Assembly: GCA_965248925.1 (NCBI GenBank)
Contig: CBDFLE010000006.1
Coordinates: 3,808,001-3,872,000 of the forward strand
Reading direction: 5' to 3'
Origin: Candidatus Multivoradales bacterium
GTDB taxonomy: Bacteria; Acidobacteriota; Thermoanaerobaculia; Multivoradales; J023
DNA length: 64,000 bases
This document shows, piece after piece, positions 1 to 64,000 of this stretch (position 1 is the stretch's first letter; each line of letters starts with the position of its first letter). Both the position numbers and the translations under genes were made by a program. A model generated the notes under the pieces. The model saw nothing but the letters and a program-made list of their open reading frames with translations, made no database searches and was not told the origin of the DNA.

Positions 1-1
1 T

Positions 2-340
2 GGCCAGCTCGGCGAGATCGCCGAAAGCCTTCAGGTCGTGTACCGCTATATCGGCCAAGACCTTGCGGTCGAGGTCGCAGCCGGCCTTGCGCAGGCCGCC
101 CATGAAGGTGTTGTAGGACATCTCGTGCAAGCGGGCCGCGGCATTGATGCGGACGATCCACAGGCGGCGGAATTGGCGTTTGCGCTGGCGCCGGTCGCGG
201 TAGGCAAAGGACAGTGCCCTATCGACCGCTTCTTTGGCGACGCGATGGGCCTTGGAGCGGGCGCCGTAGTAGCCCTTGGCGCTCTTGAGGATCTTACGGC
301 GTTTGTCGGCACGCTTAGTGCCTCTGCGAACTCTCGGCAT
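2..340 (-). CDS. rplT: 50S ribosomal protein L20 (3' end runs off the window)
   Basis: Manual translation from ATG at 340: [30 protein letters not shown]...[25 protein letters not shown]...[11 protein letters not shown]. Lies downstream of rpmI. Not in the ORF track because the stop is outside the window. Confidence 0.97.
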
Positions 341-489
341 GACTGGAACCTCGTTTGTTTAAGGGCGCTCGCTCGCGGCGGCGTCCGTGGCGTGCCGGAT
401 GAGCGGCGCGCCTGAGCCCCGGCGGACAGGTTCGTTCCGCCGGTAGCCGGGTTGTTCTGGCGGCCGCGGTCGACGCAGCCGGTCCCGCG

Positions 490-681
490 CTATCGCAGGA
501 GCTTCTTGATGGTGCCCACCATGGCGGGAGACACCTCGGTACTCTTGCGCAGATGGCGCTTCCGCTTCTGGCTTTTCTTGGTGAGCATGTGGCTGGCCAT
601 CGACTTGTGTCGTAGCACCTTGCCAGTGGCCGTCACCTTGAAGCGTTTGGCTGCTCCGCGATGGGTTTTCTGTTTCGGCAC
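490..681 (-). CDS. rpmI: 50S ribosomal protein L35
   Basis: [22 protein letters not shown]...[15 protein letters not shown] signature. Confidence 0.98.
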
Positions 682-792
682 GGGTTTGCTCCTTTGTCTA
701 CCGCGTGTCTATTAGCCGCGCCGCAGGCGCGAGTCGCTCTTTATATCCTAGATTTGGTCCGCAGTCAGCTTTTTGCCGCACCTTACAGCTGG

Positions 793-2724
793 CTACAGCT
801 CATTGCTGTGCGAATCGCTCTGCTGAACGGCATGGGCGAGGAAATCTTCGACGCTCAGGCTACCCAGGTCGTCGCCCTGCCGGCGGCGCACGCTGACGCA
901 GCTGGATTCCTGCTCCCGGCCTCCGACCACCAGCATGTAAGGCACCTTCTGCAGCTGCGCTTCACGGATCTTGTAGCCCAGCTTCTCGTTGCGTGAGTCC
1001 AGTTTGGTCCGCAGACCGGCGCCGTGCAGCTGGTCGCGGACTTGCTGGGCGTAGTCCAGGAACTTCTCCGACACCGGCAGCACGATGGCTTGCACCGGAG
1101 CTAGCCACAGGGGAAAGGCACCGGCGGTGTGCTCGATCAGGATGCCGATGAAGCGCTCCAGCGAGCCGAGCATGGCGCGGTGGATCATCACCGGGCGGTG
1201 TTCGGCGCCGTCGCTGCCGACATATTCCAACTCGAAGCGCTCGGGCATCTGGTAGTCGAGCTGCACGGTGCCGAGCTGCCAGCTGCGGCCGATGGAATCG
1301 CGGACTTGGAAGTCGATCTTTGGGCCATAGAAGGCGCCGTCGCCTTGGTTGGTGTCGTAGGCGATGCCTTGGCGGTCCAACGCCGCCCGCAGCGCGCCCT
1401 CGGCGCGGTCCCACATCTCATCGCTGCCAATGCGTTTCTCCGGTCGGGTGGAGATTTCGATGTCGATCTCAAAGCCGAAGGTGCCGTAGATCTGCTGGAT
1501 CATCTCCACCGTGCGCAGGACCTCTTCTTCAACCTGTTCTGCGGTGCAGAAGATGTGGCCGTCGTCCTGGCAGAAAGTGCGCACCCGGGTCAGCCCAGAG
1601 ACCACGCCGCTGCGTTCGTAGCGATGCAGCCGGCCGAAGTCGGCATAGCGGATCGGCAGGTCGCGGTAGGAGCGCAGCCGGGTGGAGTAGATCAAGCAGT
1701 GGGTCGGGCAATTCATCGGCTTGACCGCCAGCTGGCGGTCGTCGGCATCGATGAAGAACATCGCCTCGCGATAGTTCTCGTAGTGGCCCGAGGTATGCCA
1801 GAGGTCGACGTCGAGGATCTGCGGCGTCACCACTTCGTCGTAGCCGTATTGGTGGTAGAGCTGGCGCACATGCTCGATCAGCTGATTGTAGATCACCGTG
1901 CCGTTGGGGTGAAAAAACGGGCTGGCGGGCGCCTGCGGGTGAAAGCTGAACAAGTCCAGCTCCGGCCCCAGTCGCCGGTGGTCGCGCTTCCGCGCCTCCT
2001 CGATCTGTTGCAGATGGGCGGCGAGTTCCTTCTTCGAGCCGAAAGCGGTGCCATAGATTCGTTGCAGTCGCTCGTTGGCTTCGTCCCCTTTGAAGTACAC
2101 CCCGGAGGCTTCTAGGAGCTTGATGGCGCCGATCTGACCAACGTTCTGTACGTGCGGCCCACGGCATAGGTCGGTGAACCGGCCATGGCGAAAGAGGGTG
2201 ATGGTCTCGCCCTCGGGGATATCCTCCAAGCGCACCTGTTTCAGAGTCTCGCCGAGTTTGGCGAAGATCTTCGCTGCTTCCTCGCGGCTCACTTCGATGC
2301 GCTCGAAGGTTGCCTTCTCCTTCAGGATCTCCTTCATCTTGGCTTCGATCTGCTCTAGATCTTCAGGGGTGAAGGCGCGCGAAAAGCGGAAATCGTATTG
2401 GTACTTCTCCGAGTGGTCCTGGCGTCCGGCGTCGTACTCGACCTCTGGCCAGAGGCGTTTGACCGCGTCGGCCATCACGTGCTCGGCCGAGTGGCGGATA
2501 AATTGGCCGGCCTCGGCGTCGCGGGAGGTGAAGAGGCGGAAGCGACCGCTGTGGTGCATCGGTTGGCGCAGATCCACCAACTCACCGTCAAGTTCGGCGC
2601 CGAGGGCTGCTTTGGCCAGGCCGGGGCCGATTTCAGTGGCGATATCCAGCGGTGTGGCGCCGTGGGCGGTGGAGCGAACCGAGCCATCGGGGAGGGTCAG
2701 TTCAAGGGTGGTGGGTGTGCTCAT
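793..2724 (-). CDS. thrS: Threonine--tRNA ligase
   Basis: TGS N-terminus, RHSAEH and DLCRGPHV editing motifs, KPMNCP, GAFYGPKID, HRAMLGSLERF, anticodon-binding domain. Confidence 0.99.
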   Translation of the reverse strand: MSTPTTLELTLPDGSVRSTAHGATPLDIATEIGPGLAKAALGAELDGELVDLRQPMHHSGRFRLFTSRDAEAGQFIRHSAEHVMADAVKRLWPEVEYDAGRQDHSEKYQYDFRFSRAFTPEDLEQIEAKMKEILKEKATFERIEVSREEAAKIFAKLGETLKQVRLEDIPEGETITLFRHGRFTDLCRGPHVQNVGQIGAIKLLEASGVYFKGDEANERLQRIYGTAFGSKKELAAHLQQIEEARKRDHRRLGPELDLFSFHPQAPASPFFHPNGTVIYNQLIEHVRQLYHQYGYDEVVTPQILDVDLWHTSGHYENYREAMFFIDADDRQLAVKPMNCPTHCLIYSTRLRSYRDLPIRYADFGRLHRYERSGVVSGLTRVRTFCQDDGHIFCTAEQVEEEVLRTVEMIQQIYGTFGFEIDIEISTRPEKRIGSDEMWDRAEGALRAALDRQGIAYDTNQGDGAFYGPKIDFQVRDSIGRSWQLGTVQLDYQMPERFELEYVGSDGAEHRPVMIHRAMLGSLERFIGILIEHTAGAFPLWLAPVQAIVLPVSEKFLDYAQQVRDQLHGAGLRTKLDSRNEKLGYKIREAQLQKVPYMLVVGGREQESSCVSVRRRQGDDLGSLSVEDFLAHAVQQSDSHSNEL

Positions 2725-2823
2725 CGCCTTGCCTAGATGCCTTGGTCGGAGAATCCGCTGCCGGTAGGGCGCGGAAGGGCCAGTTGCTTCTTCGGGGAAC
2801 GGGGGGAAATCGCGAGCCGACCC

Positions 2824-2900
2824 TGGTAGGCGCTAGCGGACTCGAACCGCTGACCTCTACCGTGTGAAGGTAGCGCTCTAACCAGCTGAGCTAAGCGCCT
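2824..2900 (-). tRNA. tRNA-Val(CAC)
   Basis: Reverse complement AGGCGCTTAGCTCAGCTGGTTAGAGCGCTACCTTCACACGGTAGAGGTCAGCGGTTCGAGTCCGCTAGCGCCTACCA folds as a cloverleaf; anticodon CAC, encoded CCA. Confidence 0.97.
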
Positions 2901-2958
2901 AGGATCTGGATTACTCGACGACTCCACCCGACCGACTGGCTATCGGCCATTCTCGCCT

Positions 2959-3035
2959 TGGTAGGCCCGAGCGGACTCGAACCGCTGACCTCTACGATGT
3001 CAACGTAGCGCTCTAACCAGCTGAGCTACGGGCCT
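2959..3035 (-). tRNA. tRNA-Val(GAC)
   Basis: Reverse complement AGGCCCGTAGCTCAGCTGGTTAGAGCGCTACGTTGACATCGTAGAGGTCAGCGGTTCGAGTCCGCTCGGGCCTACCA; anticodon GAC, encoded CCA. Confidence 0.97.
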
Positions 3036-3320
3036 GAAACTGTCCTCGGATCGCCGCCGCGAGGCGGCTGCCAAGGATCGTGGAGGGTAGCAAAGGGGCG
3101 GGTGGGGTGTCAACCCAGCTGCTCCCCAGCGCAGTCGCTCCTCCAGAACGGCTGGCAGCGCCCGCCGGACACACCGCCAATGCCGCTCCGGCTAGGTAGA
3201 CTTATTCGTTTCTTGGCAGCCACGTAGAAGGCAGTTGAACATCCCGTCTGATCAAGCTGTACTCCTCAGTCAGCGAATCCTGGACAGAGATTATGAAGTG
3301 TGAAACACTACTATTGCTAG

Positions 3321-4817
3321 CAGCCCGTGGCAGAAGTCCGTTTCTACAAAATGTGGCCTAAATTGAGGCCAGCCGGCGCAGGTGGTCTGATCGAAGATCT
3401 TAGTGGCCAATATCCGCTCTCGTGCGGCAGAAGCCAGCTCAGCAAGCTATATACGGCGCGAAAGCCCTGTTCGAGAGCCGAAAGAAAGCCCTGAAGGGCC
3501 CGTGGAGTGCCGGCTCCATACATTTGACGAAGCAGCAGCCCAAGATTGAATCCCGCGATGTGAATCAGCAACCTTTTGCGGATGTTGTCGTGACCTCGAA
3601 GGTGGGTCCTTCTCATACCGCCAGTCTCGTAGCAATGGGCAAAGGTGCGTTCTACTTTCTCTCCTCGACGCCGCGACAGCTCGCGGCCTCGACGACCCTT
3701 GATCCGTCGACGGTTGGCATACACCGCTTGCTTCTCCGCCTCTTTGCCGCACCAGTTGCGTCGGCCTCGATCCGGTTCCGAAATATAGGTTCGAATCTTC
3801 CCTTGACGCTGTGCCTTCATGACCGCGTTACTGTGATAGCCCTTGTCAGCCACCAGCTCTGAACGGACTTTCTCGCTCAAGTGATCGCCAGCCCCCGAAT
3901 CCTCAACGACATCTTCCAGCACCGCAGCGACTTCATCCAACGTCCGCTCTAGGCTCGACGTGTCCCCTCGGTCTGCAGGTTGCACCGTCACCGCCACAAC
4001 CGCACCCGTCTCCATATCCACCGCATGCTCGGCTTTGTGCGCCAGATGCGTCCGCCCATCCTTCATTCGCGTGACTTTGGCGTCGGGATCGTGGGGGTTC
4101 TTCCAGTCGCCGTTCGACGTCTTTTTGTTCTTCCTTTGGCGGTCAAAACGCGCCAGATCCGCTCGCGTCGGGGTCTCCACACCCGAAGCCTCGGCCAGGC
4201 GCGTGAGAAACTCTTCGTTGCTCTCGCCCGAGTCTCGACGCACGATGCTGCGCATCGCCGCGTTCGCCTCGAGGGTCGTCGCATCGATGCCCAGCGTCTT
4301 TCCCCGGAGCAAGCCAGCCTTCGCCAGTACTTGCAAAGCCCAAGCAAACACCGCCTCATGGGTCTCGAGATCGATCAGGCGACGGGTCCGAGAGAGCGTC
4401 GAATGGTCCGGGGTCTGGTCCGAGAGTTCGAAGCCCAGAAAGTCGCGCAGAGTCATCGAATCCGCAAGCCGCCATGCGATACCTCGCTCAGAGTCGATAC
4501 CCTCGAAGAAGCCGATCAACAGCAACCGAAAATACACCGCGGGCGCCAGCGAAGGCCGTCCCATCCTCGTAGCGTAAAACCTCGCGCACTGCTCCTCGAT
4601 AAAGCGATCGAAACCGTGCTTGTCGAGAATCTTGGACAGACGCTCGTAGAAAGGATGTCCTGGGGACTTGGCCAGCGCCTGGGTTTCCACCCAGAGCTGC
4701 CGCTGTCTTCGTTTGCTTCGCCTGCCCATCGCCATGGTCGCTACCTCCCTCGGGTGGAAAGATTCTACCAGGGAAGATCGCCAAGACGGCCGTAATCGGG
4801 ACTTTCACCACGGGCTG
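3321..4817 (-). mobile_element. Insertion sequence (IS1182/IS5-like DDE), apparently intact
   Basis: Terminal inverted repeats CAGCCCGTGGcagAAGTCC / GGACTTtcaCCACGGGCTG; CTAG target duplication at 3317-3320 and 4818-4821; single transposase. Confidence 0.9.
3344..4735 (-). CDS. DDE transposase (DUF772 N-terminus + DDE_Tnp_1)
   Basis: GRPSLAP, PDHSTLSRTRR, GIDATTLEANA, ADKGY, VERTFAH motifs. Confidence 0.93.
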   Translation of the reverse strand: MAMGRRSKRRQRQLWVETQALAKSPGHPFYERLSKILDKHGFDRFIEEQCARFYATRMGRPSLAPAVYFRLLLIGFFEGIDSERGIAWRLADSMTLRDFLGFELSDQTPDHSTLSRTRRLIDLETHEAVFAWALQVLAKAGLLRGKTLGIDATTLEANAAMRSIVRRDSGESNEEFLTRLAEASGVETPTRADLARFDRQRKNKKTSNGDWKNPHDPDAKVTRMKDGRTHLAHKAEHAVDMETGAVVAVTVQPADRGDTSSLERTLDEVAAVLEDVVEDSGAGDHLSEKVRSELVADKGYHSNAVMKAQRQGKIRTYISEPDRGRRNWCGKEAEKQAVYANRRRIKGRRGRELSRRRGEKVERTFAHCYETGGMRRTHLRGHDNIRKRLLIHIAGFNLGLLLRQMYGAGTPRALQGFLSALEQGFRAVYSLLSWLLPHESGYWPLRSSIRPPAPAGLNLGHIL

Positions 4818-4858
4818 CTAGGGGGCTACATTGCAAGATCCTATTTGGATGAGCTATC

Positions 4859-6652
4859 ATGCTAAGCAAATCTTCCCTCAATCCTTCTACCTCCCACTTT
4901 GTTCTAGGCTTCATTCTATTTTGGCTAGTTGGAAGACTTCCTGCAAGTAGCGACGAGTTAATAAGCCCCTATTGGGAGACCGGTCCTGGTTTCTCAACTA
5001 AGGTAGAAGTCACCAACAACGCTGAGTCCCCCCGCTCTTTCACCCTCTCGGCCTCAATCCGTGGGGTTGACGATGTCGTCCTGGCGTCACAAACCATCGC
5101 TTCGCTCAGTACCGTCACCCTCGACCTTGAATCCCTGCTTCAGGGTGAGTTCAGAGGCCGATTGATGTGGGGCTCTGCAGTCCTCTATGGTGCCGACCTT
5201 ACCGGCGTGATCGCCTGGATTGTGTCTGGCGATACCGGTAGATCGGCGCAGAAGGTCAGCACCTTCATCTGGTCTCACCAGACCGCTAAGGGACTCATCA
5301 CACAGTGGCAGCGGCCAGATCCAGACACAAGTCTCAAGATTTTACTCTCCAACCCTGGGCCACAGCCTTCCCGTCCGACGGCGACGATTTGCAATCAGGA
5401 TGGGAGTTGCCAGGAGCAGACCCTGCTCGTGGGGCCCGGCAGTACCAAGCTTCTCCACTACTCGGCGTCACACCTGCGGAGTCTCGGCGACAGCGGCTAC
5501 GTGAGGATCTCGGCCAGCTCCCAGGGGCTCCTCGGTCGCGGTGTTACGTCCTCGCGTTCTAGCTTGAGATCAAGCTCTGTCGAGTTGCAGCCGCTGAATC
5601 TCTATGGCACCAGACTACAATCGACGCCGGTACCGTTCGGGGTGCCTGGCGAAGAGTACGGCTTTCCGGTTCGGGGCTATTATTCCAACAGCTTGTTGAT
5701 TTCGAACGTCTCAGAGAGCCGGCGTGAAGTTGCCATCGTCTCCTATCGGGACGATGGCTCTCGCCGCGAGCACAGTCTCCTCACACTGGGTGGTTTTGAA
5801 ACCAGGCTGATCAAAGATCTGCCCGCCAGGGGGCGGGGAGGTTTTAGGTCGATCGAAATCGTCGACTCCCATTCGACGGGTTCCATCATCGGCCAGGTTG
5901 TAACCTCGATGCGGGGCTCGACGGCGGAGTACAGTTGCCCATTGACCAGCGTAGAGCTGGCAGGCACACATAAGTTCGCGGTGACTTTCGATCTTAAGCC
6001 GGGGAGAACAACGGTCCTGTCCGCCAAGAATGTTGACGACGAAGAGACTACCTTTTCCATCGCTCTTCATTTTGCCACCGAGAGCGGCTCCGGCGTTTGG
6101 ATTTTCCACCCCTTCAAGGCCAACCCACAGGGGCTGATCACGGTAAACCTGAAAGATCTGCGCGACCAACGCACTCTGGGGTATGACGGCAGCCCTTTGC
6201 CGTTAGATCTAGTGCATGGCAGTGCGGTGATCGGCTCTTCGAACTCGCGGATGTTGGCGGCAGATCCGACTTTTGACTTTTCAAGGAATACTGTGGCGCT
6301 CTGCAATCAGCATTGCGGTGAAGGCGATACTGTGGGTGGAGATCACGAGATGATTATCACTCCTTGCGAGCTGCTTTTTGGGCCGCCGCCGCCAGATTCC
6401 GTAACAAACATTACTGACATAGGGGAGGTTTTCTACGAACTTGTCAACAATCAGGAGGTTGCGCCGAATGTTTTTAACTGCACTTATAAGCCGTGCGAGA
6501 CAGGCAAGTGTCGCAGGACTTTTCTTGAACTTGGTACTAGTTTCTGTCCTCCTGGGATTGTGAACTACTGGTTCGAACTGAAGCACTGGTATATTTTCAG
6601 ATACTGTGAGCGAATTATCCATAGGCACATCGGATTTAGGCCCTGCCTGTAG
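4859..6652 (+). CDS. Secreted hypothetical protein with beta-rich repeats and a Cys-rich C-terminal domain
   Basis: 597-aa ORF; hydrophobic N-terminal signal-like segment; many Cys in the last ~120 aa. Confidence 0.7.
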   Translation: MLSKSSLNPSTSHFVLGFILFWLVGRLPASSDELISPYWETGPGFSTKVEVTNNAESPRSFTLSASIRGVDDVVLASQTIASLSTVTLDLESLLQGEFRGRLMWGSAVLYGADLTGVIAWIVSGDTGRSAQKVSTFIWSHQTAKGLITQWQRPDPDTSLKILLSNPGPQPSRPTATICNQDGSCQEQTLLVGPGSTKLLHYSASHLRSLGDSGYVRISASSQGLLGRGVTSSRSSLRSSSVELQPLNLYGTRLQSTPVPFGVPGEEYGFPVRGYYSNSLLISNVSESRREVAIVSYRDDGSRREHSLLTLGGFETRLIKDLPARGRGGFRSIEIVDSHSTGSIIGQVVTSMRGSTAEYSCPLTSVELAGTHKFAVTFDLKPGRTTVLSAKNVDDEETTFSIALHFATESGSGVWIFHPFKANPQGLITVNLKDLRDQRTLGYDGSPLPLDLVHGSAVIGSSNSRMLAADPTFDFSRNTVALCNQHCGEGDTVGGDHEMIITPCELLFGPPPPDSVTNITDIGEVFYELVNNQEVAPNVFNCTYKPCETGKCRRTFLELGTSFCPPGIVNYWFELKHWYIFRYCERIIHRHIGFRPCL

Positions 6653-7524
6653 TGGATAGCGACACGGCCATCCACGTCCTGCGATCAGCAGAGCATCAGC
6701 ACCCGGTCGCTGTCCATCTGGCCTTCGAGGCCGCTCGGTCGCGCCGGCTCCTGGCTGCAAAGCCGGTGATCTTGCGTATGCTACAAGAGCGGATTCGAGA
6801 GGTGCCCGATCTGGTGATGGACTCAAGGGCTCGGGGTTGTGTCGCCTATCTTGGGGCCGTCGGGGACAGCAGCGATAGGAAGCTCCTGGCCGATCTCTCC
6901 GAGAAATATCCGCGGTTTCTGGCGACGATCGGTTTTTCGATGACGGAGGCGGGAACTGAAGAAGCCAGGAGTTTGCTCGTCAATGTCATGCATCGTCCGG
7001 GCGAGGAGCCAGAAAACAAGGCTCGGGCCTCATCTCTCTTGTTGAGTAGGTTTGGCGACCATCAGGGTCTGCGTATGTTCGCGCGGGGGCTGTGTAGTGG
7101 CGAGGTGCCTGAATTCAGGAGGAGTCTCAATGCCTTTAGCCAGGTGCCGAGAACCGCTCAGGGTGAGAAGTACGATGAGATGGTCTGGGCGGCAATCGCT
7201 CAGCAACAGCACCCCGATATGTTGGTGACGGTACTGAATTCCGTTCAGTTCACCCGTCAGCTGAATTCAGAGCGACTGGCGCTACTCGCCGGGCTCTTGC
7301 TGGATAAGCGTCGCGGCAGAGAGTTTTACGGCGGCCGACCATCGAACCGTGGGCGAGTGGCCCGCGTTCAACACTTCGCGGGTCACTATCTGTCCTTGCA
7401 GTTTCAACATCAAGGAAGCCCGGTTGGCGACCCCGACGCCTTTTTCTCGTGGTGGCCCCCCAGACGGCAGAAACACCTCGATCTGGTGACGGGTGAGGTT
7501 GCTGCCCTGCGATCGCAGTCCTGA
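6652..7524 (+). CDS. Hypothetical helical (HEAT-like) protein
   Basis: 290-aa ORF; GTG start overlaps the upstream stop (TAGTG); YLGAVGD and LLSRFGD resemble HEAT repeats. Confidence 0.6.
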   Translation: MDSDTAIHVLRSAEHQHPVAVHLAFEAARSRRLLAAKPVILRMLQERIREVPDLVMDSRARGCVAYLGAVGDSSDRKLLADLSEKYPRFLATIGFSMTEAGTEEARSLLVNVMHRPGEEPENKARASSLLLSRFGDHQGLRMFARGLCSGEVPEFRRSLNAFSQVPRTAQGEKYDEMVWAAIAQQQHPDMLVTVLNSVQFTRQLNSERLALLAGLLLDKRRGREFYGGRPSNRGRVARVQHFAGHYLSLQFQHQGSPVGDPDAFFSWWPPRRQKHLDLVTGEVAALRSQS

Positions 7525-7794
7525 ACCTGGCGGTGAGTCTGTTGGCTGCCCTTCTTGGCACCGCCGCCGCGATTTAAGAAGTGGCCGGCCAGCGGCCACG
7601 GCGGGGGATTGCGCCGCGTGTTGACGGCCGTGGCCGGTGGGCGATGAAGTTAAGGGCGGATTCCCTCAACGCGCCCAATCGCAGCTCTGCCGGAGAAAAG
7701 CCCGGCCGGTGGTTGCGAGGGGGTGGCGAGCGTCCGAGTGCTCGCTCCGTTAACCACCGACCGGGCTGCCGAACCCACCTGGCAGGAGCCTCAG

Positions 7795-8205
7795 TCAGAA
7801 CCTCAAGGAGCTAGGGGTATCGCCTCCGCGCCTCGCGGCAAGCCAGATCCTGACGGTCCCATTGCCGTAGCTAGCGGCCACCAAATAACTTGAGATCAAT
7901 GCTGCGACAGTGCGATCTTCGAGGGCCAGAATCTCGGCGAATCTGAGTTGCCAACGACCGTTCCAAATCGCCCAGATAGCCAGGGTCAAGACCCTTTCCC
8001 TGGGCGGCGCTTGGTCGATCTCTGAGAGATGCTCGTAGGCAGTATTCTTGGGTCCATTCGCCCCCCACAGCTCGGCGCGGCCCATTCGATCGAGCAGCAG
8101 GCGGCAGACGGCCAGGCGCAGCTTTGGATCAACCAAATCGAAACCCCCGAAGATTCGGTAGCGGACAGGGGCACATCGAGCGCACGGACCGTGCCGGGTG
8201 CTCAA
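7795..8205 (-). CDS. Hypothetical protein (true start probably ~8150)
   Basis: Protein-like segment LAVCRLLL..LW...GP...AIWAIWNG; last gene of a minus-strand run. Confidence 0.55.
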   Translation of the reverse strand: MSTRHGPCARCAPVRYRIFGGFDLVDPKLRLAVCRLLLDRMGRAELWGANGPKNTAYEHLSEIDQAPPRERVLTLAIWAIWNGRWQLRFAEILALEDRTVAALISSYLVAASYGNGTVRIWLAARRGGDTPSSLRF

Positions 8206-8590
8206 TGGGTCGAATTACAACGTCGAGCGCCTGCCAGTGCGCGTCAACCGTCTTGGAGAGCCCGGCTAGTGCCCTTAGCTCAAGCCATGACGGTTGCTCT
8301 GCGCCGCCAATCCACAGCACCACCGCGGCGGGGTCGTAGGGCTGCCCGGCGAGCAGCAGCTCGGTCACATCGAGCGCCGCCAAGCCAGCGGATGCTAGGC
8401 AATGAGCCACCGGAATGTGCTGGGCGTCGAGCAGCAACACGCCGCCGGGCTCGGATCTACTGAGCAGTAAGTTCAGAACCAACGCCGCCTCAGCGACCGA
8501 CGCTAGCCCCTGGCAGGTCCACATCTCCCCCAGCTCGACCTGGACGACCTTTGCCTTCGGGTGCTGCCCGATCAAGGCTTGAGTGCTCAC
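8129..8590 (-). CDS. Degenerate RadC/JAB-like protein
   Basis: E-x-x-x-VLLLD, AAVVLW, QPS, ALDVVI have RadC spacing, but HNHPSG is absent; GTG start overlaps the upstream stop (GTGA). Confidence 0.5.
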   Translation of the reverse strand: MSTQALIGQHPKAKVVQVELGEMWTCQGLASVAEAALVLNLLLSRSEPGGVLLLDAQHIPVAHCLASAGLAALDVTELLLAGQPYDPAAVVLWIGGAEQPSWLELRALAGLSKTVDAHWQALDVVIRPIEHPARSVRSMCPCPLPNLRGFRFG

Positions 8591-9120
8591 CTCTGCCCAC
8601 CCGGACCCCGTGAGATCTGGACCAGCTCGTTGCCGGCTTGTCGTAAGAACCCCAGAGCTGGCGCGAACTGCCTGCAAGGCGGCGAGATGGCAATATCTCT
8701 CTGCGCCAGGGTCGAGTGGCGCAGGGCGGCCAGAGCACCAATTCGGACCTCGCCGGCAGCCACCACCGCGCTATCGATCTGTTGCTCTACAGCGCCGCGC
8801 CAGCTAGCTAGCTGGTGGTCGGCGGCGGCCGCGTCCTCTGCGGTCCACAGTTCACCGGGCGGTGCCTGGCCGAGGAGCAGAAGGGTATCAAGAGTGGCTC
8901 GAAGATCGGCCACCAACGAGCCATAGCCGCCCAGTGGGAAGACCTCAACCGGCGCTCTATCTGCCGGGTCGTCGGGTCGCGCTCCGGGGGGCCTCGGGGC
9001 CAGCGGCACCAACACCCAGGGCAGCACCATCGCACGCTCGGCGGCGACGATCAAAGCTGCTGCTTCGAGGCAGCCTCGGCGCAACTGCTGCGGCGCGACT
9101 GGATAGAGCAGTGTGCTCAC
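8587..9120 (-). CDS. Hypothetical protein
   Basis: 177-aa ORF translationally coupled to the downstream gene. Confidence 0.55.
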   Translation of the reverse strand: MSTLLYPVAPQQLRRGCLEAAALIVAAERAMVLPWVLVPLAPRPPGARPDDPADRAPVEVFPLGGYGSLVADLRATLDTLLLLGQAPPGELWTAEDAAAADHQLASWRGAVEQQIDSAVVAAGEVRIGALAALRHSTLAQRDIAISPPCRQFAPALGFLRQAGNELVQISRGPGGQR

Positions 9121-9193
9121 GAGTTTGGCTCCCTATTGGCGGCGCTGCAGGTTCGCTGGCTGGCGACTAACTCGGCATCTACAGCGGGCCGGA

Positions 9194-9607
9194 TCACTGC
9201 ACCGTCCTCAGTCGCTGGCCGCTGGATCTCACCAGCAGGGCGATGCGGGCTCGCTGATCGGCGCCGCGCCGCTCCAGCCAGCTCTCGATCAGCTCCTCCT
9301 CCGAGATCTCGGCCGCGTCACTCAGCAGGCCGATCGTGGTGCCGACCTGCTCCGTTGCCAGCTCCGTGGCACCGAGCATTGCTTCCAAGATCGTTGGCGG
9401 TTGAAGCTCGGCGCTCGCCAACTCCCGCTTGGCAAAGCCGCCACGATGGGTCGGCACGGTGGGCGGATCGGGGAGCATAGCCAGCAGGTCAGCCAGCTTG
9501 TCCTCCAAGCGCCGCAACTCGGCGCCGGTCTCTAGCATCACCGCCCGCGCCTGGGATTCGATTTGCTCGGGCGAAGCAACTTTCGCAACTGGTTGTGGGT
9601 CGCTCAT
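9194..9607 (-). CDS. Small helical hypothetical protein divergent from the HTH-TPR gene
   Basis: MSDPQPVAKV...; its 5' part is conserved in the second repeat copy at 13605-13712. Confidence 0.7.
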   Translation of the reverse strand: MSDPQPVAKVASPEQIESQARAVMLETGAELRRLEDKLADLLAMLPDPPTVPTHRGGFAKRELASAELQPPTILEAMLGATELATEQVGTTIGLLSDAAEISEEELIESWLERRGADQRARIALLVRSSGQRLRTVQ

Positions 9608-11278
9608 GGGCTGCACTGTAGGCACAGACCGGGCCTGGCAGGGCAACGAATCTCAGCGCGACAATCTATCAACCCTCGGCCAATTCCGATTCCAATGACC
9701 TGAGAACCGGGATCCATTAGCCTCGCCGCCGGCTACCTCGGGCAGCGAGTGCTCAGGCGCAATACCGAGGGTATAGGGTAAGCTCGCTGGAGCTATAGAC
9801 TATGGATAGTTAAGAGGGACCAGGGATGAACAGTGAGACTGCGCGAGCAGACCAGGCGCTTGCGTCAGCAGTTGCGCCGATACTTTGACCTGCACCGTGG
9901 CCGGCAGAGTTCCGTCGACCGCGAAAGCGGCCACTCTCCAGGTTGGAATCGGACGATATTCGGGCGCGGGCTCCGCCGGCTCACCGGTTGCCAGATCATC
10001 TCCAGTGCTCAGGGCATGGGCCTCGATCTCGGTGAGCTGGTGGCCGAGACCACCGCGCCTGGCTCGGCCAAGTTGCTGCGCAGGGTCCGCGAAGGCACCC
10101 ACGGCCAGCGGGAATACACCCTCGCCAGGCGGTCCACGGTCAAGGTCGAGACCAAGACCGCAGAGACGGAGTCCGCCCCGGCCAAAGCCGAGCCTGTCGT
10201 GGTCGAAGCCAAGGCCGAGACCCAGGCCGAGGCTGAGGTCAAGAAAGTCCTGCTCAAGACGCCACCGACCGCCATCCTCAACCTCGAATCAGCCGCTAGG
10301 CAGGTGGCCTGCCGACGCCTCGAACAAAGCGAACTCTCGCCGCCGCCCGCGCCCACCGCCGAGGAAGCCTTCAGCTGTTTGCTCGATGCGCCGCTGAATC
10401 ACCGCCGGCAGGTGCTCCGTCAAGAACCCCGCTGGCGTAGCCTGGCTGGGGTCAAGCATGCTGCTTTGGCGATCGACAAGCTTCGGCTTTGCGCCCCCAA
10501 GGAAGCCAGGGCGCTGGCGCAGATCCTGGCGATCGAGATCGCCGCCAAGATCAAAGGCGCAGATTGCGCCGAGGCGTTCTGCCGGGCAGCTGGGGTGCTG
10601 GGTTCGAGCCACAGAATCGGCGCCTCCATGGAAGGCGCCGCCTTCTGCCTAGAGACAGCCCTAGTGATCGCCTGCTGGGCACCGCCAGGGGTGCGGGCGG
10701 ATCTACTGCAAAGGGCGAGCTTCGTTCTGTCGAATCACGGCGCCATCGAGGCCGCTCTGGCAGTCTCCGGCAAGGCAATGGCCATCTATGCTGAGCAGCG
10801 GGACAGTGCTGGCATGGGCAAGGTCTTCGTCGATCAAGCAACCTTCTTGGCCTATTCAGGTCAGTACGAAGAGGCGCGTGGATCGTGGCTGAATGCTCTG
10901 GCTCTGCTACCCGATACCGAGAAACATCACCGCGCAGCGGTCTATCAAGGATTGGCCCACCTCGATGAGCAAGCTGGCCGGCTCGATACCGCCATTGAGC
11001 ACTTGCGGCTAGCTCAGGAATTCATCCCTCAGCGCGCGACCTACCTTCGAGGCAAGGTGTCTTGGGCGGCGGGTGAGATAGCAAGAAAGCAAGGGCGATT
11101 CGGTGCTGCGGAGAGCCAGCTTCGGCAGGCGGTCGCAGAGCTGGGAATGATCAACCCGTTTGATCTCGGCTTGGTGACTCTCGATCTTGCTGAGTTGCTC
11201 TTGGAGACCGGCCAGGCCGCCGAGGCAGTGGAGCTGGCCAAGGACACGGAAGCCCTGCTCAAGCTGTTCAAGAGCAAC
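9500..11278 (+). repeat. Direct repeat, copy 1 (~1.78 kb; pairs with 13605-15377)
   Basis: Colinear, near-identical sequence from GTCCTCCA(A/G)GCGCCGCAACTCGG to AAGAGCAAC. Confidence 0.95.
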
Positions 11279-11305
11279 CCGAGCAGAGTAAAAACGACAG
11301 AATGA
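9826..11305 (+). pseudogene. HTH-TPR regulator copy 1, 5' frameshift and 3' truncation
   Basis: Extra G near 9841 versus copy 2 (ACTGCGCGAG vs ACTCGCGAG) uncouples ATG 9826; homology ends at FKSN and the ~45 C-terminal aa are lost. Confidence 0.75.
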
Positions 11306-11453
11306 ACTGCTGGTAAGGTGCGTGGCACCCCATTTGGTGTATGTCGGGTGCGTTTGCTGGACAAGTAGAGGGCCGGGCGAAGCGTCGAATTCGAACGACC
11401 CCACCCGGCCCATCTAGAGCGCGTTGCTCTCTCAGTCTGTAATTACGTGTGCC

Positions 11454-12084
11454 TCAGCATGGACACGCGATCTGAACCATTTGGGTGATCTCCCCTGAAG
11501 ACATCGCGCTCGGCGTGCTTGGGAATTCTCCGAGTCCGCTAGAGTGAAGCGCTTCGTGGATCAGAGGTATGGCGCGCGAATAAGGGAGCGGGAAGAACAG
11601 TCCTGAGCAAAGGTAAACCGTAAACGATCCCCGATAGGTGAAAGCCAGGGCTGTGCTGTCGCAGGCGACGTTCACGCCGTCACCTGGCTTGTACCTGGTA
11701 AGTTCGATGGTCGTAATCCCGTCACCGCTAATCCCGTTGCTTGGCCAAAGGTTGGCGCAGGATGTTTGCAGAAGCTTGAAGAAGGCGTTGGCTCGGGCTT
11801 GGTCGAGTTTTATCTGCTGGTAGTTGGTGAAACCGTTCTCGTTAAAGGGGGCTGTCATCGCCACCACCGCCACTACCACCACCGCCACTGCCGCCACCAC
11901 CGCTACACGAGTACCCCCAATCGCCGAGCGGGCAGGTCAAGGTGCCGGTGGCTGAGGAACTATCCCATTCCCACGTACAGTCGTCCAAGTCGACGTTAAG
12001 TGGCACCCACCCACAGTCACCATGCGCCGAGGTGGACATCAGGGCGACCAGAACAGAGCACAACAAGGCGGCTCGCGCGCTCAT
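11454..12084 (-). pseudogene. Secreted HExxH metallopeptidase (M35/aspzincin-like) with a Gly-Ser linker, frameshifted
   Basis: Signal peptide, Cys domain and (SGGGG)3 in one frame; VYLCSGLFF...LIHEALH in another; removing one C from the C5 run near 11847-11851 joins them. Confidence 0.7.
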
Positions 12085-13151
12085 CTTGCCACCACATTCC
12101 GGGGGTGCTCGACCAGGACCGAATGCGCGGTTCCGGCCGGGCCTGTGAGATAGAGCCAAAGACGGAAATTCCTGTCGGTGTAGTCTAGGCGGTCTGCGGT
12201 AAACGCCTGTCTATCATCGTTGTTCGAGACCATCAAGGGCAGGCTAATCGATCGCCAGATCTCCCCATGGTCGCCCAGCGGTAGCAGAGCATAGGGATAA
12301 TTGTCGAGTGGAATCACGGCCGATCCCTGTGGATACAGCTCGACATCCCATTCACCGATAAGGGGTTGGCCAAATAAGCTGCCGGGAGGGTTTGAGCCCC
12401 AGAGGCGGGCGCCTGCTCGCGGCTCCGGCGGGGCCTGATGGCTCCAAGTGCCGAGGACCTTTCCCCCGATGGTGCTGAGTCGTTTCTCTGTCCAGTGAAA
12501 AGCCTCGACGATATCGGTGGGATCGGATGGGTAGATGTATTCAAGGATCAGTTCGAGACCGATATGAATCTTGAGTGGGCGGCCTTCCACATCCCACTCA
12601 ACGCCTGCCAGCGGCCCGTTCACATCTTTTGCCCAGAGGAGCCCATGACGGTTGCGGCTCTGGTGGCGCTCGCCACCGAGTGAATCCTTGATGATCACCA
12701 CTCTTTCTTTGGAGCGCTGGGGGAACCGTACCCCGACTCTCTTGGTGACGGTGAGCTGTTGGCCGAGCGACTCAGCCTGAGTTTCAAAGATCGCTTGCTC
12801 CGGGAGCACTGTTCCGGGCTCGAACGCGTCAGTAGGAGGTAGGACGCTTCGGTACAGCCTCCAGTAGTAGGCGGATTGGGTGGTCGTCTCCCATTTGCCA
12901 TCGGCCGCTTTCGTGTCGAAAGCCGAGGCGGCGGCGCTGTGACCGCGCTGCCAGGCTTGGAGCCAGTTGAGGATCTCAGCTTGTCGTTCGTCGGGTAGGC
13001 CAGTGGTGGTCAAGAGGCGTTGGCCGTCGTCGCCAGTGTGGGAGGTCAGCCACGTCGGATCAGGGTCTGACGACAGGGCGGGGGCTGTTGGCCACAGCAG
13101 AGCGGCGACCAGCAGGACAGGGGCAATACGCATGCAAGACTCCTTTCTCAT
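12081..13151 (-). CDS. Secreted hypothetical protein
   Basis: 356 aa; signal peptide (IAPVLLVAALLWPTAPALS); ATGA overlap with the peptidase gene. Confidence 0.7.
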   Translation of the reverse strand: MRKESCMRIAPVLLVAALLWPTAPALSSDPDPTWLTSHTGDDGQRLLTTTGLPDERQAEILNWLQAWQRGHSAAASAFDTKAADGKWETTTQSAYYWRLYRSVLPPTDAFEPGTVLPEQAIFETQAESLGQQLTVTKRVGVRFPQRSKERVVIIKDSLGGERHQSRNRHGLLWAKDVNGPLAGVEWDVEGRPLKIHIGLELILEYIYPSDPTDIVEAFHWTEKRLSTIGGKVLGTWSHQAPPEPRAGARLWGSNPPGSLFGQPLIGEWDVELYPQGSAVIPLDNYPYALLPLGDHGEIWRSISLPLMVSNNDDRQAFTADRLDYTDRNFRLWLYLTGPAGTAHSVLVEHPRNVVAR

Positions 13152-13202
13152 CCTCTCTCTAGTTGTTCTGAATTCAACACATTCACTCCAATCTACAAGA
13201 AG

Positions 13203-13462
13203 GTAAGCGTCCCAGCAACCCCACCTTCCCCTCGCGCTTCTGAGCAGCCAAGATCAGCCGTAGGAGGTGACCTATGGTTGAAAGCACGAATCGGTCGCGC
13301 TCTCGCCGGAGCAGGGCGTCTTGGCAAAGAACGATTGAACCGTGGAAGAGCAGCGGCCTGTCCCAGGTGAAATTCTGCGAGCAGAACGACCTGGCGTTGG
13401 CGATTTGCGGGTGGTGGTACAGACCTCTGAAACGTGACGCTGTGGCCAAGACCGCACCCTAG
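13203..13462 (+). mobile_element. IS66-family remnant (left end + tnpA)
   Basis: GTAAGCGTCC end typical of IS66; RBS AGGAGG; ORF 13274-13462 W..SGLSQVKFC...W resembles IS66 TnpA; no tnpB/tnpC. Confidence 0.75.
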
Positions 13463-13604
13463 CCGTCTGACGCGAACGAGCTTCTGCCTCTGGTACCAGC
13501 GGCTGGAGAGAGGGCGCTTCCGCCTGCCTGAGACAAATGAACCGAGCGTCGAGATGGAGGCTGCGGAGTCGGGAGAGCCGGGTGCCATACGCTTCTGCCG
13601 AGTC

Positions 13605-13712
13605 GTCCTCCAGGCGCCGCAACTCGGCGCCGGTCTCCAGCATCATCGCCCGCGCCTGGGATTCGATTTGCTCTGGCGAAGCAACTTTCGGCTCTGGTTG
13701 TGGGTCGCTCAT
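13605..13712 (-). pseudogene. Truncated copy of the 9194-9607 gene
   Basis: MSDPQPEPKVASPEQIESQARAMMLETGAELRRLED, then unrelated sequence toward the IS66 remnant. Confidence 0.75.
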
Positions 13713-15377
13713 GGGCTGCACTGTAGGCACGGTCCGGGACTGGCAGGGCAGCGAATCTCAGCGCGACCATCTATCACTCCTCGGCCAATTCCGATTCCAA
13801 TGACCTGAGAACCGGGATCTATCAACCTCGCCGCCAGCCGCCTCGGGCAGCGAGTGCCCAGGAGCAATGCCGAGGGTATGGGATAAGCTCACTGGAGCTA
13901 TAGACTATGAATAGTTCAAGAGGGGCCAGGGATGAACAGTGAGACTCGCGAGCAGACCAGGCGCTTGCGTCAGCAGTTGCGCCGATACTTTGACCTGCAC
14001 CGTGGCCGGCAGAGTTCCGTCGACCGCGAGAGCGGCCACTCTCCAGGTTGGAATCGGACAATATTCAGGCGCGGGACGCGCAGACTCACCGGCTACCAGA
14101 TCATCTCCAGTGCTCAGGGCATGGGCCTAGATCTCGGTCAGCTGGTAGCCGAGACCACCGCGCCTGGCCCGGCCGAGTTGCTGCGCAGGGTCCGCGAGGG
14201 CACCCACGGCCAGCGGGAATACACCCTGACCAGGCGGTCCACGGTCAAGGCCAAGACCGCAGAGACGGAGTCCGCCCAGGCCAAAGCCGACCCCGTCGTG
14301 GTCGAAGCCAAGGCCGAGACCCAGGCCGAGGCTGAGGTCAAGAAAGTCCTGCTCAAGACTCCACCGACTGCCATCCTCAACCTCGAATCCGCCGCTAGGC
14401 AGGTGTCCTGCCGACGCCTCGAGCAAAGCGAACCCTCGCCGCCGCCCGCGCCCACCGCCGAGGAAGCCCTCAGCTGTTTGCTCGATGCGCCGCTCAATCA
14501 CCGCCGGCAGGTGCTCCGTCAAGAACCGCGCTGGCGTAGCCTGGCGGGAGTTAGGCATGCTGCTCTGGCGATCGACAAGCTACGGCTTCGCGCCCCCAAG
14601 GAAGCCAGGGTGCTGGCGCAGATCCTGGCGGTCGAGATCGCCGCCAAGATCAAAGGCTCAGACTGTGCCGAGGCGTTCTGCCGGGCAGCTGGGGTGCTGG
14701 GTTCGAGCCACAGAATCGGCGCCTCGATGGAAGGCGCCGCCTTCTGCCTGGAGACCGCCCTGGTGATCGCCTGCTGGGCACCCCCAGGGGTGCGAGCGGA
14801 TCTACTGCAGAGGGCGAGCTTCGTTCTGTCGGGTCACGGCGCCATCGAAGCCGCCCTGGCAGTCTCCACCAAGGCCATGGCCATTTACGCCGAGCAGCGG
14901 GACAATGCTGGCATGGGCAAGGTCTTCGTGGACCAAGCAACTTTCTTGAACTACACCGGCCAGCCGGAGAAAGCGCGGCGCTCATCGCTATACGCCCTGG
15001 CGCTGCTACCCGACACTGAGCAGCACCAGCGTGCAGCGATCTATCAGGGTTTGGCCCATCTTGATGAACAGGCTGAGCGGCTCGACAGTGCAGCGGAGCA
15101 TTTGCAGCTAGCCCAGGCGTTCATTCCTCGGCGGGCAACGTATCTGCGAGGAATGGTGTGTTGGTCGGCGGGTGAGATCGCCAGAAAGCAAGGGCAGCTC
15201 AGTCTGGCAGAGCGCCATCTGCGGCAGGCGGTGGAGAAGCTAGCCAAGATCAACCCCTTCGACCTAGCGCTGGCAACTCTTGATCTTGCTGAGTTGCTCT
15301 TGGAGACCGGCCAGGCCGCCGAGGCGGTGGAGCTGGCCAAGGATACGGAAGCCCTGCTCAAGCTGTTTAAGAGCAAC
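13605..15377 (+). repeat. Direct repeat, copy 2 (pairs with 9500-11278)
   Basis: See copy 1. Confidence 0.95.
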
Positions 15378-15515
15378 GAGATCGCTCACGCTGCGGTAAG
15401 GCAGCTCGCCAGCGTGGCCCGGCGCGGAGAGTTCGATCTGGCGGTTGTCAAGGTGGCCAGGGAGGTGATCAAGGGCGAGCGGCATCGCGGTATCCGCCCG
15501 CCCAATTGGCGCTAG
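13932..15515 (+). CDS. HTH-TPR protein (Xre-like HTH, linker, TPR domain), intact copy
   Basis: N-terminal QSSVDRESGHSPGWNRTIFRRG HTH-like segment; Ala/Leu-rich TPR repeats from about residue 240; RBS-like AGAGGGG. Confidence 0.75.
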   Translation: MNSETREQTRRLRQQLRRYFDLHRGRQSSVDRESGHSPGWNRTIFRRGTRRLTGYQIISSAQGMGLDLGQLVAETTAPGPAELLRRVREGTHGQREYTLTRRSTVKAKTAETESAQAKADPVVVEAKAETQAEAEVKKVLLKTPPTAILNLESAARQVSCRRLEQSEPSPPPAPTAEEALSCLLDAPLNHRRQVLRQEPRWRSLAGVRHAALAIDKLRLRAPKEARVLAQILAVEIAAKIKGSDCAEAFCRAAGVLGSSHRIGASMEGAAFCLETALVIACWAPPGVRADLLQRASFVLSGHGAIEAALAVSTKAMAIYAEQRDNAGMGKVFVDQATFLNYTGQPEKARRSSLYALALLPDTEQHQRAAIYQGLAHLDEQAERLDSAAEHLQLAQAFIPRRATYLRGMVCWSAGEIARKQGQLSLAERHLRQAVEKLAKINPFDLALATLDLAELLLETGQAAEAVELAKDTEALLKLFKSNEIAHAAVRQLASVARRGEFDLAVVKVAREVIKGERHRGIRPPNWR

Positions 15516-15619
15516 GCTGGGCTACCGTTTGGTTCGATCATTGGACCGAACCCGGCCTGGTCGCCTTGGTGCCCGATGATCGGGCCAACTCGCCCGCGCC
15601 TTCTTTTCTGCTTGCTCAT
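15512..15619 (-). CDS. Unannotated 35-aa peptide MSKQKRRRGRVGPIIGHQGDQAGFGPMIEPNGSPA
   Basis: GGGGAG RBS 7 nt before the ATG; internal repeat GPIIGHQG/GPMIEPNG; stop overlaps the TPR gene stop in CTAG. Confidence 0.6.
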   Translation of the reverse strand: MSKQKRRRGRVGPIIGHQGDQAGFGPMIEPNGSPA

Positions 15620-15643
15620 TTGAAACTCCCCGACACGCCGCCG

Positions 15644-15673
15644 CCTTGGCCGAGCTGAATTGCTCGGGCAAGG
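15644..15673. promoter_or_regulatory. Inverted repeat upstream of the peptide gene (operator or hairpin)
   Basis: CCTTG-G-CCGAGC-tgaatt-GCTCGG-G-CAAGG. Confidence 0.4.
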
Positions 15674-16255
15674 AGAGCGTGTCCGTTGGGAGTCTAGCTA
15701 TCGACCGGCAACGGCTGCGCTGGCAGTTTTCGAAGCGGTGGGCAGACGGGAGTGGCGATCCGAGTTAGTGCCCGAGCTGGTGCCGGTCACTTCTGCCGGC
15801 GATAGGTCTCTCGGCCGAGGTACGGAGCTAGATCTGCTTCTGGGTACTTCGACGAAGTACGTTCAAGGACTCGGGGGGCAGCAAGGAGCCAGAAAGAAGA
15901 GACTTAGAACGGCCACGACGGTGAAGAGAAGAGTGGCGATGAAGAAGGACGATGAGAAGCTTGGGTGACTCCGAGAGTGTCTTGGAGCTTGGACTCCGTG
16001 TGCCAGATGGGAGCGCCCTCTTTGGGTCTCTAGACGCAAAGATCACAGTATACCGGCCTCTGATCAGGCCTCAAAGAGTGTGAATAGAAGCTCGTCCGAT
16101 CAGACCCAGTCACCAGCGAGAAATCATCGACCAGAATCCACCATTCTGCTTGACTTGAACCGTCCGACTCATAGAAGACATTGCGAATCAAGAATCTTGG
16201 TCTTTGTTCAGTAGATCGAAGATCGTATCTCGGATCCGGACAACCAGTGCCACAT

Positions 16256-18415
16256 CTACTGTGTTGGATGCAGGAGTTGGGTCCGAAAAAGTGCAACCGA
16301 GCGAATTAGTGTGGCGGTAGTGTTGTCGCTGACCTCCACCCGCAAGCTGTAGTCGCCGGTCGGTAAGGTGCCGAGTTCTAGCTCGAGATGAAACTTGTCG
16401 ATCCCGTCAATGGCTGTCGCCGTTCGTTCAATCAATTCCAGACGCGGCTGGTCGACGATTTTGCCGGAGCTGTCGAGCACCTGCCCGGTGAAAATCAGTG
16501 GGCCCGCGGCGAGTTCGTAACCGATCAGGTAGAGGGCCGTCGGGCCCGAATTCAATCGCGGCCGGGCCGCCGGTACGAAGAGCTTTCCGGCGAAAGTGAA
16601 GGGGTAGACCACCTGGTCGGTGCCAGTACCCGCGGCGTTTTCGCGCACCAACATCCAACTATCCAAGGGCTCGGGGAAGAGGGGCGGCAAGATTCTCACT
16701 GTACCGTCGGTGAAATCAGGCACCACGAGGCTTAGGCTGCGGGCGCCGGCGCGGCCGGTTTCGGCATTGCGCACCAAGGTTCGCAGCAAGTAGTTGCCCG
16801 CTCCCAACTCGAGGTGGCCATAGAATTTGAGACCTTTGCCGAGATGCTCGCGGGCGTTCTCGAGCGCGATTTTCACCACCTGGCTGAACAGATCGCGCAG
16901 GGTGCCATCGGAGTCGGTGACGTAGACATAGATTTCAATCGCCAGAAGCTCACCACCGTGGTCTCGCAGCAGGTCTTCCCCGTCGGCTTCGATAATTACC
17001 GGCACATAGGCAATATTCGAGCCGGTTCTGAAGGGTGTTGCTAGCAAGTCGAGGGTGATTTCCCGGCGCGGCTCGGCGCTGGCGATGACCTCGGCGGCGA
17101 GCAAGCTTTTTTCCAGAGGATGCAACTCGGCGAAGGGCTGGGGCCCGTAGTAGCCGGCGCGATGCGAGATGCGACCCTTGTGGCCTGCCACTTTGACTTG
17201 CAGCCGGTGGTAACTACCGTCCTTGGGCAGGTCGTCAGCGCGGAAGGTCAACAGGTAGGTCAGCCGCGAGCGGTTGAGTGCCCGTTCGAGCTGCGGGCCG
17301 AGTTGGTTGGTGTCTTCGAAAAGCTCGCCACCGGTGCCGTGGGCAATGTAGAAAAGAGCGTCTTGACCGGTTCTGTCGATGCGCGTGGCGGCGGCCGAAC
17401 CCGCTTTCAGACCGCCGATGTCGATCGCTTGCAGCACGCAGTCGGCACGGCGTAGCTGTTCGAGCATGCTCTCGATGTCGTTCTTCAGTGTGCCGTTGCC
17501 GTAGATGTCGTCGTTGTCCACCAACCCGTGCAGGCCGCGATGGGTGAGTTCTTTGTCCAGTTCTACTTGTGGATCTTGGGCGTCGGCTTCGCGGCCGAGA
17601 AGCAAGCGACCGTCAAAACCTTCTGAGAAGTAGAGAATATGTTTGCGCCCCTCGACGCTTGCGAGAATCCGCGCCATCTTGCCGAGGGCGCTGGCCCAGC
17701 CCGAGATACGAGCGCGCTCGAATGCCTTGTCACTCTGCCGTAGTTGTTTGCTGATGAGCAACGAATCGGTAAATTCTTCGCTGCTGCTCAGCGTCGAATC
17801 TCCGCGGTTCCCGGCCATCAGCGGGGTGATGTTAGACGGTTCTTCGATCAGGAAGTGTAGGGGATCGCGGGCCCGCGCTAGCTGCCTGGGTGCACCCAGG
17901 TTATCGATGGCGCGAACCAGTTGGACGCGGTCGAGGCTGAAGGTCACCAACAACTCGAGGCCTCGCTTACGGCTGTAGACGGCCACCGCCGCCAGGTCGG
18001 TGGGATGTAGCGAGGACAGGGCGAGTTCTCTTGCCGCCTGCCGCGCTCGAGCTATCGCTTGTGGGCTTGAGAAAGCGAGATCGAAGAGCAGCAGGAAATG
18101 GCGCCTACTGGCAGCCGGCAAACGCCGCGCGGCACGGCGGGCGGCAAACGGGTCGGCAGGGTCGAGGGTGGCGAGATCGATGACTTCAACGCTTTCTATC
18201 GGTCTCGGGAGGCCGTCGTCGAGGAGCTCGAAGTGCTCGATTCCAAGCCCGCCGATCGGCTGGCCGCGCTGGTCGACTACATTCACCGGCACCTCGACGG
18301 AAATCACCTCAGTCTTGCCCGCAAAAGTCTGCTCTGCTTGCTTAGCCGCCACCGTCTGGACGCTGGCCAGACTTGCCAGAAAGGCCAACAGGGCAACAGC
18401 GTGCGGGCTTGTCAC
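16256..18415 (-). CDS. VWA domain-containing secreted protein (Acidobacteria-type)
   Basis: Signal peptide; VEVPVNVVDQRGQPIGGL..FELLDDG; LLLFDL; GRKHILYFSEGF; TGGELF; YLLTF...GSYHRLQVKV...HRAGYY. Confidence 0.88.
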   Translation of the reverse strand: MTSPHAVALLAFLASLASVQTVAAKQAEQTFAGKTEVISVEVPVNVVDQRGQPIGGLGIEHFELLDDGLPRPIESVEVIDLATLDPADPFAARRAARRLPAASRRHFLLLFDLAFSSPQAIARARQAARELALSSLHPTDLAAVAVYSRKRGLELLVTFSLDRVQLVRAIDNLGAPRQLARARDPLHFLIEEPSNITPLMAGNRGDSTLSSSEEFTDSLLISKQLRQSDKAFERARISGWASALGKMARILASVEGRKHILYFSEGFDGRLLLGREADAQDPQVELDKELTHRGLHGLVDNDDIYGNGTLKNDIESMLEQLRRADCVLQAIDIGGLKAGSAAATRIDRTGQDALFYIAHGTGGELFEDTNQLGPQLERALNRSRLTYLLTFRADDLPKDGSYHRLQVKVAGHKGRISHRAGYYGPQPFAELHPLEKSLLAAEVIASAEPRREITLDLLATPFRTGSNIAYVPVIIEADGEDLLRDHGGELLAIEIYVYVTDSDGTLRDLFSQVVKIALENAREHLGKGLKFYGHLELGAGNYLLRTLVRNAETGRAGARSLSLVVPDFTDGTVRILPPLFPEPLDSWMLVRENAAGTGTDQVVYPFTFAGKLFVPAARPRLNSGPTALYLIGYELAAGPLIFTGQVLDSSGKIVDQPRLELIERTATAIDGIDKFHLELELGTLPTGDYSLRVEVSDNTTATLIRSVALFRTQLLHPTQ

Positions 18416-19569
18416 TCGCCGCCCTTTCGCTTGCCGCGGTGTTTGGCCAGCAGCTCAGCCCAGTGTTGCGCTGCTTCGTGGGACGGGTCGAGGCGTAGCG
18501 CGCGGCGCAGATGGTGGCCGGCGGAATGCAGCTCACCGAGGGCCAGGTAAACCTTCGCCAAACCGACGTGGACAGCGGGAATCTCACTCGAACGCCTCAG
18601 TGCTTGGCGCATCAAGCCGAGAGCATTACCGAGGTCGCTGGCAGCCAGTGCACGCTCACCTTGATAGATGAAGAAGAACGGGCTGGCTTGTTGCAGTGTC
18701 TCGATCGTGGCGAGTAGCTCGTCGGCTTCGGTGGTGCGTCCCTGCAGCTGGTAAGTCAGGGCCAGATTGCTCAACAGAGCCGCATCGTCAGGTTCTTCGC
18801 CCAGCCCTTTCTGGAAGACCTCGCCGGCCTCGCGATAGCGCTGCTGCCGGGTCAGGGCCAGGCCCAGGTTGCTGAGCCCGCGGACGAAACCAGGAGCTAG
18901 TTCTACGGCGGTGCGCAGGTGCTGCTCGGCTAGGGTGGCGTCGCCGGCTAGCAGAGCTTCAGCGCCCAGATTGTTGTAGTGATGGACGGTGGCGGTGAGG
19001 TCGTCGATGGGCTGGAACTTGTGGTAGGAACGGGGCCGGCCAGGAAGAAAGTCCGACAGCTCTAAGTGGCCATCGAGATAGTGCCCGGCGACGATGTGGC
19101 CTTGGCTCAGAACCATTCCTTGGTGGTAGCTCCAGCTATGTCGGTCGGTGACCTCGACATAGAAAGAGTTAATCCGCTGATGCCGGGTCAGGGCGACGAA
19201 AAGGTGGGCAAAAGAAAGACAGTTGCCCTGCGCCGTGCTCAGCACATCGAGGGCGTTGCGGGTCGGCCCCAGAGCGTAGACAAGGCCCAGACGGCGGAAG
19301 ATGAAGTCCTCGGTGGCGCGTACCCTATCCGCCGCGCTGCCTCTGAGGCCGATGTGGTCCTCGACCTCCGCCAGCTTCTCCGCCGGTAGCTCGAAGGGCA
19401 GCTCAAGCCGCGCCGCCGGCTCGGCGCCCAGGCGCTCGCTCAGCTCGCTGCGCAGGTGCTCTATAGAGTCGAAGGGCTCGGTTTGAGTGCAGGCCAAGGC
19501 CAGCAAGATCGAGATCGCCAGCGCCGTGGTGGTTGGGAATCGATGGGGAGTCGGGTGCTTGCTGTTCAT
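18412..19569 (-). CDS. Transglutaminase-like + TPR lipoprotein
   Basis: Lipobox-like LLALAC; GNCLSF, GHI and SDF candidate Cys-His-Asp triad; C-terminal TPRs. Confidence 0.8.
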   Translation of the reverse strand: MNSKHPTPHRFPTTTALAISILLALACTQTEPFDSIEHLRSELSERLGAEPAARLELPFELPAEKLAEVEDHIGLRGSAADRVRATEDFIFRRLGLVYALGPTRNALDVLSTAQGNCLSFAHLFVALTRHQRINSFYVEVTDRHSWSYHQGMVLSQGHIVAGHYLDGHLELSDFLPGRPRSYHKFQPIDDLTATVHHYNNLGAEALLAGDATLAEQHLRTAVELAPGFVRGLSNLGLALTRQQRYREAGEVFQKGLGEEPDDAALLSNLALTYQLQGRTTEADELLATIETLQQASPFFFIYQGERALAASDLGNALGLMRQALRRSSEIPAVHVGLAKVYLALGELHSAGHHLRRALRLDPSHEAAQHWAELLAKHRGKRKGGE

Positions 19570-19675
19570 CGCCGGGTTGCTCCGGGTCAGCGTAGCATGG
19601 CGAAACCTACCCTCTGGGCGCCGGCTGGCAAGAGGACAGCCGGGTAGCCGTCAGAAGTTGTAGACTGCCGCGGCG

Positions 19676-20929
19676 ATGAATGATGACTGGGATTTTTCGC
19701 CACCTCCGCCTGCCGAATTGGTTGACCACGACGTACCGCTACTCGGTCGCCAGCTGGTTGGTCGGCGAGTGGCGCTGATGATCTGTGGCGGTATCGCTGC
19801 CATGAAGACGCCGTTGCTGGCTCGGGCGTTGCGCAAGCGCGGCGCCGAGGTCACCGCCTTCGTGTCGCGCGAAGCCTTGCGCTATGTCACCGCCGACGCC
19901 CTTGAGTGGAGCACCCACCGGCCGGTGATCGAGCGCCTCAGCCCGGCTGCCGAGCATTTGAGCGACGCCTCGCCCTTCGCTGCCTATCTGCTACCCCAGG
20001 CGACCTACAACACCATCAACAAACTCGCCGGTGGCGTCGCCGATGGCGTCGTTACCTCGACTCTGGCTTCAGCGATGGGCCGGATGAGTCGCGGCCAGGC
20101 GGCGGTGTTGGTGGTGCCGACCATGCATGGCAGCATGCACAATCCGATCCTCACCGAGTCGTTGCGCAAGCTCGATGGCTTGGGGGTACGGATCGTGCCG
20201 CCGCGGCCGGGCTATGGCAAACACAACATTCCCGACGATCCGGTCTTGGTGGCCGAGGTCTGCCGAGCGGTCAGTCGGTCGCCGCTGCGCGGCCGCAAAG
20301 TGCTGGTCACCGGCGGTCCGACCCCGGTCGAGATCGATGCCGTACGCCGGCTCACTAATCGCTTTCGCGGCCGACTAGGCATTGCCATCACCGAAGAACT
20401 CTGGCTGCGCGGCGCCGAGCCCCTGCTGGTGCATGGCGATGGTGCCCACCCGGCGCCGCTTTATCTGCCGCATAGGGTGGTGCGGACTTTCGACGAGTAT
20501 CGCGAGACGGTGCATGAGCGGTTGGCCGCGGGCGACTACCTGGCCGGCATCTTCACCGCCGCGGTGGCCGATTACCGGCCCACTGAGGTGCTGCCGGGCA
20601 AGACCCCCAGCGGCGGCCGGTTGCGCCTCGACATGGTGCCAACCCCGAAAGTGATCGAAGAAGTGCGCCAGCGCCACCGGGATCTGCACATGGTGACCTT
20701 CAAGTATCAGGAAGGCGTCAGCCACCAAGAGCTGATGGCGATTGGCCGCGAACGCTTGCAGACCTACGACGCGGTGGTCGCTAACCGCGGCGAAGAGACT
20801 ATTCTCGAAGGTCCCCAGGTTGCCTGGTTGCTGCGCCGCGATTCCGAACCGGAGCGTCTGGCGGGCAAGCCTGAGATCGCCATCGCCTTGGCGGATTATC
20901 TAGAGTCGGTGCTCGCCAGCCGCGGTTAG
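19676..20929 (+). CDS. coaBC: Bifunctional phosphopantothenoylcysteine decarboxylase/synthetase
   Basis: GGIAAMK, ATYNTINK, VLVTGGPT.V.IDAVR.LTN, AAVADY, VANR motifs. Confidence 0.9.
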   Translation: MNDDWDFSPPPPAELVDHDVPLLGRQLVGRRVALMICGGIAAMKTPLLARALRKRGAEVTAFVSREALRYVTADALEWSTHRPVIERLSPAAEHLSDASPFAAYLLPQATYNTINKLAGGVADGVVTSTLASAMGRMSRGQAAVLVVPTMHGSMHNPILTESLRKLDGLGVRIVPPRPGYGKHNIPDDPVLVAEVCRAVSRSPLRGRKVLVTGGPTPVEIDAVRRLTNRFRGRLGIAITEELWLRGAEPLLVHGDGAHPAPLYLPHRVVRTFDEYRETVHERLAAGDYLAGIFTAAVADYRPTEVLPGKTPSGGRLRLDMVPTPKVIEEVRQRHRDLHMVTFKYQEGVSHQELMAIGRERLQTYDAVVANRGEETILEGPQVAWLLRRDSEPERLAGKPEIAIALADYLESVLASRG

Positions 20930-21964
20930 CAGCTGATCGACCGCCTCGGCTGGGGTGTCGAATGCACAAACCAGTCGGATAACCACCCGGTTCTCCACCG
21001 TGTTCCAGCGGACGAAGCGAAACCCATCGCTTTCCAGCCGTTCAGTTAACGCTCGCGACAAGCTGGCGAAGACTTGATTGGTCTCGACCGGATGAGCTAG
21101 CTCGATGCCAGGGATCTGGGCCAGGCCATCGGCCAGGTGGGCTGCCTGTTGATTGGCGTGGCGGGCGTTGCGCAGCCACAGATCATCTTCGAGCAGGGCC
21201 CGGTGTTGCGCTGAGAGAAAGCGCATTTTGGCCCACTGCTGGCCGCCACGCTTGAGCCGCAAGTGGGCCTCGCTGGCGAGTTCGGGGTCAAACAGCAGCA
21301 AAGCCTCGGCGGCGAGGGCGCCGTTCTTGGTGGCGCCGAAAGCCAGGGTGGTGACCCCCGCTTTCCAGCTCAGCTCGGCGGGGCTGGCGCCGGTCGCCAC
21401 CACCGCGTTGGCGAAGCGGGCGCCATCGACATGCACCCGCAGGCCATGCTGGCGGGCCGCCGCCGTCAGCTCGGCGATCTCGTCGGCCTGGTAGATGGTG
21501 CCGAGTTCGGTGGCCTGGGTCAGGCTGAGCACCGACGGCGGCATCATCATCGGGCCGCTCGTGCCGGCCAGCTGTTGCAGCGAGTCGGCCACGGTCTGAG
21601 GACTCAATCGAGCATGCTCGGCGGCCAGTGGTAGCAGCTTGGCGCCGCCGCTGTAGAACTCGGGGGCACCGCATTGGTGGGCGTAGATGTGGCTCTCGGC
21701 ATGGCAGATCACTTGCGAGTAAGGCGGCGCCAGCAGGCCCAGGGCGAGGGCATTAGCGCCGGTACCCGCGGCCATCAGCAGCACCTCCAGGTGGTCGGTC
21801 TCGAAGACTTCGGCGAAATCCGCCTGGATGTGCTGGCTCAGCGGATCGTTGCCGTAGGGGGCCATCGAGCCCTCGTTGGCCGCGGTGATCGCCGCCAGCA
21901 CCTCGGGGGAAGCGCCGCGGATGGTGTCGCTGAGAAAATTCAACAGGGTCGGGTCGTTGCTCAT
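20900..21964 (-). CDS. ltaE: Low-specificity L-threonine aldolase
   Basis: NFLSD, YGND, GTGANAL, LTQATELGT, HVDGARFANA, FGATKNG (PLP Lys). Confidence 0.9.
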   Translation of the reverse strand: MSNDPTLLNFLSDTIRGASPEVLAAITAANEGSMAPYGNDPLSQHIQADFAEVFETDHLEVLLMAAGTGANALALGLLAPPYSQVICHAESHIYAHQCGAPEFYSGGAKLLPLAAEHARLSPQTVADSLQQLAGTSGPMMMPPSVLSLTQATELGTIYQADEIAELTAAARQHGLRVHVDGARFANAVVATGASPAELSWKAGVTTLAFGATKNGALAAEALLLFDPELASEAHLRLKRGGQQWAKMRFLSAQHRALLEDDLWLRNARHANQQAAHLADGLAQIPGIELAHPVETNQVFASLSRALTERLESDGFRFVRWNTVENRVVIRLVCAFDTPAEAVDQLLTAAGEHRL

Positions 21965-21993
21965 TGGGGGTGCTTCATCGGTGGCCTAGTAGT

Positions 21994-22027
21994 GGTACTC
22001 CACGCGGTGCGGTACTCCACGCGGTGC
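21994..22027 (+). repeat. 17-bp tandem duplication GGTACTCCACGCGGTGC x2
   Basis: Exact adjacent repeat between ltaE and brnA. Confidence 0.85.
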
Positions 22028-22053
22028 CAGTCCAGTCGCCTCTCGACCAGCTG

Positions 22054-22308
22054 CTAGCTGGCGCGCTTCAGTTCCTCGCGCAGGACGCGTCGCAAAGTGT
22101 CCGCCAGTGGTTCCGCGGCGGTGGCGATATGCTGCCGCAGTGCGCTGTTGATCATGTTCTGGTAGCTGCCGCCACCTGCTCTATGAACCTGTTGTTTGAA
22201 CCAGGACACAACGTCCTCATCCAGCCGGATTGTGATGCGGGTCTTGCCTGTCGCCACCGGCCGGACTGGCCCTCGCTTTGCCTCGCTGAAATCGTATTCC
22301 TTTTGCAT
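22054..22308 (-). CDS. brnA: BrnA-family antitoxin
   Basis: MQKEYDFSEAKRG...KTRITIRLDEDVVSWFK...YQNMINSALR. Confidence 0.88.
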   Translation of the reverse strand: MQKEYDFSEAKRGPVRPVATGKTRITIRLDEDVVSWFKQQVHRAGGGSYQNMINSALRQHIATAAEPLADTLRRVLREELKRAS

Positions 22309-22381
22309 TAGCCTTCCTCGTAAAATCGACCCCATGCTTGCCGAGGTTCTGATCAGCCTTCACAGGGTCCCACTCATACAT
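22308..22381 (-). pseudogene. brnT: BrnT toxin remnant (internal deletion)
   Basis: MYEWDPVKADQNLGKHGVDF joined out of frame to YEEG*, whose TAA overlaps the brnA ATG. Confidence 0.8.
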
Positions 22382-22455
22382 TCATCAATAGTATGTACAA
22401 ACGTGCAGCAGGCCAAGTGGAGAGACCATCTCCAAGGCTGCTATTCTCGGCTCCA

Positions 22456-23823
22456 ATGGACACTCTGATCGAAAGCAGTGCCCTCGCCCTGCGTTCGTTG
22501 ATCGATGCGGCGGGCGGGCTGGAGTCGGTCGAGGTGCTACGCCAGCACCTCGATATGGCGGTGGCGCGGGGTTATTTCCGGCCGGCGGAGGAGGACCGTC
22601 TGATGGCCTGGATGGGGGCTCTGCTGAGCGTTCGGAGCGGGTTGTGGGAGATCCTCGAAGAGGTCTCGGAGCCGATCGAGGGGGCTCTGGACCGGGTCCT
22701 TACCGTCGATCATCAGCGCCTCTTCCTGCTCGGCTACGGCGCGGCTTGCCAGATCGTCAAGCTCGACCGTTTCTTGGTCCACAGTCTGGCCACCGAATCG
22801 CTGGTACAGCGCAAGATCAATGAGGGGGACGAGGAGCGGCGTATTCCCCGCAAGCAGTTCACTGAGGTTTTCAAGTCCCTTTCTGATCCACTGCTGGCCA
22901 AGTGGATGCACGACGCCATGCGCCACGCCAAGAGGTTTCGCGGCGAACTGGAAGCACTGGCCTGCGATCCCACGGTCGGTTTTGTCGCCGAGTGCCTGGA
23001 GCAGCTCGAACAGCCGCTCAATCCGCGCAAGCGACGGTTCTTCGGCCTGCTGCTCGCCTATCGCGAACACTCGCTGCGGCGGCGCGGTGCCTCGGCGCGG
23101 CAGAAGACCGAATTGACACTTCTCGAAGCCGCGGGCCGGCTAGTTGCCGAGGTCAACGGGCAGCTGATGATGCCGCGCATCCACACCGGCGTACAGGAGC
23201 GGCTGAACGAGATCTTGAAGCCGGGCGATGTGTTGGTGACTCGGCATGATCTGGCTCTGTCGAATCTCTTCCTGCCTGGCTTTTGGCCGCATGCGGCGCT
23301 CTATGTGGGTAGCGAAGCGGAGCGGCAGGAACTCGGGGTGGAACTCGATGAGGAGCGCCGCGGCCGCTGGCGTGGATCGCGACGGGTGCTTGAGGCGCGC
23401 AAGGATGGGGTGCTTTTCCGTGCGCTGGCGGACACCCTGGAGGTCGATGCGGTGGCGGTGATCCGACCACGGCTAGAGCCGGCCGAGATCGGCCGCGCGC
23501 TGAGCCGTGCCGCTACCCACGAGGGCAAGATGTACAACTTTGATTTCGATTTCTTTCGCACCGATCGCTTGGTCTGCACTGAGGTGATCTACCGGGCCTA
23601 CGATGGCATCGGAGCAATGCAGTTCGAACTCGCTGAGCGCTCGGGCCGCCTGACTTTATCGGCGGAAGATCTTCTCGACTTGGCGCTGGCGGGGGAGATG
23701 TTCGAGCCGGTGGCGGTTTTTGGTGCCCCCTCTTGCCTTGGTGAACTGGTCTGTGGCGCCGCCGCTCGCCAGGCGCTGGCGGCTAGCTACCAACCGGCGA
23801 AGGGCGAAGTGCAGCTTTCTTGA
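22456..23823 (+). CDS. YiiX/YebB-like permuted papain (NlpC/P60) protein with an N-terminal helical domain
   Basis: LKPGDVLV, WPHAALYVG, YNFDFDF...LVCTEVIYRAY. Confidence 0.85.
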   Translation: MDTLIESSALALRSLIDAAGGLESVEVLRQHLDMAVARGYFRPAEEDRLMAWMGALLSVRSGLWEILEEVSEPIEGALDRVLTVDHQRLFLLGYGAACQIVKLDRFLVHSLATESLVQRKINEGDEERRIPRKQFTEVFKSLSDPLLAKWMHDAMRHAKRFRGELEALACDPTVGFVAECLEQLEQPLNPRKRRFFGLLLAYREHSLRRRGASARQKTELTLLEAAGRLVAEVNGQLMMPRIHTGVQERLNEILKPGDVLVTRHDLALSNLFLPGFWPHAALYVGSEAERQELGVELDEERRGRWRGSRRVLEARKDGVLFRALADTLEVDAVAVIRPRLEPAEIGRALSRAATHEGKMYNFDFDFFRTDRLVCTEVIYRAYDGIGAMQFELAERSGRLTLSAEDLLDLALAGEMFEPVAVFGAPSCLGELVCGAAARQALAASYQPAKGEVQLS

Positions 23824-23930
23824 CCATGGCTCGGGGCGCCAGATAGACTACCAACTGTCCTTTTCGGGGCAAGATTCAACCGCCCTATTTCAATCCCGCA
23901 ACAAGCCCCGTCAACTTCGGAGGCCCGAAG

Positions 23931-25145
23931 ATGTCCGAGCAGCAACCGTTTAGTACCGTCGAAGAAGCTATCGCGCGCCTACGCCAGGGTGAGATGGTGA
24001 TTGTCGTCGACGATGAAGATCGCGAGAACGAAGGGGATCTGGTGATCCTCGCCGAGAATGTCACTCCTGAGGCGATCAACTTCATGGCCAAGCACGGGCG
24101 TGGACTGATCTGCCTGGCGCTCACCGAGGAGCGCTGTGCCGAACTCGATCTGCCGCTGATGGTGGAGGATAATTCGACCCCCTTTGGCACCGCCTTCACC
24201 ATCACCATCGAAGGGCGCGGCAAAGTGACTACCGGCATCTCGGCGGCTGATCGTGCGGCTACGGTGCTGACCGCGATCGACTCGCGCACCCGGCCGCAGG
24301 ACTTGATTCGGCCGGGCCATGTATTCCCGATTCGGGCGCGCTCGGGGGGGGTGCTCAAACGCGCCGGCCACACCGAAGCAGCGGTCGATCTGGCGGTGTT
24401 GGCGGGGGCCAAGCCTGCCGGCGTGGTGTGCGAGATCATGAATGATGATGGCACCATGGCGCGGGTTCCCGAACTGCTGCGCTTTGCCGAGAACCAGCAA
24501 TTGGCGATTATCTCGGTGACTGCCTTGATCAAACACCGGATGATGCACGAGACCCTGGTCGAACGCATCGCGGCACCGAAGTTGCCCACCGCTTACGGCG
24601 AATTGCGCGCCCATGCCTACCGCTCCGAGGTGACTGGCGAGGAGCACTTGGCGATGGTGTTAGGCGATATCGACGAAAAGCAGCCGGTGCTGGTGCGGGT
24701 CCACAGCCAATGCTTGACCGGCGACATCTTCGGCTCAGAACGCTGTGATTGCGGGGTGCAACTGCACCGCGCTCTGGAGATTATCCAGGCCGAGGGTCAG
24801 GGCGTGTTGCTCTACTTGTTGCAGGAAGGTCGCGGCATAGGCCTGTTTAATAAATTGCGCGCTTACGAGTTGCAAGAGCAGGGGCACGACACCGTCGAGG
24901 CCAACGAGAAGTTGGGTTTCAAGGCCGACGCGCGCAACTATGGCATCGGTGCCCAGATCCTGCGCGATCTCGGGGTCCGCCGAATGCGTCTGATGACTAA
25001 CAATCCCGGCAAGTACATCGCCCTCGATGGCTACGGTCTAGAGATCGTCGAGCGGGTGCCCCTAGAGGTAGTGCCGACGGACAAGAGTCGCGACTACTTG
25101 CGCGCCAAGCGCGACAAAATGGGCCACCTGCTAAAGATGGTCTGA
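23931..25145 (+). CDS. ribBA: 3,4-dihydroxy-2-butanone 4-phosphate synthase / GTP cyclohydrolase II
   Basis: VDDEDRENEGD, RAGHTEA, RVHSQCLTGD, RCDCG, QEGRGIGL, TNNP. Confidence 0.97.
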   Translation: MSEQQPFSTVEEAIARLRQGEMVIVVDDEDRENEGDLVILAENVTPEAINFMAKHGRGLICLALTEERCAELDLPLMVEDNSTPFGTAFTITIEGRGKVTTGISAADRAATVLTAIDSRTRPQDLIRPGHVFPIRARSGGVLKRAGHTEAAVDLAVLAGAKPAGVVCEIMNDDGTMARVPELLRFAENQQLAIISVTALIKHRMMHETLVERIAAPKLPTAYGELRAHAYRSEVTGEEHLAMVLGDIDEKQPVLVRVHSQCLTGDIFGSERCDCGVQLHRALEIIQAEGQGVLLYLLQEGRGIGLFNKLRAYELQEQGHDTVEANEKLGFKADARNYGIGAQILRDLGVRRMRLMTNNPGKYIALDGYGLEIVERVPLEVVPTDKSRDYLRAKRDKMGHLLKMV

Positions 25146-25154
25146 CCTTCGGTT

Positions 25155-27149
25155 TTATACCGAGGGCCTACTGACCACAGCGTCCTTATCGTGGACCTGA
25201 GTCTCAGCCGGCAGTTCCAGGTTGGCTTCGGGGATGACTTCTTGCAGGTAGTTGCGCAGATGCTGGTGGTGGCCGTTGCTCGACAGCAGCCGTAGCTTAT
25301 CGAGCATCCGCAGTAGCAGATCCTCGCTGTAGGGTTGCAGCTGACCGATGAAGATCTTCGGATGGCCGGTCTTGGCCAGATGCTCGTTCTCTAGCTCTAA
25401 TTCCTCGAACAACTTCTCTCCCGGCCGAGTGCCGGTGAATTCGATGGCGATGTCCTCGCCCGGTCGTAGGCCGGCAAGGCGGATCATGTCGTTGGCCAAG
25501 TCGACGATCTTCACCGCTCGGCCCATGTCGAGGACAAAGATCTCGCCCCCCTCGCCGATGCCGGCGGCATGTAGCACCAGCTGCGCGGCTTCTGGGATGG
25601 TCATGAAAAAACGGGTCATTTCCGGATGGGTGACGGTCACCGGCCCCCCGGCCTCGATCTGCTCGCGAAAGATCGGGATCACCGACCCGGTGGAGCCCAG
25701 CACATTGCCAAATCGCACCGCCATGTAGCGGGTGGCGAAGCGCTTCTCGAGGTCGAGCAGCAAAATCTCGGCGAGACGTTTGGAGGCGCCCATCACCGAA
25801 GCGGGGCGCACCGCCTTGTCGGTCGAGATCAGCACGAAGCGTTCGATCCCGGCTTCACCCGCTAGACGGCCCAAACGGTGGGTGGCCAGAGTGTTGTTCT
25901 TGATCGCCTCGGTGGGGTTCAGCTCCATCAGGGGTACATGCTTGTGCGCCGCGGCGTGCAGGATGAGCTGAGGTCGCTCGTCCTGCAGTAAGGTTCGCAT
26001 GCGCTCATCGTCGGCTACATCAGCCACCCGAGCGGTGATTTCCAGGTTCGGCCAGCGAGCGCGTAGCTGACGGTCGATCTCGAACAGCGCCGGCTCCGCG
26101 CGTTCCACCAAGATAATCCGGCTGGCCTGGTAGAGCGCTGCTTGGCGCGCCAGCTCGGAGCCGATCGAACCCCCGGCACCGGTGACCATTACCCGAGCGC
26201 CGCCGATCAGCTCGGTCAAGCGCCGCCGATCCTCACCGTCTTCGAGCTGCACCTGCTCCCGGCCGAGCAAGTCTTCGATTCGCACTTTGCGAAAGCGGGA
26301 CACACTGAGCCGACCTTCGAGAATCTCGAACAGGCTCGGCATGATCCGCACCTCGACTTTGAGCTGGCGGCATAGATCGACCAGGTCCATGGCCCGGCGG
26401 CGTTCGACTCGCACCATGGTCAACAGCACCTGGTCGATGTCGAGCGCCGAGATCAGTTCGGGTAGATCGTCGGAGGTGCCGAGCACCTTGATGCCGTGCA
26501 GCACCGAACCCACCTTGTGGGGATCGTCGTCGACGAAGCCGACTACTTGCAACTCCGAAGCCGCTGCCTGTCCCGCCAGCGCTCGTACCGCCCGCAAGCC
26601 GGCGCGGCCGGCACCGAATAACAGGACTTGCTGGCGTTGTCGGCGATTGCCAACGTCGTCGAAAGGCAGGTGGCTCTCGAAGCGTTCGTAGAGACTACGG
26701 CGCAGAATGCGGATGCCGAGGACGCCGCCGAAGGCGAAGGCGGTGTCCATGACGATGATCGAGATCGGCACTCGCAGGTCACCGAGCTGCGGGGGCAGGC
26801 CGAAGCGCAAGGCCAGCAATGGCAGGGCGGAGAACAGCGCGGCGAGGATGAAGCTCTGCATCTCGGCCATGCCAATGTAGCGCCAGATGAAGCTGTAGAT
26901 GCCGCAGAGGAAGATCGCTGCCAGCTGAACTAACACCACCATCGGCAATTGGACCAGCGCGTCGTCGCGGATCTGCGGCGTCAAGGAGAATTCGAAGCGC
27001 AGCAAATAAGCCAGGCAGAAAGCCGCCACCAACACTGATAAATCGAGCAAGAACTGGATTTCACGGCGCAAATGGTAGGTCCAGAAGGGCCGGGTGGTGG
27101 GCGGTGGGTCTTTCTTGACCCCTTGGCGGCTGTTCGTGGGCTCCGTCAT
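25155..27149 (-). CDS. Nucleoside-diphosphate sugar 4,6-dehydratase (PglF/CapD-like)
   Basis: N-terminal TM helices; VTGAGGSIGSEL, HAAAHKHVP, STDKAV, RFGNVLGSTGSV, RPGEKLFEEL. Confidence 0.93.
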   Translation of the reverse strand: MTEPTNSRQGVKKDPPPTTRPFWTYHLRREIQFLLDLSVLVAAFCLAYLLRFEFSLTPQIRDDALVQLPMVVLVQLAAIFLCGIYSFIWRYIGMAEMQSFILAALFSALPLLALRFGLPPQLGDLRVPISIIVMDTAFAFGGVLGIRILRRSLYERFESHLPFDDVGNRRQRQQVLLFGAGRAGLRAVRALAGQAAASELQVVGFVDDDPHKVGSVLHGIKVLGTSDDLPELISALDIDQVLLTMVRVERRRAMDLVDLCRQLKVEVRIMPSLFEILEGRLSVSRFRKVRIEDLLGREQVQLEDGEDRRRLTELIGGARVMVTGAGGSIGSELARQAALYQASRIILVERAEPALFEIDRQLRARWPNLEITARVADVADDERMRTLLQDERPQLILHAAAHKHVPLMELNPTEAIKNNTLATHRLGRLAGEAGIERFVLISTDKAVRPASVMGASKRLAEILLLDLEKRFATRYMAVRFGNVLGSTGSVIPIFREQIEAGGPVTVTHPEMTRFFMTIPEAAQLVLHAAGIGEGGEIFVLDMGRAVKIVDLANDMIRLAGLRPGEDIAIEFTGTRPGEKLFEELELENEHLAKTGHPKIFIGQLQPYSEDLLLRMLDKLRLLSSNGHHQHLRNYLQEVIPEANLELPAETQVHDKDAVVSRPSV

Positions 27150-27156
27150 AAGCGAG

Positions 27157-27873
27157 CTAGTTCTTGTCAAGTGGCTTGTTTTCAGTAGTTTGCGTTTCAT
27201 TGTCGAGCTTGAAATAGTCCAGGCTCGGCGGAATTCGTACACTCGGCATGACTATCTTAAGCACCGTCCATGCCAGAACCAAGCTATCTGTCGTTGAATT
27301 CCTCTGCCGTTGGTAAGCGACATAACCGGCGAGTTTCCGCGGCAGTAGTTGCTCGCGGTAATAGCGTTCCGGGTCTTCGGGGTAGTTGCGCAGCAGACTT
27401 TCTTCGTCGCGCAATGCCAGAGTCACCGGATCGGTCAGACCAGGACGAGTCACCAGGACTTGTTGCCAAAGCTCGTCGTTAAGGTTGACAAATTGTGGCA
27501 CTTCGGGCCGGGCGCCGACCAAAGACATGTCGCCGCGCAGCACATTCCACAGTTCCGGCAGCTCGTCGAGCTTGCTGCGACGGAGCAGGGCGCCAACTCG
27601 GGTGACGCGAGCATCGCCGCCAGCCGTGACCCCGGGCCCGGCCTGGTCGATGGTCATGCTGCGCAGCTTGTAGAGCAGGAAGGGACGGCCTCCACGGCCG
27701 ATCCGCTGTTGACGGAACAGTATTGGCCCCGGTGAATTCAGCTTGACCGCCAGCGCGGCGGCGGCCAAGAGAGGCGCCACCAGGAGGAGTCCGCCGCCCG
27801 CGGCCAATGCTTCGAGCCAGCGTGGCAGACCGCCGTGCCGGTGTTCTAGGGGCGGTGGGTCGGCCGGGCTCAT
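27157..27873 (-). CDS. Bacterial sugar transferase (PglC/WcaJ-like)
   Basis: SPGPILFRQ.RIG, KLRSM, KLDELPELWNVLRGDMSLVGARPE. Confidence 0.93.
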   Translation of the reverse strand: MSPADPPPLEHRHGGLPRWLEALAAGGGLLLVAPLLAAAALAVKLNSPGPILFRQQRIGRGGRPFLLYKLRSMTIDQAGPGVTAGGDARVTRVGALLRRSKLDELPELWNVLRGDMSLVGARPEVPQFVNLNDELWQQVLVTRPGLTDPVTLALRDEESLLRNYPEDPERYYREQLLPRKLAGYVAYQRQRNSTTDSLVLAWTVLKIVMPSVRIPPSLDYFKLDNETQTTENKPLDKN

Positions 27874-29300
27874 TCCTGATCGCCGCCGGCCAGCCCGCCA
27901 TCCGCAGCGGCGCTGGGTGCAGTGCCAAGTTTCGAAATCACCGCTTGGAATTTACCTGCCTTGGTGCGGGGAATCTCCTTGACCACCTCAACTTCGACTT
28001 CGACGCCTTTGCCCAGCCGTTGCTGGATGCGTTCACTGATGGTTTGGTGATCGACGGCGTCCCAGCCGGCCGCTGGCACCACCTTGACTCGGATCCGGTC
28101 GAGGGCTTCCTGGATTACCTGGCCCTCGTGGACTTGGGGTAGATCGACGAAGACGCCATGGAAACGCACCATCTGGCGACCGTCCGGGCCGACGACGACA
28201 TCCTCGACCCGGCCGACCACTTCTTGCAGCACCGGCAACGGCCGGCCACAAGGGCAGGGGTCAGCGGGGTCGGCCCAGGTGGCGACATCGCCAAGGCGAA
28301 AGCGCACCAAAGGTTGGTAGGGCCGCATCAGGCAGGTGGTGACCACCTCGCCGGGTTCGCCGGGTGCGCAGGAAGTGCCGTCGGGGCGCAAGATCTCCAG
28401 TATTCCGGCATCCTCGCTGACGTGCAAGCGGCGGTGTTCGCACTCGCTGGCGAACACCGCGTTCTCGACCGTGCTGTACTCCTCGAACACACCGCCGCCG
28501 AAGGCTTGTTGCAGAACCTTGCGCATCCCTGGGGTGAGCTTCTCGCTGGTGGTGACGATAGCGTCCAGCGGCGGAATCTCGAGGCCGCGATCGAGGGCGA
28601 AGCGAGCCATCAGATACACCCCGACAGCGTAGCCGGTCAGCCAGCGGATGCGGTGCTGGGCGAGCGCTTCAAGGTAGCGGCCAACGGTGTCGGGAGAGAG
28701 GTGAAAGGCCGAGAAGTAGACCTGGCGTTCGACCCTGTTGTAGCGATGAAAGGGACCCTGGCTGTGGGGATCGGGCACTACGATGCGCCCTGAGAGCGAG
28801 GCCCGAGGTAGGTTGAACGACACCCCCGCCCAGCCTGCTGAACGTGCTTCGCGCAGAGCGAGGGAGTTGCGCAGCTCGTCCACCGTCCAGAGAGTGGCAA
28901 TCGGCGTGCCGGTAGAGCCGCTGGTGTGAAAGACCAGCTCGCGGCTCGGCTCGAGGTCCCGGCGCAAGAAGCGGCGGGCGTCGGCCCGTGGCGCCTCCTT
29001 GCCGAGAAGGGGCAGGTCCGCGAGTCGGCCGGCGTGGGCGGCGCGCTTGTTTTCGCTACTCCAAGTGTCGCGATAGTACGGCACTTGTTCGGCGGCGGCG
29101 CTGAGCAAAGCCCGGAGTCGTTGGTCTACAGCGCTGCGCCAGGCCGCTGGATCGAGAATCTGACGCTGCAAATAGCCGTTTAGATGGCGTTGGTAGCCGG
29201 GGCCAAAGCGCAACCTTCGCCAGTAGAGGCCATAGGCGCTGACCGCACAATGCTGTGCCCAGACGGGCAAATGGGCGTAGATCGTGTCGAGCTTGGACAC
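27870..29300 (-). CDS. Phenylacetate-CoA ligase-like (CapK-type) adenylating enzyme
   Basis: HTSGSTGTP, YSTVE, RFRLGD, VVGRVED, GKFQAV. Confidence 0.85.
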   Translation of the reverse strand: MSKLDTIYAHLPVWAQHCAVSAYGLYWRRLRFGPGYQRHLNGYLQRQILDPAAWRSAVDQRLRALLSAAAEQVPYYRDTWSSENKRAAHAGRLADLPLLGKEAPRADARRFLRRDLEPSRELVFHTSGSTGTPIATLWTVDELRNSLALREARSAGWAGVSFNLPRASLSGRIVVPDPHSQGPFHRYNRVERQVYFSAFHLSPDTVGRYLEALAQHRIRWLTGYAVGVYLMARFALDRGLEIPPLDAIVTTSEKLTPGMRKVLQQAFGGGVFEEYSTVENAVFASECEHRRLHVSEDAGILEILRPDGTSCAPGEPGEVVTTCLMRPYQPLVRFRLGDVATWADPADPCPCGRPLPVLQEVVGRVEDVVVGPDGRQMVRFHGVFVDLPQVHEGQVIQEALDRIRVKVVPAAGWDAVDHQTISERIQQRLGKGVEVEVEVVKEIPRTKAGKFQAVISKLGTAPSAAADGGLAGGDQE

Positions 29301-29403
29301 TAGAGGCTCCGCGGAGGGGGGCGAAGATCAATCATAGCAGTCAACGACTTCGCTACAATCGCCCCTCAGCCAATTCAAGCAGACCGACCCAAGGAGGTAG
29401 CCA

Positions 29404-29667
29404 ATGGAGCCCGACAAGCGGCTGCGCCAGTATTGGCGCAAGAATCAGACTTTGATAGCGATCTTGCTGGCGATTTGGTTCTTGGTCTCGTTCGTCTTCG
29501 CGATCTTCCTCGCCGAGCCGCTCTACGGCGCGCGCATCGGCAAGCTGCCGGCCAGCTTCTGGTGGGCGCAGCAGGGTTCGATGTTCGTTTTCGTGCTGCT
29601 GATCTTTATCTATGCCTGGAAGATGGACCGGCTCGATCGCCAATACGACCTCGACGAGGAGGATTGA
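29404..29667 (+). CDS. DUF4212 small membrane protein (SSS-associated)
   Basis: YWRKN...FWWAQQGS...Y; RBS GGAGG; directly precedes the SSS permease. Confidence 0.9.
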   Translation: MEPDKRLRQYWRKNQTLIAILLAIWFLVSFVFAIFLAEPLYGARIGKLPASFWWAQQGSMFVFVLLIFIYAWKMDRLDRQYDLDEED

Positions 29668-29670
29668 GCG

Positions 29671-31317
<1,647 letters not shown>

Positions 31318-31870
31318 GGATGTCTCTGCTGATGGGTACTGCCCAAATGGTCAGAGCTACAATTGCACGCGCGATCCGCGCACCGGCATCGTGCTTCGGC
31401 ATCTCCTGCACGAGAGCACAGTACAGCGCGCGAACCCTCGATCTGCGTGGGCGTGGAGGGATGCCCGGGAAGTCTACTCGGCAGCTGAAGCGCTCAGGTT
31501 GCGGAAGTTGCTGGCGTTCATCCGTCAGCCAAAGAATCTGAAAAACAGCGTCCGTGCACTCGTTAGTAATGGAGACAGGCATTCGAACGGGCCGCGAGTG
31601 CGTGCGGTAGATGACGCTCCCGGCCGTGTTCCGACGCATGAAGCGCGCCCCGCCGGTTGCCAATTTCACAGTGCTCTCGGTCGCTTGACCGGCCACGCCA
31701 TACTCGGTACGCTCTTTGATACGAAGTACTTACTTCATGGCAGCTGCACTGGCCGGCCGGGAAAATTCCGGCAAGCCGGTGCGCGCTACGCATGCTGGTG
31801 GCCGTCCGCAGAAGTTAGTAGATCATAAGGTTATGCGCAGGAAGCTAAGCAATTTCGAACTAGTGAGTGA

Positions 31871-32698
31871 GTGGATCCGATGCTAGGACGTTTTCTCGGT
31901 ATCGCGCTTCTACTTGCTCTCGCAGGCGGCTTCGTGCTGCTGGCGGTACTTCTATTCAGTTCACAGAGTGAAGAGCTCGTGCCGCTCGTCAAAGAGATCC
32001 GTGGCCCTTTTCTTGGCGCCTTCTTCGCGTTCTTGTTTTTGCGGTTTGCGGATGCAGCGACTCGGCTCTACGACCGGCAGGCTAAGGATCATAGCGCCTT
32101 GGTGAGGATGGAGCATGGGCTTTTCTCATCGATGAGAGTGCTTGAGGATGATTATGTGCTTGCCAAGGGCTTCGTAGACACTCTGTCAGAGCCAGTGCTC
32201 GATGGATCCCCACGGATTAGCGTGAATGAGCTTGCGCCGATCCCAATCGAAGCCGAGTTGTCGCTGGATATGCTCAACGTGGACTTCATCTCGGACCTTC
32301 TCCGTTACAACTCTCAGGTCCGGCAACTGAACGACAGCATGGGAATAGTCTCCCGAATGTACTCTGGAGCACTGAAGTCTCTGAACACTGGCCAAATCGA
32401 CTTGCAACAATACAAAGCGAATGCGTTGCTTGCTAGAGAGACCATGTGTCAGATTCAGACGAGGATCGGTCAAGTCACAAAGATGACCGTTGAGATGATC
32501 GCGCGCGCCAAGTTGTTGGGGCAAACCAGGAAGCCACTCTTGGCGTGGCTACTCCACAGGCTAGCGCCAACGAGCTATCCGAAGGGGTTCGAAGGTAAGG
32601 TGGCACTCGAGCTCAGCAGCATGCGGAAGAAGAAGCCAAGTGATAGCGACGGTGATGCTAGCAGACACCTCGTTCACGAAGCGGAATCGATAAAATGA
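31871..32698 (+). CDS. Hypothetical membrane-anchored protein (probable gene cassette)
   Basis: Two N-terminal TM segments; preceded by GTTATGC (31830) and followed by an attC-like site. Confidence 0.7.
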   Translation: MDPMLGRFLGIALLLALAGGFVLLAVLLFSSQSEELVPLVKEIRGPFLGAFFAFLFLRFADAATRLYDRQAKDHSALVRMEHGLFSSMRVLEDDYVLAKGFVDTLSEPVLDGSPRISVNELAPIPIEAELSLDMLNVDFISDLLRYNSQVRQLNDSMGIVSRMYSGALKSLNTGQIDLQQYKANALLARETMCQIQTRIGQVTKMTVEMIARAKLLGQTRKPLLAWLLHRLAPTSYPKGFEGKVALELSSMRKKKPSDSDGDASRHLVHEAESIK

Positions 32699-32699
32699 C

Positions 32700-32781
32700 G
32701 CATTACCAGGCGACTTCGCACGGGCGCCGGAGTTCGGATTCTGCCGCGACTTCCGTGGCGGTGAGCCGCGCTCCGTTGTGC
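32700..32781 (+). other. Degenerate attC-like site
   Basis: GCATTAC (one mismatch from GCATAAC, the complement of GTTATGC at 31830) ... GGTGAGCCGCGCTCC-GTTGTGC. Confidence 0.5.
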
Positions 32782-33105
32782 GACAAGAAGTCGCTTCGTA
32801 TAGGTGTCTTCCGTTGTGCGGCCGCGATTTTACATTTTCCTCGAGATTGAGATGACTTCAACCGAGACTTCCAGCTCCCTCAGAGTGCTCCTTCTTTTTG
32901 GAGCTCTTGCCACATCTCTGCACTCTGCTGCCCAAGCCGGCTGCGAGGCGATCTCAGGGAATCTTGTCCCAGGGTCAGGGCGCCACCCTCTCCGAACTCC
33001 GCGCCGCCGTTGAATTCAAGCTGTTCTACGCAAGACCGATGAAGGGGCTTGCCTGTTTGCCCGGTTACCGGGCAAACAGTATAGTGGCGATGAGGTGGAA
33101 CGGCA

Positions 33106-33402
33106 GTGATCGTCTCGTTTGGCGACAAGGGAACAGAAGACCAGTTTCACAACCGCGCTACGCGGCGGGCGAGGCGGTACCCGCAAGACATTCTTCGCTC
33201 TGCAACGCAGAAGCTCGACATGGTCAACGCCGCGCGGCAGCTCAGAGATCTGAGATCTCCGCCTGGCAACCGCCTCGAGCTTCACAAGGGCGACTTGAAG
33301 GAGTATCACAGCATCCGCATCAACAGCCAATGGAGGATCATCTTTCGGTGGGATTCGTCCGACGCGCTTTCGGTGCAGGTCGGGGACTACCACCGCGGAT
33401 GA
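33106..33402 (+). CDS. higB: HigB (RelE-like) toxin
   Basis: MIVSFGDKGTE...DLRSPPGNRLE..KGD....SIRINSQWRIIFRW. Confidence 0.92.
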   Translation: MIVSFGDKGTEDQFHNRATRRARRYPQDILRSATQKLDMVNAARQLRDLRSPPGNRLELHKGDLKEYHSIRINSQWRIIFRWDSSDALSVQVGDYHRG

Positions 33403-33414
33403 AAGGAGTGAGTC

Positions 33415-33702
33415 GTGCTACCAGAGAACCGTATTCCAACCCATCCAGGTGAGATTCTGCAAGGGCAGTTTCTGGAGCCGATGGGGTTGACGCAGGTTGG
33501 TCTTGCCGAAAATCTTGGCGTTCCCGTTCAGCGAATCAACGAGGTCGTGCGAGGGAAGCGAGGTGTGACCCCCAAGACGGCCTGGCTGCTTGCTCAGGCG
33601 TTCGATACGACTCCTGAGTTTTGGCTGAATCTGCAGACGAATCATGACCTGTCGCTCAATCGGCCAGGAAAAGCCGTGCCGCCATTGCGCAGAGCGGGTT
33701 GA
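33415..33702 (+). CDS. higA: HigA antitoxin
   Basis: PTHPGEIL..FLEPMGLTQ..LA..RINEVVRGKRGVTP..FWLNLQ. Confidence 0.92.
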   Translation: MLPENRIPTHPGEILQGQFLEPMGLTQVGLAENLGVPVQRINEVVRGKRGVTPKTAWLLAQAFDTTPEFWLNLQTNHDLSLNRPGKAVPPLRRAG

Positions 33703-33724
33703 TGCGGGAAAGCAGATCTGATCA

Positions 33725-33753
33725 GGTTGGGTCGATGAGTTGAGGGGATTTCC
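33725..33753 (+). repeat. 29-bp direct repeat (second copy 38769-38797)
   Basis: GGTTGGGTCGATGAGTTGAGGGGATTTCC exact at both sites. Confidence 0.9.
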
Positions 33754-34403
33754 TAGGGCTAGGGTGCCACCCAAGTCGTACTCACCTGTTTTCAACACCT
33801 TACGCCACACACGGGAGATTGCGATTCCAAGCCGCCCCGCAATCCATCAACTTTTCTCCCAAGACTGACAAGATCGGAGACCCTTTTCTCGTCCCTAGGT
33901 GCATGACAAGGCCATTACGACACGTACGCCCGGGCGGCGCCATGTTCGAGATCACAACCCGCTGCATGCTGAGCCGATTCCTGTTTCCTGCGGGTCAGCA
34001 CTTCCGCAGCATTGCGGTCGGCATCTTCGCCCGAGGCCAATCGCCGTGGCAAGGAGGTCGCCTCCGAGACCTTCACCGAACGCCACACCCTGCGGCTGGA
34101 TCCGCTGCTCTGCTGGCGGCATTTTCCGTCTGAGGAGATTCGACGGCGAAGCACCGAGATGGTCGAGAAGATCGACGCTGAGAGCGCCCGGAGGGTGGTG
34201 CTCAACGGCGCTGTACCTTTGGATTCGGCGGCGATCTGCCAGCAACACCTTCATGAGCGCCCGACTCGCAGCAAGAGGTCTCCGGCGCTGGCCATGCACG
34301 CAGCGTCGAAAGTGGTGAGGAGGCAGCTGAAGGAGGCCTACCGCCTCTTCGTCGAAGCCTATCCGGAATGTGTCAATGAAAGTGAGACACTTTCTTCTGG
34401 GAA

Positions 34404-35525
34404 TTAGTACGGAATCGGTAGTGGCTCCGGCACCATCGCTTTCAGCGAGGGCGCGCAGCCAGGGGTCTCGCCTGGTGCGTCGTTGTGTACGCGGTGTGTC
34501 ACTACGTTCTCGGTATCGACTGGGTCAGTGCTGGCGGCGGTGGTCGGCGGGTTGATCCAGACCTTGTCACTGGGCTCCGGCAAAGCCGGCGCTCGCCGCT
34601 TGAAGCGGCTTGGATGAGCGGCTGAGGCGGCGGCGAGGACTTCTCGACGTTGCTCCAGTACTGAGGCCGTGAGGCCGTAGTGGACGGTCTCTGGCGTCAA
34701 CAAGCCGAGTCCTGTGTGGTAGTGCTGCGTGTTGTACCAGCCGATGAACGAGCGGCAGAATGCTCGTGCATCTTCCAGTGATCCGAAGCGGTCGGGAAAG
34801 CTCGGATGGTACTTGAGCGTCTTGAACTGGGCCTCAGAGAACGGATTGTCGTTGCTCGTGTAGGGCCGGTTCAGCGACCGTGTCATCCCGAGATCGGCCA
34901 GCAGTAGAGCCACTGGCTTGGATGTCATGCTCGAACCGCGGTCCGAGTGCAAGGTAAGTCGATCTCGCTCAACACCTTGCTTCTCAACACTGTCGGCGAT
35001 CAACCGCTTCGCGAGCCCTCCGGACTCGCGGCAGGCGAGCATCCAGCCGACGATGTAGCGGCTGAAGACGTCCAGAATTACGTAAAGGTAGTAGTGGGTC
35101 CACTTCACCGGGCCCTTGAGCTTGGTGATGTCCCACGACCACACCTCGTTCGGCCCTGTGGCCAGCAGTTCGGGCTTGGTGTAGTTGGGATGACGCCGCT
35201 GACGGCGTCGCTCGCGCAGCTCGCCCTCAGACTCCAGGACCCGGTACATGGTGCGCACCGAGCAGATATGGCGCTGATCCTCGTCCAGCAGCGCCGCCCA
35301 GACTTGACGCGGCGAGCGGTCGACGAAGCGCTCCGAGTGCAACACATCGAGGACCTCCTGGCGTTCAGCGGGCGTCAATGCCAGCGGCGGTCGAGGCCGC
35401 GTTGATAGCTGCGGCCCTGCGCTCTGCTGCCGACGGCGGCGATAGAAAGTGGCTCTGGGGACCGCCAAGGCGACGCAGGCTGCTTGCACCCCCACCGTCT
35501 CGGCCAGCGGCGCCACAGCGCTCAT
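34404..35525 (-). CDS. IS3 OrfB (rve integrase core)
   Basis: WSWDIT, LHSDRG, NDNPFSEAQFKTLK DDE motifs. Confidence 0.93.
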   Translation of the reverse strand: MSAVAPLAETVGVQAACVALAVPRATFYRRRRQQSAGPQLSTRPRPPLALTPAERQEVLDVLHSERFVDRSPRQVWAALLDEDQRHICSVRTMYRVLESEGELRERRRQRRHPNYTKPELLATGPNEVWSWDITKLKGPVKWTHYYLYVILDVFSRYIVGWMLACRESGGLAKRLIADSVEKQGVERDRLTLHSDRGSSMTSKPVALLLADLGMTRSLNRPYTSNDNPFSEAQFKTLKYHPSFPDRFGSLEDARAFCRSFIGWYNTQHYHTGLGLLTPETVHYGLTASVLEQRREVLAAASAAHPSRFKRRAPALPEPSDKVWINPPTTAASTDPVDTENVVTHRVHNDAPGETPGCAPSLKAMVPEPLPIPY

Positions 35526-35986
35526 GGCTGGCTCTCGCTCGGCTCGATCCCTAGCAGCCGGGAAAGTTTTTTTTGGACATCGATGATCGTCTCGGCTTTG
35601 TACAGCTGATGCTTGAGCCGGGCATTCTCACGCTCAAGCTCCGCGACGCGGCGGGCCTCGGCAGAGACCGGTCGACGCTTGCGACCGCGCTTCTTCGACA
35701 GACCGGCCAGAGCTCCCGTGTCGCGCTGACGGCGCCACGTCGACAGTAGCGAGGAATACAGACCCTCCTGGCGAAGCAGGGCGCCAATCTCGCCGGGCTT
35801 GCTACAGGCGTCGGCGGCCTGGACGATGCGCAGCTTGTACGACGCGCTGTACCGCCGCCGCTTCGCCTTCTCAGCTACCTCGGGATCTGGTCGGTCAGCA
35901 CCCATATCTCGCAGCTCGTGGCTTGGACTCGCCATGGTGATTGCTCTCCACACCCTCACTAATTTCTCGGTACTTGAGTGTCTCAC
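35522..35986 (-). CDS. IS3 OrfA (HTH); likely start ~35935
   Basis: RRRYSASYKLRIV...GALLRQEGLYSS.L.TWR; A8 run near the 3' end is a candidate -1 frameshift site; ATGA overlap with orfB. Confidence 0.9.
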   Translation of the reverse strand: MRHSSTEKLVRVWRAITMASPSHELRDMGADRPDPEVAEKAKRRRYSASYKLRIVQAADACSKPGEIGALLRQEGLYSSLLSTWRRQRDTGALAGLSKKRGRKRRPVSAEARRVAELERENARLKHQLYKAETIIDVQKKLSRLLGIEPSESQP

Positions 35987-36112
35987 TTACATTGGCACAG
36001 AGGGATCGTGCAGCGGTGGCCCGCCTGCGATCGGGCGAGTACCCGGTGGAATTCCCTTCCGGCTGCTTTCCGCCCCCGCTTCCCTGTGTATCGAGCAATG
36101 CTGGGCGGCCCT

Positions 36113-36139
36113 GTAGCCGCGCGGGGCCAGCCCGCGCGG
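36113..36139 (+). repeat. REP-like palindrome
   Basis: GTAG tetranucleotide + CCGCGCGGG-gccag-CCCGCGCGG at the 3' end of the RAYT remnant. Confidence 0.65.
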
Positions 36140-36450
36140 CGGGATAGACCTCGTCGTCGCCAGCGTCACCGCCACCTAGAAGGCTCGCAAGTGATTGTAT
36201 TCGAATGCCTCTGTGGAGCTATGGGGGAGGTGTGTCGAGTCGATTCCGGATGATCTTTCGTCTCTATCAAAGGGTATTTCGGCAGGCTAACGATCACGGG
36301 CCTTCAACAGAAGAGCCTGATCAGGGCGCCTGCGGCCAGGAGCGCAGGTCACTCAGAGCTAGAAGACGGCAATCTCAGCGGATTCTGCCGAGATGGGTGG
36401 CCCGCTTCTGGCGGGCGACAGGTTCAGTTAATAGATGATAGCATCTTGGT

Positions 36451-36930
36451 ATGAAGCGCCGCGCATACATAGAGACTTCCTTGGTGAGCTACCTCGTTGC
36501 TCGGCCTAGCCGGGATGTCGTTGCTGCTGCTCATCAGCAGGTTTCGCTCGATTGGTGGGAGCATCGCCGCACGGACTTCGAGCTTTGCACTTCCCAACTC
36601 GTCCTCGATGAGGCGCGTCGCGGTGATCCGGACCTGGCGCAGCGCAGGATTGGAGCCCTTGACGGAATCCCTTTCCTGGAATTGACCAACACGGCCCGGA
36701 AGTTCGCTGTGTCCATTGTCGAGGAAGGTCTTCTTCACCAGGCGGCCTTTCCTGATGCGCTACACATCGCGATCGCGACAGTGCATCAAGTTGACTATCT
36801 TCTTACCTGGAACTGCTCCCACATCAACAATGCTGAGATCTTGCCGCGCATTGCGCTGATCTGCGAGCGTCTTGGCCTACTCTTACCGTATGTTTGCACT
36901 CCTGAAGAACTCCTTGGAGAGCCCCAATGA
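36451..36930 (+). CDS. PIN-domain (VapC-like) toxin
   Basis: YIETSLVSYL, SQLVLDE, DALHIAIA, YLLTWNC.HI. Confidence 0.88.
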   Translation: MKRRAYIETSLVSYLVARPSRDVVAAAHQQVSLDWWEHRRTDFELCTSQLVLDEARRGDPDLAQRRIGALDGIPFLELTNTARKFAVSIVEEGLLHQAAFPDALHIAIATVHQVDYLLTWNCSHINNAEILPRIALICERLGLLLPYVCTPEELLGEPQ

Positions 36931-37118
36931 GCACAGATCCAGTTGTCGAAGAGCTACATCGCCAACGCGCGGAAGAAATGAAGCGCTTCAACTTTGACTT
37001 CGATGCGTACTATCGACACCTCAAAGAGCAGGAAAGTCTCGCGGTGAAGCTTCTGCCGGCCGCAGCTACATCGACGCGGAACCCTTCGGTGCAGCGGACT
37101 CGCGTTGCTCGCTGCTGA
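36927..37118 (+). CDS. Small partner protein of the PIN toxin (putative antitoxin)
   Basis: MSTDPVVEELHRQR...FNFD; ATGA overlap; 3' end runs into the attC. Confidence 0.7.
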   Translation: MSTDPVVEELHRQRAEEMKRFNFDFDAYYRHLKEQESLAVKLLPAAATSTRNPSVQRTRVARC

Positions 37119-37134
37119 CCGTTGGCCGTTAGTC
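37076..37134 (+). other. attC integron recombination site (59 bp)
   Basis: GCGGAAC-CCTTCGGTGCAGCGGACTCGCGTTGCTCGCTGCTGACCGTTGGCC-GTTAGTC: R''/L''/L'/R' imperfect palindrome. Confidence 0.8.
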
Positions 37135-37196
37135 ACAAAGAGAAGATGGAGAAGCGCCAGAATCGTCGATGCGATCAGCAACACAAGGAGAATCCC

Positions 37197-37406
37197 ATGA
37201 ACCACGAGCACCCTTTACTAGAGCGCGCACAGAGGTACGTCCGTCAAGAAGTCGACTTAGAACCAGCCGGATGTCTTTATGACGAGGCAATTGGAGCTTG
37301 GCGGTTAGTCGAAACCGGAGAGCTTTGGGTTGAAACGCCCGGGCGCGTGGGACCCAGGACGAAGAAGGCGGATATCGAAACGGGCGAGGACCAGAAAGGT
37401 GAGTAA
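37197..37406 (+). CDS. Putative graspetide (ATP-grasp RiPP) precursor
   Basis: RBS AAGGAG; leader HPLL..Y....GAW; C-terminal core TKKADIETGEDQKGE rich in T/K donors and D/E acceptors; next to an ATP-grasp gene. Confidence 0.8.
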   Translation: MNHEHPLLERAQRYVRQEVDLEPAGCLYDEAIGAWRLVETGELWVETPGRVGPRTKKADIETGEDQKGE

Positions 37407-37412
37407 CCAACC

Positions 37413-38015
37413 ATGGACGCCATACCTGGAAGTCACAAGCCGCAGGTTCTTATCCTTGCGAGTCGGTACGACCTTACCTGCGACTTCGTCGTGGCTCAAC
37501 TCAGGACCAGGTCAGTTCCTTATCTGCGCCTGAATACAGAGGATCTCAGCGATTCGATTGTCTGTCTGGACCCCGTTGGACGGCACCTTGTGATCAAACA
37601 GAGCGGGGGGAGCTACTACATTACGCCGGACCATCTTCGCTCGGTGTTCTTCAGGCGTCCCGTCTTCCTTCGAGACTATGGTGACGACCATCGATCGCCC
37701 GAAGATCGCTTTTCGCGCCTCCATTGGATGGCGTTTGTTCGGAACCTGATGCTGTTCGAGGAAGCGTGCTGGATTAACAACCCCGCGACCACATACAAAG
37801 CGGAACACAAGGCCGTTCAGCTTTCCCTAGCAGCTACATTAGGCTTCGCTGTTCCAGAAACGCGGGTGACGAATGCACCATCCCCACAGTCGCTGGGCGC
37901 TCTGTCGGGGCAAGTGGCTATCAAAGGCCTCGATACGGTCCTGCTTCGGGATCAGGGTCATGAGATGTTTGGATTCACGACTTTCGAGTGTCGCGAAGCA
38001 CTGAGGCCCGCCTGA
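37413..38015 (+). pseudogene. MvdC/D-like ATP-grasp ligase, 3'-truncated
   Basis: VLILAS..D.TCDFV..YLRLNTED, SVFFRRP, WINNP..AEHK..QL..A..GF.VPET..TN, AIKG; stops at 200 aa before the C-terminal catalytic subdomain. Confidence 0.8.
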
Positions 38016-38114
38016 TCAGAGTGCCACCCTCCCCGTACTCTATTGCTCTCAATAGCTTACGCGTGGAGTCAAGGAAAAGCCCTAACCCTCTGGGCCTGGT
38101 CCAGGAGGAGGTTC

Positions 38115-38525
38115 TCAGCCGTCTTGAGCGCCGAAGAGGGCCAGCTCGATAGCGTTGGTGAAGGTGGTGAAGTTCTGGTCGGTGGTGAAGATCGAGTACC
38201 TTCGACGCCGGCTCACCGCGCAAATCAGGAAGTCGGTGTTGGACCCTTGGATGCTCCGAGACCGGCAGCGGTTGAAGCAGCGGGAGGCTTCTTCGTAGTC
38301 TTCGGTCTGTAGCTCGATGTCGGGGAAGGCTCGCAGCTTTGCTCGCAGCATCTCGAATTGTTCGTCGTGCTGGATGCCTGCGAGGAGTTCTTGGCGCACG
38401 GCACCGAGCATTTGCGCTCGGCCTTCGCGAATCAATTCGGTGAGCTGTCGCCGCTCGGGTGAGTTCTCAGCTCTTGAACGCCGAAATGACAGCGACCAGA
38501 TGGAGGTGTCGATCAATACCTTCAC
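38115..38525 (-). CDS. vapC: VapC PIN toxin
   Basis: VLIDTSIW, QELL.G, TDFLICA, IFTTDQNF. Confidence 0.9.
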   Translation of the reverse strand: MKVLIDTSIWSLSFRRSRAENSPERRQLTELIREGRAQMLGAVRQELLAGIQHDEQFEMLRAKLRAFPDIELQTEDYEEASRCFNRCRSRSIQGSNTDFLICAVSRRRRYSIFTTDQNFTTFTNAIELALFGAQDG

Positions 38526-38722
38526 TGCCGCTGCCGCTGCTTCTTGTAGTCGTAGTCGGGGTCTAAGTCGAGGGTTCCGAAGAGTTCTATGACTTGGAGC
38601 TGGCGGCGGTGCTGAACGTACTCTTCAAGAGCTTCGGTGACGGTCGCCTTCTTGGTTCGGTGACCACCGATCTCAAGGGCCTGTTGCAAGAGGCGTTCGT
38701 CGATTGCGAGGTTGGTTGCCAT
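38522..38722 (-). CDS. vapB: VapB antitoxin
   Basis: MATNLAIDERLL..A...GGHRTKKATVTEALEEY...DYDYKKQR; overlaps the vapC start. Confidence 0.9.
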   Translation of the reverse strand: MATNLAIDERLLQQALEIGGHRTKKATVTEALEEYVQHRRQLQVIELFGTLDLDPDYDYKKQRQRQ

Positions 38723-38820
38723 GTGTGAAGTCTTACACAGACGGAGCTACCAGGCAAGATCTCTTGTCGGTTGGGTCGATGAGTTGAGGGGATTTCCGGC
38801 TAGAATCCCCTTTCCAGATC

Positions 38821-40776
38821 TTGAACCGGCCGGAGGACCTGATTGTGATTGCCGTCAAGCCCGATATTTCGTTGCGTGCTCATGTTCCTTCGATGGACGA
38901 CTATCAGCGCCTGTACCAGGCATCGCTGGAGGATCCGCAGGCGTTTTGGCTGGATCAGGCGGAGCGGCTGAGCTGGTTTCAGCCGCCGTCGGAGGCTGGG
39001 GATTGCGATTTCAATAGCGTCGATATCTCCTGGTTTGCCGGTGGTCAGCTCAACGCTTGCTACAACTGTGTTGATCGCCACGCGCAGAGTCAGCCGGAGC
39101 GGACGGCGATCATCTGGGCCGCCGATGAGCCGGGTGAGTACACCCACATCAGCTATCGCCAGCTGCAACGCGAGGTCTCGCGAGTCGCTAATGTGCTGCT
39201 GGCCCACGGCGTTGGGCGCGGCGATCGGGTGTGCATCTACTTGCCGATGATCCCCGAACTGGCCTACACCATGCTGGCTTGCGCGCGCATTGGCGCGGTG
39301 CATTCAATCGTCTTTGCCGGCTTCTCGGCGGCGGCGCTGCGCGACCGTATCGTCGATGCCCACTGCAAGATCGTGGTGACCGCCAATCAGGGCCTGCGGG
39401 GTGGCAAGAGGATCCCGCTCAAGGAGACCACTGATGAGGCGGTCGAGGGGCTCGACTTTGTCGACAGCGTGCTGGTGGCTCGTCGCACCGACCATGATTC
39501 GGCGATGCGCGCCGGCCGCGACTACTGGCTTGACCAGGAAGCCGCCAAGCAGCGCGCGGTCTGCCCCGCCGAGTGGATGGATGCGGAGTCGCCGCTGTTC
39601 ATCCTCTACACCTCGGGCTCGACCGGTCAACCCAAGGGAGTACTGCACACCACCGGTGGCTACTTAGTCTACGCCTCTCTAACCCACCAGATCGTCTTCG
39701 ATATTCATGATGACGATGTCTATGCCTGTGTCGCGGATATCGGTTGGGTTACCGGCCACAGCTACATCATCTATGGGCCGCTGGCCAACGGCGCGACGAC
39801 GGTGATGTTCGAATCAGTGCCGACCTATCCCGACGCCGGCCGCTACTGGCAGCTGGTCGACGATCTCGGCATCACCGTGCTCTACACCGCGCCGACCGCC
39901 ATTCGCGCCATTGCCCGGGAGGGCGACGAATGGGTCAAGAAGTACAGCCGCAAGAGCTTGCGGGTGCTCGGCACGGTGGGCGAGCCGATCAATCCGGAGG
40001 TTTGGCAGTGGTACTACGAGGTGGTGGGCGAGGGCCGCTGCGCGATCGTCGATACTTGGTGGCAGACTGAAACCGGCGGCATTCTAATCACCCCGCTGCC
40101 GGGTGCGATCCCTACCAAGCCGGGTTCTGCGACCCTACCCTTCTTTGGTGTGGAGCCCTGCCTGGTGGATGAGGAGGGCCAGGAGATCGAGGGCAACGAG
40201 GTGCGCGGCAACCTGTGTCTGAAACGTTCTTGGCCAGGCCAGGCGCGGACTATCTACGGTGATCATAGTCGTTTCAAAGAGACCTACTTCAGCCAGTATC
40301 CGGGCCTCTACTTCACCGGCGATGGCTGCCGCCGCGACGAGGATGGCTATTATTGGATCACTGGCCGGGTGGATGATGTGCTCAATGTCTCCGGCCATCG
40401 GCTCGGCACCGCGGAGGTCGAGAGCGCGCTGGTGGCCCACGAAGCGGTCGCCGAGGCAGCAGTGGTGGGTTGCCCGCACGACATCAAGGGCACTGGCATC
40501 TTCGCCTATGTGCTGATCAACCCGGCTTTCGAGTCGACCCCGGTCGACGAGCTGGAGGCTATCCTGCGAGCCCAGGTGGCCAAAGTTATCGGGCCGATCG
40601 CCAAACCCGACCACATTCAGATCGCCCCCGGCCTGCCCAAGACCCGCTCGGGCAAGATCATGCGTCGCATTCTACGCAACATCGCCGCTGGCGCGTACGA
40701 CGATATGGGCGATATCTCGACCCTGGCCGATCCGGGGGTCGTCAAGCAGTTGATCGAGGCGCATCAACAAGGCTAG
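38821..40776 (+). CDS. acs: Acetate--CoA ligase
   Basis: [50 protein letters not shown]. Confidence 0.97.
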
Positions 40777-40781
40777 AAGGG

Positions 40782-42662
40782 ATGGCGGAATCCCAGGGGG
40801 TAGGTCAGCCTATTCGATTGAACTCGTCCTCGCCGCCGCGTACTTCGGGATGGTTGGCGGCCAGCTGTCTCTTACTGGTCGCGGTGACCGCCGTGGCTTG
40901 GATCCTGGCCGCGGGGTTGGTGGCGGCCAACGATTTGCCTTGGGGCGAGCGTTGTTGGCTGGGTCTGCTGTGTTTCGTGACCCTGGCTCTGGGGGCTGGC
41001 GGTTTGCTGGCCTTGGCGGCCCTCAGTCACTGGTTGTGGAGTCGTTTTACGCCACCACGCTGCCAGCGTCCGCCCCCCTGGGTGCAGGTGGCCGCTGTTC
41101 TGGCCGCAGTCATGGTGCCAGCGATCGTCGGTTGGGGGACTGGCGGAGCGCTACCGTTCGCTCTGCTCGTTGCTCTGGCTGGGCTCGCTTGGCTCTGCTG
41201 TGGTGCCTTGCTGCGCCGAGCACGACTTCTCGATTGGCGGCCTCTGGTGGCTGTGACGGTGAGCCTGATGGTGCTCTGGGGAGTGGTGGCTCGGGTTTCC
41301 AGTAGCAGCGCCGAGGCTCGGCGCCAGGGTGAAGAGGAACTCTTCCACCAGGTCACGGCAGGTTTGCGAGTCAACGGCCAGCGGCTGCTGGTGATTGGTC
41401 TCGATGGTTTCTCCTGGCAGTTTTTCTCGGCGATGAGGCAGCGTGGTGAGTTGCCAAACTTGAGCCGCCTTGCCGGCTTGGGTGTGGCCGGTCCCTTGGG
41501 CTCGCTGCGGCCCACCGAATCGGCACGCCTGTGGACCACGGTGGCGAGCGGTGAAACGGCTGAGCGGCACGGTGTAGCGAGTTTCTTTTCCTATGTCTTG
41601 CCGGGTATCGGGAAGCCGCTGATCGCCCGCTGGCCGAACGGCAGCGGGCTGCCGCGTCTGCTCGATCTGGCGGTAAGTCGTGGTTGGGCGCGGCGCGAAC
41701 CGGTGTCTTCTTACAACTGCAGCTCGCCGCGATTCTGGGAGATCGTCGAGGCCGCTGGCGGGCGCGCCGCGGTCCTAGGTTGGTGGGCGACTTGGCCGGC
41801 CCACGCCGCCCGCGGGGTGGTGGTGAGCGATACCTTCTACTACCACTATGGTGGCCGCGACAAGCCGCCGCGGCTGGGCTTAGAGGGTGCGGGCGGGGCG
41901 GTCTATCCGTCAACTTTGAAGGTCGAGTTGGAAGGGTTGCGGCGCTCGCCGCACTCGGTTGGCGAGGCAGAGATTGAGCGTTTCTTCGCTCGCCCAATGG
42001 AGCGCCTCGAAGAGCTGCGCAACAGCAGTTGGCTGCCGACCGTGGACGACCAGTTCCTCTATCTTTTCTCGATGGACCGCACCTATGCCGACCTGGCCCA
42101 GCACCTGTTGCGGCGGCAGCCGGATCTCGACCTGATGGTGGTGTATCTGCGGGGTGTCGACACCCTGTCTCACCTGGCGCTCGAATTCGGCACCCCTCTC
42201 GATCCTGCGTCGCCGGGTTCGGCGGCCGACTTGGTGCGTGCCTACTACGTTTTCACCGATCAGTTGGTGGGAGAGTTGGTTGCGGCGGCAGGGGCGGGGC
42301 GTGGTGTCTTGGTGCTCTCTGACCACGGCTTTGCTCGCGACGATGTGGGCCGCTGGGGTCACGACGACGCGCCGCCAGGAGTGTTACTGGCGGCCGGTTC
42401 CGGCTTGGCCAGCGGGCGGCGCATCACCGAAGTGGATCTCTACGACATCTTCCCGACCGTCTTGCGCTTCTTCGGCTTACCACGGGTGGCGGGGCAGTCC
42501 GGCGAATCTTTGGCCATCTACGGCGCCGAGCTGGCCAGCCCGCCGCCGCCGCTGCCGAGCTATGGCCGCCCACCCCGCGCCGCGCCGGCGGACCTGGCGG
42601 TCGGTGAGAAGGCCAGGGAGGAAGAAGTCGAGCGGCTTCGATCCCTCGGCTACGGCGGCTAG
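40782..42662 (+). CDS. Membrane-anchored alkaline phosphatase / nucleotide pyrophosphatase-family protein
   Basis: N-terminal TM helices; VIGLDG, WTTVASG...HGV, DTLSH, LSDHGF. Confidence 0.85.
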   Translation: MAESQGVGQPIRLNSSSPPRTSGWLAASCLLLVAVTAVAWILAAGLVAANDLPWGERCWLGLLCFVTLALGAGGLLALAALSHWLWSRFTPPRCQRPPPWVQVAAVLAAVMVPAIVGWGTGGALPFALLVALAGLAWLCCGALLRRARLLDWRPLVAVTVSLMVLWGVVARVSSSSAEARRQGEEELFHQVTAGLRVNGQRLLVIGLDGFSWQFFSAMRQRGELPNLSRLAGLGVAGPLGSLRPTESARLWTTVASGETAERHGVASFFSYVLPGIGKPLIARWPNGSGLPRLLDLAVSRGWARREPVSSYNCSSPRFWEIVEAAGGRAAVLGWWATWPAHAARGVVVSDTFYYHYGGRDKPPRLGLEGAGGAVYPSTLKVELEGLRRSPHSVGEAEIERFFARPMERLEELRNSSWLPTVDDQFLYLFSMDRTYADLAQHLLRRQPDLDLMVVYLRGVDTLSHLALEFGTPLDPASPGSAADLVRAYYVFTDQLVGELVAAAGAGRGVLVLSDHGFARDDVGRWGHDDAPPGVLLAAGSGLASGRRITEVDLYDIFPTVLRFFGLPRVAGQSGESLAIYGAELASPPPPLPSYGRPPRAAPADLAVGEKAREEEVERLRSLGYGG

Positions 42663-42875
42663 GCCGGCCGCAAAGGCAATTTAATATCGAGACAAATGCT
42701 GATTGGCCTCACCAAGGCTGATGGGTCGGGAAAACGGCATCTCCTGGAAAAATTGGAGAGCCACAGGATCTTCTGTAACCAGCACGGCTGATCAGCTGTA
42801 GCACGAGCTATCCGGAGCCACCAATGTCCCACCCCCTACCTTGGCCATGGGTGAGCGGCGAACGGCTTCGCTGGC

Positions 42876-43126
42876 TCAGCATTCGCATTGGTTGCGGCGG
42901 AATTCCTCGACTTTGTCTTCGCCACCGAGCTCGATGAAACAGCATGCCTCGAGCTCCGTCTCCAGCAGGCGGCGCCTCGGTGGATGCGCAGCTGGGCCTC
43001 CTGGGCCACGTCGTCGGCGTCCTGGGCTGGAGTGCGTTGGGCGATGAAGGCTCGCAGCCCAGCGACAAGTCGCGCCCACGAGGGTTCGGTGCTGGGCGGC
43101 TGGGTTGTTGGGTTGTTCGACTTCAT
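42876..43126 (-). pseudogene. SigZ-like ECF sigma remnant (internal deletion of ~350 bp)
   Basis: Matches the 5' and 3' ends of 45861-46463, fused at a CCGCCT microhomology. Confidence 0.85.
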
Positions 43127-43141
43127 CGCCACTCCACAAGT

Positions 43142-43540
43142 TCAGGTACAGCAGGTTGCGTCGCAGCAGCCGTCTTTGGCCGCTGCCGGTCCGCGGCGTA
43201 CAGTGGCTTCGCCGGAGGTGTAGAACAGTTCCCACGAGACCTCCTGCGGATCGCTGACCCAAGCCTTGTCCGCGGCGTGGTAGCAACAGACTGTCTCTCC
43301 CTCGTCGATGACCTTATCCAGTAGCGTGCCAAGGCGCTGTCGGAGTTCTACCAGCTCCGCTTGGGTCGCGGCCTGGATGCCGAAACGCTGGATGCCGTGT
43401 TCCTCAGCGCTGGCCGGCTGTTCGATGATGGAGAAGTTGACTCGGGGGTCGTCGGGGTTCCACTTGGCGTAGTCTGATTTGGTGACCGTGGCCTCGCTGT
43501 CGAAGAGCGTCGAGAAGATGCGGATCGACTCTGCGAGGTT
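43142..43540 (-). pseudogene. ArsI/CadI copy with a replaced 5' end
   Basis: Near-identical to 46479-46910 but lacks MKRLHVNL (the metal-ligand His). Confidence 0.75.
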
Positions 43541-43826
43541 TTGGGGCGGTTCGATAGGGGCCAACTTCTCGCGCAATTTGGTGCCAACGTAAACGTTTGT
43601 CTGACGTGACTGTCAATCGATGTCCTATTGCACGACGGTCGACAAATCCAAGTTCCTGCTCATTTTCCTTGGAGTCTGCAGGGCGTCGATCGTCAGCCCG
43701 TAGTCTTGTTAGTCTCTTGACTGGTTGAGGAGTCTTAGAGGAGATCAGCTTCTTCCTGACTCAGCGGAGCTTCAGGGGTTGTCGACTGACGATCGGACTA
43801 GAGGTTGACCATGTCCAGATTGACCG

Positions 43827-45263
43827 TTGCCAACAATTAAATGTCTAGGGAGGTGCCATGCCGTGAGTAGCGAGACAGAGGTGTTGATGACTATTCGTGG
43901 GTCTTCTGGGGGGCGCGAGACCTACTCGTTCCTTGAGCGAGTGCTGCCGGGCACCACGCTGCTCTTCCTAGTCTTGGTGCTGGCCAATTCGACTGACCGA
44001 GCTCTTGCGTTGTGGCTTTGCGCAGGCCATGTCGTGAGCAATGTGTTGATGTCTTGGGTGATTTCGAGATTGGATCAGACATCAAGTCGGATTGGCGAGT
44101 TGGTCAAGCTTGGATTCAATTTGGTATATGTATTTGTGGCGACGCTCTTGGGCGGACATTCGACACTGATCTGGATCTTGCACTTGGTGCAAATTTGCAG
44201 AACGATGTTAGTCTTTCCGGCTAGCTCGATAAGAGTTGGGTCGGCGATAGCGTTCGGTGCCTCGGCGGCTTGGGCCGAGCATCTAGCAGGAGGGCGATTT
44301 GGGAAAGCCATCGAGCCTCTCATTGTTTTGGTCGCTCTAGCGATTTTGACGGATGCTCTGTTCAAGTTTTTTGATCGACTCTTGAAAAGGGAGCAAAAGA
44401 TGCTGCTCAAGAGTGAGCATCTGCGGCGACTATCTGGCCGGATGGAGGCGGTTGGTAGTCTTGCTGCAGGTTTGGCCCATGAGATCAATACGCCGATCCA
44501 ATACGTCAGCGACAGCCTGGATTTCGTCCGCCAGGGTGTCGAGCAGTTGCTGATCGATGGGCGACAACAAGGTGACTTCATCGAGGCCTTGCTGGCCGCT
44601 CGGAGATCGGGGATGCCTATGCCGCGCGCGGAGAATCAGAGCGAAGATAAGCTGCAGTCTCAAGCGTTTCTGCGGGAGAACCTACCGGCGGCTCTGGCCA
44701 GAATCAGCCTTGGTTTGGAACGGGTTTCTGAGATCGTTTGTGCTATGCGAGTATTCTCCCATCCGGGGAGCTCCGAACAAAACTGGGCTGATATCAAAAA
44801 ATCATTGGCGTCGGCGATAACGATGACTTCCTCAGAGTGGAAAGAAATTGCGACTGTGGAGCTGGATTTGGTCGACTTGCCCAGAGTCAGGTGTAACATT
44901 GCGGAGATCGGCCAGGTGTTTCTGAATCTTCTAGTCAACGCTGCCGACGCCATTCGCCAGACGGAAAGTAAAACCCTTGGGCTGATTCAGGTCGCGACCC
45001 GGTGCCTCGGCGACCGCTGGGTGGAGATCTCCATCTCTGACAATGGATGTGGAGTGCCGGAAGATGCCAAGGAGCATATTTTCGATCCTTTCTTCACGAC
45101 CAAGGAGGTTGGCAAGGGTACCGGTCAAGGTCTCGCAATGGCCATGAACGTGGTCGCCAGTCTTCACGATGGCAAGATGGATCTGCAGAGTTCGGAGGGG
45201 CAGGGTACTCGAGTGAGCGTGATTCTGCCGATTAATGGAAAAGGAGGAACTGATGAGACGTGA
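43827..45263 (+). CDS. Membrane sensor histidine kinase (NtrB-like)
   Basis: TM region; AHEINTP H-box; NLLVNAADA, DNGCG, FDPFFTTK, GTGQGL. Confidence 0.92.
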   Translation: MPTIKCLGRCHAVSSETEVLMTIRGSSGGRETYSFLERVLPGTTLLFLVLVLANSTDRALALWLCAGHVVSNVLMSWVISRLDQTSSRIGELVKLGFNLVYVFVATLLGGHSTLIWILHLVQICRTMLVFPASSIRVGSAIAFGASAAWAEHLAGGRFGKAIEPLIVLVALAILTDALFKFFDRLLKREQKMLLKSEHLRRLSGRMEAVGSLAAGLAHEINTPIQYVSDSLDFVRQGVEQLLIDGRQQGDFIEALLAARRSGMPMPRAENQSEDKLQSQAFLRENLPAALARISLGLERVSEIVCAMRVFSHPGSSEQNWADIKKSLASAITMTSSEWKEIATVELDLVDLPRVRCNIAEIGQVFLNLLVNAADAIRQTESKTLGLIQVATRCLGDRWVEISISDNGCGVPEDAKEHIFDPFFTTKEVGKGTGQGLAMAMNVVASLHDGKMDLQSSEGQGTRVSVILPINGKGGTDET

Positions 45264-45813
45264 AGAGGAACCAAGAGTGCTGTTTGTTGACGATGAAGAG
45301 CTGGTCGTGCAGAGCCTCAAGACGGCACTTTGGAAGTCTGCGTTCAAGGTCGAAACAGCGAATTCGGCGCGGGAGGCTCTTGCTATGCTCGACCGGCATG
45401 TGTTTGACGTGATCGTGTCAGACGAGCGAATGCCGGGCATGTCGGGTGCCGACCTGCTCGCTAAGGTCCGGCGGCGATTTCCCAAAACCGTACGGATAAT
45501 TTTCACTGGCTACTCAGACCGTAAGGCGACGGTCCGAGCCATCAATGAAGGAGAGGTCTTTCGCTACCTCTCCAAGCCTTGCAAGTTATCTGATCTGCAA
45601 GAGGCTCTTTGGGCGGCGATGGAGTTCAAGCAGCGATTGACCGAGCTGCGAGAGATACCGCTGGAACAGCCGCTGGACCAGCAGCGCCAGCAGCTGTTCG
45701 ACGAGCTCGAGCGAGTCTATCCCGGTATCACCAAGACGGCTCGCGATAGCCAAGAGCTGATCGTGATTGACGAGTATGAGCCCTGCCCCAGCCTTGTTCA
45801 CCGGGAATCTTGA
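45253..45813 (+). CDS. Response regulator (REC + short C-terminal tail)
   Basis: FVDDE, SDERMPGMSG, FTGY, LSKP. Confidence 0.92.
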   Translation: MRREEEPRVLFVDDEELVVQSLKTALWKSAFKVETANSAREALAMLDRHVFDVIVSDERMPGMSGADLLAKVRRRFPKTVRIIFTGYSDRKATVRAINEGEVFRYLSKPCKLSDLQEALWAAMEFKQRLTELREIPLEQPLDQQRQQLFDELERVYPGITKTARDSQELIVIDEYEPCPSLVHRES

Positions 45814-45860
45814 GAGGAAGGATCTGTTCGCTGTTGGACTCAGCCGCTAACACTGCTGGG

Positions 45861-46463
45861 TCAGCAGTCGCAACGGTTGCGGCGGAAGTCCTCGACTCTG
45901 CCTTCGGCACCGAGCTCGACCGAGCAGCACTTCTCGAGTTCCGTGGCTAGCAGGCGGTGGCCACGTTGCACGCGGGACTTTATCGCCGCCAGCGACAGGC
46001 CCAGCTCGCTGGCCGCCTGGCGTTGGGTTTGGCCTTCGAAATCGGTCAGCAGCAGGGCTTCTCGGTAGATCTCGGGCAACTGCTCGGCGAGAGGCCGCAA
46101 CCAGCTGAGCACCTCCTCGTGGGCGCTGTGATCGCCTTTGTAGGTGGCGAGTCTTTCGGCGACGGCGGCACTGGGGTCGGCGACTGATTCCGGCTCGACC
46201 CCAGCTGCCGTGTCGATCGGTCGCTGGCCGCGATAGTGGTCGGCGATGGCTCGCCGAGCCACCGTGTAGACCCAGGACTGAAGGCGTTGGGGATCGCGCA
46301 CCGAGGCGGCGCCTTGGTGGATGCGCAGCAGGGCCTCCTGGGCCACGTCGTCGGCGTCCTGGGCTGGAGTGCGTTGGGCAATGAAGGCTCGCAGCCCAGC
46401 GACAAATCGCACCCACGAGGTTTCGGAGCTGGACGGCTGGGTTGTTGGGTTGTTCGACTTCAT
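45861..46463 (-). CDS. ECF sigma factor, SigZ-like, with a Cys-rich C-terminus
   Basis: DADDVAQE, SWVYTVARR..D, LP..YREAL, KSRVQRG, CC...RCDC. Confidence 0.88.
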   Translation of the reverse strand: MKSNNPTTQPSSSETSWVRFVAGLRAFIAQRTPAQDADDVAQEALLRIHQGAASVRDPQRLQSWVYTVARRAIADHYRGQRPIDTAAGVEPESVADPSAAVAERLATYKGDHSAHEEVLSWLRPLAEQLPEIYREALLLTDFEGQTQRQAASELGLSLAAIKSRVQRGHRLLATELEKCCSVELGAEGRVEDFRRNRCDC

Positions 46464-46478
46464 CGCAACTCCACAGAT

Positions 46479-46910
46479 TCAGGTACAGCAGGTTGCGTCG
46501 CAGCAGCGGTCTTTGGCGGCTGCCGGTTCGCGGCGTACGGTGGCTTCGCCGGAGGTGTAGAACAGTTCCCACGAGACCTCCTGCGGATCGTTGACCCACG
46601 CTTTGTCCGAGGCGTGGTAGCAACAGACGGTTTCTCCCTCGTCGAAGACCTTATCCTGCTGCGTGCTGAGTCGCTGCCGGAGTTCTACCAGCTCCGCTTG
46701 GGTCTCGGCCTGAATGCCTAAGTGCTGGATGCCGTGTCCTTCTGTGTTGGCCGGCCGCTCGATGATGGAGAAGTTGACTCGGGGGTCGTCGAGCAGCCAC
46801 TTGGCGTAGTCTGATTTGGTGACTGTGGGCTCGCCGGCGAAGAGGGTCGAATAGAAGCGGATCGACTCCGCGAGGTTGGACACTGTTAGGTTGACGTGCA
46901 GTCTCTTCAT
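46479..46910 (-). CDS. ArsI/CadI-family VOC metalloenzyme
   Basis: MKRLHVNL.V..L..SI.FY..LF, DYAKW.LDDP..NFSI, HLG, TVCCY...KAWV.DP....WE.F. Confidence 0.9.
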   Translation of the reverse strand: MKRLHVNLTVSNLAESIRFYSTLFAGEPTVTKSDYAKWLLDDPRVNFSIIERPANTEGHGIQHLGIQAETQAELVELRQRLSTQQDKVFDEGETVCCYHASDKAWVNDPQEVSWELFYTSGEATVRREPAAAKDRCCDATCCT

Positions 46911-47351
46911 GGTCGGGTCTCCCTGGTGTTGGCCGGATGTTCAGCGTCCGGTTATCTAGAGAGTCGGCTGATTGAGCAAAAGGATGCAAGATTTATCCAA
47001 CATAGATTTCGCGGCTCCGAGGAGCCGCGTGGCCTGATTTGTATCTTTGTTGGAAACCTTTTCTGCTTACGTTTTGGATTGCAGTGACGGTGCGGAGAAG
47101 GTCGCGGTTCATGTAGGTGTTTGGTACCTAGCTCTGTAGGTCTAGGTCTTGTTTTGCCATTTTCAACTGGCTAGTTTTCTCTATTCCTCTGCTGTGGATC
47201 ACGAAAGATCGACGCCGCTGTTTTTACTTGCTACTCTAGAGGGTGCCAAGCTTCATGAAGGTAGGAGTGATCTCGAGAGTTTGGCAGGGGAAGAGCAGGT
47301 GAAGCCGCTGTTTGATAGGGAAGCCGCTGGTTGATGGGGAAGGAGCGAGTG

Positions 47352-47867
47352 ATGAAGAACCAAGAGAGACCACGAGTAATGTTCATCGATGATGAGGAGA
47401 TAGTTGTTCAGAGCCTCAAGGCGGCGTTGCGGAACTCCCCCTTCCAAGTTGCCACGGCGGGTTCTGCGGCGGATGCTCTCGCTCAGCTTGAGCTGCAAGA
47501 GTTCGATGTGATCGTCTCGGACGAGCGAATGCCGGGAATGTCGGGGGCGGCGCTTCTGGCCGAGGTTCGGCAGCGTTTCCCCGAGACCATGCGGATGATC
47601 TTCACCGGCTATTCGGACCATCAAGCGACGCTGCGGGCGATCAACGAAGGAGGAGTCTTTCGCTATTTGAGCAAGCCTTGCAGCCTGCCCGACTTGAAGG
47701 AAGCCCTGGCGGCAGCGGTGAGCTTCAAGCGCCACTTGACCCAGGTGCGGAGGATGCCGCAGGACCAGCAACGTCGGCAGCTGCTGGATGACCTCGAGCG
47801 AACCTATCCCGGGATCACCTACACCCTTCGGGATAGCCAAGAGTTGATCCTCATCGACAGTCCTTGA
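47352..47867 (+). CDS. Response regulator, paralog of 45253-45813
   Basis: FIDDE, SDERMPGMSG, LSKP, LERTYPGIT...DSQELI.ID tail shared with the paralog. Confidence 0.9.
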   Translation: MKNQERPRVMFIDDEEIVVQSLKAALRNSPFQVATAGSAADALAQLELQEFDVIVSDERMPGMSGAALLAEVRQRFPETMRMIFTGYSDHQATLRAINEGGVFRYLSKPCSLPDLKEALAAAVSFKRHLTQVRRMPQDQQRRQLLDDLERTYPGITYTLRDSQELILIDSP

Positions 47868-48325
47868 CCCTGGCCCTGACCCTGGCCCTGCCGGCTTTGA
47901 CCCTGGAGGTGCCTCCTCGATCAAGGGACTGTCTAGCGCGGCACCTTGAGGGTTACTCCGATGCCCACGAAGCTGTCTGGCGCTGGGCCGGCAAGGCTGT
48001 TGCCGGCAGCTAGATCGCTGTCTTGGGCGCTTTGCCGCGTTCCTCAAGCAGCAGGATCTTGGCGCCGAGTTCGCCGTCGGTGGAGCCATCGGTGTCGAAT
48101 CTACCGGCTCCTGTCCGTAGCTCCGATTCGTCTCTGCCGCCCCAACCCAGGCGTAGCTCCAAGCACTCGGTGAGGCCGAATCGCTCCAGTGTTTCCGGGC
48201 CCGAGACGGTTTCCAGGCACCAAAATAATAATCTCAATCAATCAACCTCGGCGGCGCTCAAAGAGCCTGTCGCCAAGGCACAACGAAGGCCTGCGGTGGG
48301 TCGGAGGGATGAAATTGCCGTGGGT

Positions 48326-49549
48326 CTAGCGGCGGCAGCGGGCGCAGATCTGGCGGACGACCTCGATCACTCGATCGCGTTCGGCGGCGGCCATGGCGGG
48401 GTAGATCGGCAGACTGACCAACCGCGGCCACAGTTCGCTCGCAGCGGGTAGCTGCCTTGGCTGCCAGCCGAAGCGCTCTTCGTAGTAGGGGTGCAGGTGC
48501 AGCGGACGCCAGTGGACCGAGAAACCTACTCTTTGCTCGCGCATTGCCTCGACAAAGCGGTTGCGGTCGACGGAGAGCCGATCGAGGCGGAGGCGGATCG
48601 GGAAGAGGTGCCAGGCGTGCAAGCGATTGCTGTCGCTCAGCGGCAAGCCGATCTCGTCGATCTCGGCGAGATCGGCGAGGTAGTGCTCGGCCACCGCCTG
48701 GCGCTGGAGGCGGAAGGTCTCGGCCCGCTCCAACTGCACCAAACCGAGGGCGGCGGCGGTGTCGGGCATGTTGTACTTGAAGCCTGGAGCGACAATCCGG
48801 TAATCCCAGGAACCGCCGCCGCTGTAGCGATTCCAAGCGTCTTTCGACAGGCCGTGCAGGGTCATCAGTCGGATGCGCTCGGCGAGGTCTGGGCGATCGG
48901 TGACCGCCATGCCGCCCTCGCCGGTGGTGATCGTCTTGTTGGCGTAGAACGAGTAGCAGCTCACCGCCGCGCTGTTCTCACCACAGCGCTGCCATTCAGC
49001 TTCGGCCGACGGACGCCAGGCGGCGGGGAAGGCGTGGGCGGCGTCTTCCACCACCCACAGATCATGTTCGGCAGCGAAGGCGGCGATGGCCTCGAGATCC
49101 ATTAGGTAGCCGCCGACATGTACCGGGATCATTCCCACCACTTCGAGATCAGCGGCGATCGCGGGAGCCAGCTCGCCAGCTCGCAGAGCAGCGATCTTGC
49201 GCCGGGCGTCGCCCAGGTCGAGATTGGCGCTCAGCGGGTCGCAATCCACCAGGATCGGCACGCCGCCGAGGTAGCGCACCACTTCGGCGGTGGCGGCGAA
49301 GGTCATGGTGGGCACCAGCACTGCCTGACCGGGGCCGAGCCCTAGCGCCTCGACCGCCAAGTGCAAAGCTGCCGTGCATGAGGTCACCGCGATGGCCTGG
49401 CGGCCCCCTACGGCGGCGGCGAAGCCATCTTCGAAGGCCCTGCTTTTTGGGCCGCTGGTGAGCCAGCCCGAGCGCAGCACATCGGCGACCTCGGCGATCT
49501 CTCGTTCGCCGATCGGCGGTCGGAAGAAGGGCACTTGCGGTGCGCTCAT
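48326..49549 (-). CDS. DegT/DnrJ/EryC1/StrS aminotransferase
   Basis: SGWLTSGP, SCTAALHL, EDAAHA, SFYANKTITTGEGG, GFKYNM; ATGA overlap with wecB. Confidence 0.94.
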   Translation of the reverse strand: MSAPQVPFFRPPIGEREIAEVADVLRSGWLTSGPKSRAFEDGFAAAVGGRQAIAVTSCTAALHLAVEALGLGPGQAVLVPTMTFAATAEVVRYLGGVPILVDCDPLSANLDLGDARRKIAALRAGELAPAIAADLEVVGMIPVHVGGYLMDLEAIAAFAAEHDLWVVEDAAHAFPAAWRPSAEAEWQRCGENSAAVSCYSFYANKTITTGEGGMAVTDRPDLAERIRLMTLHGLSKDAWNRYSGGGSWDYRIVAPGFKYNMPDTAAALGLVQLERAETFRLQRQAVAEHYLADLAEIDEIGLPLSDSNRLHAWHLFPIRLRLDRLSVDRNRFVEAMREQRVGFSVHWRPLHLHPYYEERFGWQPRQLPAASELWPRLVSLPIYPAMAAAERDRVIEVVRQICARCRR

Positions 49550-50661
49550 GCGCCGTCTCCAGCTTCCCGCGTGGCCGCCCAATCGACAATCACGGCGGCA
49601 ATCCGCTGGCCGGCGGTGCCATCCCACAAGGGTGGTGAAAAAGGTGCTGGCGCGGCGGCCTTGGTAGGTGGGCTTGCCAAGACCTCGTCGAGAGCGGCGA
49701 TGATGGTGTCTGGCACGGTGCCGACCAGCCGGTTGCTACCCGTCTCAAGGGTGATGGGCCGTTCGGTGTTGTTGCGCAAAGTCAAGCAGGGGACGCCGAG
49801 TACGGTGGTCTCCTCCTGGATGCCGCCGGAATCGGTCAGCACCACGCGAGCGCGGGCCATCAGACCGAGAAAGGTGAGGTAGGGCAACGGCTCCAGGACG
49901 CGCGCCCGCAGCTCGATGCCGGCATCGGCCAGCCGCTGCCGGGTGCGTGGGTGGGCCGGAAAGAGCACCGGCAGGCGGCGCGCCGCACGTTCGAGAACCT
50001 CCACCATGCGCTCCAGGTCTGCCGGTTGGTCGACATTCGAAGGCCGGTGCAAGGTGGCCAGAGCATAGCCTCCCGGCGGCAAGTCGAACGCCTCCCACGG
50101 ACTGGCGGCGATGGCGTTCTCGGCGTGGGTCAGGAGGGTGTCGACCATGCAATTGCCGACGAAGTGGATGCGTTCTGCGGCGAAACCCTCGGCGCGCAGA
50201 TGGTCGTTGCCGCTCTGTTCGGTGGTGAAGCAGAGTTCCGCCAGCTGGTCGGTCAAGATGCGGTTGAGTTCTTCGGGCATGGCGCGATCCCCGGAGCGCA
50301 AGCCGGCCTCGACGTGCGCCACCGGAATGTGCAGCTTGGCCGCCACCAGCGCCGCTGCCAGGGTGGAATTGACGTCGCCAGCGACGATCACCAGCTCGGG
50401 TCGCTGGGCCTCGCAGACCCGTTCGAACTCGGTCATCACCCGAGCGGTCTGTCGAGCGTGGCTGTCAGAGCCCACCCCGAGGTCGAGATCCGGCGCCGGC
50501 ATGCCGAGTTCCTCGAAGAACACCTGTGAAAGGCGGCGGTCGTAGTGCTGACCGGTATGCACCAAGTAGGGCTCGAAGCCGTGCTCGCGCAGGGCGAACA
50601 CCACCGGCGCCATCTTCATGAAATTAGGCCGCGCTCCGACGACGCACACAATTCGTTGCAT
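49546..50661 (-). CDS. wecB: UDP-N-acetylglucosamine 2-epimerase (non-hydrolysing)
   Basis: GARPNFMK, HTGQHYD, GDVNST, HVEAGLRS, TDSGGIQEE, TERP. Confidence 0.95.
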   Translation of the reverse strand: MQRIVCVVGARPNFMKMAPVVFALREHGFEPYLVHTGQHYDRRLSQVFFEELGMPAPDLDLGVGSDSHARQTARVMTEFERVCEAQRPELVIVAGDVNSTLAAALVAAKLHIPVAHVEAGLRSGDRAMPEELNRILTDQLAELCFTTEQSGNDHLRAEGFAAERIHFVGNCMVDTLLTHAENAIAASPWEAFDLPPGGYALATLHRPSNVDQPADLERMVEVLERAARRLPVLFPAHPRTRQRLADAGIELRARVLEPLPYLTFLGLMARARVVLTDSGGIQEETTVLGVPCLTLRNNTERPITLETGSNRLVGTVPDTIIAALDEVLASPPTKAAAPAPFSPPLWDGTAGQRIAAVIVDWAATREAGDGA

Positions 50662-50681
50662 GCCCTGACCCTATGCCAAAC

Positions 50682-52418
50682 CTAGTCTTGCAGGTAGATG
50701 AAAAACGCCCCCACTCGGGCGACGGCAACGCTGTCTTGCAACCACGACAGCTGATTCTCCGGCAGCCACACCAGCTGTCCCTCTTGGACGGTGAAATAGG
50801 GACGGCCGACAACGAACGAGGACGAGACCGCCAGCCAGCCGCCCGAAGCCTTGGCATCGGCAGCCGCGACCGGCAGATCGTAGACCGCTGGATCTACCCG
50901 CGAAGCGGCGATCACCCTGATCTGCTCGATGCCCTGGGTCTCGACATAGTCGTGCAGGCGGCGAAAGTCCTGCCCCCAGTCGTTGTTGGAGTCGCTCAGC
51001 CAGTGGTGGCCGCCGCGCGCACCGCCGCCCAGCAGGTTGACGAATTGCAGATAGCGCGGCGCCACCGCCAGGGTCGCAACTAGCAACCCTCCAGCCAACA
51101 ACAGACCACTGGCCCGAGCCACCTCCGCTCGCCGTCCCTGGCCAACTTGCAATAGGCTGGCCAAAGTCGCGCCGGCCGGAATCAGCAACAAGGTGGTCGC
51201 GGCGAGCATGTGGCGGACACCGATCTGCTGCGAGTTGAAGAAGATGTTGGCGGCGAAAACCACTAGCACCGGCAGACCGACAAAGAGCAGCGGATCACAG
51301 CTGTGGCCGGGCTTGGATTGGCGAAACCAGCGGCCCACACCGAGGGCCATCAGCACTAGTAGCGCCAACGGCGTCTTCAGCGCCAGAGCCACCAGGTGGT
51401 AGTACCACCAGCCCTCTGCGGACAGTTCGCCGGCCAGGTAGTACAACGGAATCTTAGTCGTCCCACCGGTCGACAGCACCTTGTCGACTCCGCGCAAATA
51501 GGGCGCCGGCAGCGGCAGGCGCAGGCCGGGCAGAGTTTCCGCGAGGGAGGCGAAGGAGCTATCGCCGGCCCATTCGATGGTGCGCCAGGGCGCCAGAAAA
51601 CCGGCAAAACCATAGCTCAGGCTCAAACTCAGCAGGGCGATCAGCAGCACCGCTGTCAGTCGCACCAGCTGTGCCCGCCCTGGTCCGCCCTGGCCGCTGC
51701 CGCGGCGCCAGGCGAGCAGCAAGAGAATCACCACCAGCGGCACCAGCAGGGCATTCCACAGCTTGATGGCGTTGGCCAGGCCGAGGCAGATGCCGAGTGC
51801 CAGTGTCGCCGGCCAAGTCGCTCGTCGTCGCAGTCGCCAAGTGGCATAGAGGGTGCCTACGAAACCCAGAGTACCGACCACGTCGAGGGTCACCAAATGG
51901 CCATGAGCCAGCAAGTCTGGAGTCAGCACGAAGAGAAACAGGCACCCTCGCCCGGCCGCTCTGCCGCCCAGCTCGCCAGCGAAGCGGTAGGTTGTCACGG
52001 CCAGTAGTAGCAGCCAGAAGACGGTCATCGCGCGAGCTTTGGCGAAAGTATGATGGTAGACCTCGGCATGGCGCTGCATGAAGTCGAAGGCCAGGCGCCA
52101 GTGGAAGCGGCCGAGTTCTTGATTGATTAATAGATCATCGGCCATCACTGGCAGCACTGCCAGCATGCGGCCCAAAGGCGGGTTGATCGGATCGACGCTA
52201 AAGTCGTGGCCAGCGAGAAAATAGAGCCCCAGGGGCAGGTGGACCGTCTCGTCGACCGTCACCGAGTCGCGGCTCGCGGCGATAGTGACTTGCAGCAGCA
52301 AGAGCCCCAGCAGTGCCAGCACCAGCCAGCGTAGCTGCCGCGGCGGGTCGACAGTGGACTCGATCGCAGCCGCTTTGGTGGCTTCAAGATCGTGCATGGG
52401 TCGATGGCTTCCCGGCAT
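50682..52418 (-). CDS. GT-C fold (ArnT/PMT-like) glycosyltransferase
   Basis: TVDE..H, NPPL, LLAHGHLVTLD, many TM helices, DSNNDWGQD. Confidence 0.85.
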   Translation of the reverse strand: MPGSHRPMHDLEATKAAAIESTVDPPRQLRWLVLALLGLLLLQVTIAASRDSVTVDETVHLPLGLYFLAGHDFSVDPINPPLGRMLAVLPVMADDLLINQELGRFHWRLAFDFMQRHAEVYHHTFAKARAMTVFWLLLLAVTTYRFAGELGGRAAGRGCLFLFVLTPDLLAHGHLVTLDVVGTLGFVGTLYATWRLRRRATWPATLALGICLGLANAIKLWNALLVPLVVILLLLAWRRGSGQGGPGRAQLVRLTAVLLIALLSLSLSYGFAGFLAPWRTIEWAGDSSFASLAETLPGLRLPLPAPYLRGVDKVLSTGGTTKIPLYYLAGELSAEGWWYYHLVALALKTPLALLVLMALGVGRWFRQSKPGHSCDPLLFVGLPVLVVFAANIFFNSQQIGVRHMLAATTLLLIPAGATLASLLQVGQGRRAEVARASGLLLAGGLLVATLAVAPRYLQFVNLLGGGARGGHHWLSDSNNDWGQDFRRLHDYVETQGIEQIRVIAASRVDPAVYDLPVAAADAKASGGWLAVSSSFVVGRPYFTVQEGQLVWLPENQLSWLQDSVAVARVGAFFIYLQD

Positions 52419-53475
52419 CTTGCGACCTTTCTCGGTGGCCCCAGGCGGCAGCGCCGTCGGCGATCCGCCAAAAGGCGCGGCCGAAGAAAAAGATGAGTGG
52501 CCGATGAAGGCCGTCGAGAGCGGTCGCCAGCTGCCACTTCTGGCGCCGCACGGTGGCTGGCCCCAAGCGTTCGGCGCGGTAGGGCACCTGCCGTGCTCGC
52601 TGCACTAGTCGGCGGCCAGGATCGAGTTCATCGGCGGCATGCCGGTAGTCGGGGTCGTCGAGTCCCAGCCGGATCAGCGCCCGCAGCCAGATTGCGCTCG
52701 CCTTGCGCGCCCGCCAGTGCCGCGCTCGACGCACCAGCTCGACGGTATCCACCTCTCCGCCAGCGATCAACAGCAAGCTGTCGACAACTGATCGCAGCTG
52801 GACAAAGAAGCCGTCTTGAGCGGCGTGGGTGGCCAAGCTGAGCAGCAGATCGGTGGCCTCAGGCAGCAGGAGGCCGGAGTAGCTAGAGGCCGCGGTAGCA
52901 CGCTCGAACAGCCCGTCGTGATCCACCGCGAAGAGTCGTGGGTCGTGAACCTGGCGATGTAGGTCCACCACTGCTTGACCGACATCGACATGGACTTCGT
53001 GAAAACGGCGGGCGGTCAGCGGGCGCTGCCGCGACCATTCGATCTTGCCGCCCGCCTGGCGCACCGCCACCAGCGCCTCTTGCCAGTGCTCAGCCGGCAC
53101 CAGCAGGTCGGCGTCGCCCATCGGTCGGCGGCCTGGGTCGCCATAGACCGTTTCCACTAGGGCTACCCCCTTGAGGGCCAGGGTCGGCACCTGATGCTCT
53201 GCCAGTGCCCTCAGCAATGGCCGCAGACGCGCTTCGAGCAGCAAGTTGAAGGCGGTGGTCTGGCGGTGTTGCTGGCGCAGCTGGTGGTCGATCTCGGGGT
53301 TGCTCGCCGCGAGCCGCCGCCGCCGCAACCGTGCGCCGAGCAGTGGCGCCAAGCCCTCACTGCGGGCCAATCCGGCAAGTTCCAGATCCACTTTCGGCGG
53401 CTCGCCGGTGATGGCGCCCGCGGCTAGTAGGAGTCGCCGGACGTTGAGCGCGCTGCGGTTGGGCAGCGCCCTCAA
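52384..53475 (-). CDS. Nucleotidyltransferase family protein (NTP_transf_5-like)
   Basis: LKGVAL..VY.DPG.RPMGDADLLV, VDLH; probable TTG start overlapping the methyltransferase stop. Confidence 0.8.
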   Translation of the reverse strand: MRALPNRSALNVRRLLLAAGAITGEPPKVDLELAGLARSEGLAPLLGARLRRRRLAASNPEIDHQLRQQHRQTTAFNLLLEARLRPLLRALAEHQVPTLALKGVALVETVYGDPGRRPMGDADLLVPAEHWQEALVAVRQAGGKIEWSRQRPLTARRFHEVHVDVGQAVVDLHRQVHDPRLFAVDHDGLFERATAASSYSGLLLPEATDLLLSLATHAAQDGFFVQLRSVVDSLLLIAGGEVDTVELVRRARHWRARKASAIWLRALIRLGLDDPDYRHAADELDPGRRLVQRARQVPYRAERLGPATVRRQKWQLATALDGLHRPLIFFFGRAFWRIADGAAAWGHRERSQDAGKPSTHARS

Positions 53476-54179
53476 GGGAGTCTCTCGATGCAGGCGAAGA
53501 GGTGGGTGTTGAGCAGCCGCAAGCCTTGGAGTAGCTCGGCGGCCTGGCGGCTCAGGGGTACCAAGCGACGGGCCAACGGTGGTGCCAGGGTGACCCGGCG
53601 GGTCCAGATCCGGCAGCTGGGAAAGAGCTCGTCGAGTTCTCGCCGTCGCACTCCGCGGACTTGCGAATTGGCTGGGTTGTCCCAGCTGAAGTCGTACCAC
53701 AGGATGCGCCCGTTGGGAGCCAGTACGCGCAGCATCTCGGCCGCCACCGCGCGGCGTACGTCGGGCTCCAGGATCGAGGTGAAGACGGTGCTCTGCAGGA
53801 CCACTTCGAAGCTAGCGTCGGCCCACGGCAGCTCGCTAGCATCGCCGAGGCGCAGGTCGGCCCCAGGGAAGCGCTCGCAGGCGCCACGCCAGCGTTCTTC
53901 ATCTAACTCGATCGCCGCCAGCCGGAGGCGGTCGGCGCCAAAGGCTTCGAAGCTGGCCAACCACTGACCGCCGCCGCAGCCCACTTCCAGCACCCGTCGT
54001 TCAGCCAGGGGCAGTAGGCCACCGTGGCGCAGAGCCGCGGCCAAGGCCCGTTCCTGGGTGTGGCGGGCAAAGAGGTTGGCCGGCCGATCGAGAGCATAGA
54101 AACCTGGTTCGATGTCCCGTTGTCGGCGCTGATACTCGCGCCGAATGCGTTCGGCCTCGCGCTGCCTCCGATCGCTCAT
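53472..54179 (-). CDS. Class I SAM-dependent methyltransferase
   Basis: VLEVGCGGG, DASELPW.DASF, RVLAPNG. Confidence 0.9.
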   Translation of the reverse strand: MSDRRQREAERIRREYQRRQRDIEPGFYALDRPANLFARHTQERALAAALRHGGLLPLAERRVLEVGCGGGQWLASFEAFGADRLRLAAIELDEERWRGACERFPGADLRLGDASELPWADASFEVVLQSTVFTSILEPDVRRAVAAEMLRVLAPNGRILWYDFSWDNPANSQVRGVRRRELDELFPSCRIWTRRVTLAPPLARRLVPLSRQAAELLQGLRLLNTHLFACIERLP

Positions 54180-54190
54180 GGCGGGCTCGC

Positions 54191-54439
54191 TCAGAGCTCC
54201 CGCAAGCGTTGTTCGAGGGTGCTCACCGAGGCGAAGTCGTCGGCAATCAGGTCGCCAGGAGCCACCTTGCCGGGCAGTATCTGCCCGAGTTCGGCGATCA
54301 ACTCGACCAGCGAAAAACTATCCAGATAGCCTTCCTGGAAGAGCTGGCTGTCGCGGTCGAGAGCGCTCGGCTCAAGTCCTTTGCGGGTCTCGATGAACTT
54401 GCGAACAATAGTCAGCAGGGCGGTCTGATCGATGTCCAT
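54191..54439 (-). CDS. Acyl carrier protein
   Basis: 82 aa; LF..GYLDSFSLVELI phosphopantetheine motif. Confidence 0.88.
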   Translation of the reverse strand: MDIDQTALLTIVRKFIETRKGLEPSALDRDSQLFQEGYLDSFSLVELIAELGQILPGKVAPGDLIADDFASVSTLEQRLREL

Positions 54440-54448
54440 AAGCGGTAC

Positions 54449-56152
54449 TCAGTCCTCGGTTAGGGTGGTGGGTTGCAGGGCCATCGCGACAGGGCCGAAG
54501 CGGCCTTGCAGGTACCATTCGCGATTGCCGTCGCGGGCCAGCTTACCGCTGGTCGACTTGCGCAGTCTCCCTCGAGCTTGCAAACGGGCGTCCCAAAGAT
54601 CGAGGTCGAGTGCCGCCGGCACCGCACGGCGAATATCGCGCAGCAACGCGGGCCAGTCTTCCTCGGGCCGTTGACTTTCTGCCAGCACCACCAAGGTCTC
54701 GGTGGCCGGACCCACCGGCCGGACGCCGAAACACACCACTCGGCCGGGCTGGATGCCAGCGATCTCGCCGACCAGCTGCTCGACCTCCTGCGGATAAACA
54801 TTGCGACCGGCGACGATCACCAAATCCTGGTGCCGGCCGGTGACCCACAGCCGCCCCCGCGGGTCGACAAAGCCCAGGTCGCCGCTGTCGTAGAAACCTT
54901 GTGGGTCGATCAGGTCGTTGTTGAGGTCGTTGCGGCGGAAATAGCCGTCGAATAGAAACGGTGCCCGGATCAGTACCCTGCCGGCAGAATACGGCGGCAG
55001 CCCAGCGCCCGACCCGTCGACGATGCGCACTTCGCAGCCCGCTAGACAAAGCCCGCTCGACAGCAGAGTCAGGCTCTCGCCCGCACTACGCTTCACCTCC
55101 TCCGCCCGATGCTCGCGCTGCCAGATGGTGCGGTCGATCCGTAACTCTGTGGGTGGCTCATCCAGGCCGCTGGCGGTCACCGCGAAGACCGTCTCAGCCA
55201 TCGCGTAGCAGGTGCCCAGGGCCCGCTGCTCGAAGCCATCTTCGCGATAGCGCTGGGCAAAGCCACCCATCGCCTCAGCGGTCACCGGCTCCGAGCAGTT
55301 GATCAACTGGCGCAACGACGAGAGGTCGAAACTGCCCGCTGGCTGGCGCACTCGCTGAGCGAGAAAAGCGAAGGCGAAGTTCGGCAACCACGACAGGGTA
55401 GCTCGATACTCGCCGACCGTCTCCAACCACAGCGCTGGGTTGGCCACCCACTCGAAGGGTGACATCCATGCCACCGGCACGCCGGCGATCAGCGGGTTGA
55501 GGAAGCAGGCGACAAACCCCATATCGTGGTAGAGCGGCAGCCAGCTAGCCACCAGATCGTCCTCTTGCCGACCGAGGACTTGCCACAGGGCATCGGCATG
55601 GCGCCGCACCGCGCCATCAGAAAGCATGACCCCCTTCTGCATGCCGGTGGTGCCCGAGGAGTGTTGCAGCAAGAGCAGATCCGTATCGCCATGCTCGAAG
55701 ACCTCCGGCGCCGGGCCGGAATCAAGAGCCAGCTCTGTGTAAGTGCGGTGCTCGCCCAGCAAGTCGCTTTCGAACTCGATCTCCGGCGCCAATGCCAGTA
55801 GCTTGCCGTCAACCCGTTCGAGCAGAGCACCTAGGCGTTGCCAGTAGAGTTCGCGATCCATCCGCACGCTGGGCTCGGCCAGCACCGTCGGCACGGCCCC
55901 TACCCAGCAAGCCCCTAGCCAGGCGGCGTAGAAGTCGATCTGGTGGGTGCCAACCATCACCACGATGTCGCCGCTGCCCACCCCGGCCTGGCGGTAGGCC
56001 GCCGCCGCCCGCCCGGCGGCTCCAGCGACTTCGGCGAAAGTGAGCGAGATCGTGGGCTTGCGGCGCGAGACACAGTGGACGCAGGGGACGTCTGGCTGGG
56101 TGTCGGCTTGGTGGAAGAAGCGGCGCAGTACGCTGTCTGATCGGTGTTTCAC
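54449..56152 (-). CDS. Fatty acyl-AMP ligase-like adenylating enzyme
   Basis: LQHSSGTTGMQKG, SWLPLYHDMG, PNFAF, YAMAE, SGDLG, RKSTSGK. Confidence 0.88.
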   Translation of the reverse strand: MKHRSDSVLRRFFHQADTQPDVPCVHCVSRRKPTISLTFAEVAGAAGRAAAAYRQAGVGSGDIVVMVGTHQIDFYAAWLGACWVGAVPTVLAEPSVRMDRELYWQRLGALLERVDGKLLALAPEIEFESDLLGEHRTYTELALDSGPAPEVFEHGDTDLLLLQHSSGTTGMQKGVMLSDGAVRRHADALWQVLGRQEDDLVASWLPLYHDMGFVACFLNPLIAGVPVAWMSPFEWVANPALWLETVGEYRATLSWLPNFAFAFLAQRVRQPAGSFDLSSLRQLINCSEPVTAEAMGGFAQRYREDGFEQRALGTCYAMAETVFAVTASGLDEPPTELRIDRTIWQREHRAEEVKRSAGESLTLLSSGLCLAGCEVRIVDGSGAGLPPYSAGRVLIRAPFLFDGYFRRNDLNNDLIDPQGFYDSGDLGFVDPRGRLWVTGRHQDLVIVAGRNVYPQEVEQLVGEIAGIQPGRVVCFGVRPVGPATETLVVLAESQRPEEDWPALLRDIRRAVPAALDLDLWDARLQARGRLRKSTSGKLARDGNREWYLQGRFGPVAMALQPTTLTED

Positions 56153-56418
56153 GACGTCATTGGCTCAAGACTCTTGGCGGTTCAAACGAGTAGGCAGAGT
56201 CTACGTGGAGTGGATGCTGTTGCCCAGCCGCGTTGGCGGCTCGCCAAATTGAAGACCAAGCCAGGGGTGCCGACGCTCTCGTTCCTCTTCCATTCCCCGT
56301 GGGGACTTGACGATTCCCCTCGTACAGGTTGTATGATCCGCCAGATTCCAGAAGTTCAATAGTTTGCCTTCGTGGCGGGAATCCGCGAACAATATCTACC
56401 CTGACAGGGGGTGTCTCT

Positions 56419-58020
56419 GTGGCCGCGACCCAGAAAGAGAGTATTTCGCTCTATGTCGAATACATCCATCGAATAGCCCACCTTGCGACTGCAGACCGTG
56501 ATTACGGCAGTTTGGAGCTTGTGGCGCACCTCTTCGCCATTGCCCACCAGCTGTCGGTGGATGACAACGATCTCGATGGGGGATCTTTAGGGCACATTAT
56601 TCAATCGCTGGAGCATCTCCAAGGGCTTCTTCTGGCGCTACCGAAGACACTTTCGCCGAAGGAACTATACTGGCGTTTGATCGAGGCTATGGATGCCGTT
56701 GAGAATGTCAGCTGTCAGTCTAAAGATGAGGGGTATTCTGCTGAGCCTGTCGAGATCGACTCTTTCGGGAGCGGTAGCCATCGTCTTACCGGGCGCGTTA
56801 GCTATTGGATCCGGCCCCCTAGCGCCTTCAGGGCTTGGCGCCTGGAGCTGCTTGAAGCGGCGCGAGATGCTGGCAAGCACACCTCGCGGGAGCCGTTGGA
56901 AGAGCCGGCGCGGCATCTCAAGCGCCTCGTATGTCACTGGATGAAGGGGAAGATTGAGGTCTCTTTGGCCCATCCTGCCGATTCCGGTGCGCCCCTCTTC
57001 CGTTCAAGCGGATCCTGGATCGAAGACGGCGAGCCTTTTCGCATTGCCCTCTGCCCGTTGGATGCTCGAGCGCATCCGAAATTCGAAATGGTCAAAAACG
57101 ACACGAGATTCCTGGTCCACCAAGCTGCTCCTATGGTTGTGAAGCCGGGTTTTTCTGTTCCTGAACAGCTCCAGGTCATCCTCGAGGCTTGCCGAAAGAC
57201 TGGCGTCCATATCCTTGTGCTTCCCGAACTCACAGTTGATCTCGAGGCTCGCGAGTGGCTTTCCAGGCACCTTTCAGAGTCTCCCGAAAATCTTCCCTAC
57301 GGGGTAGTAGCGGGGAGTTTCCACATCGGCGCATCCCTTCCCCGCAATGAAAGCGTATTTCTTGGCCATACCGGGGAAGTTCTCCTATCCCACCACAAGC
57401 GGGGCCGTTTCAGCGTTTCTGGGCACGAAGTGGAGGATCTTTGCAAGCGTGGTTTCTTTCACGATGAGGCGTGGATTCTATCGCGGCTCGCCCAGCTCCC
57501 TGCTGACATTGATGAGCATATTGATCCAGGCAAGGGGCTCTCGCTGCTCGAGACGGACCTAGGGCAGATGGCAGTACTCATCTGCGCCGACGGCATTGAT
57601 GAGCAGGATCGGCCCGAGCTGCACCAAGAGATCGCTTCGCTGCGACCCGATTTTGTCTTCCTCCCTTCGATGACCCCGAAGACCGCCCGTTTCGACGAAC
57701 TCGCGAGTCGACTTGAGCGTCTGGGAGTCTCTACTCTTTTCGTCAACGCCGCATGTGTGTGCCCGTCTACCGAGACTCTCGCTGCCTTCTGCCTTGGCAT
57801 CCACGAAGACCAAGATGGCCCGGCTACCCACGTACGTTGGTGTGGCGATTGCCTGCAGCAGTGGGACCGCAAGCGAAAGCCAGAAGGATGGGCAGAGATT
57901 GGTGATCGGGGTGGTGCGGTGAGCTGGCTCGAGAGCGGTGGTGGCCAGAAACTCGGCATGGTGGTGGATCTCAGCGCCTATCGAACTCGAAACACCAGAA
58001 GGAACGCCACATCGATCTGA
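56419..58020 (+). CDS. Carbon-nitrogen hydrolase (nitrilase-fold) domain protein with an N-terminal extension
   Basis: ILVLPEL (Glu), HHK (Lys) and VLICAD (Cys) triad positions; RBS AGGGGG before GTG 56419. Confidence 0.75.
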   Translation: MAATQKESISLYVEYIHRIAHLATADRDYGSLELVAHLFAIAHQLSVDDNDLDGGSLGHIIQSLEHLQGLLLALPKTLSPKELYWRLIEAMDAVENVSCQSKDEGYSAEPVEIDSFGSGSHRLTGRVSYWIRPPSAFRAWRLELLEAARDAGKHTSREPLEEPARHLKRLVCHWMKGKIEVSLAHPADSGAPLFRSSGSWIEDGEPFRIALCPLDARAHPKFEMVKNDTRFLVHQAAPMVVKPGFSVPEQLQVILEACRKTGVHILVLPELTVDLEAREWLSRHLSESPENLPYGVVAGSFHIGASLPRNESVFLGHTGEVLLSHHKRGRFSVSGHEVEDLCKRGFFHDEAWILSRLAQLPADIDEHIDPGKGLSLLETDLGQMAVLICADGIDEQDRPELHQEIASLRPDFVFLPSMTPKTARFDELASRLERLGVSTLFVNAACVCPSTETLAAFCLGIHEDQDGPATHVRWCGDCLQQWDRKRKPEGWAEIGDRGGAVSWLESGGGQKLGMVVDLSAYRTRNTRRNATSI

Positions 58021-58025
58021 AAGTT

Positions 58026-58141
58026 TCTGCAAACTGATGACTGTAGAATGTCGTATACTGTATTGACAACATGGGGATCTAACTGCAAATATCTGCAAAT
58101 AGTCTTCGGGGTAAGCTACAAATAGCGGCGCAGATGCAAAC
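58026..58141 (+). promoter_or_regulatory. Putative sigma70 promoter with (C/A)T(G/A)CAAA direct repeats
   Basis: TTGACA at 58063; CTGCAAATAT-CTGCAAATAG at 58083-58102; further copies near 58026, 58116 and 58134. Confidence 0.5.
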
Positions 58142-58196
58142 TTGCCGCATCTCACGTGCCTTGGGTGCCCCTGCCCAAGGACGACGGAGACCAGCG

Positions 58197-59138
58197 ATGA
58201 CTCGACACCAACGTCCTGCGAATGACCTTTCCACGTTAGGCCTTCAACTACGTTCCTCCCTCGAAGCTCTCACCGACCAAGCCGAAGGCGGTGATGCCCG
58301 CGACTATCGGCGCTTTCTTCGCCAGATCATTTCTCGGGGCTGGCGTGCCGCCGTGGTCGGTAGTGCGGACGCGCTACGCGAGGCGATCAACGTCCTCCGG
58401 GAAGCCCGTCCAGTGGTTGACGATGCGTTGCCAGCTCTCACACCTAGGTCTCAGGCTGCGACCGAAGTTCAACAGGCCCTGATGGCTCTTTACACTGGCG
58501 AGGATGAGCTGCGCGAAACCGAGTTCGAGCAGCGCTGGAGCGACCGTGGTCGCAATCCGACCGAGCGTGCCATCCTCAAAGTACTGGCTAGTGTCGCAGA
58601 ACCCTCGCGCCAAGGCGAGGTTCACCAGCAGTTGAAGCTTGGCGCATCAAGCGTTACAGCAAGTCGGGTCGGCCAGCTGCTGCGCGAACTGCACCAGCAT
58701 GGTTATGCCATCCGCCGGATGGTCCGCGCTCGCGGTAACAAGGAGGTTGCCCACTACGCTTTGGCACCTCGTGGTTTCACTCTGTGCAGACATCTCGGGA
58801 TTGCGACGCCGACACCCGCGACTATCGCCAAGCTGGAGTCCTCAGCTAAGCCAACTCTGGCTCATGAGACCGAGAAGGTCTTGGCGGCGATGTCCAGGGC
58901 TTGGGCGCAGTCCCAGCCCGGAGTGCAGAATTGGAGGCGTCGTGTGTTGAAAGGAATCTTGCAGAGCACGGCGAATGCAGCCTTCGTCAAGAATTCCTTG
59001 GAGAGATTCGGTGCCCCAGCAAGAGAGGTTCAGCACGAAGTTACTCAAATCGAAGACTTCCAGGCCGTGAGGCGAGTCGCCGAGCCGCAAGTCGATGGCT
59101 CTAGCAGGAGAGGAGCTGAGTTGGTGGCTCTGGGCTGA
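58197..59138 (+). CDS. Winged-HTH domain protein
   Basis: TERAILKVL...QGEV...ASRVGQLLREL..GY...YALAPRG MarR-like wHTH between helical domains. Confidence 0.7.
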   Translation: MTRHQRPANDLSTLGLQLRSSLEALTDQAEGGDARDYRRFLRQIISRGWRAAVVGSADALREAINVLREARPVVDDALPALTPRSQAATEVQQALMALYTGEDELRETEFEQRWSDRGRNPTERAILKVLASVAEPSRQGEVHQQLKLGASSVTASRVGQLLRELHQHGYAIRRMVRARGNKEVAHYALAPRGFTLCRHLGIATPTPATIAKLESSAKPTLAHETEKVLAAMSRAWAQSQPGVQNWRRRVLKGILQSTANAAFVKNSLERFGAPAREVQHEVTQIEDFQAVRRVAEPQVDGSSRRGAELVALG

Positions 59139-59186
59139 GGCTGGAGGGAAGTTCTACCGTTATATGCTGCGAGGCAGGTCTGAATA

Positions 59187-61760
59187 GTGTCAGCGTTCCA
59201 CAGTAGCAACCTCGATGCGCTCGAATCCACCTTGATTCGCGATCTCGCCCGTGTCCAATGGGAAGGCGTCGACGCCCTGCCAAAGTCCCTCGCGCGCCTA
59301 GCGGAAAGGTTGACAACTCTTCTGGAAGTTGCGGGCTCTGCCGTAGTCGCGTTCAACGACCAGACAGAGCTGCTCGCCGTCGCATCGAACGGCATGGATA
59401 TTACTCTCGATGACGAGAGGTTGAATGCCTTGCCAGTAAGACTGAGCAGTACTGATATGTGCTTTCTTACAGCGGTTGCTGCTGGCACTGATCGCGGCAT
59501 TCTGCTGGGGTTTGCTGCCCGACACAAGGGTACTCTCGCTGGCGCTATTCTGCTGCATGGCAGAGGACGTGGGCGGATCGAGACTCTCGCCAAGACAGTT
59601 ACCACGGCCGCTCCTTGGGTAGCCGAGACGGTTCAGGCCGCCAAGAAAACTGAAGCAGCGACCAAGGTCCAACAGCTCCAAGATCTCGCGCTGCGCGGCC
59701 TCGGTGCTGACCAACCCGATCTGGCGTTGATCGTCAGTTGTCTCGCCACGCTGTTCTCGGCTACTTCCTGCACATTGCTGCTCGAAGAGCCAGCCAATGC
59801 TACGCTGCGGCTGAGTGCCAGCACTGACTCCCGTCTTGGCCGGGGTGAGAACGGCAGAGGGCCGGTTGAGTATCAGCGAGGAGAAGGTCTTACTGGGTGG
59901 GTTTTTGATCGCGGTAGAGCCCTGCGTTTGGTGCGGGCTGGTGACGCTGGTGCGGTACTGAAAGCTACAGGGCTCAGGCGCGCGGGGCCACGGTTTGCAG
60001 AAAATGATGGAGATGGCGTGGAGGATACACAGTTTCTCGCCGTGCCAGTGCGTACTGCTGGAGAAACCTTCGGTGTCTTGCGGATGACCAGACCCTTTGC
60101 AGCCTCTCGTTTTTCGGGTGACGACGAGTCAGCACTCCAACATTTTGCTGGCATTCTGGGTATTGCACTCGAACCTAAGTGGAAGTTGCTTGTTGGGCAG
60201 ACCATCGAGGATTCGGAGGCAATTGCAATTGCCGTTACCCATCGCGAAAGACAAGAAGACGGTTCCTTTATTCCGCGACTCATCTTGTTTAACCCCGGGG
60301 CTGAGCGCATGCTTGGTTACAAAGACGGAGCAGCCTTGCGGCTGAACGCAGAAAATCTGTACGCGCCAGATGCGTATGGGCCAGTTCAGGACGCACTTGA
60401 AGCCAAACTTGCACAGGCCGAGGAGGCTGGGCATGCCGAATATGGGCCTGTTGATTCGGAGTTGCTCCACCGGAACGGATCTGTTCGCTCAGTCAAGATG
60501 TCCTACCGAATCTTTGCCGACCATCGGTTCCAACCGACAGAGATCTATACCATTGGCATTTTCCGTGATCGAACGGATAGCGCACGGCGCGAGGCGCAAC
60601 ACCGCCGTTTACTCGAGCTGCTTCGCGGTATGGGAATTGCTTACTTCCATGCCCGAATCGACGGTCGAACCCTGGAGACGTCTGCCGCTGAGGCGGATAT
60701 TCTTGGTTATTCTGAAGCCGACTTGCTGAGACTGGATCGTTCAGAGTTCTATGAGGATCCGCAAGATCGGATTAATCTGATGATGCGTGCTCAGACCGTG
60801 GATTCAGGCGAGTTGGTGCCGGTGCGCCAGCCATTGCGCCGCCAGGGTGGTGAGTTCATCAATACGACTGGCTATGTGCGTACCGTTCAAGAGACCCTCG
60901 ACCAACATGGTCAGGCGACGGTTGAGGGGCTTTACCGCGACGTCACACGGAGGCTTGAGATTCAGGGGTTTGTCGATGCGTCGAGAGAGCGGGTCGTGTC
61001 CGACGACGAGCTTTTTGCAAAGCTCAAAGAGCGCGATCAACATCAGCACGATTATCTGTCGGGCCTCGGGCACCAGCTCCTTACGCCGCTTGCTTCACTG
61101 GTTGGAAACCTTGATGATCTGCATTCCGGACTACTCCGAGACGCAGCCGAGATTGACGACAGTTTAGAATGGATTATTGGTCAGGCCAAGCAGTGCATGC
61201 GGATGGTGCGAAACCTGTCCTACATGGATAAGATTCTGCGTCAGGAAACGTTCCCTATGGGGAGGGTCTCCATGGCCAAGGTTTGCATTGCCACTCGCAA
61301 CGACTTCTTGCATCTTCTTGAGGAGAAGTGCTTGCGTCTGGATGTTGATGATCGAAGCTTACGGAAACACTTGACTGTTCGCGGGCACGAAGACCTCTTG
61401 CGGCAAGTTGTAGTCAATTTGGTAGACAACGCAATCAAGTATTCTCCCAAAGGATCCACGGTCGCGATCTATGGCTCGACAGTGTCGCAGGGCCAGGTGC
61501 TCCAGGTCAGCAACGAAGGGTTACCGATTCCTGCTGAGCTGCGAGCTAAGGTTTTTGAGCGCGGTTTCCGCACTGACCGTGCAAAGACTTGGGTCCCGCA
61601 CGGTACTGGCCTCGGCCTCTGGCTAGTGCGATTGATTCTCGAGGCCCACGCCGCCACCGCCTCCTGCGACGAGATCGAAGAGAACGGCCGACGTCGAACT
61701 TGTTTCAAATTGGTGTTTCCTAGCCCTGAGCGCAGCGCGATAGGAGGACATGATGAGTGA
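59187..61760 (+). CDS. Cytoplasmic GAF-PAS-PAS histidine kinase
   Basis: GEGLTGWV (GAF); FNPGAERMLGY and ILGYSE (PAS); GHQLLTPL H-box; NLVDNAIKYS, FERGFR, GTGLGL. Confidence 0.9.
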   Translation: MSAFHSSNLDALESTLIRDLARVQWEGVDALPKSLARLAERLTTLLEVAGSAVVAFNDQTELLAVASNGMDITLDDERLNALPVRLSSTDMCFLTAVAAGTDRGILLGFAARHKGTLAGAILLHGRGRGRIETLAKTVTTAAPWVAETVQAAKKTEAATKVQQLQDLALRGLGADQPDLALIVSCLATLFSATSCTLLLEEPANATLRLSASTDSRLGRGENGRGPVEYQRGEGLTGWVFDRGRALRLVRAGDAGAVLKATGLRRAGPRFAENDGDGVEDTQFLAVPVRTAGETFGVLRMTRPFAASRFSGDDESALQHFAGILGIALEPKWKLLVGQTIEDSEAIAIAVTHRERQEDGSFIPRLILFNPGAERMLGYKDGAALRLNAENLYAPDAYGPVQDALEAKLAQAEEAGHAEYGPVDSELLHRNGSVRSVKMSYRIFADHRFQPTEIYTIGIFRDRTDSARREAQHRRLLELLRGMGIAYFHARIDGRTLETSAAEADILGYSEADLLRLDRSEFYEDPQDRINLMMRAQTVDSGELVPVRQPLRRQGGEFINTTGYVRTVQETLDQHGQATVEGLYRDVTRRLEIQGFVDASRERVVSDDELFAKLKERDQHQHDYLSGLGHQLLTPLASLVGNLDDLHSGLLRDAAEIDDSLEWIIGQAKQCMRMVRNLSYMDKILRQETFPMGRVSMAKVCIATRNDFLHLLEEKCLRLDVDDRSLRKHLTVRGHEDLLRQVVVNLVDNAIKYSPKGSTVAIYGSTVSQGQVLQVSNEGLPIPAELRAKVFERGFRTDRAKTWVPHGTGLGLWLVRLILEAHAATASCDEIEENGRRRTCFKLVFPSPERSAIGGHDE

Positions 61761-62253
61761 ACGCAGGAAGGTCTTTATCGTCGATGACCAGGCCGGTGAG
61801 ATCAGGTCGCTGATTCGCCGCATCAAGAACCGAGGGTACGACTTGATGTTGGCGACCAACGAGCGTGAGGCCGAGCGAATGTTGCAGGAAGTCGCCGACC
61901 ACCCAAGCTCTTTTGTTGCGGCTATCTTCGATGTCATGGTGGCTACAGTAGATTTCGCCACGCTACTGGAGATGGATGACAGTGTCGACTTGGAGAGCAA
62001 GGTACTCGAGCCATCCGTCGATACCGGTCTTCGGCTTTGTCGTTATGCGCGCGAGAGGCTGCGGATCGCTGAGGCTGATCTACCGATCGCAGCTCTATCG
62101 GTCCGTACCGACGATGAGCTACGGGAGGCCCTCGGTCAACTCGGAGTCCCTCTCTACGATCGCACACAGATCGATGCTGAAGACGAGCGATCAATTATGC
62201 GGTTTGTAGAACAACACTTGCCACGGCGTGATGAAGAGTTCAGCTCGACTTAG
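61750..62253 (+). CDS. Stand-alone atypical receiver domain
   Basis: VFIVDD, IFDVMV, long insertion, LSV; Arg in place of the conserved Lys (YDR). Confidence 0.8.
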   Translation: MMSERRKVFIVDDQAGEIRSLIRRIKNRGYDLMLATNEREAERMLQEVADHPSSFVAAIFDVMVATVDFATLLEMDDSVDLESKVLEPSVDTGLRLCRYARERLRIAEADLPIAALSVRTDDELREALGQLGVPLYDRTQIDAEDERSIMRFVEQHLPRRDEEFSST

Positions 62254-62497
62254 GTTTGGAAGGGTCGATTTTTCTGTTTTCTAACTCTGTGACTGCTTCT
62301 GGTGATTCTGTTAGCGGCCGCCTTGGCACTGCCTGGAGATCTCGCTGGCTACCGCCGAGAGCCGCCAGTCGGCGAGCACTCTCTCTCGCGACGAGAGCCT
62401 CTAAGCCCGCTCGAACCAGCGCTGTCTTGCCACTTAGACCGGTCAGCAGCTGTGCCTCCCGAAGCAGCCTGTCGTCAATGTTGAGTGTCGTTCTCAT
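62240..62497 (-). CDS. Orphan VapB-type antitoxin
   Basis: MRTTLNIDDRLLREA..LTG..GKTALVRAGLEALVARESARRLAALGGS; no vapC downstream. Confidence 0.8.
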   Translation of the reverse strand: MRTTLNIDDRLLREAQLLTGLSGKTALVRAGLEALVARESARRLAALGGSQRDLQAVPRRPLTESPEAVTELENRKIDPSKPKSS

Positions 62498-62569
62498 GCA
62501 TATGAGTATGGTTCTAGAAGGCATACTCGTCAATAGGAGTTGAGGACTGGCTCCTTCGCTCGCCCTCAC

Positions 62570-64000
62570 TCAGAACTGAAAGTAAATGAAGCTGGTCTGC
62601 CCCCGCAGATAGACCAGACACAGCGCCAGCAGCAGGCCGAGACCCACGCCCTCAGCCGCCGCCATCCAGCCGGGTCGTCGGGCCGTTGCCGGGGTCAGCA
62701 GGCGCTGGCCGGCACGGCTGAGTCCAGGCATCGCCCATACCGCGACGGTGAGCAGGGCGGTGTGCAGGTAGAAGGTACCGGAGAGGGCGCGACTGCGGGA
62801 AATCCATGGGGTCAGGGCGCGGCTGATCAACTCGCCGGCTTGGCTCAGGTCGCTGGAGCGAAAGAGTAGCCAACCGAGGCTGACCAGAGCGAAGGTCAGT
62901 AGCACTGATGCCCCCCGCCGCCAGCGATTGCTTTGGCTGGCGGTGCCAGTTGCAGCGGGTCGGCGCGCTCGTAGCAGGTGGTACCCGGCGATCAGAAGGC
63001 CGTGGTAGAGGCCCCAGAGGACGAAGGTCCAGCCGGCACCGTGCCACAGGCCGCACAAGGTCATGGCGAGGATCGCAGCGCGGCAGAGGCCGGCCAGACC
63101 GGGGCGACGGCTGGCTAGGGGGAAGAAGAGGTAGTCGCGAATCCAGCGCGATAGGGAGATATGCCAGCGAGCCCAGAAGTCGACCGGCGAAGTCGCCGAG
63201 TAGGGGAAGTTGAAATTGTCGACCAGGCGCAGACCGCAGATCCGTGCCGAGCCGATGGCGATGCGGCTGTAGGCCGAGAAGTCGAAGTAGATCTGCAAAC
63301 CGAAAGCCGCCGCCATGATCCAGACATCGAAGCCTGACAACGCCGCGGGCGAACGGGCGAAGGCACGGTCGATGTGCGGCGCTAAGCCGTCGGCGAGGAC
63401 GATCTTGACCGCCAAGCCGGTGATCACCAGGCGGAGCCCACCGAGTACGTCCTCGGCGCTAGTGCGCCAGTCTTCGCCGAGCTGCGGTAGGAACTCCTTG
63501 GCGCGCATGATCGGGCCGGCGATGAGTTGGGGGAAGTAGGTGATGTAGAGCTGCAAATCCCAGAACGAGTGCAGCTGCTCGCGCTTGCGCATCAGGTCGA
63601 TGACGTAGCTGATTGCTTGAAATAGATAGAAGGAGATGCCCAGCGGCAGCACCAGATTGGCCGCTGGCAGCTGGCTGAATACACCGAACAATGCCAGGCC
63701 GTCGTTGGCGGAGGCGATCAGCCAGTCGAGGTATTTGAAGATCGCCAGCAGCAGCAGGTTGGCGGCCAGTAGCAGCCGTCCTCGCGGCCGTCGATCGGCT
63801 GCCGCTACCATCCACCGAGCGCCGAAATGGTTGAGGGTCACGGCGCCGAAAAGCAGCGCCAAGTAGGGCCAATGCCACGAGGCGTAGAAGACGTAGCTGG
63901 CGCCGAGCAGCCAGCCCTTACGCCAGCGGCGGCCGGGCAGGGCCGCGAAGATCACGCAGACCAGGGCCAGGAACAACCAGTAGGTGAGGCTGTTGAACCT
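62570..64000 (-). CDS. MBOAT O-acyltransferase (AlgI/DltB-like); start just outside the window
   Basis: LPLGISFY.FQ.ISY, FPQLIAGPI, QIYFDFS.YS, FW.RWHISLS.W, GLWHGA, C-terminal FIYFQF. Confidence 0.94.
   Translation of the reverse strand, partial: RFNSLTYWLFLALVCVIFAALPGRRWRKGWLLGASYVFYASWHWPYLALLFGAVTLNHFGARWMVAAADRRPRGRLLLAANLLLLAIFKYLDWLIASANDGLALFGVFSQLPAANLVLPLGISFYLFQAISYVIDLMRKREQLHSFWDLQLYITYFPQLIAGPIMRAKEFLPQLGEDWRTSAEDVLGGLRLVITGLAVKIVLADGLAPHIDRAFARSPAALSGFDVWIMAAAFGLQIYFDFSAYSRIAIGSARICGLRLVDNFNFPYSATSPVDFWARWHISLSRWIRDYLFFPLASRRPGLAGLCRAAILAMTLCGLWHGAGWTFVLWGLYHGLLIAGYHLLRARRPAATGTASQSNRWRRGASVLLTFALVSLGWLLFRSSDLSQAGELISRALTPWISRSRALSGTFYLHTALLTVAVWAMPGLSRAGQRLLTPATARRPGWMAAAEGVGLGLLLALCLVYLRGQTSFIYFQF

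Follow-up and report, generated by a model that had tools for sequence, protein, structure and literature searches.

A putative peptide-signalling pair, conserved in a family of soil-type Acidobacteria, with the layout of Gram-positive HTH-TPR receptor/peptide systems

The RRNPP(A) receptors that carry both an HTH and a TPR domain, as in PlcR-PapR, NprR-NprX and AimR-AimP, are cytoplasmic XRE-HTH plus TPR proteins encoded beside a small propeptide gene; Rap-Phr is unlike these in that its receptor has no HTH. In the streptococcal Rgg-SHP and ComR-ComS systems, short leaderless peptides are likewise encoded beside a receptor with an HTH and a TPR-like domain. Such leaderless pheromones are exported by dedicated transporters, and some of the shp genes are convergent with rgg. 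Passages of two papers present RRNPPA as a Firmicutes family and treat cytoplasmic HTH-TPR peptide sensing as a hallmark of the Bacillota (PMC9765709, PMC10075063), and part of a third describes tandemly duplicated Phr propeptides, each of which contains the mature unit several times over (PMC11343458). Our literature searches found no published description of the receptor/peptide pair reported here, and no paper that joins RRNPP with Acidobacteria or Acidobacteriota, although the supplementary tables of surveys might list non-Bacillota members. A search on 'peptide-based quorum sensing' in diderm bacteria likewise returned nothing, the RRNPP-like papers found being all on Gram-positive organisms.

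The locus lies in an acidobacterial genome, within a stretch of 64,000 nt (the window, by which we mean the whole of the DNA analysed). A 527-aa receptor/regulator gene, encoding an XRE-type HTH and a TPR superhelix, occupies positions 13932-15515 of the plus strand. An unannotated ORF of 35 aa converges on it from the minus strand (15512-15619), and the two stops overlap in CTAG (15512-15515); the HTH-TPR gene is thus intact and tail-to-tail with the small ORF, as an earlier note on this DNA had proposed. The finer features which that note had read from the small ORF could also be confirmed. The Shine-Dalgarno-like sequence GGGGAG is present at 15626-15631 (minus strand), with a 6-nt gap to the ATG; the N-terminus is basic, K or R filling 6 of its first 10 positions; the peptide is leaderless, with no hydrophobic signal; and it contains 2 similar cores. 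Core 1 (residues 11-19; 15563-15589, minus strand) is degenerate, with H in place of the P that is conserved in the family, and core 2 (residues 24-32; 15524-15550, minus strand) conforms to the consensus of the family, aromatic-G-x-x-Φ-x-P-x-G, with 3 extra residues behind it. Two-core peptides were found in 4 paralogs as well.

The likeness to RRNPP(A) systems is one of layout. Besides the gene arrangement, it includes an active part that is expected at the peptide C-terminus, a Sec-type leader and pro-region in relatives of the small ORF, many divergent paralogous pairs per genome in mobile-looking DNA, and a TPR part that can be overlaid on Rap, NprR and AimR with Z scores of 16-21. The differences are that RRNPP(A) systems belong to the Bacillota and the present module to the Acidobacteriota, a diderm phylum; that no RRNPP receptor stands among the receptor's best 60 PDB sequence matches; and that here the peptide scaffold ends in P-x-G, the genes are convergent and abutting, and the window's peptide is leaderless. 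The earlier note's description of an RRNPP-analogous pair in a diderm lineage stands as regards a real, conserved pair of RRNPP-like layout in Acidobacteriota; peptide binding, export and regulatory effect are putative. As to Rgg-SHP and ComR-ComS, the HTH of the window's receptor resembles theirs, but the peptides differ: SHP and ComS are hydrophobic, and that of the window is polar and basic, built on a G/P scaffold. The tandem Phr propeptides, as far as they are described in the part of the paper cited, recall the 3-7 tandem cores of relatives and the 2 cores of the window's peptide, but they serve another receptor class in another phylum.

An AlphaFold2 model of the 527-aa receptor (pLDDT 87.1, pTM 0.86) begins with an XRE-type HTH domain (about residues 1-92); a disordered linker (100-140) leads to a TPR superhelix of about residues 146-516, built of paired helices. 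The modelled N-terminal domain matched almost only XRE HTH proteins (best match 3f6w, Z 9.5), and among its matches were the HTH domains of ComR (Z 6.5 and 5.4), Rgg2 (Z 6.1), Rgg144 and PrgX. The TPR part superposed on peptide-bound Rap (Z 21.0), NprR-NprX (Z 19.1), RapI (Z 17.7) and AimR (Z 16.9 and 16.4). Unrelated eukaryotic TPR proteins scored as high or higher, however, including APPBP2 (Z 25.5) and an APC subunit (Z 22.6), and Foldseek ranked generic TPR proteins first; as judged from these models, the structural matches do not discriminate RRNPP receptors from unrelated TPR proteins. APPBP2, in a structure with an RxxGP degron (8jal), was the structure closest to the full-length model (rmsd 4.2 over 314 aligned residues). 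It resembles the present case as a TPR superhelix holding a short peptide, and the peptides of our family end in P-x-G; but this protein has no HTH and serves as a ubiquitin-ligase adaptor in eukaryotes, and the similarity may reflect repeat architecture only. Sequence profiles led to the same generic class. A profile search of PDB sequences gave 224 matches, of which the best 60 were generic TPR proteins and included no RRNPP receptor. The TPR families that Pfam assigned were likewise generic: the window's own protein had weak TPR_MalT and TPR_12 matches and no HTH match, and of 24 relatives in the alignment 20 matched TPR_12, 20 matched TPR_MalT and 3 matched HTH_31. PHROGs and NCBIfam returned nothing for the receptor or for the neighbouring genes. 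In the Atlas, the clusters closest to the receptor consist of HTH_3/HTH_31 plus TPR_12 proteins, and Acidobacteriota are their commonest source.

The window's genome was found to contain 36 ORFs of the receptor family, counted at 90 bits or more to the family profile. A tblastn search of this genome with the 35-aa peptide matched only the peptide itself; since the peptides are too short to be traced by similarity, we traced them by position and motif. To be scored as a partner, an ORF had to converge on the receptor gene, terminate in [ILVMFYT]-x-P-x-G plus 0-3 residues and have its stop -7 to +45 nt from the receptor stop. Such an ORF lay beside 26 of the 36 family members, compared with 25 among 3758 ORFs outside the family (300 aa or longer), and the strict core G-x-x-Φ-x-P-x-G was present in 18/24 cases versus 36/3758. 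Two further loci had a peptide ORF at -17 and -20 nt, and the remaining family ORFs, which have no partner, are mostly fragments. As a check, the earlier note had put forward an enrichment of small ORFs with G-x-x-I-x-P-N/D-G motifs downstream of homologous TPR genes; for the core G-x-x-Φ-x-P-x-G such an enrichment was observed in the window's own genome and, as described below, among relatives. In 10 pairs of receptors that are 64-82% identical, the 9-residue cores had only 3-7 positions in common; G2, P7 and G9 were fixed in all 10 pairs, and position 5 was I in nine and V or L in the tenth. Receptor paralogs at this level of identity never have identical cores, that is, their peptides appear to be private.

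The 24 unique peptides of this genome, the window's included, are 17-41 aa long, and 22 of them have a Shine-Dalgarno-like motif at -16 to -3 before ATG or GTG, against a background of 15% for 20000 random ATG triplets. Across the 24, the codons of the conserved G, Φ, P and G carry 1.3-2.0 bits at positions 1 and 2 and 0.1-0.7 bits at position 3. This three-base periodicity with free third positions indicates that the peptide ORF is under selection at the amino-acid level and, to the extent that codon patterns can tell, the small ORF is a genuine gene with the look of a translated one. None of the 6 sequencing runs listed as containing this stretch is of RNA. Could the conserved stretch past the receptor stop instead be an untranslated DNA or RNA element, with an ORF that is accidental in a G+C-rich genome? 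At 62% G+C, small ORFs on the opposite strand arise often, and there is a weak terminator-like hairpin at 15581-15596 (plus strand). We regard this explanation as highly improbable: it is contradicted by the codon pattern and by the frequency of SD-like starts, by relatives in which signal peptides and repeated cores are in frame, and by terminator-like hairpins that, in our terminator scan, were not more numerous than in shuffled sequences.

The earlier note had also drawn attention to a 30-bp inverted repeat upstream of the peptide ORF. It is present at 15644-15673, 25-54 nt upstream of the peptide ATG, with 12-nt arms (15644-15655 and 15662-15673) around a 6-nt loop; the arms are 92% complementary and form 11 pairs, compared with at most 8 in 30 shuffles. 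It is no feature of the family, though, a weaker version occurring only in the closest paralog. Possibly, the repeat is a candidate operator specific to the window's copy. A family-wide operator role was considered and set aside, since the remaining 22 unique peptide genes have no above-chance repeat in their upstream DNA. A promoter scan gave one weak promoter-like site about 430 nt upstream of the peptide ATG.

The pair also recurs in other genera of the same taxonomic family, whose sequence records carry Acidobacteriota in their titles, and 23 of 24 genomes of this taxonomic family contain the receptor family at E<=1e-60. The reach of the searches varied with the method. A word-based protein search gave only 6 relatives of the receptor, and a full HMMER search, on proteins taken apart from their genomic context, gave 1361 representative receptors at E<=1e-30. 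Related-locus searches of genome and metagenome contigs with the window's protein found nothing, nor did a related-locus search with P0002; one with a three-sequence alignment of relatives gave 3 loci. The loose tail motif Φ-x-P-x-G proved unspecific in relatives (18 of 28 loci versus 5-10 of 28 in controls), and the strict core was therefore used in its place. Of 28 unique complete loci, 13 have this core downstream of the receptor gene in convergent orientation, as against 0, 0, 1, 0 and 1 of 28 in five control placements; several of the 15 loci with no strict core show variant cores by eye. Taken across paralogs and genera, these comparisons support a one-to-one tie between the peptide ORF and the putative XRE-HTH/TPR regulator.

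In relatives the ORF often starts with what looks like a Sec-type signal peptide and continues with an acidic pro-region and between one and seven cores in tandem. Under a crude criterion of our own, 8 of 18 family-like ORFs of the 28 loci have an N-terminal hydrophobic, signal-peptide-like segment, and three more were recognized by eye. We infer from the Sec signal peptides that the peptide must leave the cytoplasm in these organisms, so that the natural reading would be a cell-to-cell or an envelope-to-cytoplasm signal. For the window's genome the data can be read otherwise, namely that the peptide is a purely intracellular partner, an anti-regulator or co-factor, and that leaderless forms such as the window's are never exported and carry no signal between cells. 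The genome's own peptides are short, none of those read among the 24 has a hydrophobic leader, and the N-terminus of the window's peptide is strongly basic. We nonetheless think a strictly intracellular role unlikely, given the clear signal-peptide-like leaders and acidic pro-regions of homologous modules in other genera and the precedent of leaderless pheromones with exporters of their own in Rgg-SHP and ComR-ComS.

The tandem arrays of 3-7 cores that occur in relatives bear on a second alternative, that the peptide is a regulated product (a RiPP-like or bacteriocin-like precursor) rather than a ligand, and that the regulator senses something else. Multi-core precursors with short conserved cores and spacers do resemble multi-core RiPP precursors, and 22 of the 36 modules in the window's genome lie within 12 kb of RHS-repeat genes. 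A modifying enzyme that recurs beside the pair would be looked for in such a case, but the sole invariable partner is the TPR regulator. The recurrent neighbours are Pterin_4a-like, RadC-like and RHS-repeat proteins and proteins with no family match, and in a scan of a few neighbours there was no known RiPP enzyme family. A regulated product consequently seems to us a poor explanation, with little probability. It may be added that co-inheritance of neighbours would give pairing and co-divergence even if the peptide were merely a regulated product; because co-inheritance alone could produce both, pairing proves less than binding.

The surroundings of the window's copy show that it has been rearranged. 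A second receptor paralog, copy A (P0001, 490 aa; 9833-11305, plus strand), is 89% identical to the intact receptor over 91% of the query; its homology is lost about 45 codons before the end, and it has no peptide ORF. Divergent from copy A is a three-gene operon (8129-9646, minus strand) whose products of 150, 177 and 182 aa have no family match, and this operon is syntenic beside paralog receptors on contig C3 and at 622 kb on contig C6. Beside the intact receptor (copy B), only a 5' remnant of about 49 codons of the divergent gene is left (13605-13751, minus strand), homology to the intact gene at 9194-9646 ending there; the intergenic region from the receptor gene to this remnant (13714-13931) is 90-95% identical to that of copy A. 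Segmental duplication has left copy A with no 3' end and no peptide, and copy B, the window's intact pair, with no divergent operon. The proposal of the earlier note that the module controls the divergent operon draws on synteny, the operon recurring beside the closest paralogs; beside the intact copy the operon is cut short. An IS transposase lies nearby at 3344-4735. As read from this arrangement, the window's copy is a rearranged orphan with a truncated divergent gene. This rearrangement and three features of the peptide tell against the ligand reading that we favour below: there is no export signal, core 1 lacks the P, and 3 residues follow core 2.

It might then be asked whether, in an otherwise functional family, the window's copy is a decaying orphan that controls nothing and whose peptide may not fit its receptor. 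The duplication, the proximity of the IS element, a nearest RHS match 119 kb away, the degenerate core 1 and the 3-residue tail would all accord with decay. Against this, the receptor frame is intact and of full length, and the peptide retains its ATG, its SD sequence and one canonical core. We consider decay of this copy an improbable, though not negligible, account of the locus.

In most paralogs of the window's genome the recurrent neighbour is an RHS-repeat gene and not the divergent operon. Outside this genome, about 3 of the 28 receptor matches lie on the same contig as, and within about 15 kb of, an RHS match, as judged by eye for five relatives among the 150 of 321 RHS matches listed. 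A literature search combining Rhs, Acidobacteria, tetratricopeptide and small peptide found nothing relevant. We advance only tentatively, as a doubtful extension, that each of the dozens of HTH-TPR receptors might hear its own G-x-x-Φ-x-P-x-G peptide, and that these channels might gate RHS-type polymorphic toxin loci in this genome, coupling toxin deployment to recognition of kin or density.

In the aggregate, we favour the reading that two-gene modules of this kind form a large, diversified family, that the locus is one of its copies, and that each module consists of a cytoplasmic HTH-TPR regulator and its own tail-to-tail peptide, with the peptide acting as ligand; we give this a probability of about 0.6. 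The peptide would be translated and then trimmed to one or more 8-9-residue aromatic-G-x-x-Φ-x-P-x-G units, in which the G, Φ, P and G positions would form a common scaffold and the x positions would confer specificity. Such a unit would dock in the groove of its own TPR domain, and docking would switch HTH control of neighbouring genes, probably including the peptide gene. The window's leaderless, basic 35-aa peptide would need another export route or would act inside the cell. A co-fold that paired the 35-aa peptide with the receptor's TPR domain (residues 176-527, alignment supplied) scored 0.02 against a mark of 0.32, a value that speaks neither for nor against docking.

In summary, the comparisons largely support a pair that is conserved in one soil-type Acidobacteria family and is laid out like Gram-positive peptide signalling, the signalling itself being putative. 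In Acidobacteriota the receptor/peptide family is conserved and diversifying and has expanded strongly. Should its function be what the layout suggests, communication by peptides would reach into a diderm phylum, and one would have to ask how a peptide passes two membranes twice; gene regulation in a soil lineage that is hard to work with could also be probed with a ligand short enough to synthesise. In the window's genome the RHS link further points to a connection, open to testing, of peptide sensing with antagonism between bacteria.

The receptor gene (13932..15515, forward strand, 527 aa) and the putative peptide gene (15512..15619, reverse strand, 35 aa) converge so that their stop codons overlap in a CTAG. 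The small ORF is preceded by a candidate Shine-Dalgarno sequence, GGGGAG, located 6 nt before its ATG on the same strand, and its product has a basic N-terminus and contains 2 similar units of 9 residues. At 15644-15673, 25-54 nt before the peptide ATG, lies an inverted repeat whose 12-nt arms are 92% complementary and form 11 pairs (at most 8 in shuffled sequences). The shared CTAG, the GGGGAG, the basic N-terminus, the two cores and the inverted repeat are all present as the earlier note had claimed. A weaker version of the repeat was seen in the closest paralog only, and this copy-specific element may be an operator. We also observed that the two cores inside the peptide ORF pair with each other as a 16-nt inverted repeat (15529-15544 and 15573-15588, 81% complementary). 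Within the peptide ORF, at 15581-15596 (forward strand), there is also a weak hairpin that resembles a terminator of the receptor transcript; such hairpins are no more numerous than in shuffled sequences.

A tblastn search with the window receptor gave 37 matches in its own genome (8 Mb), and a profile of the receptor aligned with 23 paralogs and relatives recovered 36 ORFs there at ≥90 bits. We scored a receptor as paired where a convergent frame ended in [ILVMFYT]-x-P-x-G plus 0-3 residues, with its stop from -7 to +45 nt relative to the receptor stop. Pairing was observed for 26/36 family ORFs, compared with 25/3758 of the other ORFs of ≥300 aa in this genome; 2 further family ORFs have such a tail ORF at -17 and -20 nt, and those with no tail ORF are mostly fragments or truncated copies. 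A stricter test, which required the core G-x-x-Φ-x-P-x-G either to occur twice or to lie within the final 16 residues, gave 18 of 24 receptors (≥200 bits) and 36 of the 3758 other ORFs of ≥300 aa. In an independent scan done beforehand, only 29 of the 5908 long frames had this tail next to them; by eye most of the 29 were family members, and 20 were later confirmed as receptor ORFs at ≥90 bits. The peptide ORFs are 17-41 aa long with script-chosen starts, and 22 of 24 carry a Shine-Dalgarno-like motif at -16 to -3 of the ATG or GTG (vs 15% of 20000 random ATG triplets). Over these 24 unique ORFs, the four conserved codons (for G, Φ, P and G) hold 1.3-2.0 bits of information at positions 1 and 2 and 0.1-0.7 at position 3. 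Information at the first two positions with a free third marks selection on the peptide's amino acids and not on a DNA element.

The receptor family is present in 23/24 genomes of the same taxonomic family, covering 10/10 genera (E≤1e-60); three of the relatives' records are titled Acidobacteriota bacterium. Within a phylum sample of 301 genomes (5 candidates scored per genome), 4, including the window's own, matched at E≤1e-30, and all belong to the same order. A representative library held 1361 clusters at E≤1e-30, which come without genomic context. For the relatives we counted 28 unique, complete receptor loci, having dropped duplicates and loci with <450 nt downstream or <700 nt upstream. 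The strict core occurred at the convergent downstream position in 13/28 loci (10/18 at receptor scores of ≥380 bits, 3/10 at 200-380 bits) and in 0, 0, 1, 0 and 1 of 28 in five control placements; several further loci have variant cores by eye. The enrichment of small ORFs beside homologous TPR genes, which the earlier note had proposed to check, is seen in relatives as well as in the window's own genome. A looser motif was unspecific as a partner test in relatives, with 18/28 loci vs 5-10/28 in controls.

The relatives' ORFs take two forms. By a crude rule of our own, 8 of 18 family-like ORFs begin with a hydrophobic, signal-peptide-like segment, followed in those 8 by an acidic pro-region and then a C-terminal core; three more signal-peptide-like ORFs were read by eye. 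Others consist of 3 to 7 cores repeated in tandem with short spacers between them; at four loci (L110, L112, L049 and L108) the ORF has 4-7 such cores and its spacers are regular as well as short, and the L049 ORF has a signal-peptide-like leader besides. Judged from their sequences, such ORFs have the anatomy of secreted pheromone propeptides, from which the window peptide differs in having no leader. Tandemly duplicated propeptides are reported for Rap-Phr systems (PMC11343458).

Paralogs were also compared with regard to their cores. In 10 receptor pairs that are 64-82% identical, no pair has an identical 9-residue core; 3-7 of the 9 positions are common, G2, P7 and G9 are fixed in all 10 pairs, and nine pairs have I at position 5, where the tenth has V or L. 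At the sequence level this divergence fits private ligands; it would also follow from simple co-inheritance of fast-evolving neighbours.

The window receptor itself has only weak TPR_MalT and TPR_12 matches in Pfam; across its 24-member alignment we found TPR_12 in 20/24, TPR_MalT in 20/24, HTH_31 in 3/24, and HTH_3 and HTH_26 in 1 each. An AlphaFold2 model was confident (pLDDT 87.1, pTM 0.86) and placed a helical N-terminal domain before a disordered linker (100-140) and paired helices (146-516). The N-terminal domain modelled by itself (pLDDT 79.1) matched nearly exclusively XRE-family HTH structures (top 3f6w, Z 9.5, 79 residues aligned), with the HTH domains of ComR, Rgg2, Rgg144 and PrgX at Z 5.4-6.5. 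The best match of the whole model was APPBP2 (8jal_A), a TPR adaptor whose structure includes an RxxGP degron (314 residues aligned, Z 25.5); an APC subunit, also a TPR superhelix, scored Z 22.6. Among RRNPP-type structures, the peptide-bound Rap of phage phi105 scored Z 21.0, NprR-NprX Z 19.1, RapI Z 17.7 and AimR Z 16.9 and 16.4. Generic TPR proteins led the Foldseek results (MalT domain III at rank 21, Rap of pLS20 at rank 44), and a profile search of PDB sequences gave generic TPR proteins only among the best 60 matches. The predicted architecture is therefore that of RRNPP HTH-TPR receptors, a likeness of layout rather than demonstrated common descent. The receptor C-termini (window about 15480-15512; alignment columns 690-715) share a short, G-[IA]-R-P-P-like tail in which R522 is nearly invariant and model confidence is low; we speculate that this proline-rich tail could serve as a pseudo-ligand, lying as it does next to the groove where P-x-G peptides may bind.

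The locus belongs to a segmental duplication, 9493-11285 vs 13598-15385, with 90-95% identity. The first copy (receptor at 9833..11305, forward strand) retains a divergent three-gene operon at 8129..9646 (reverse strand), while its receptor homology stops about 45 codons before the receptor end and no small ORF is present. The second copy has the receptor and peptide intact and the divergent gene reduced to about 49 codons, so that one ancestral cassette is split between the two. The intervening 2.3 kb (11286-13597) is lower in G+C (57-61%). It encodes, on the reverse strand, a 148-aa protein (11454-11900) that contains HExxH and matches Aspzincin_M35 weakly (E 0.0049, below cut-off), and a 356-aa protein (12081-13151) whose N-terminus resembles a signal peptide and which matches no family; neither recurs beside other receptors. 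A 62-aa frame at 13274-13462 (forward strand), with no match in Pfam, resembles a fragment of an IS accessory protein. The surrounding 3-16 kb, between thrS and coaBC, contains genes with no family match and a DDE transposase (DUF772 and DDE_Tnp_1; 3344-4735, reverse strand) near the island.

Elsewhere in this genome the module often adjoins RHS-repeat genes. Hand-collapsing 133 PF05593 matches gave 39 ORFs, 27 of which have a receptor within 16 kb, and for 22/36 receptor ORFs an RHS match is no more than 12 kb away. Some of these neighbours encode giant proteins, reaching 5114 aa, with Big domains, DUF6531 and RHS repeats; they lie about 100-400 nt downstream of the receptor in the same orientation. 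Other RHS proteins are 1576-1671 aa long. Contig C4 has such a unit at intervals of about 20 kb, and the units there contain a 155-aa gene that matches no family as well as a divergent Pterin_4a-like gene. Arrays of giant RHS-repeat genes, spaced about 20 kb apart, extend over about 157-284 kb of C4 and about 5-60 kb of contig C5; their open frames are 1143-5114 aa, except for the last one, of which the contig end leaves 322 aa, and ahead of each gene stand a receptor/peptide module and a Pterin_4a-like gene in divergent orientation. The window copy stands apart, with 119 kb to the nearest RHS match, and in five relatives, by eye, only about 3/28 receptor matches were near one of the RHS matches listed (150 of 321). 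Because the window copy is distant and few relatives' receptors are near RHS, this link is a feature of the genome's own expansion and not of the receptor family. In one receptor subgroup (contig C6, 780497-782211, and its paralogs) two divergent genes are conserved, one for a RadC-like JAB protein and one for a 330-aa protein that matches no family, which suggests a mobile-element context. For the subgroup to which the window copy belongs, what recurs beside the receptor is the divergent three-gene operon, whose products match no family; it is also found beside a paralog on contig C3, and partially near 622 kb and 2.65 Mb of C6. That this operon is the receptor's target, as the earlier note proposed, is uncertain.

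RRNPP(A) systems are presented as Firmicutes systems in the passages of two papers that deal with them (PMC10075063; PMC9765709). In full-text literature we did not find RRNPP joined with Acidobacteria or Acidobacteriota (supplements, outside this scope, may hold hits beyond Bacillota), nor peptide-based quorum sensing joined with diderms. The earlier reading of the locus as an RRNPP-analogous pair is partly supported: the pair is real and its layout RRNPP-like, a likeness rather than an established membership of the RRNPP family. On present evidence the locus would work like such a system, and it is most likely a cognate peptide/receptor regulatory pair. We infer that the whole peptide or a trimmed 8-9-residue unit would bind the TPR groove and that binding would alter the action of the HTH domain at nearby promoters, the leaderless window peptide being either exported by another route or active inside the cell.
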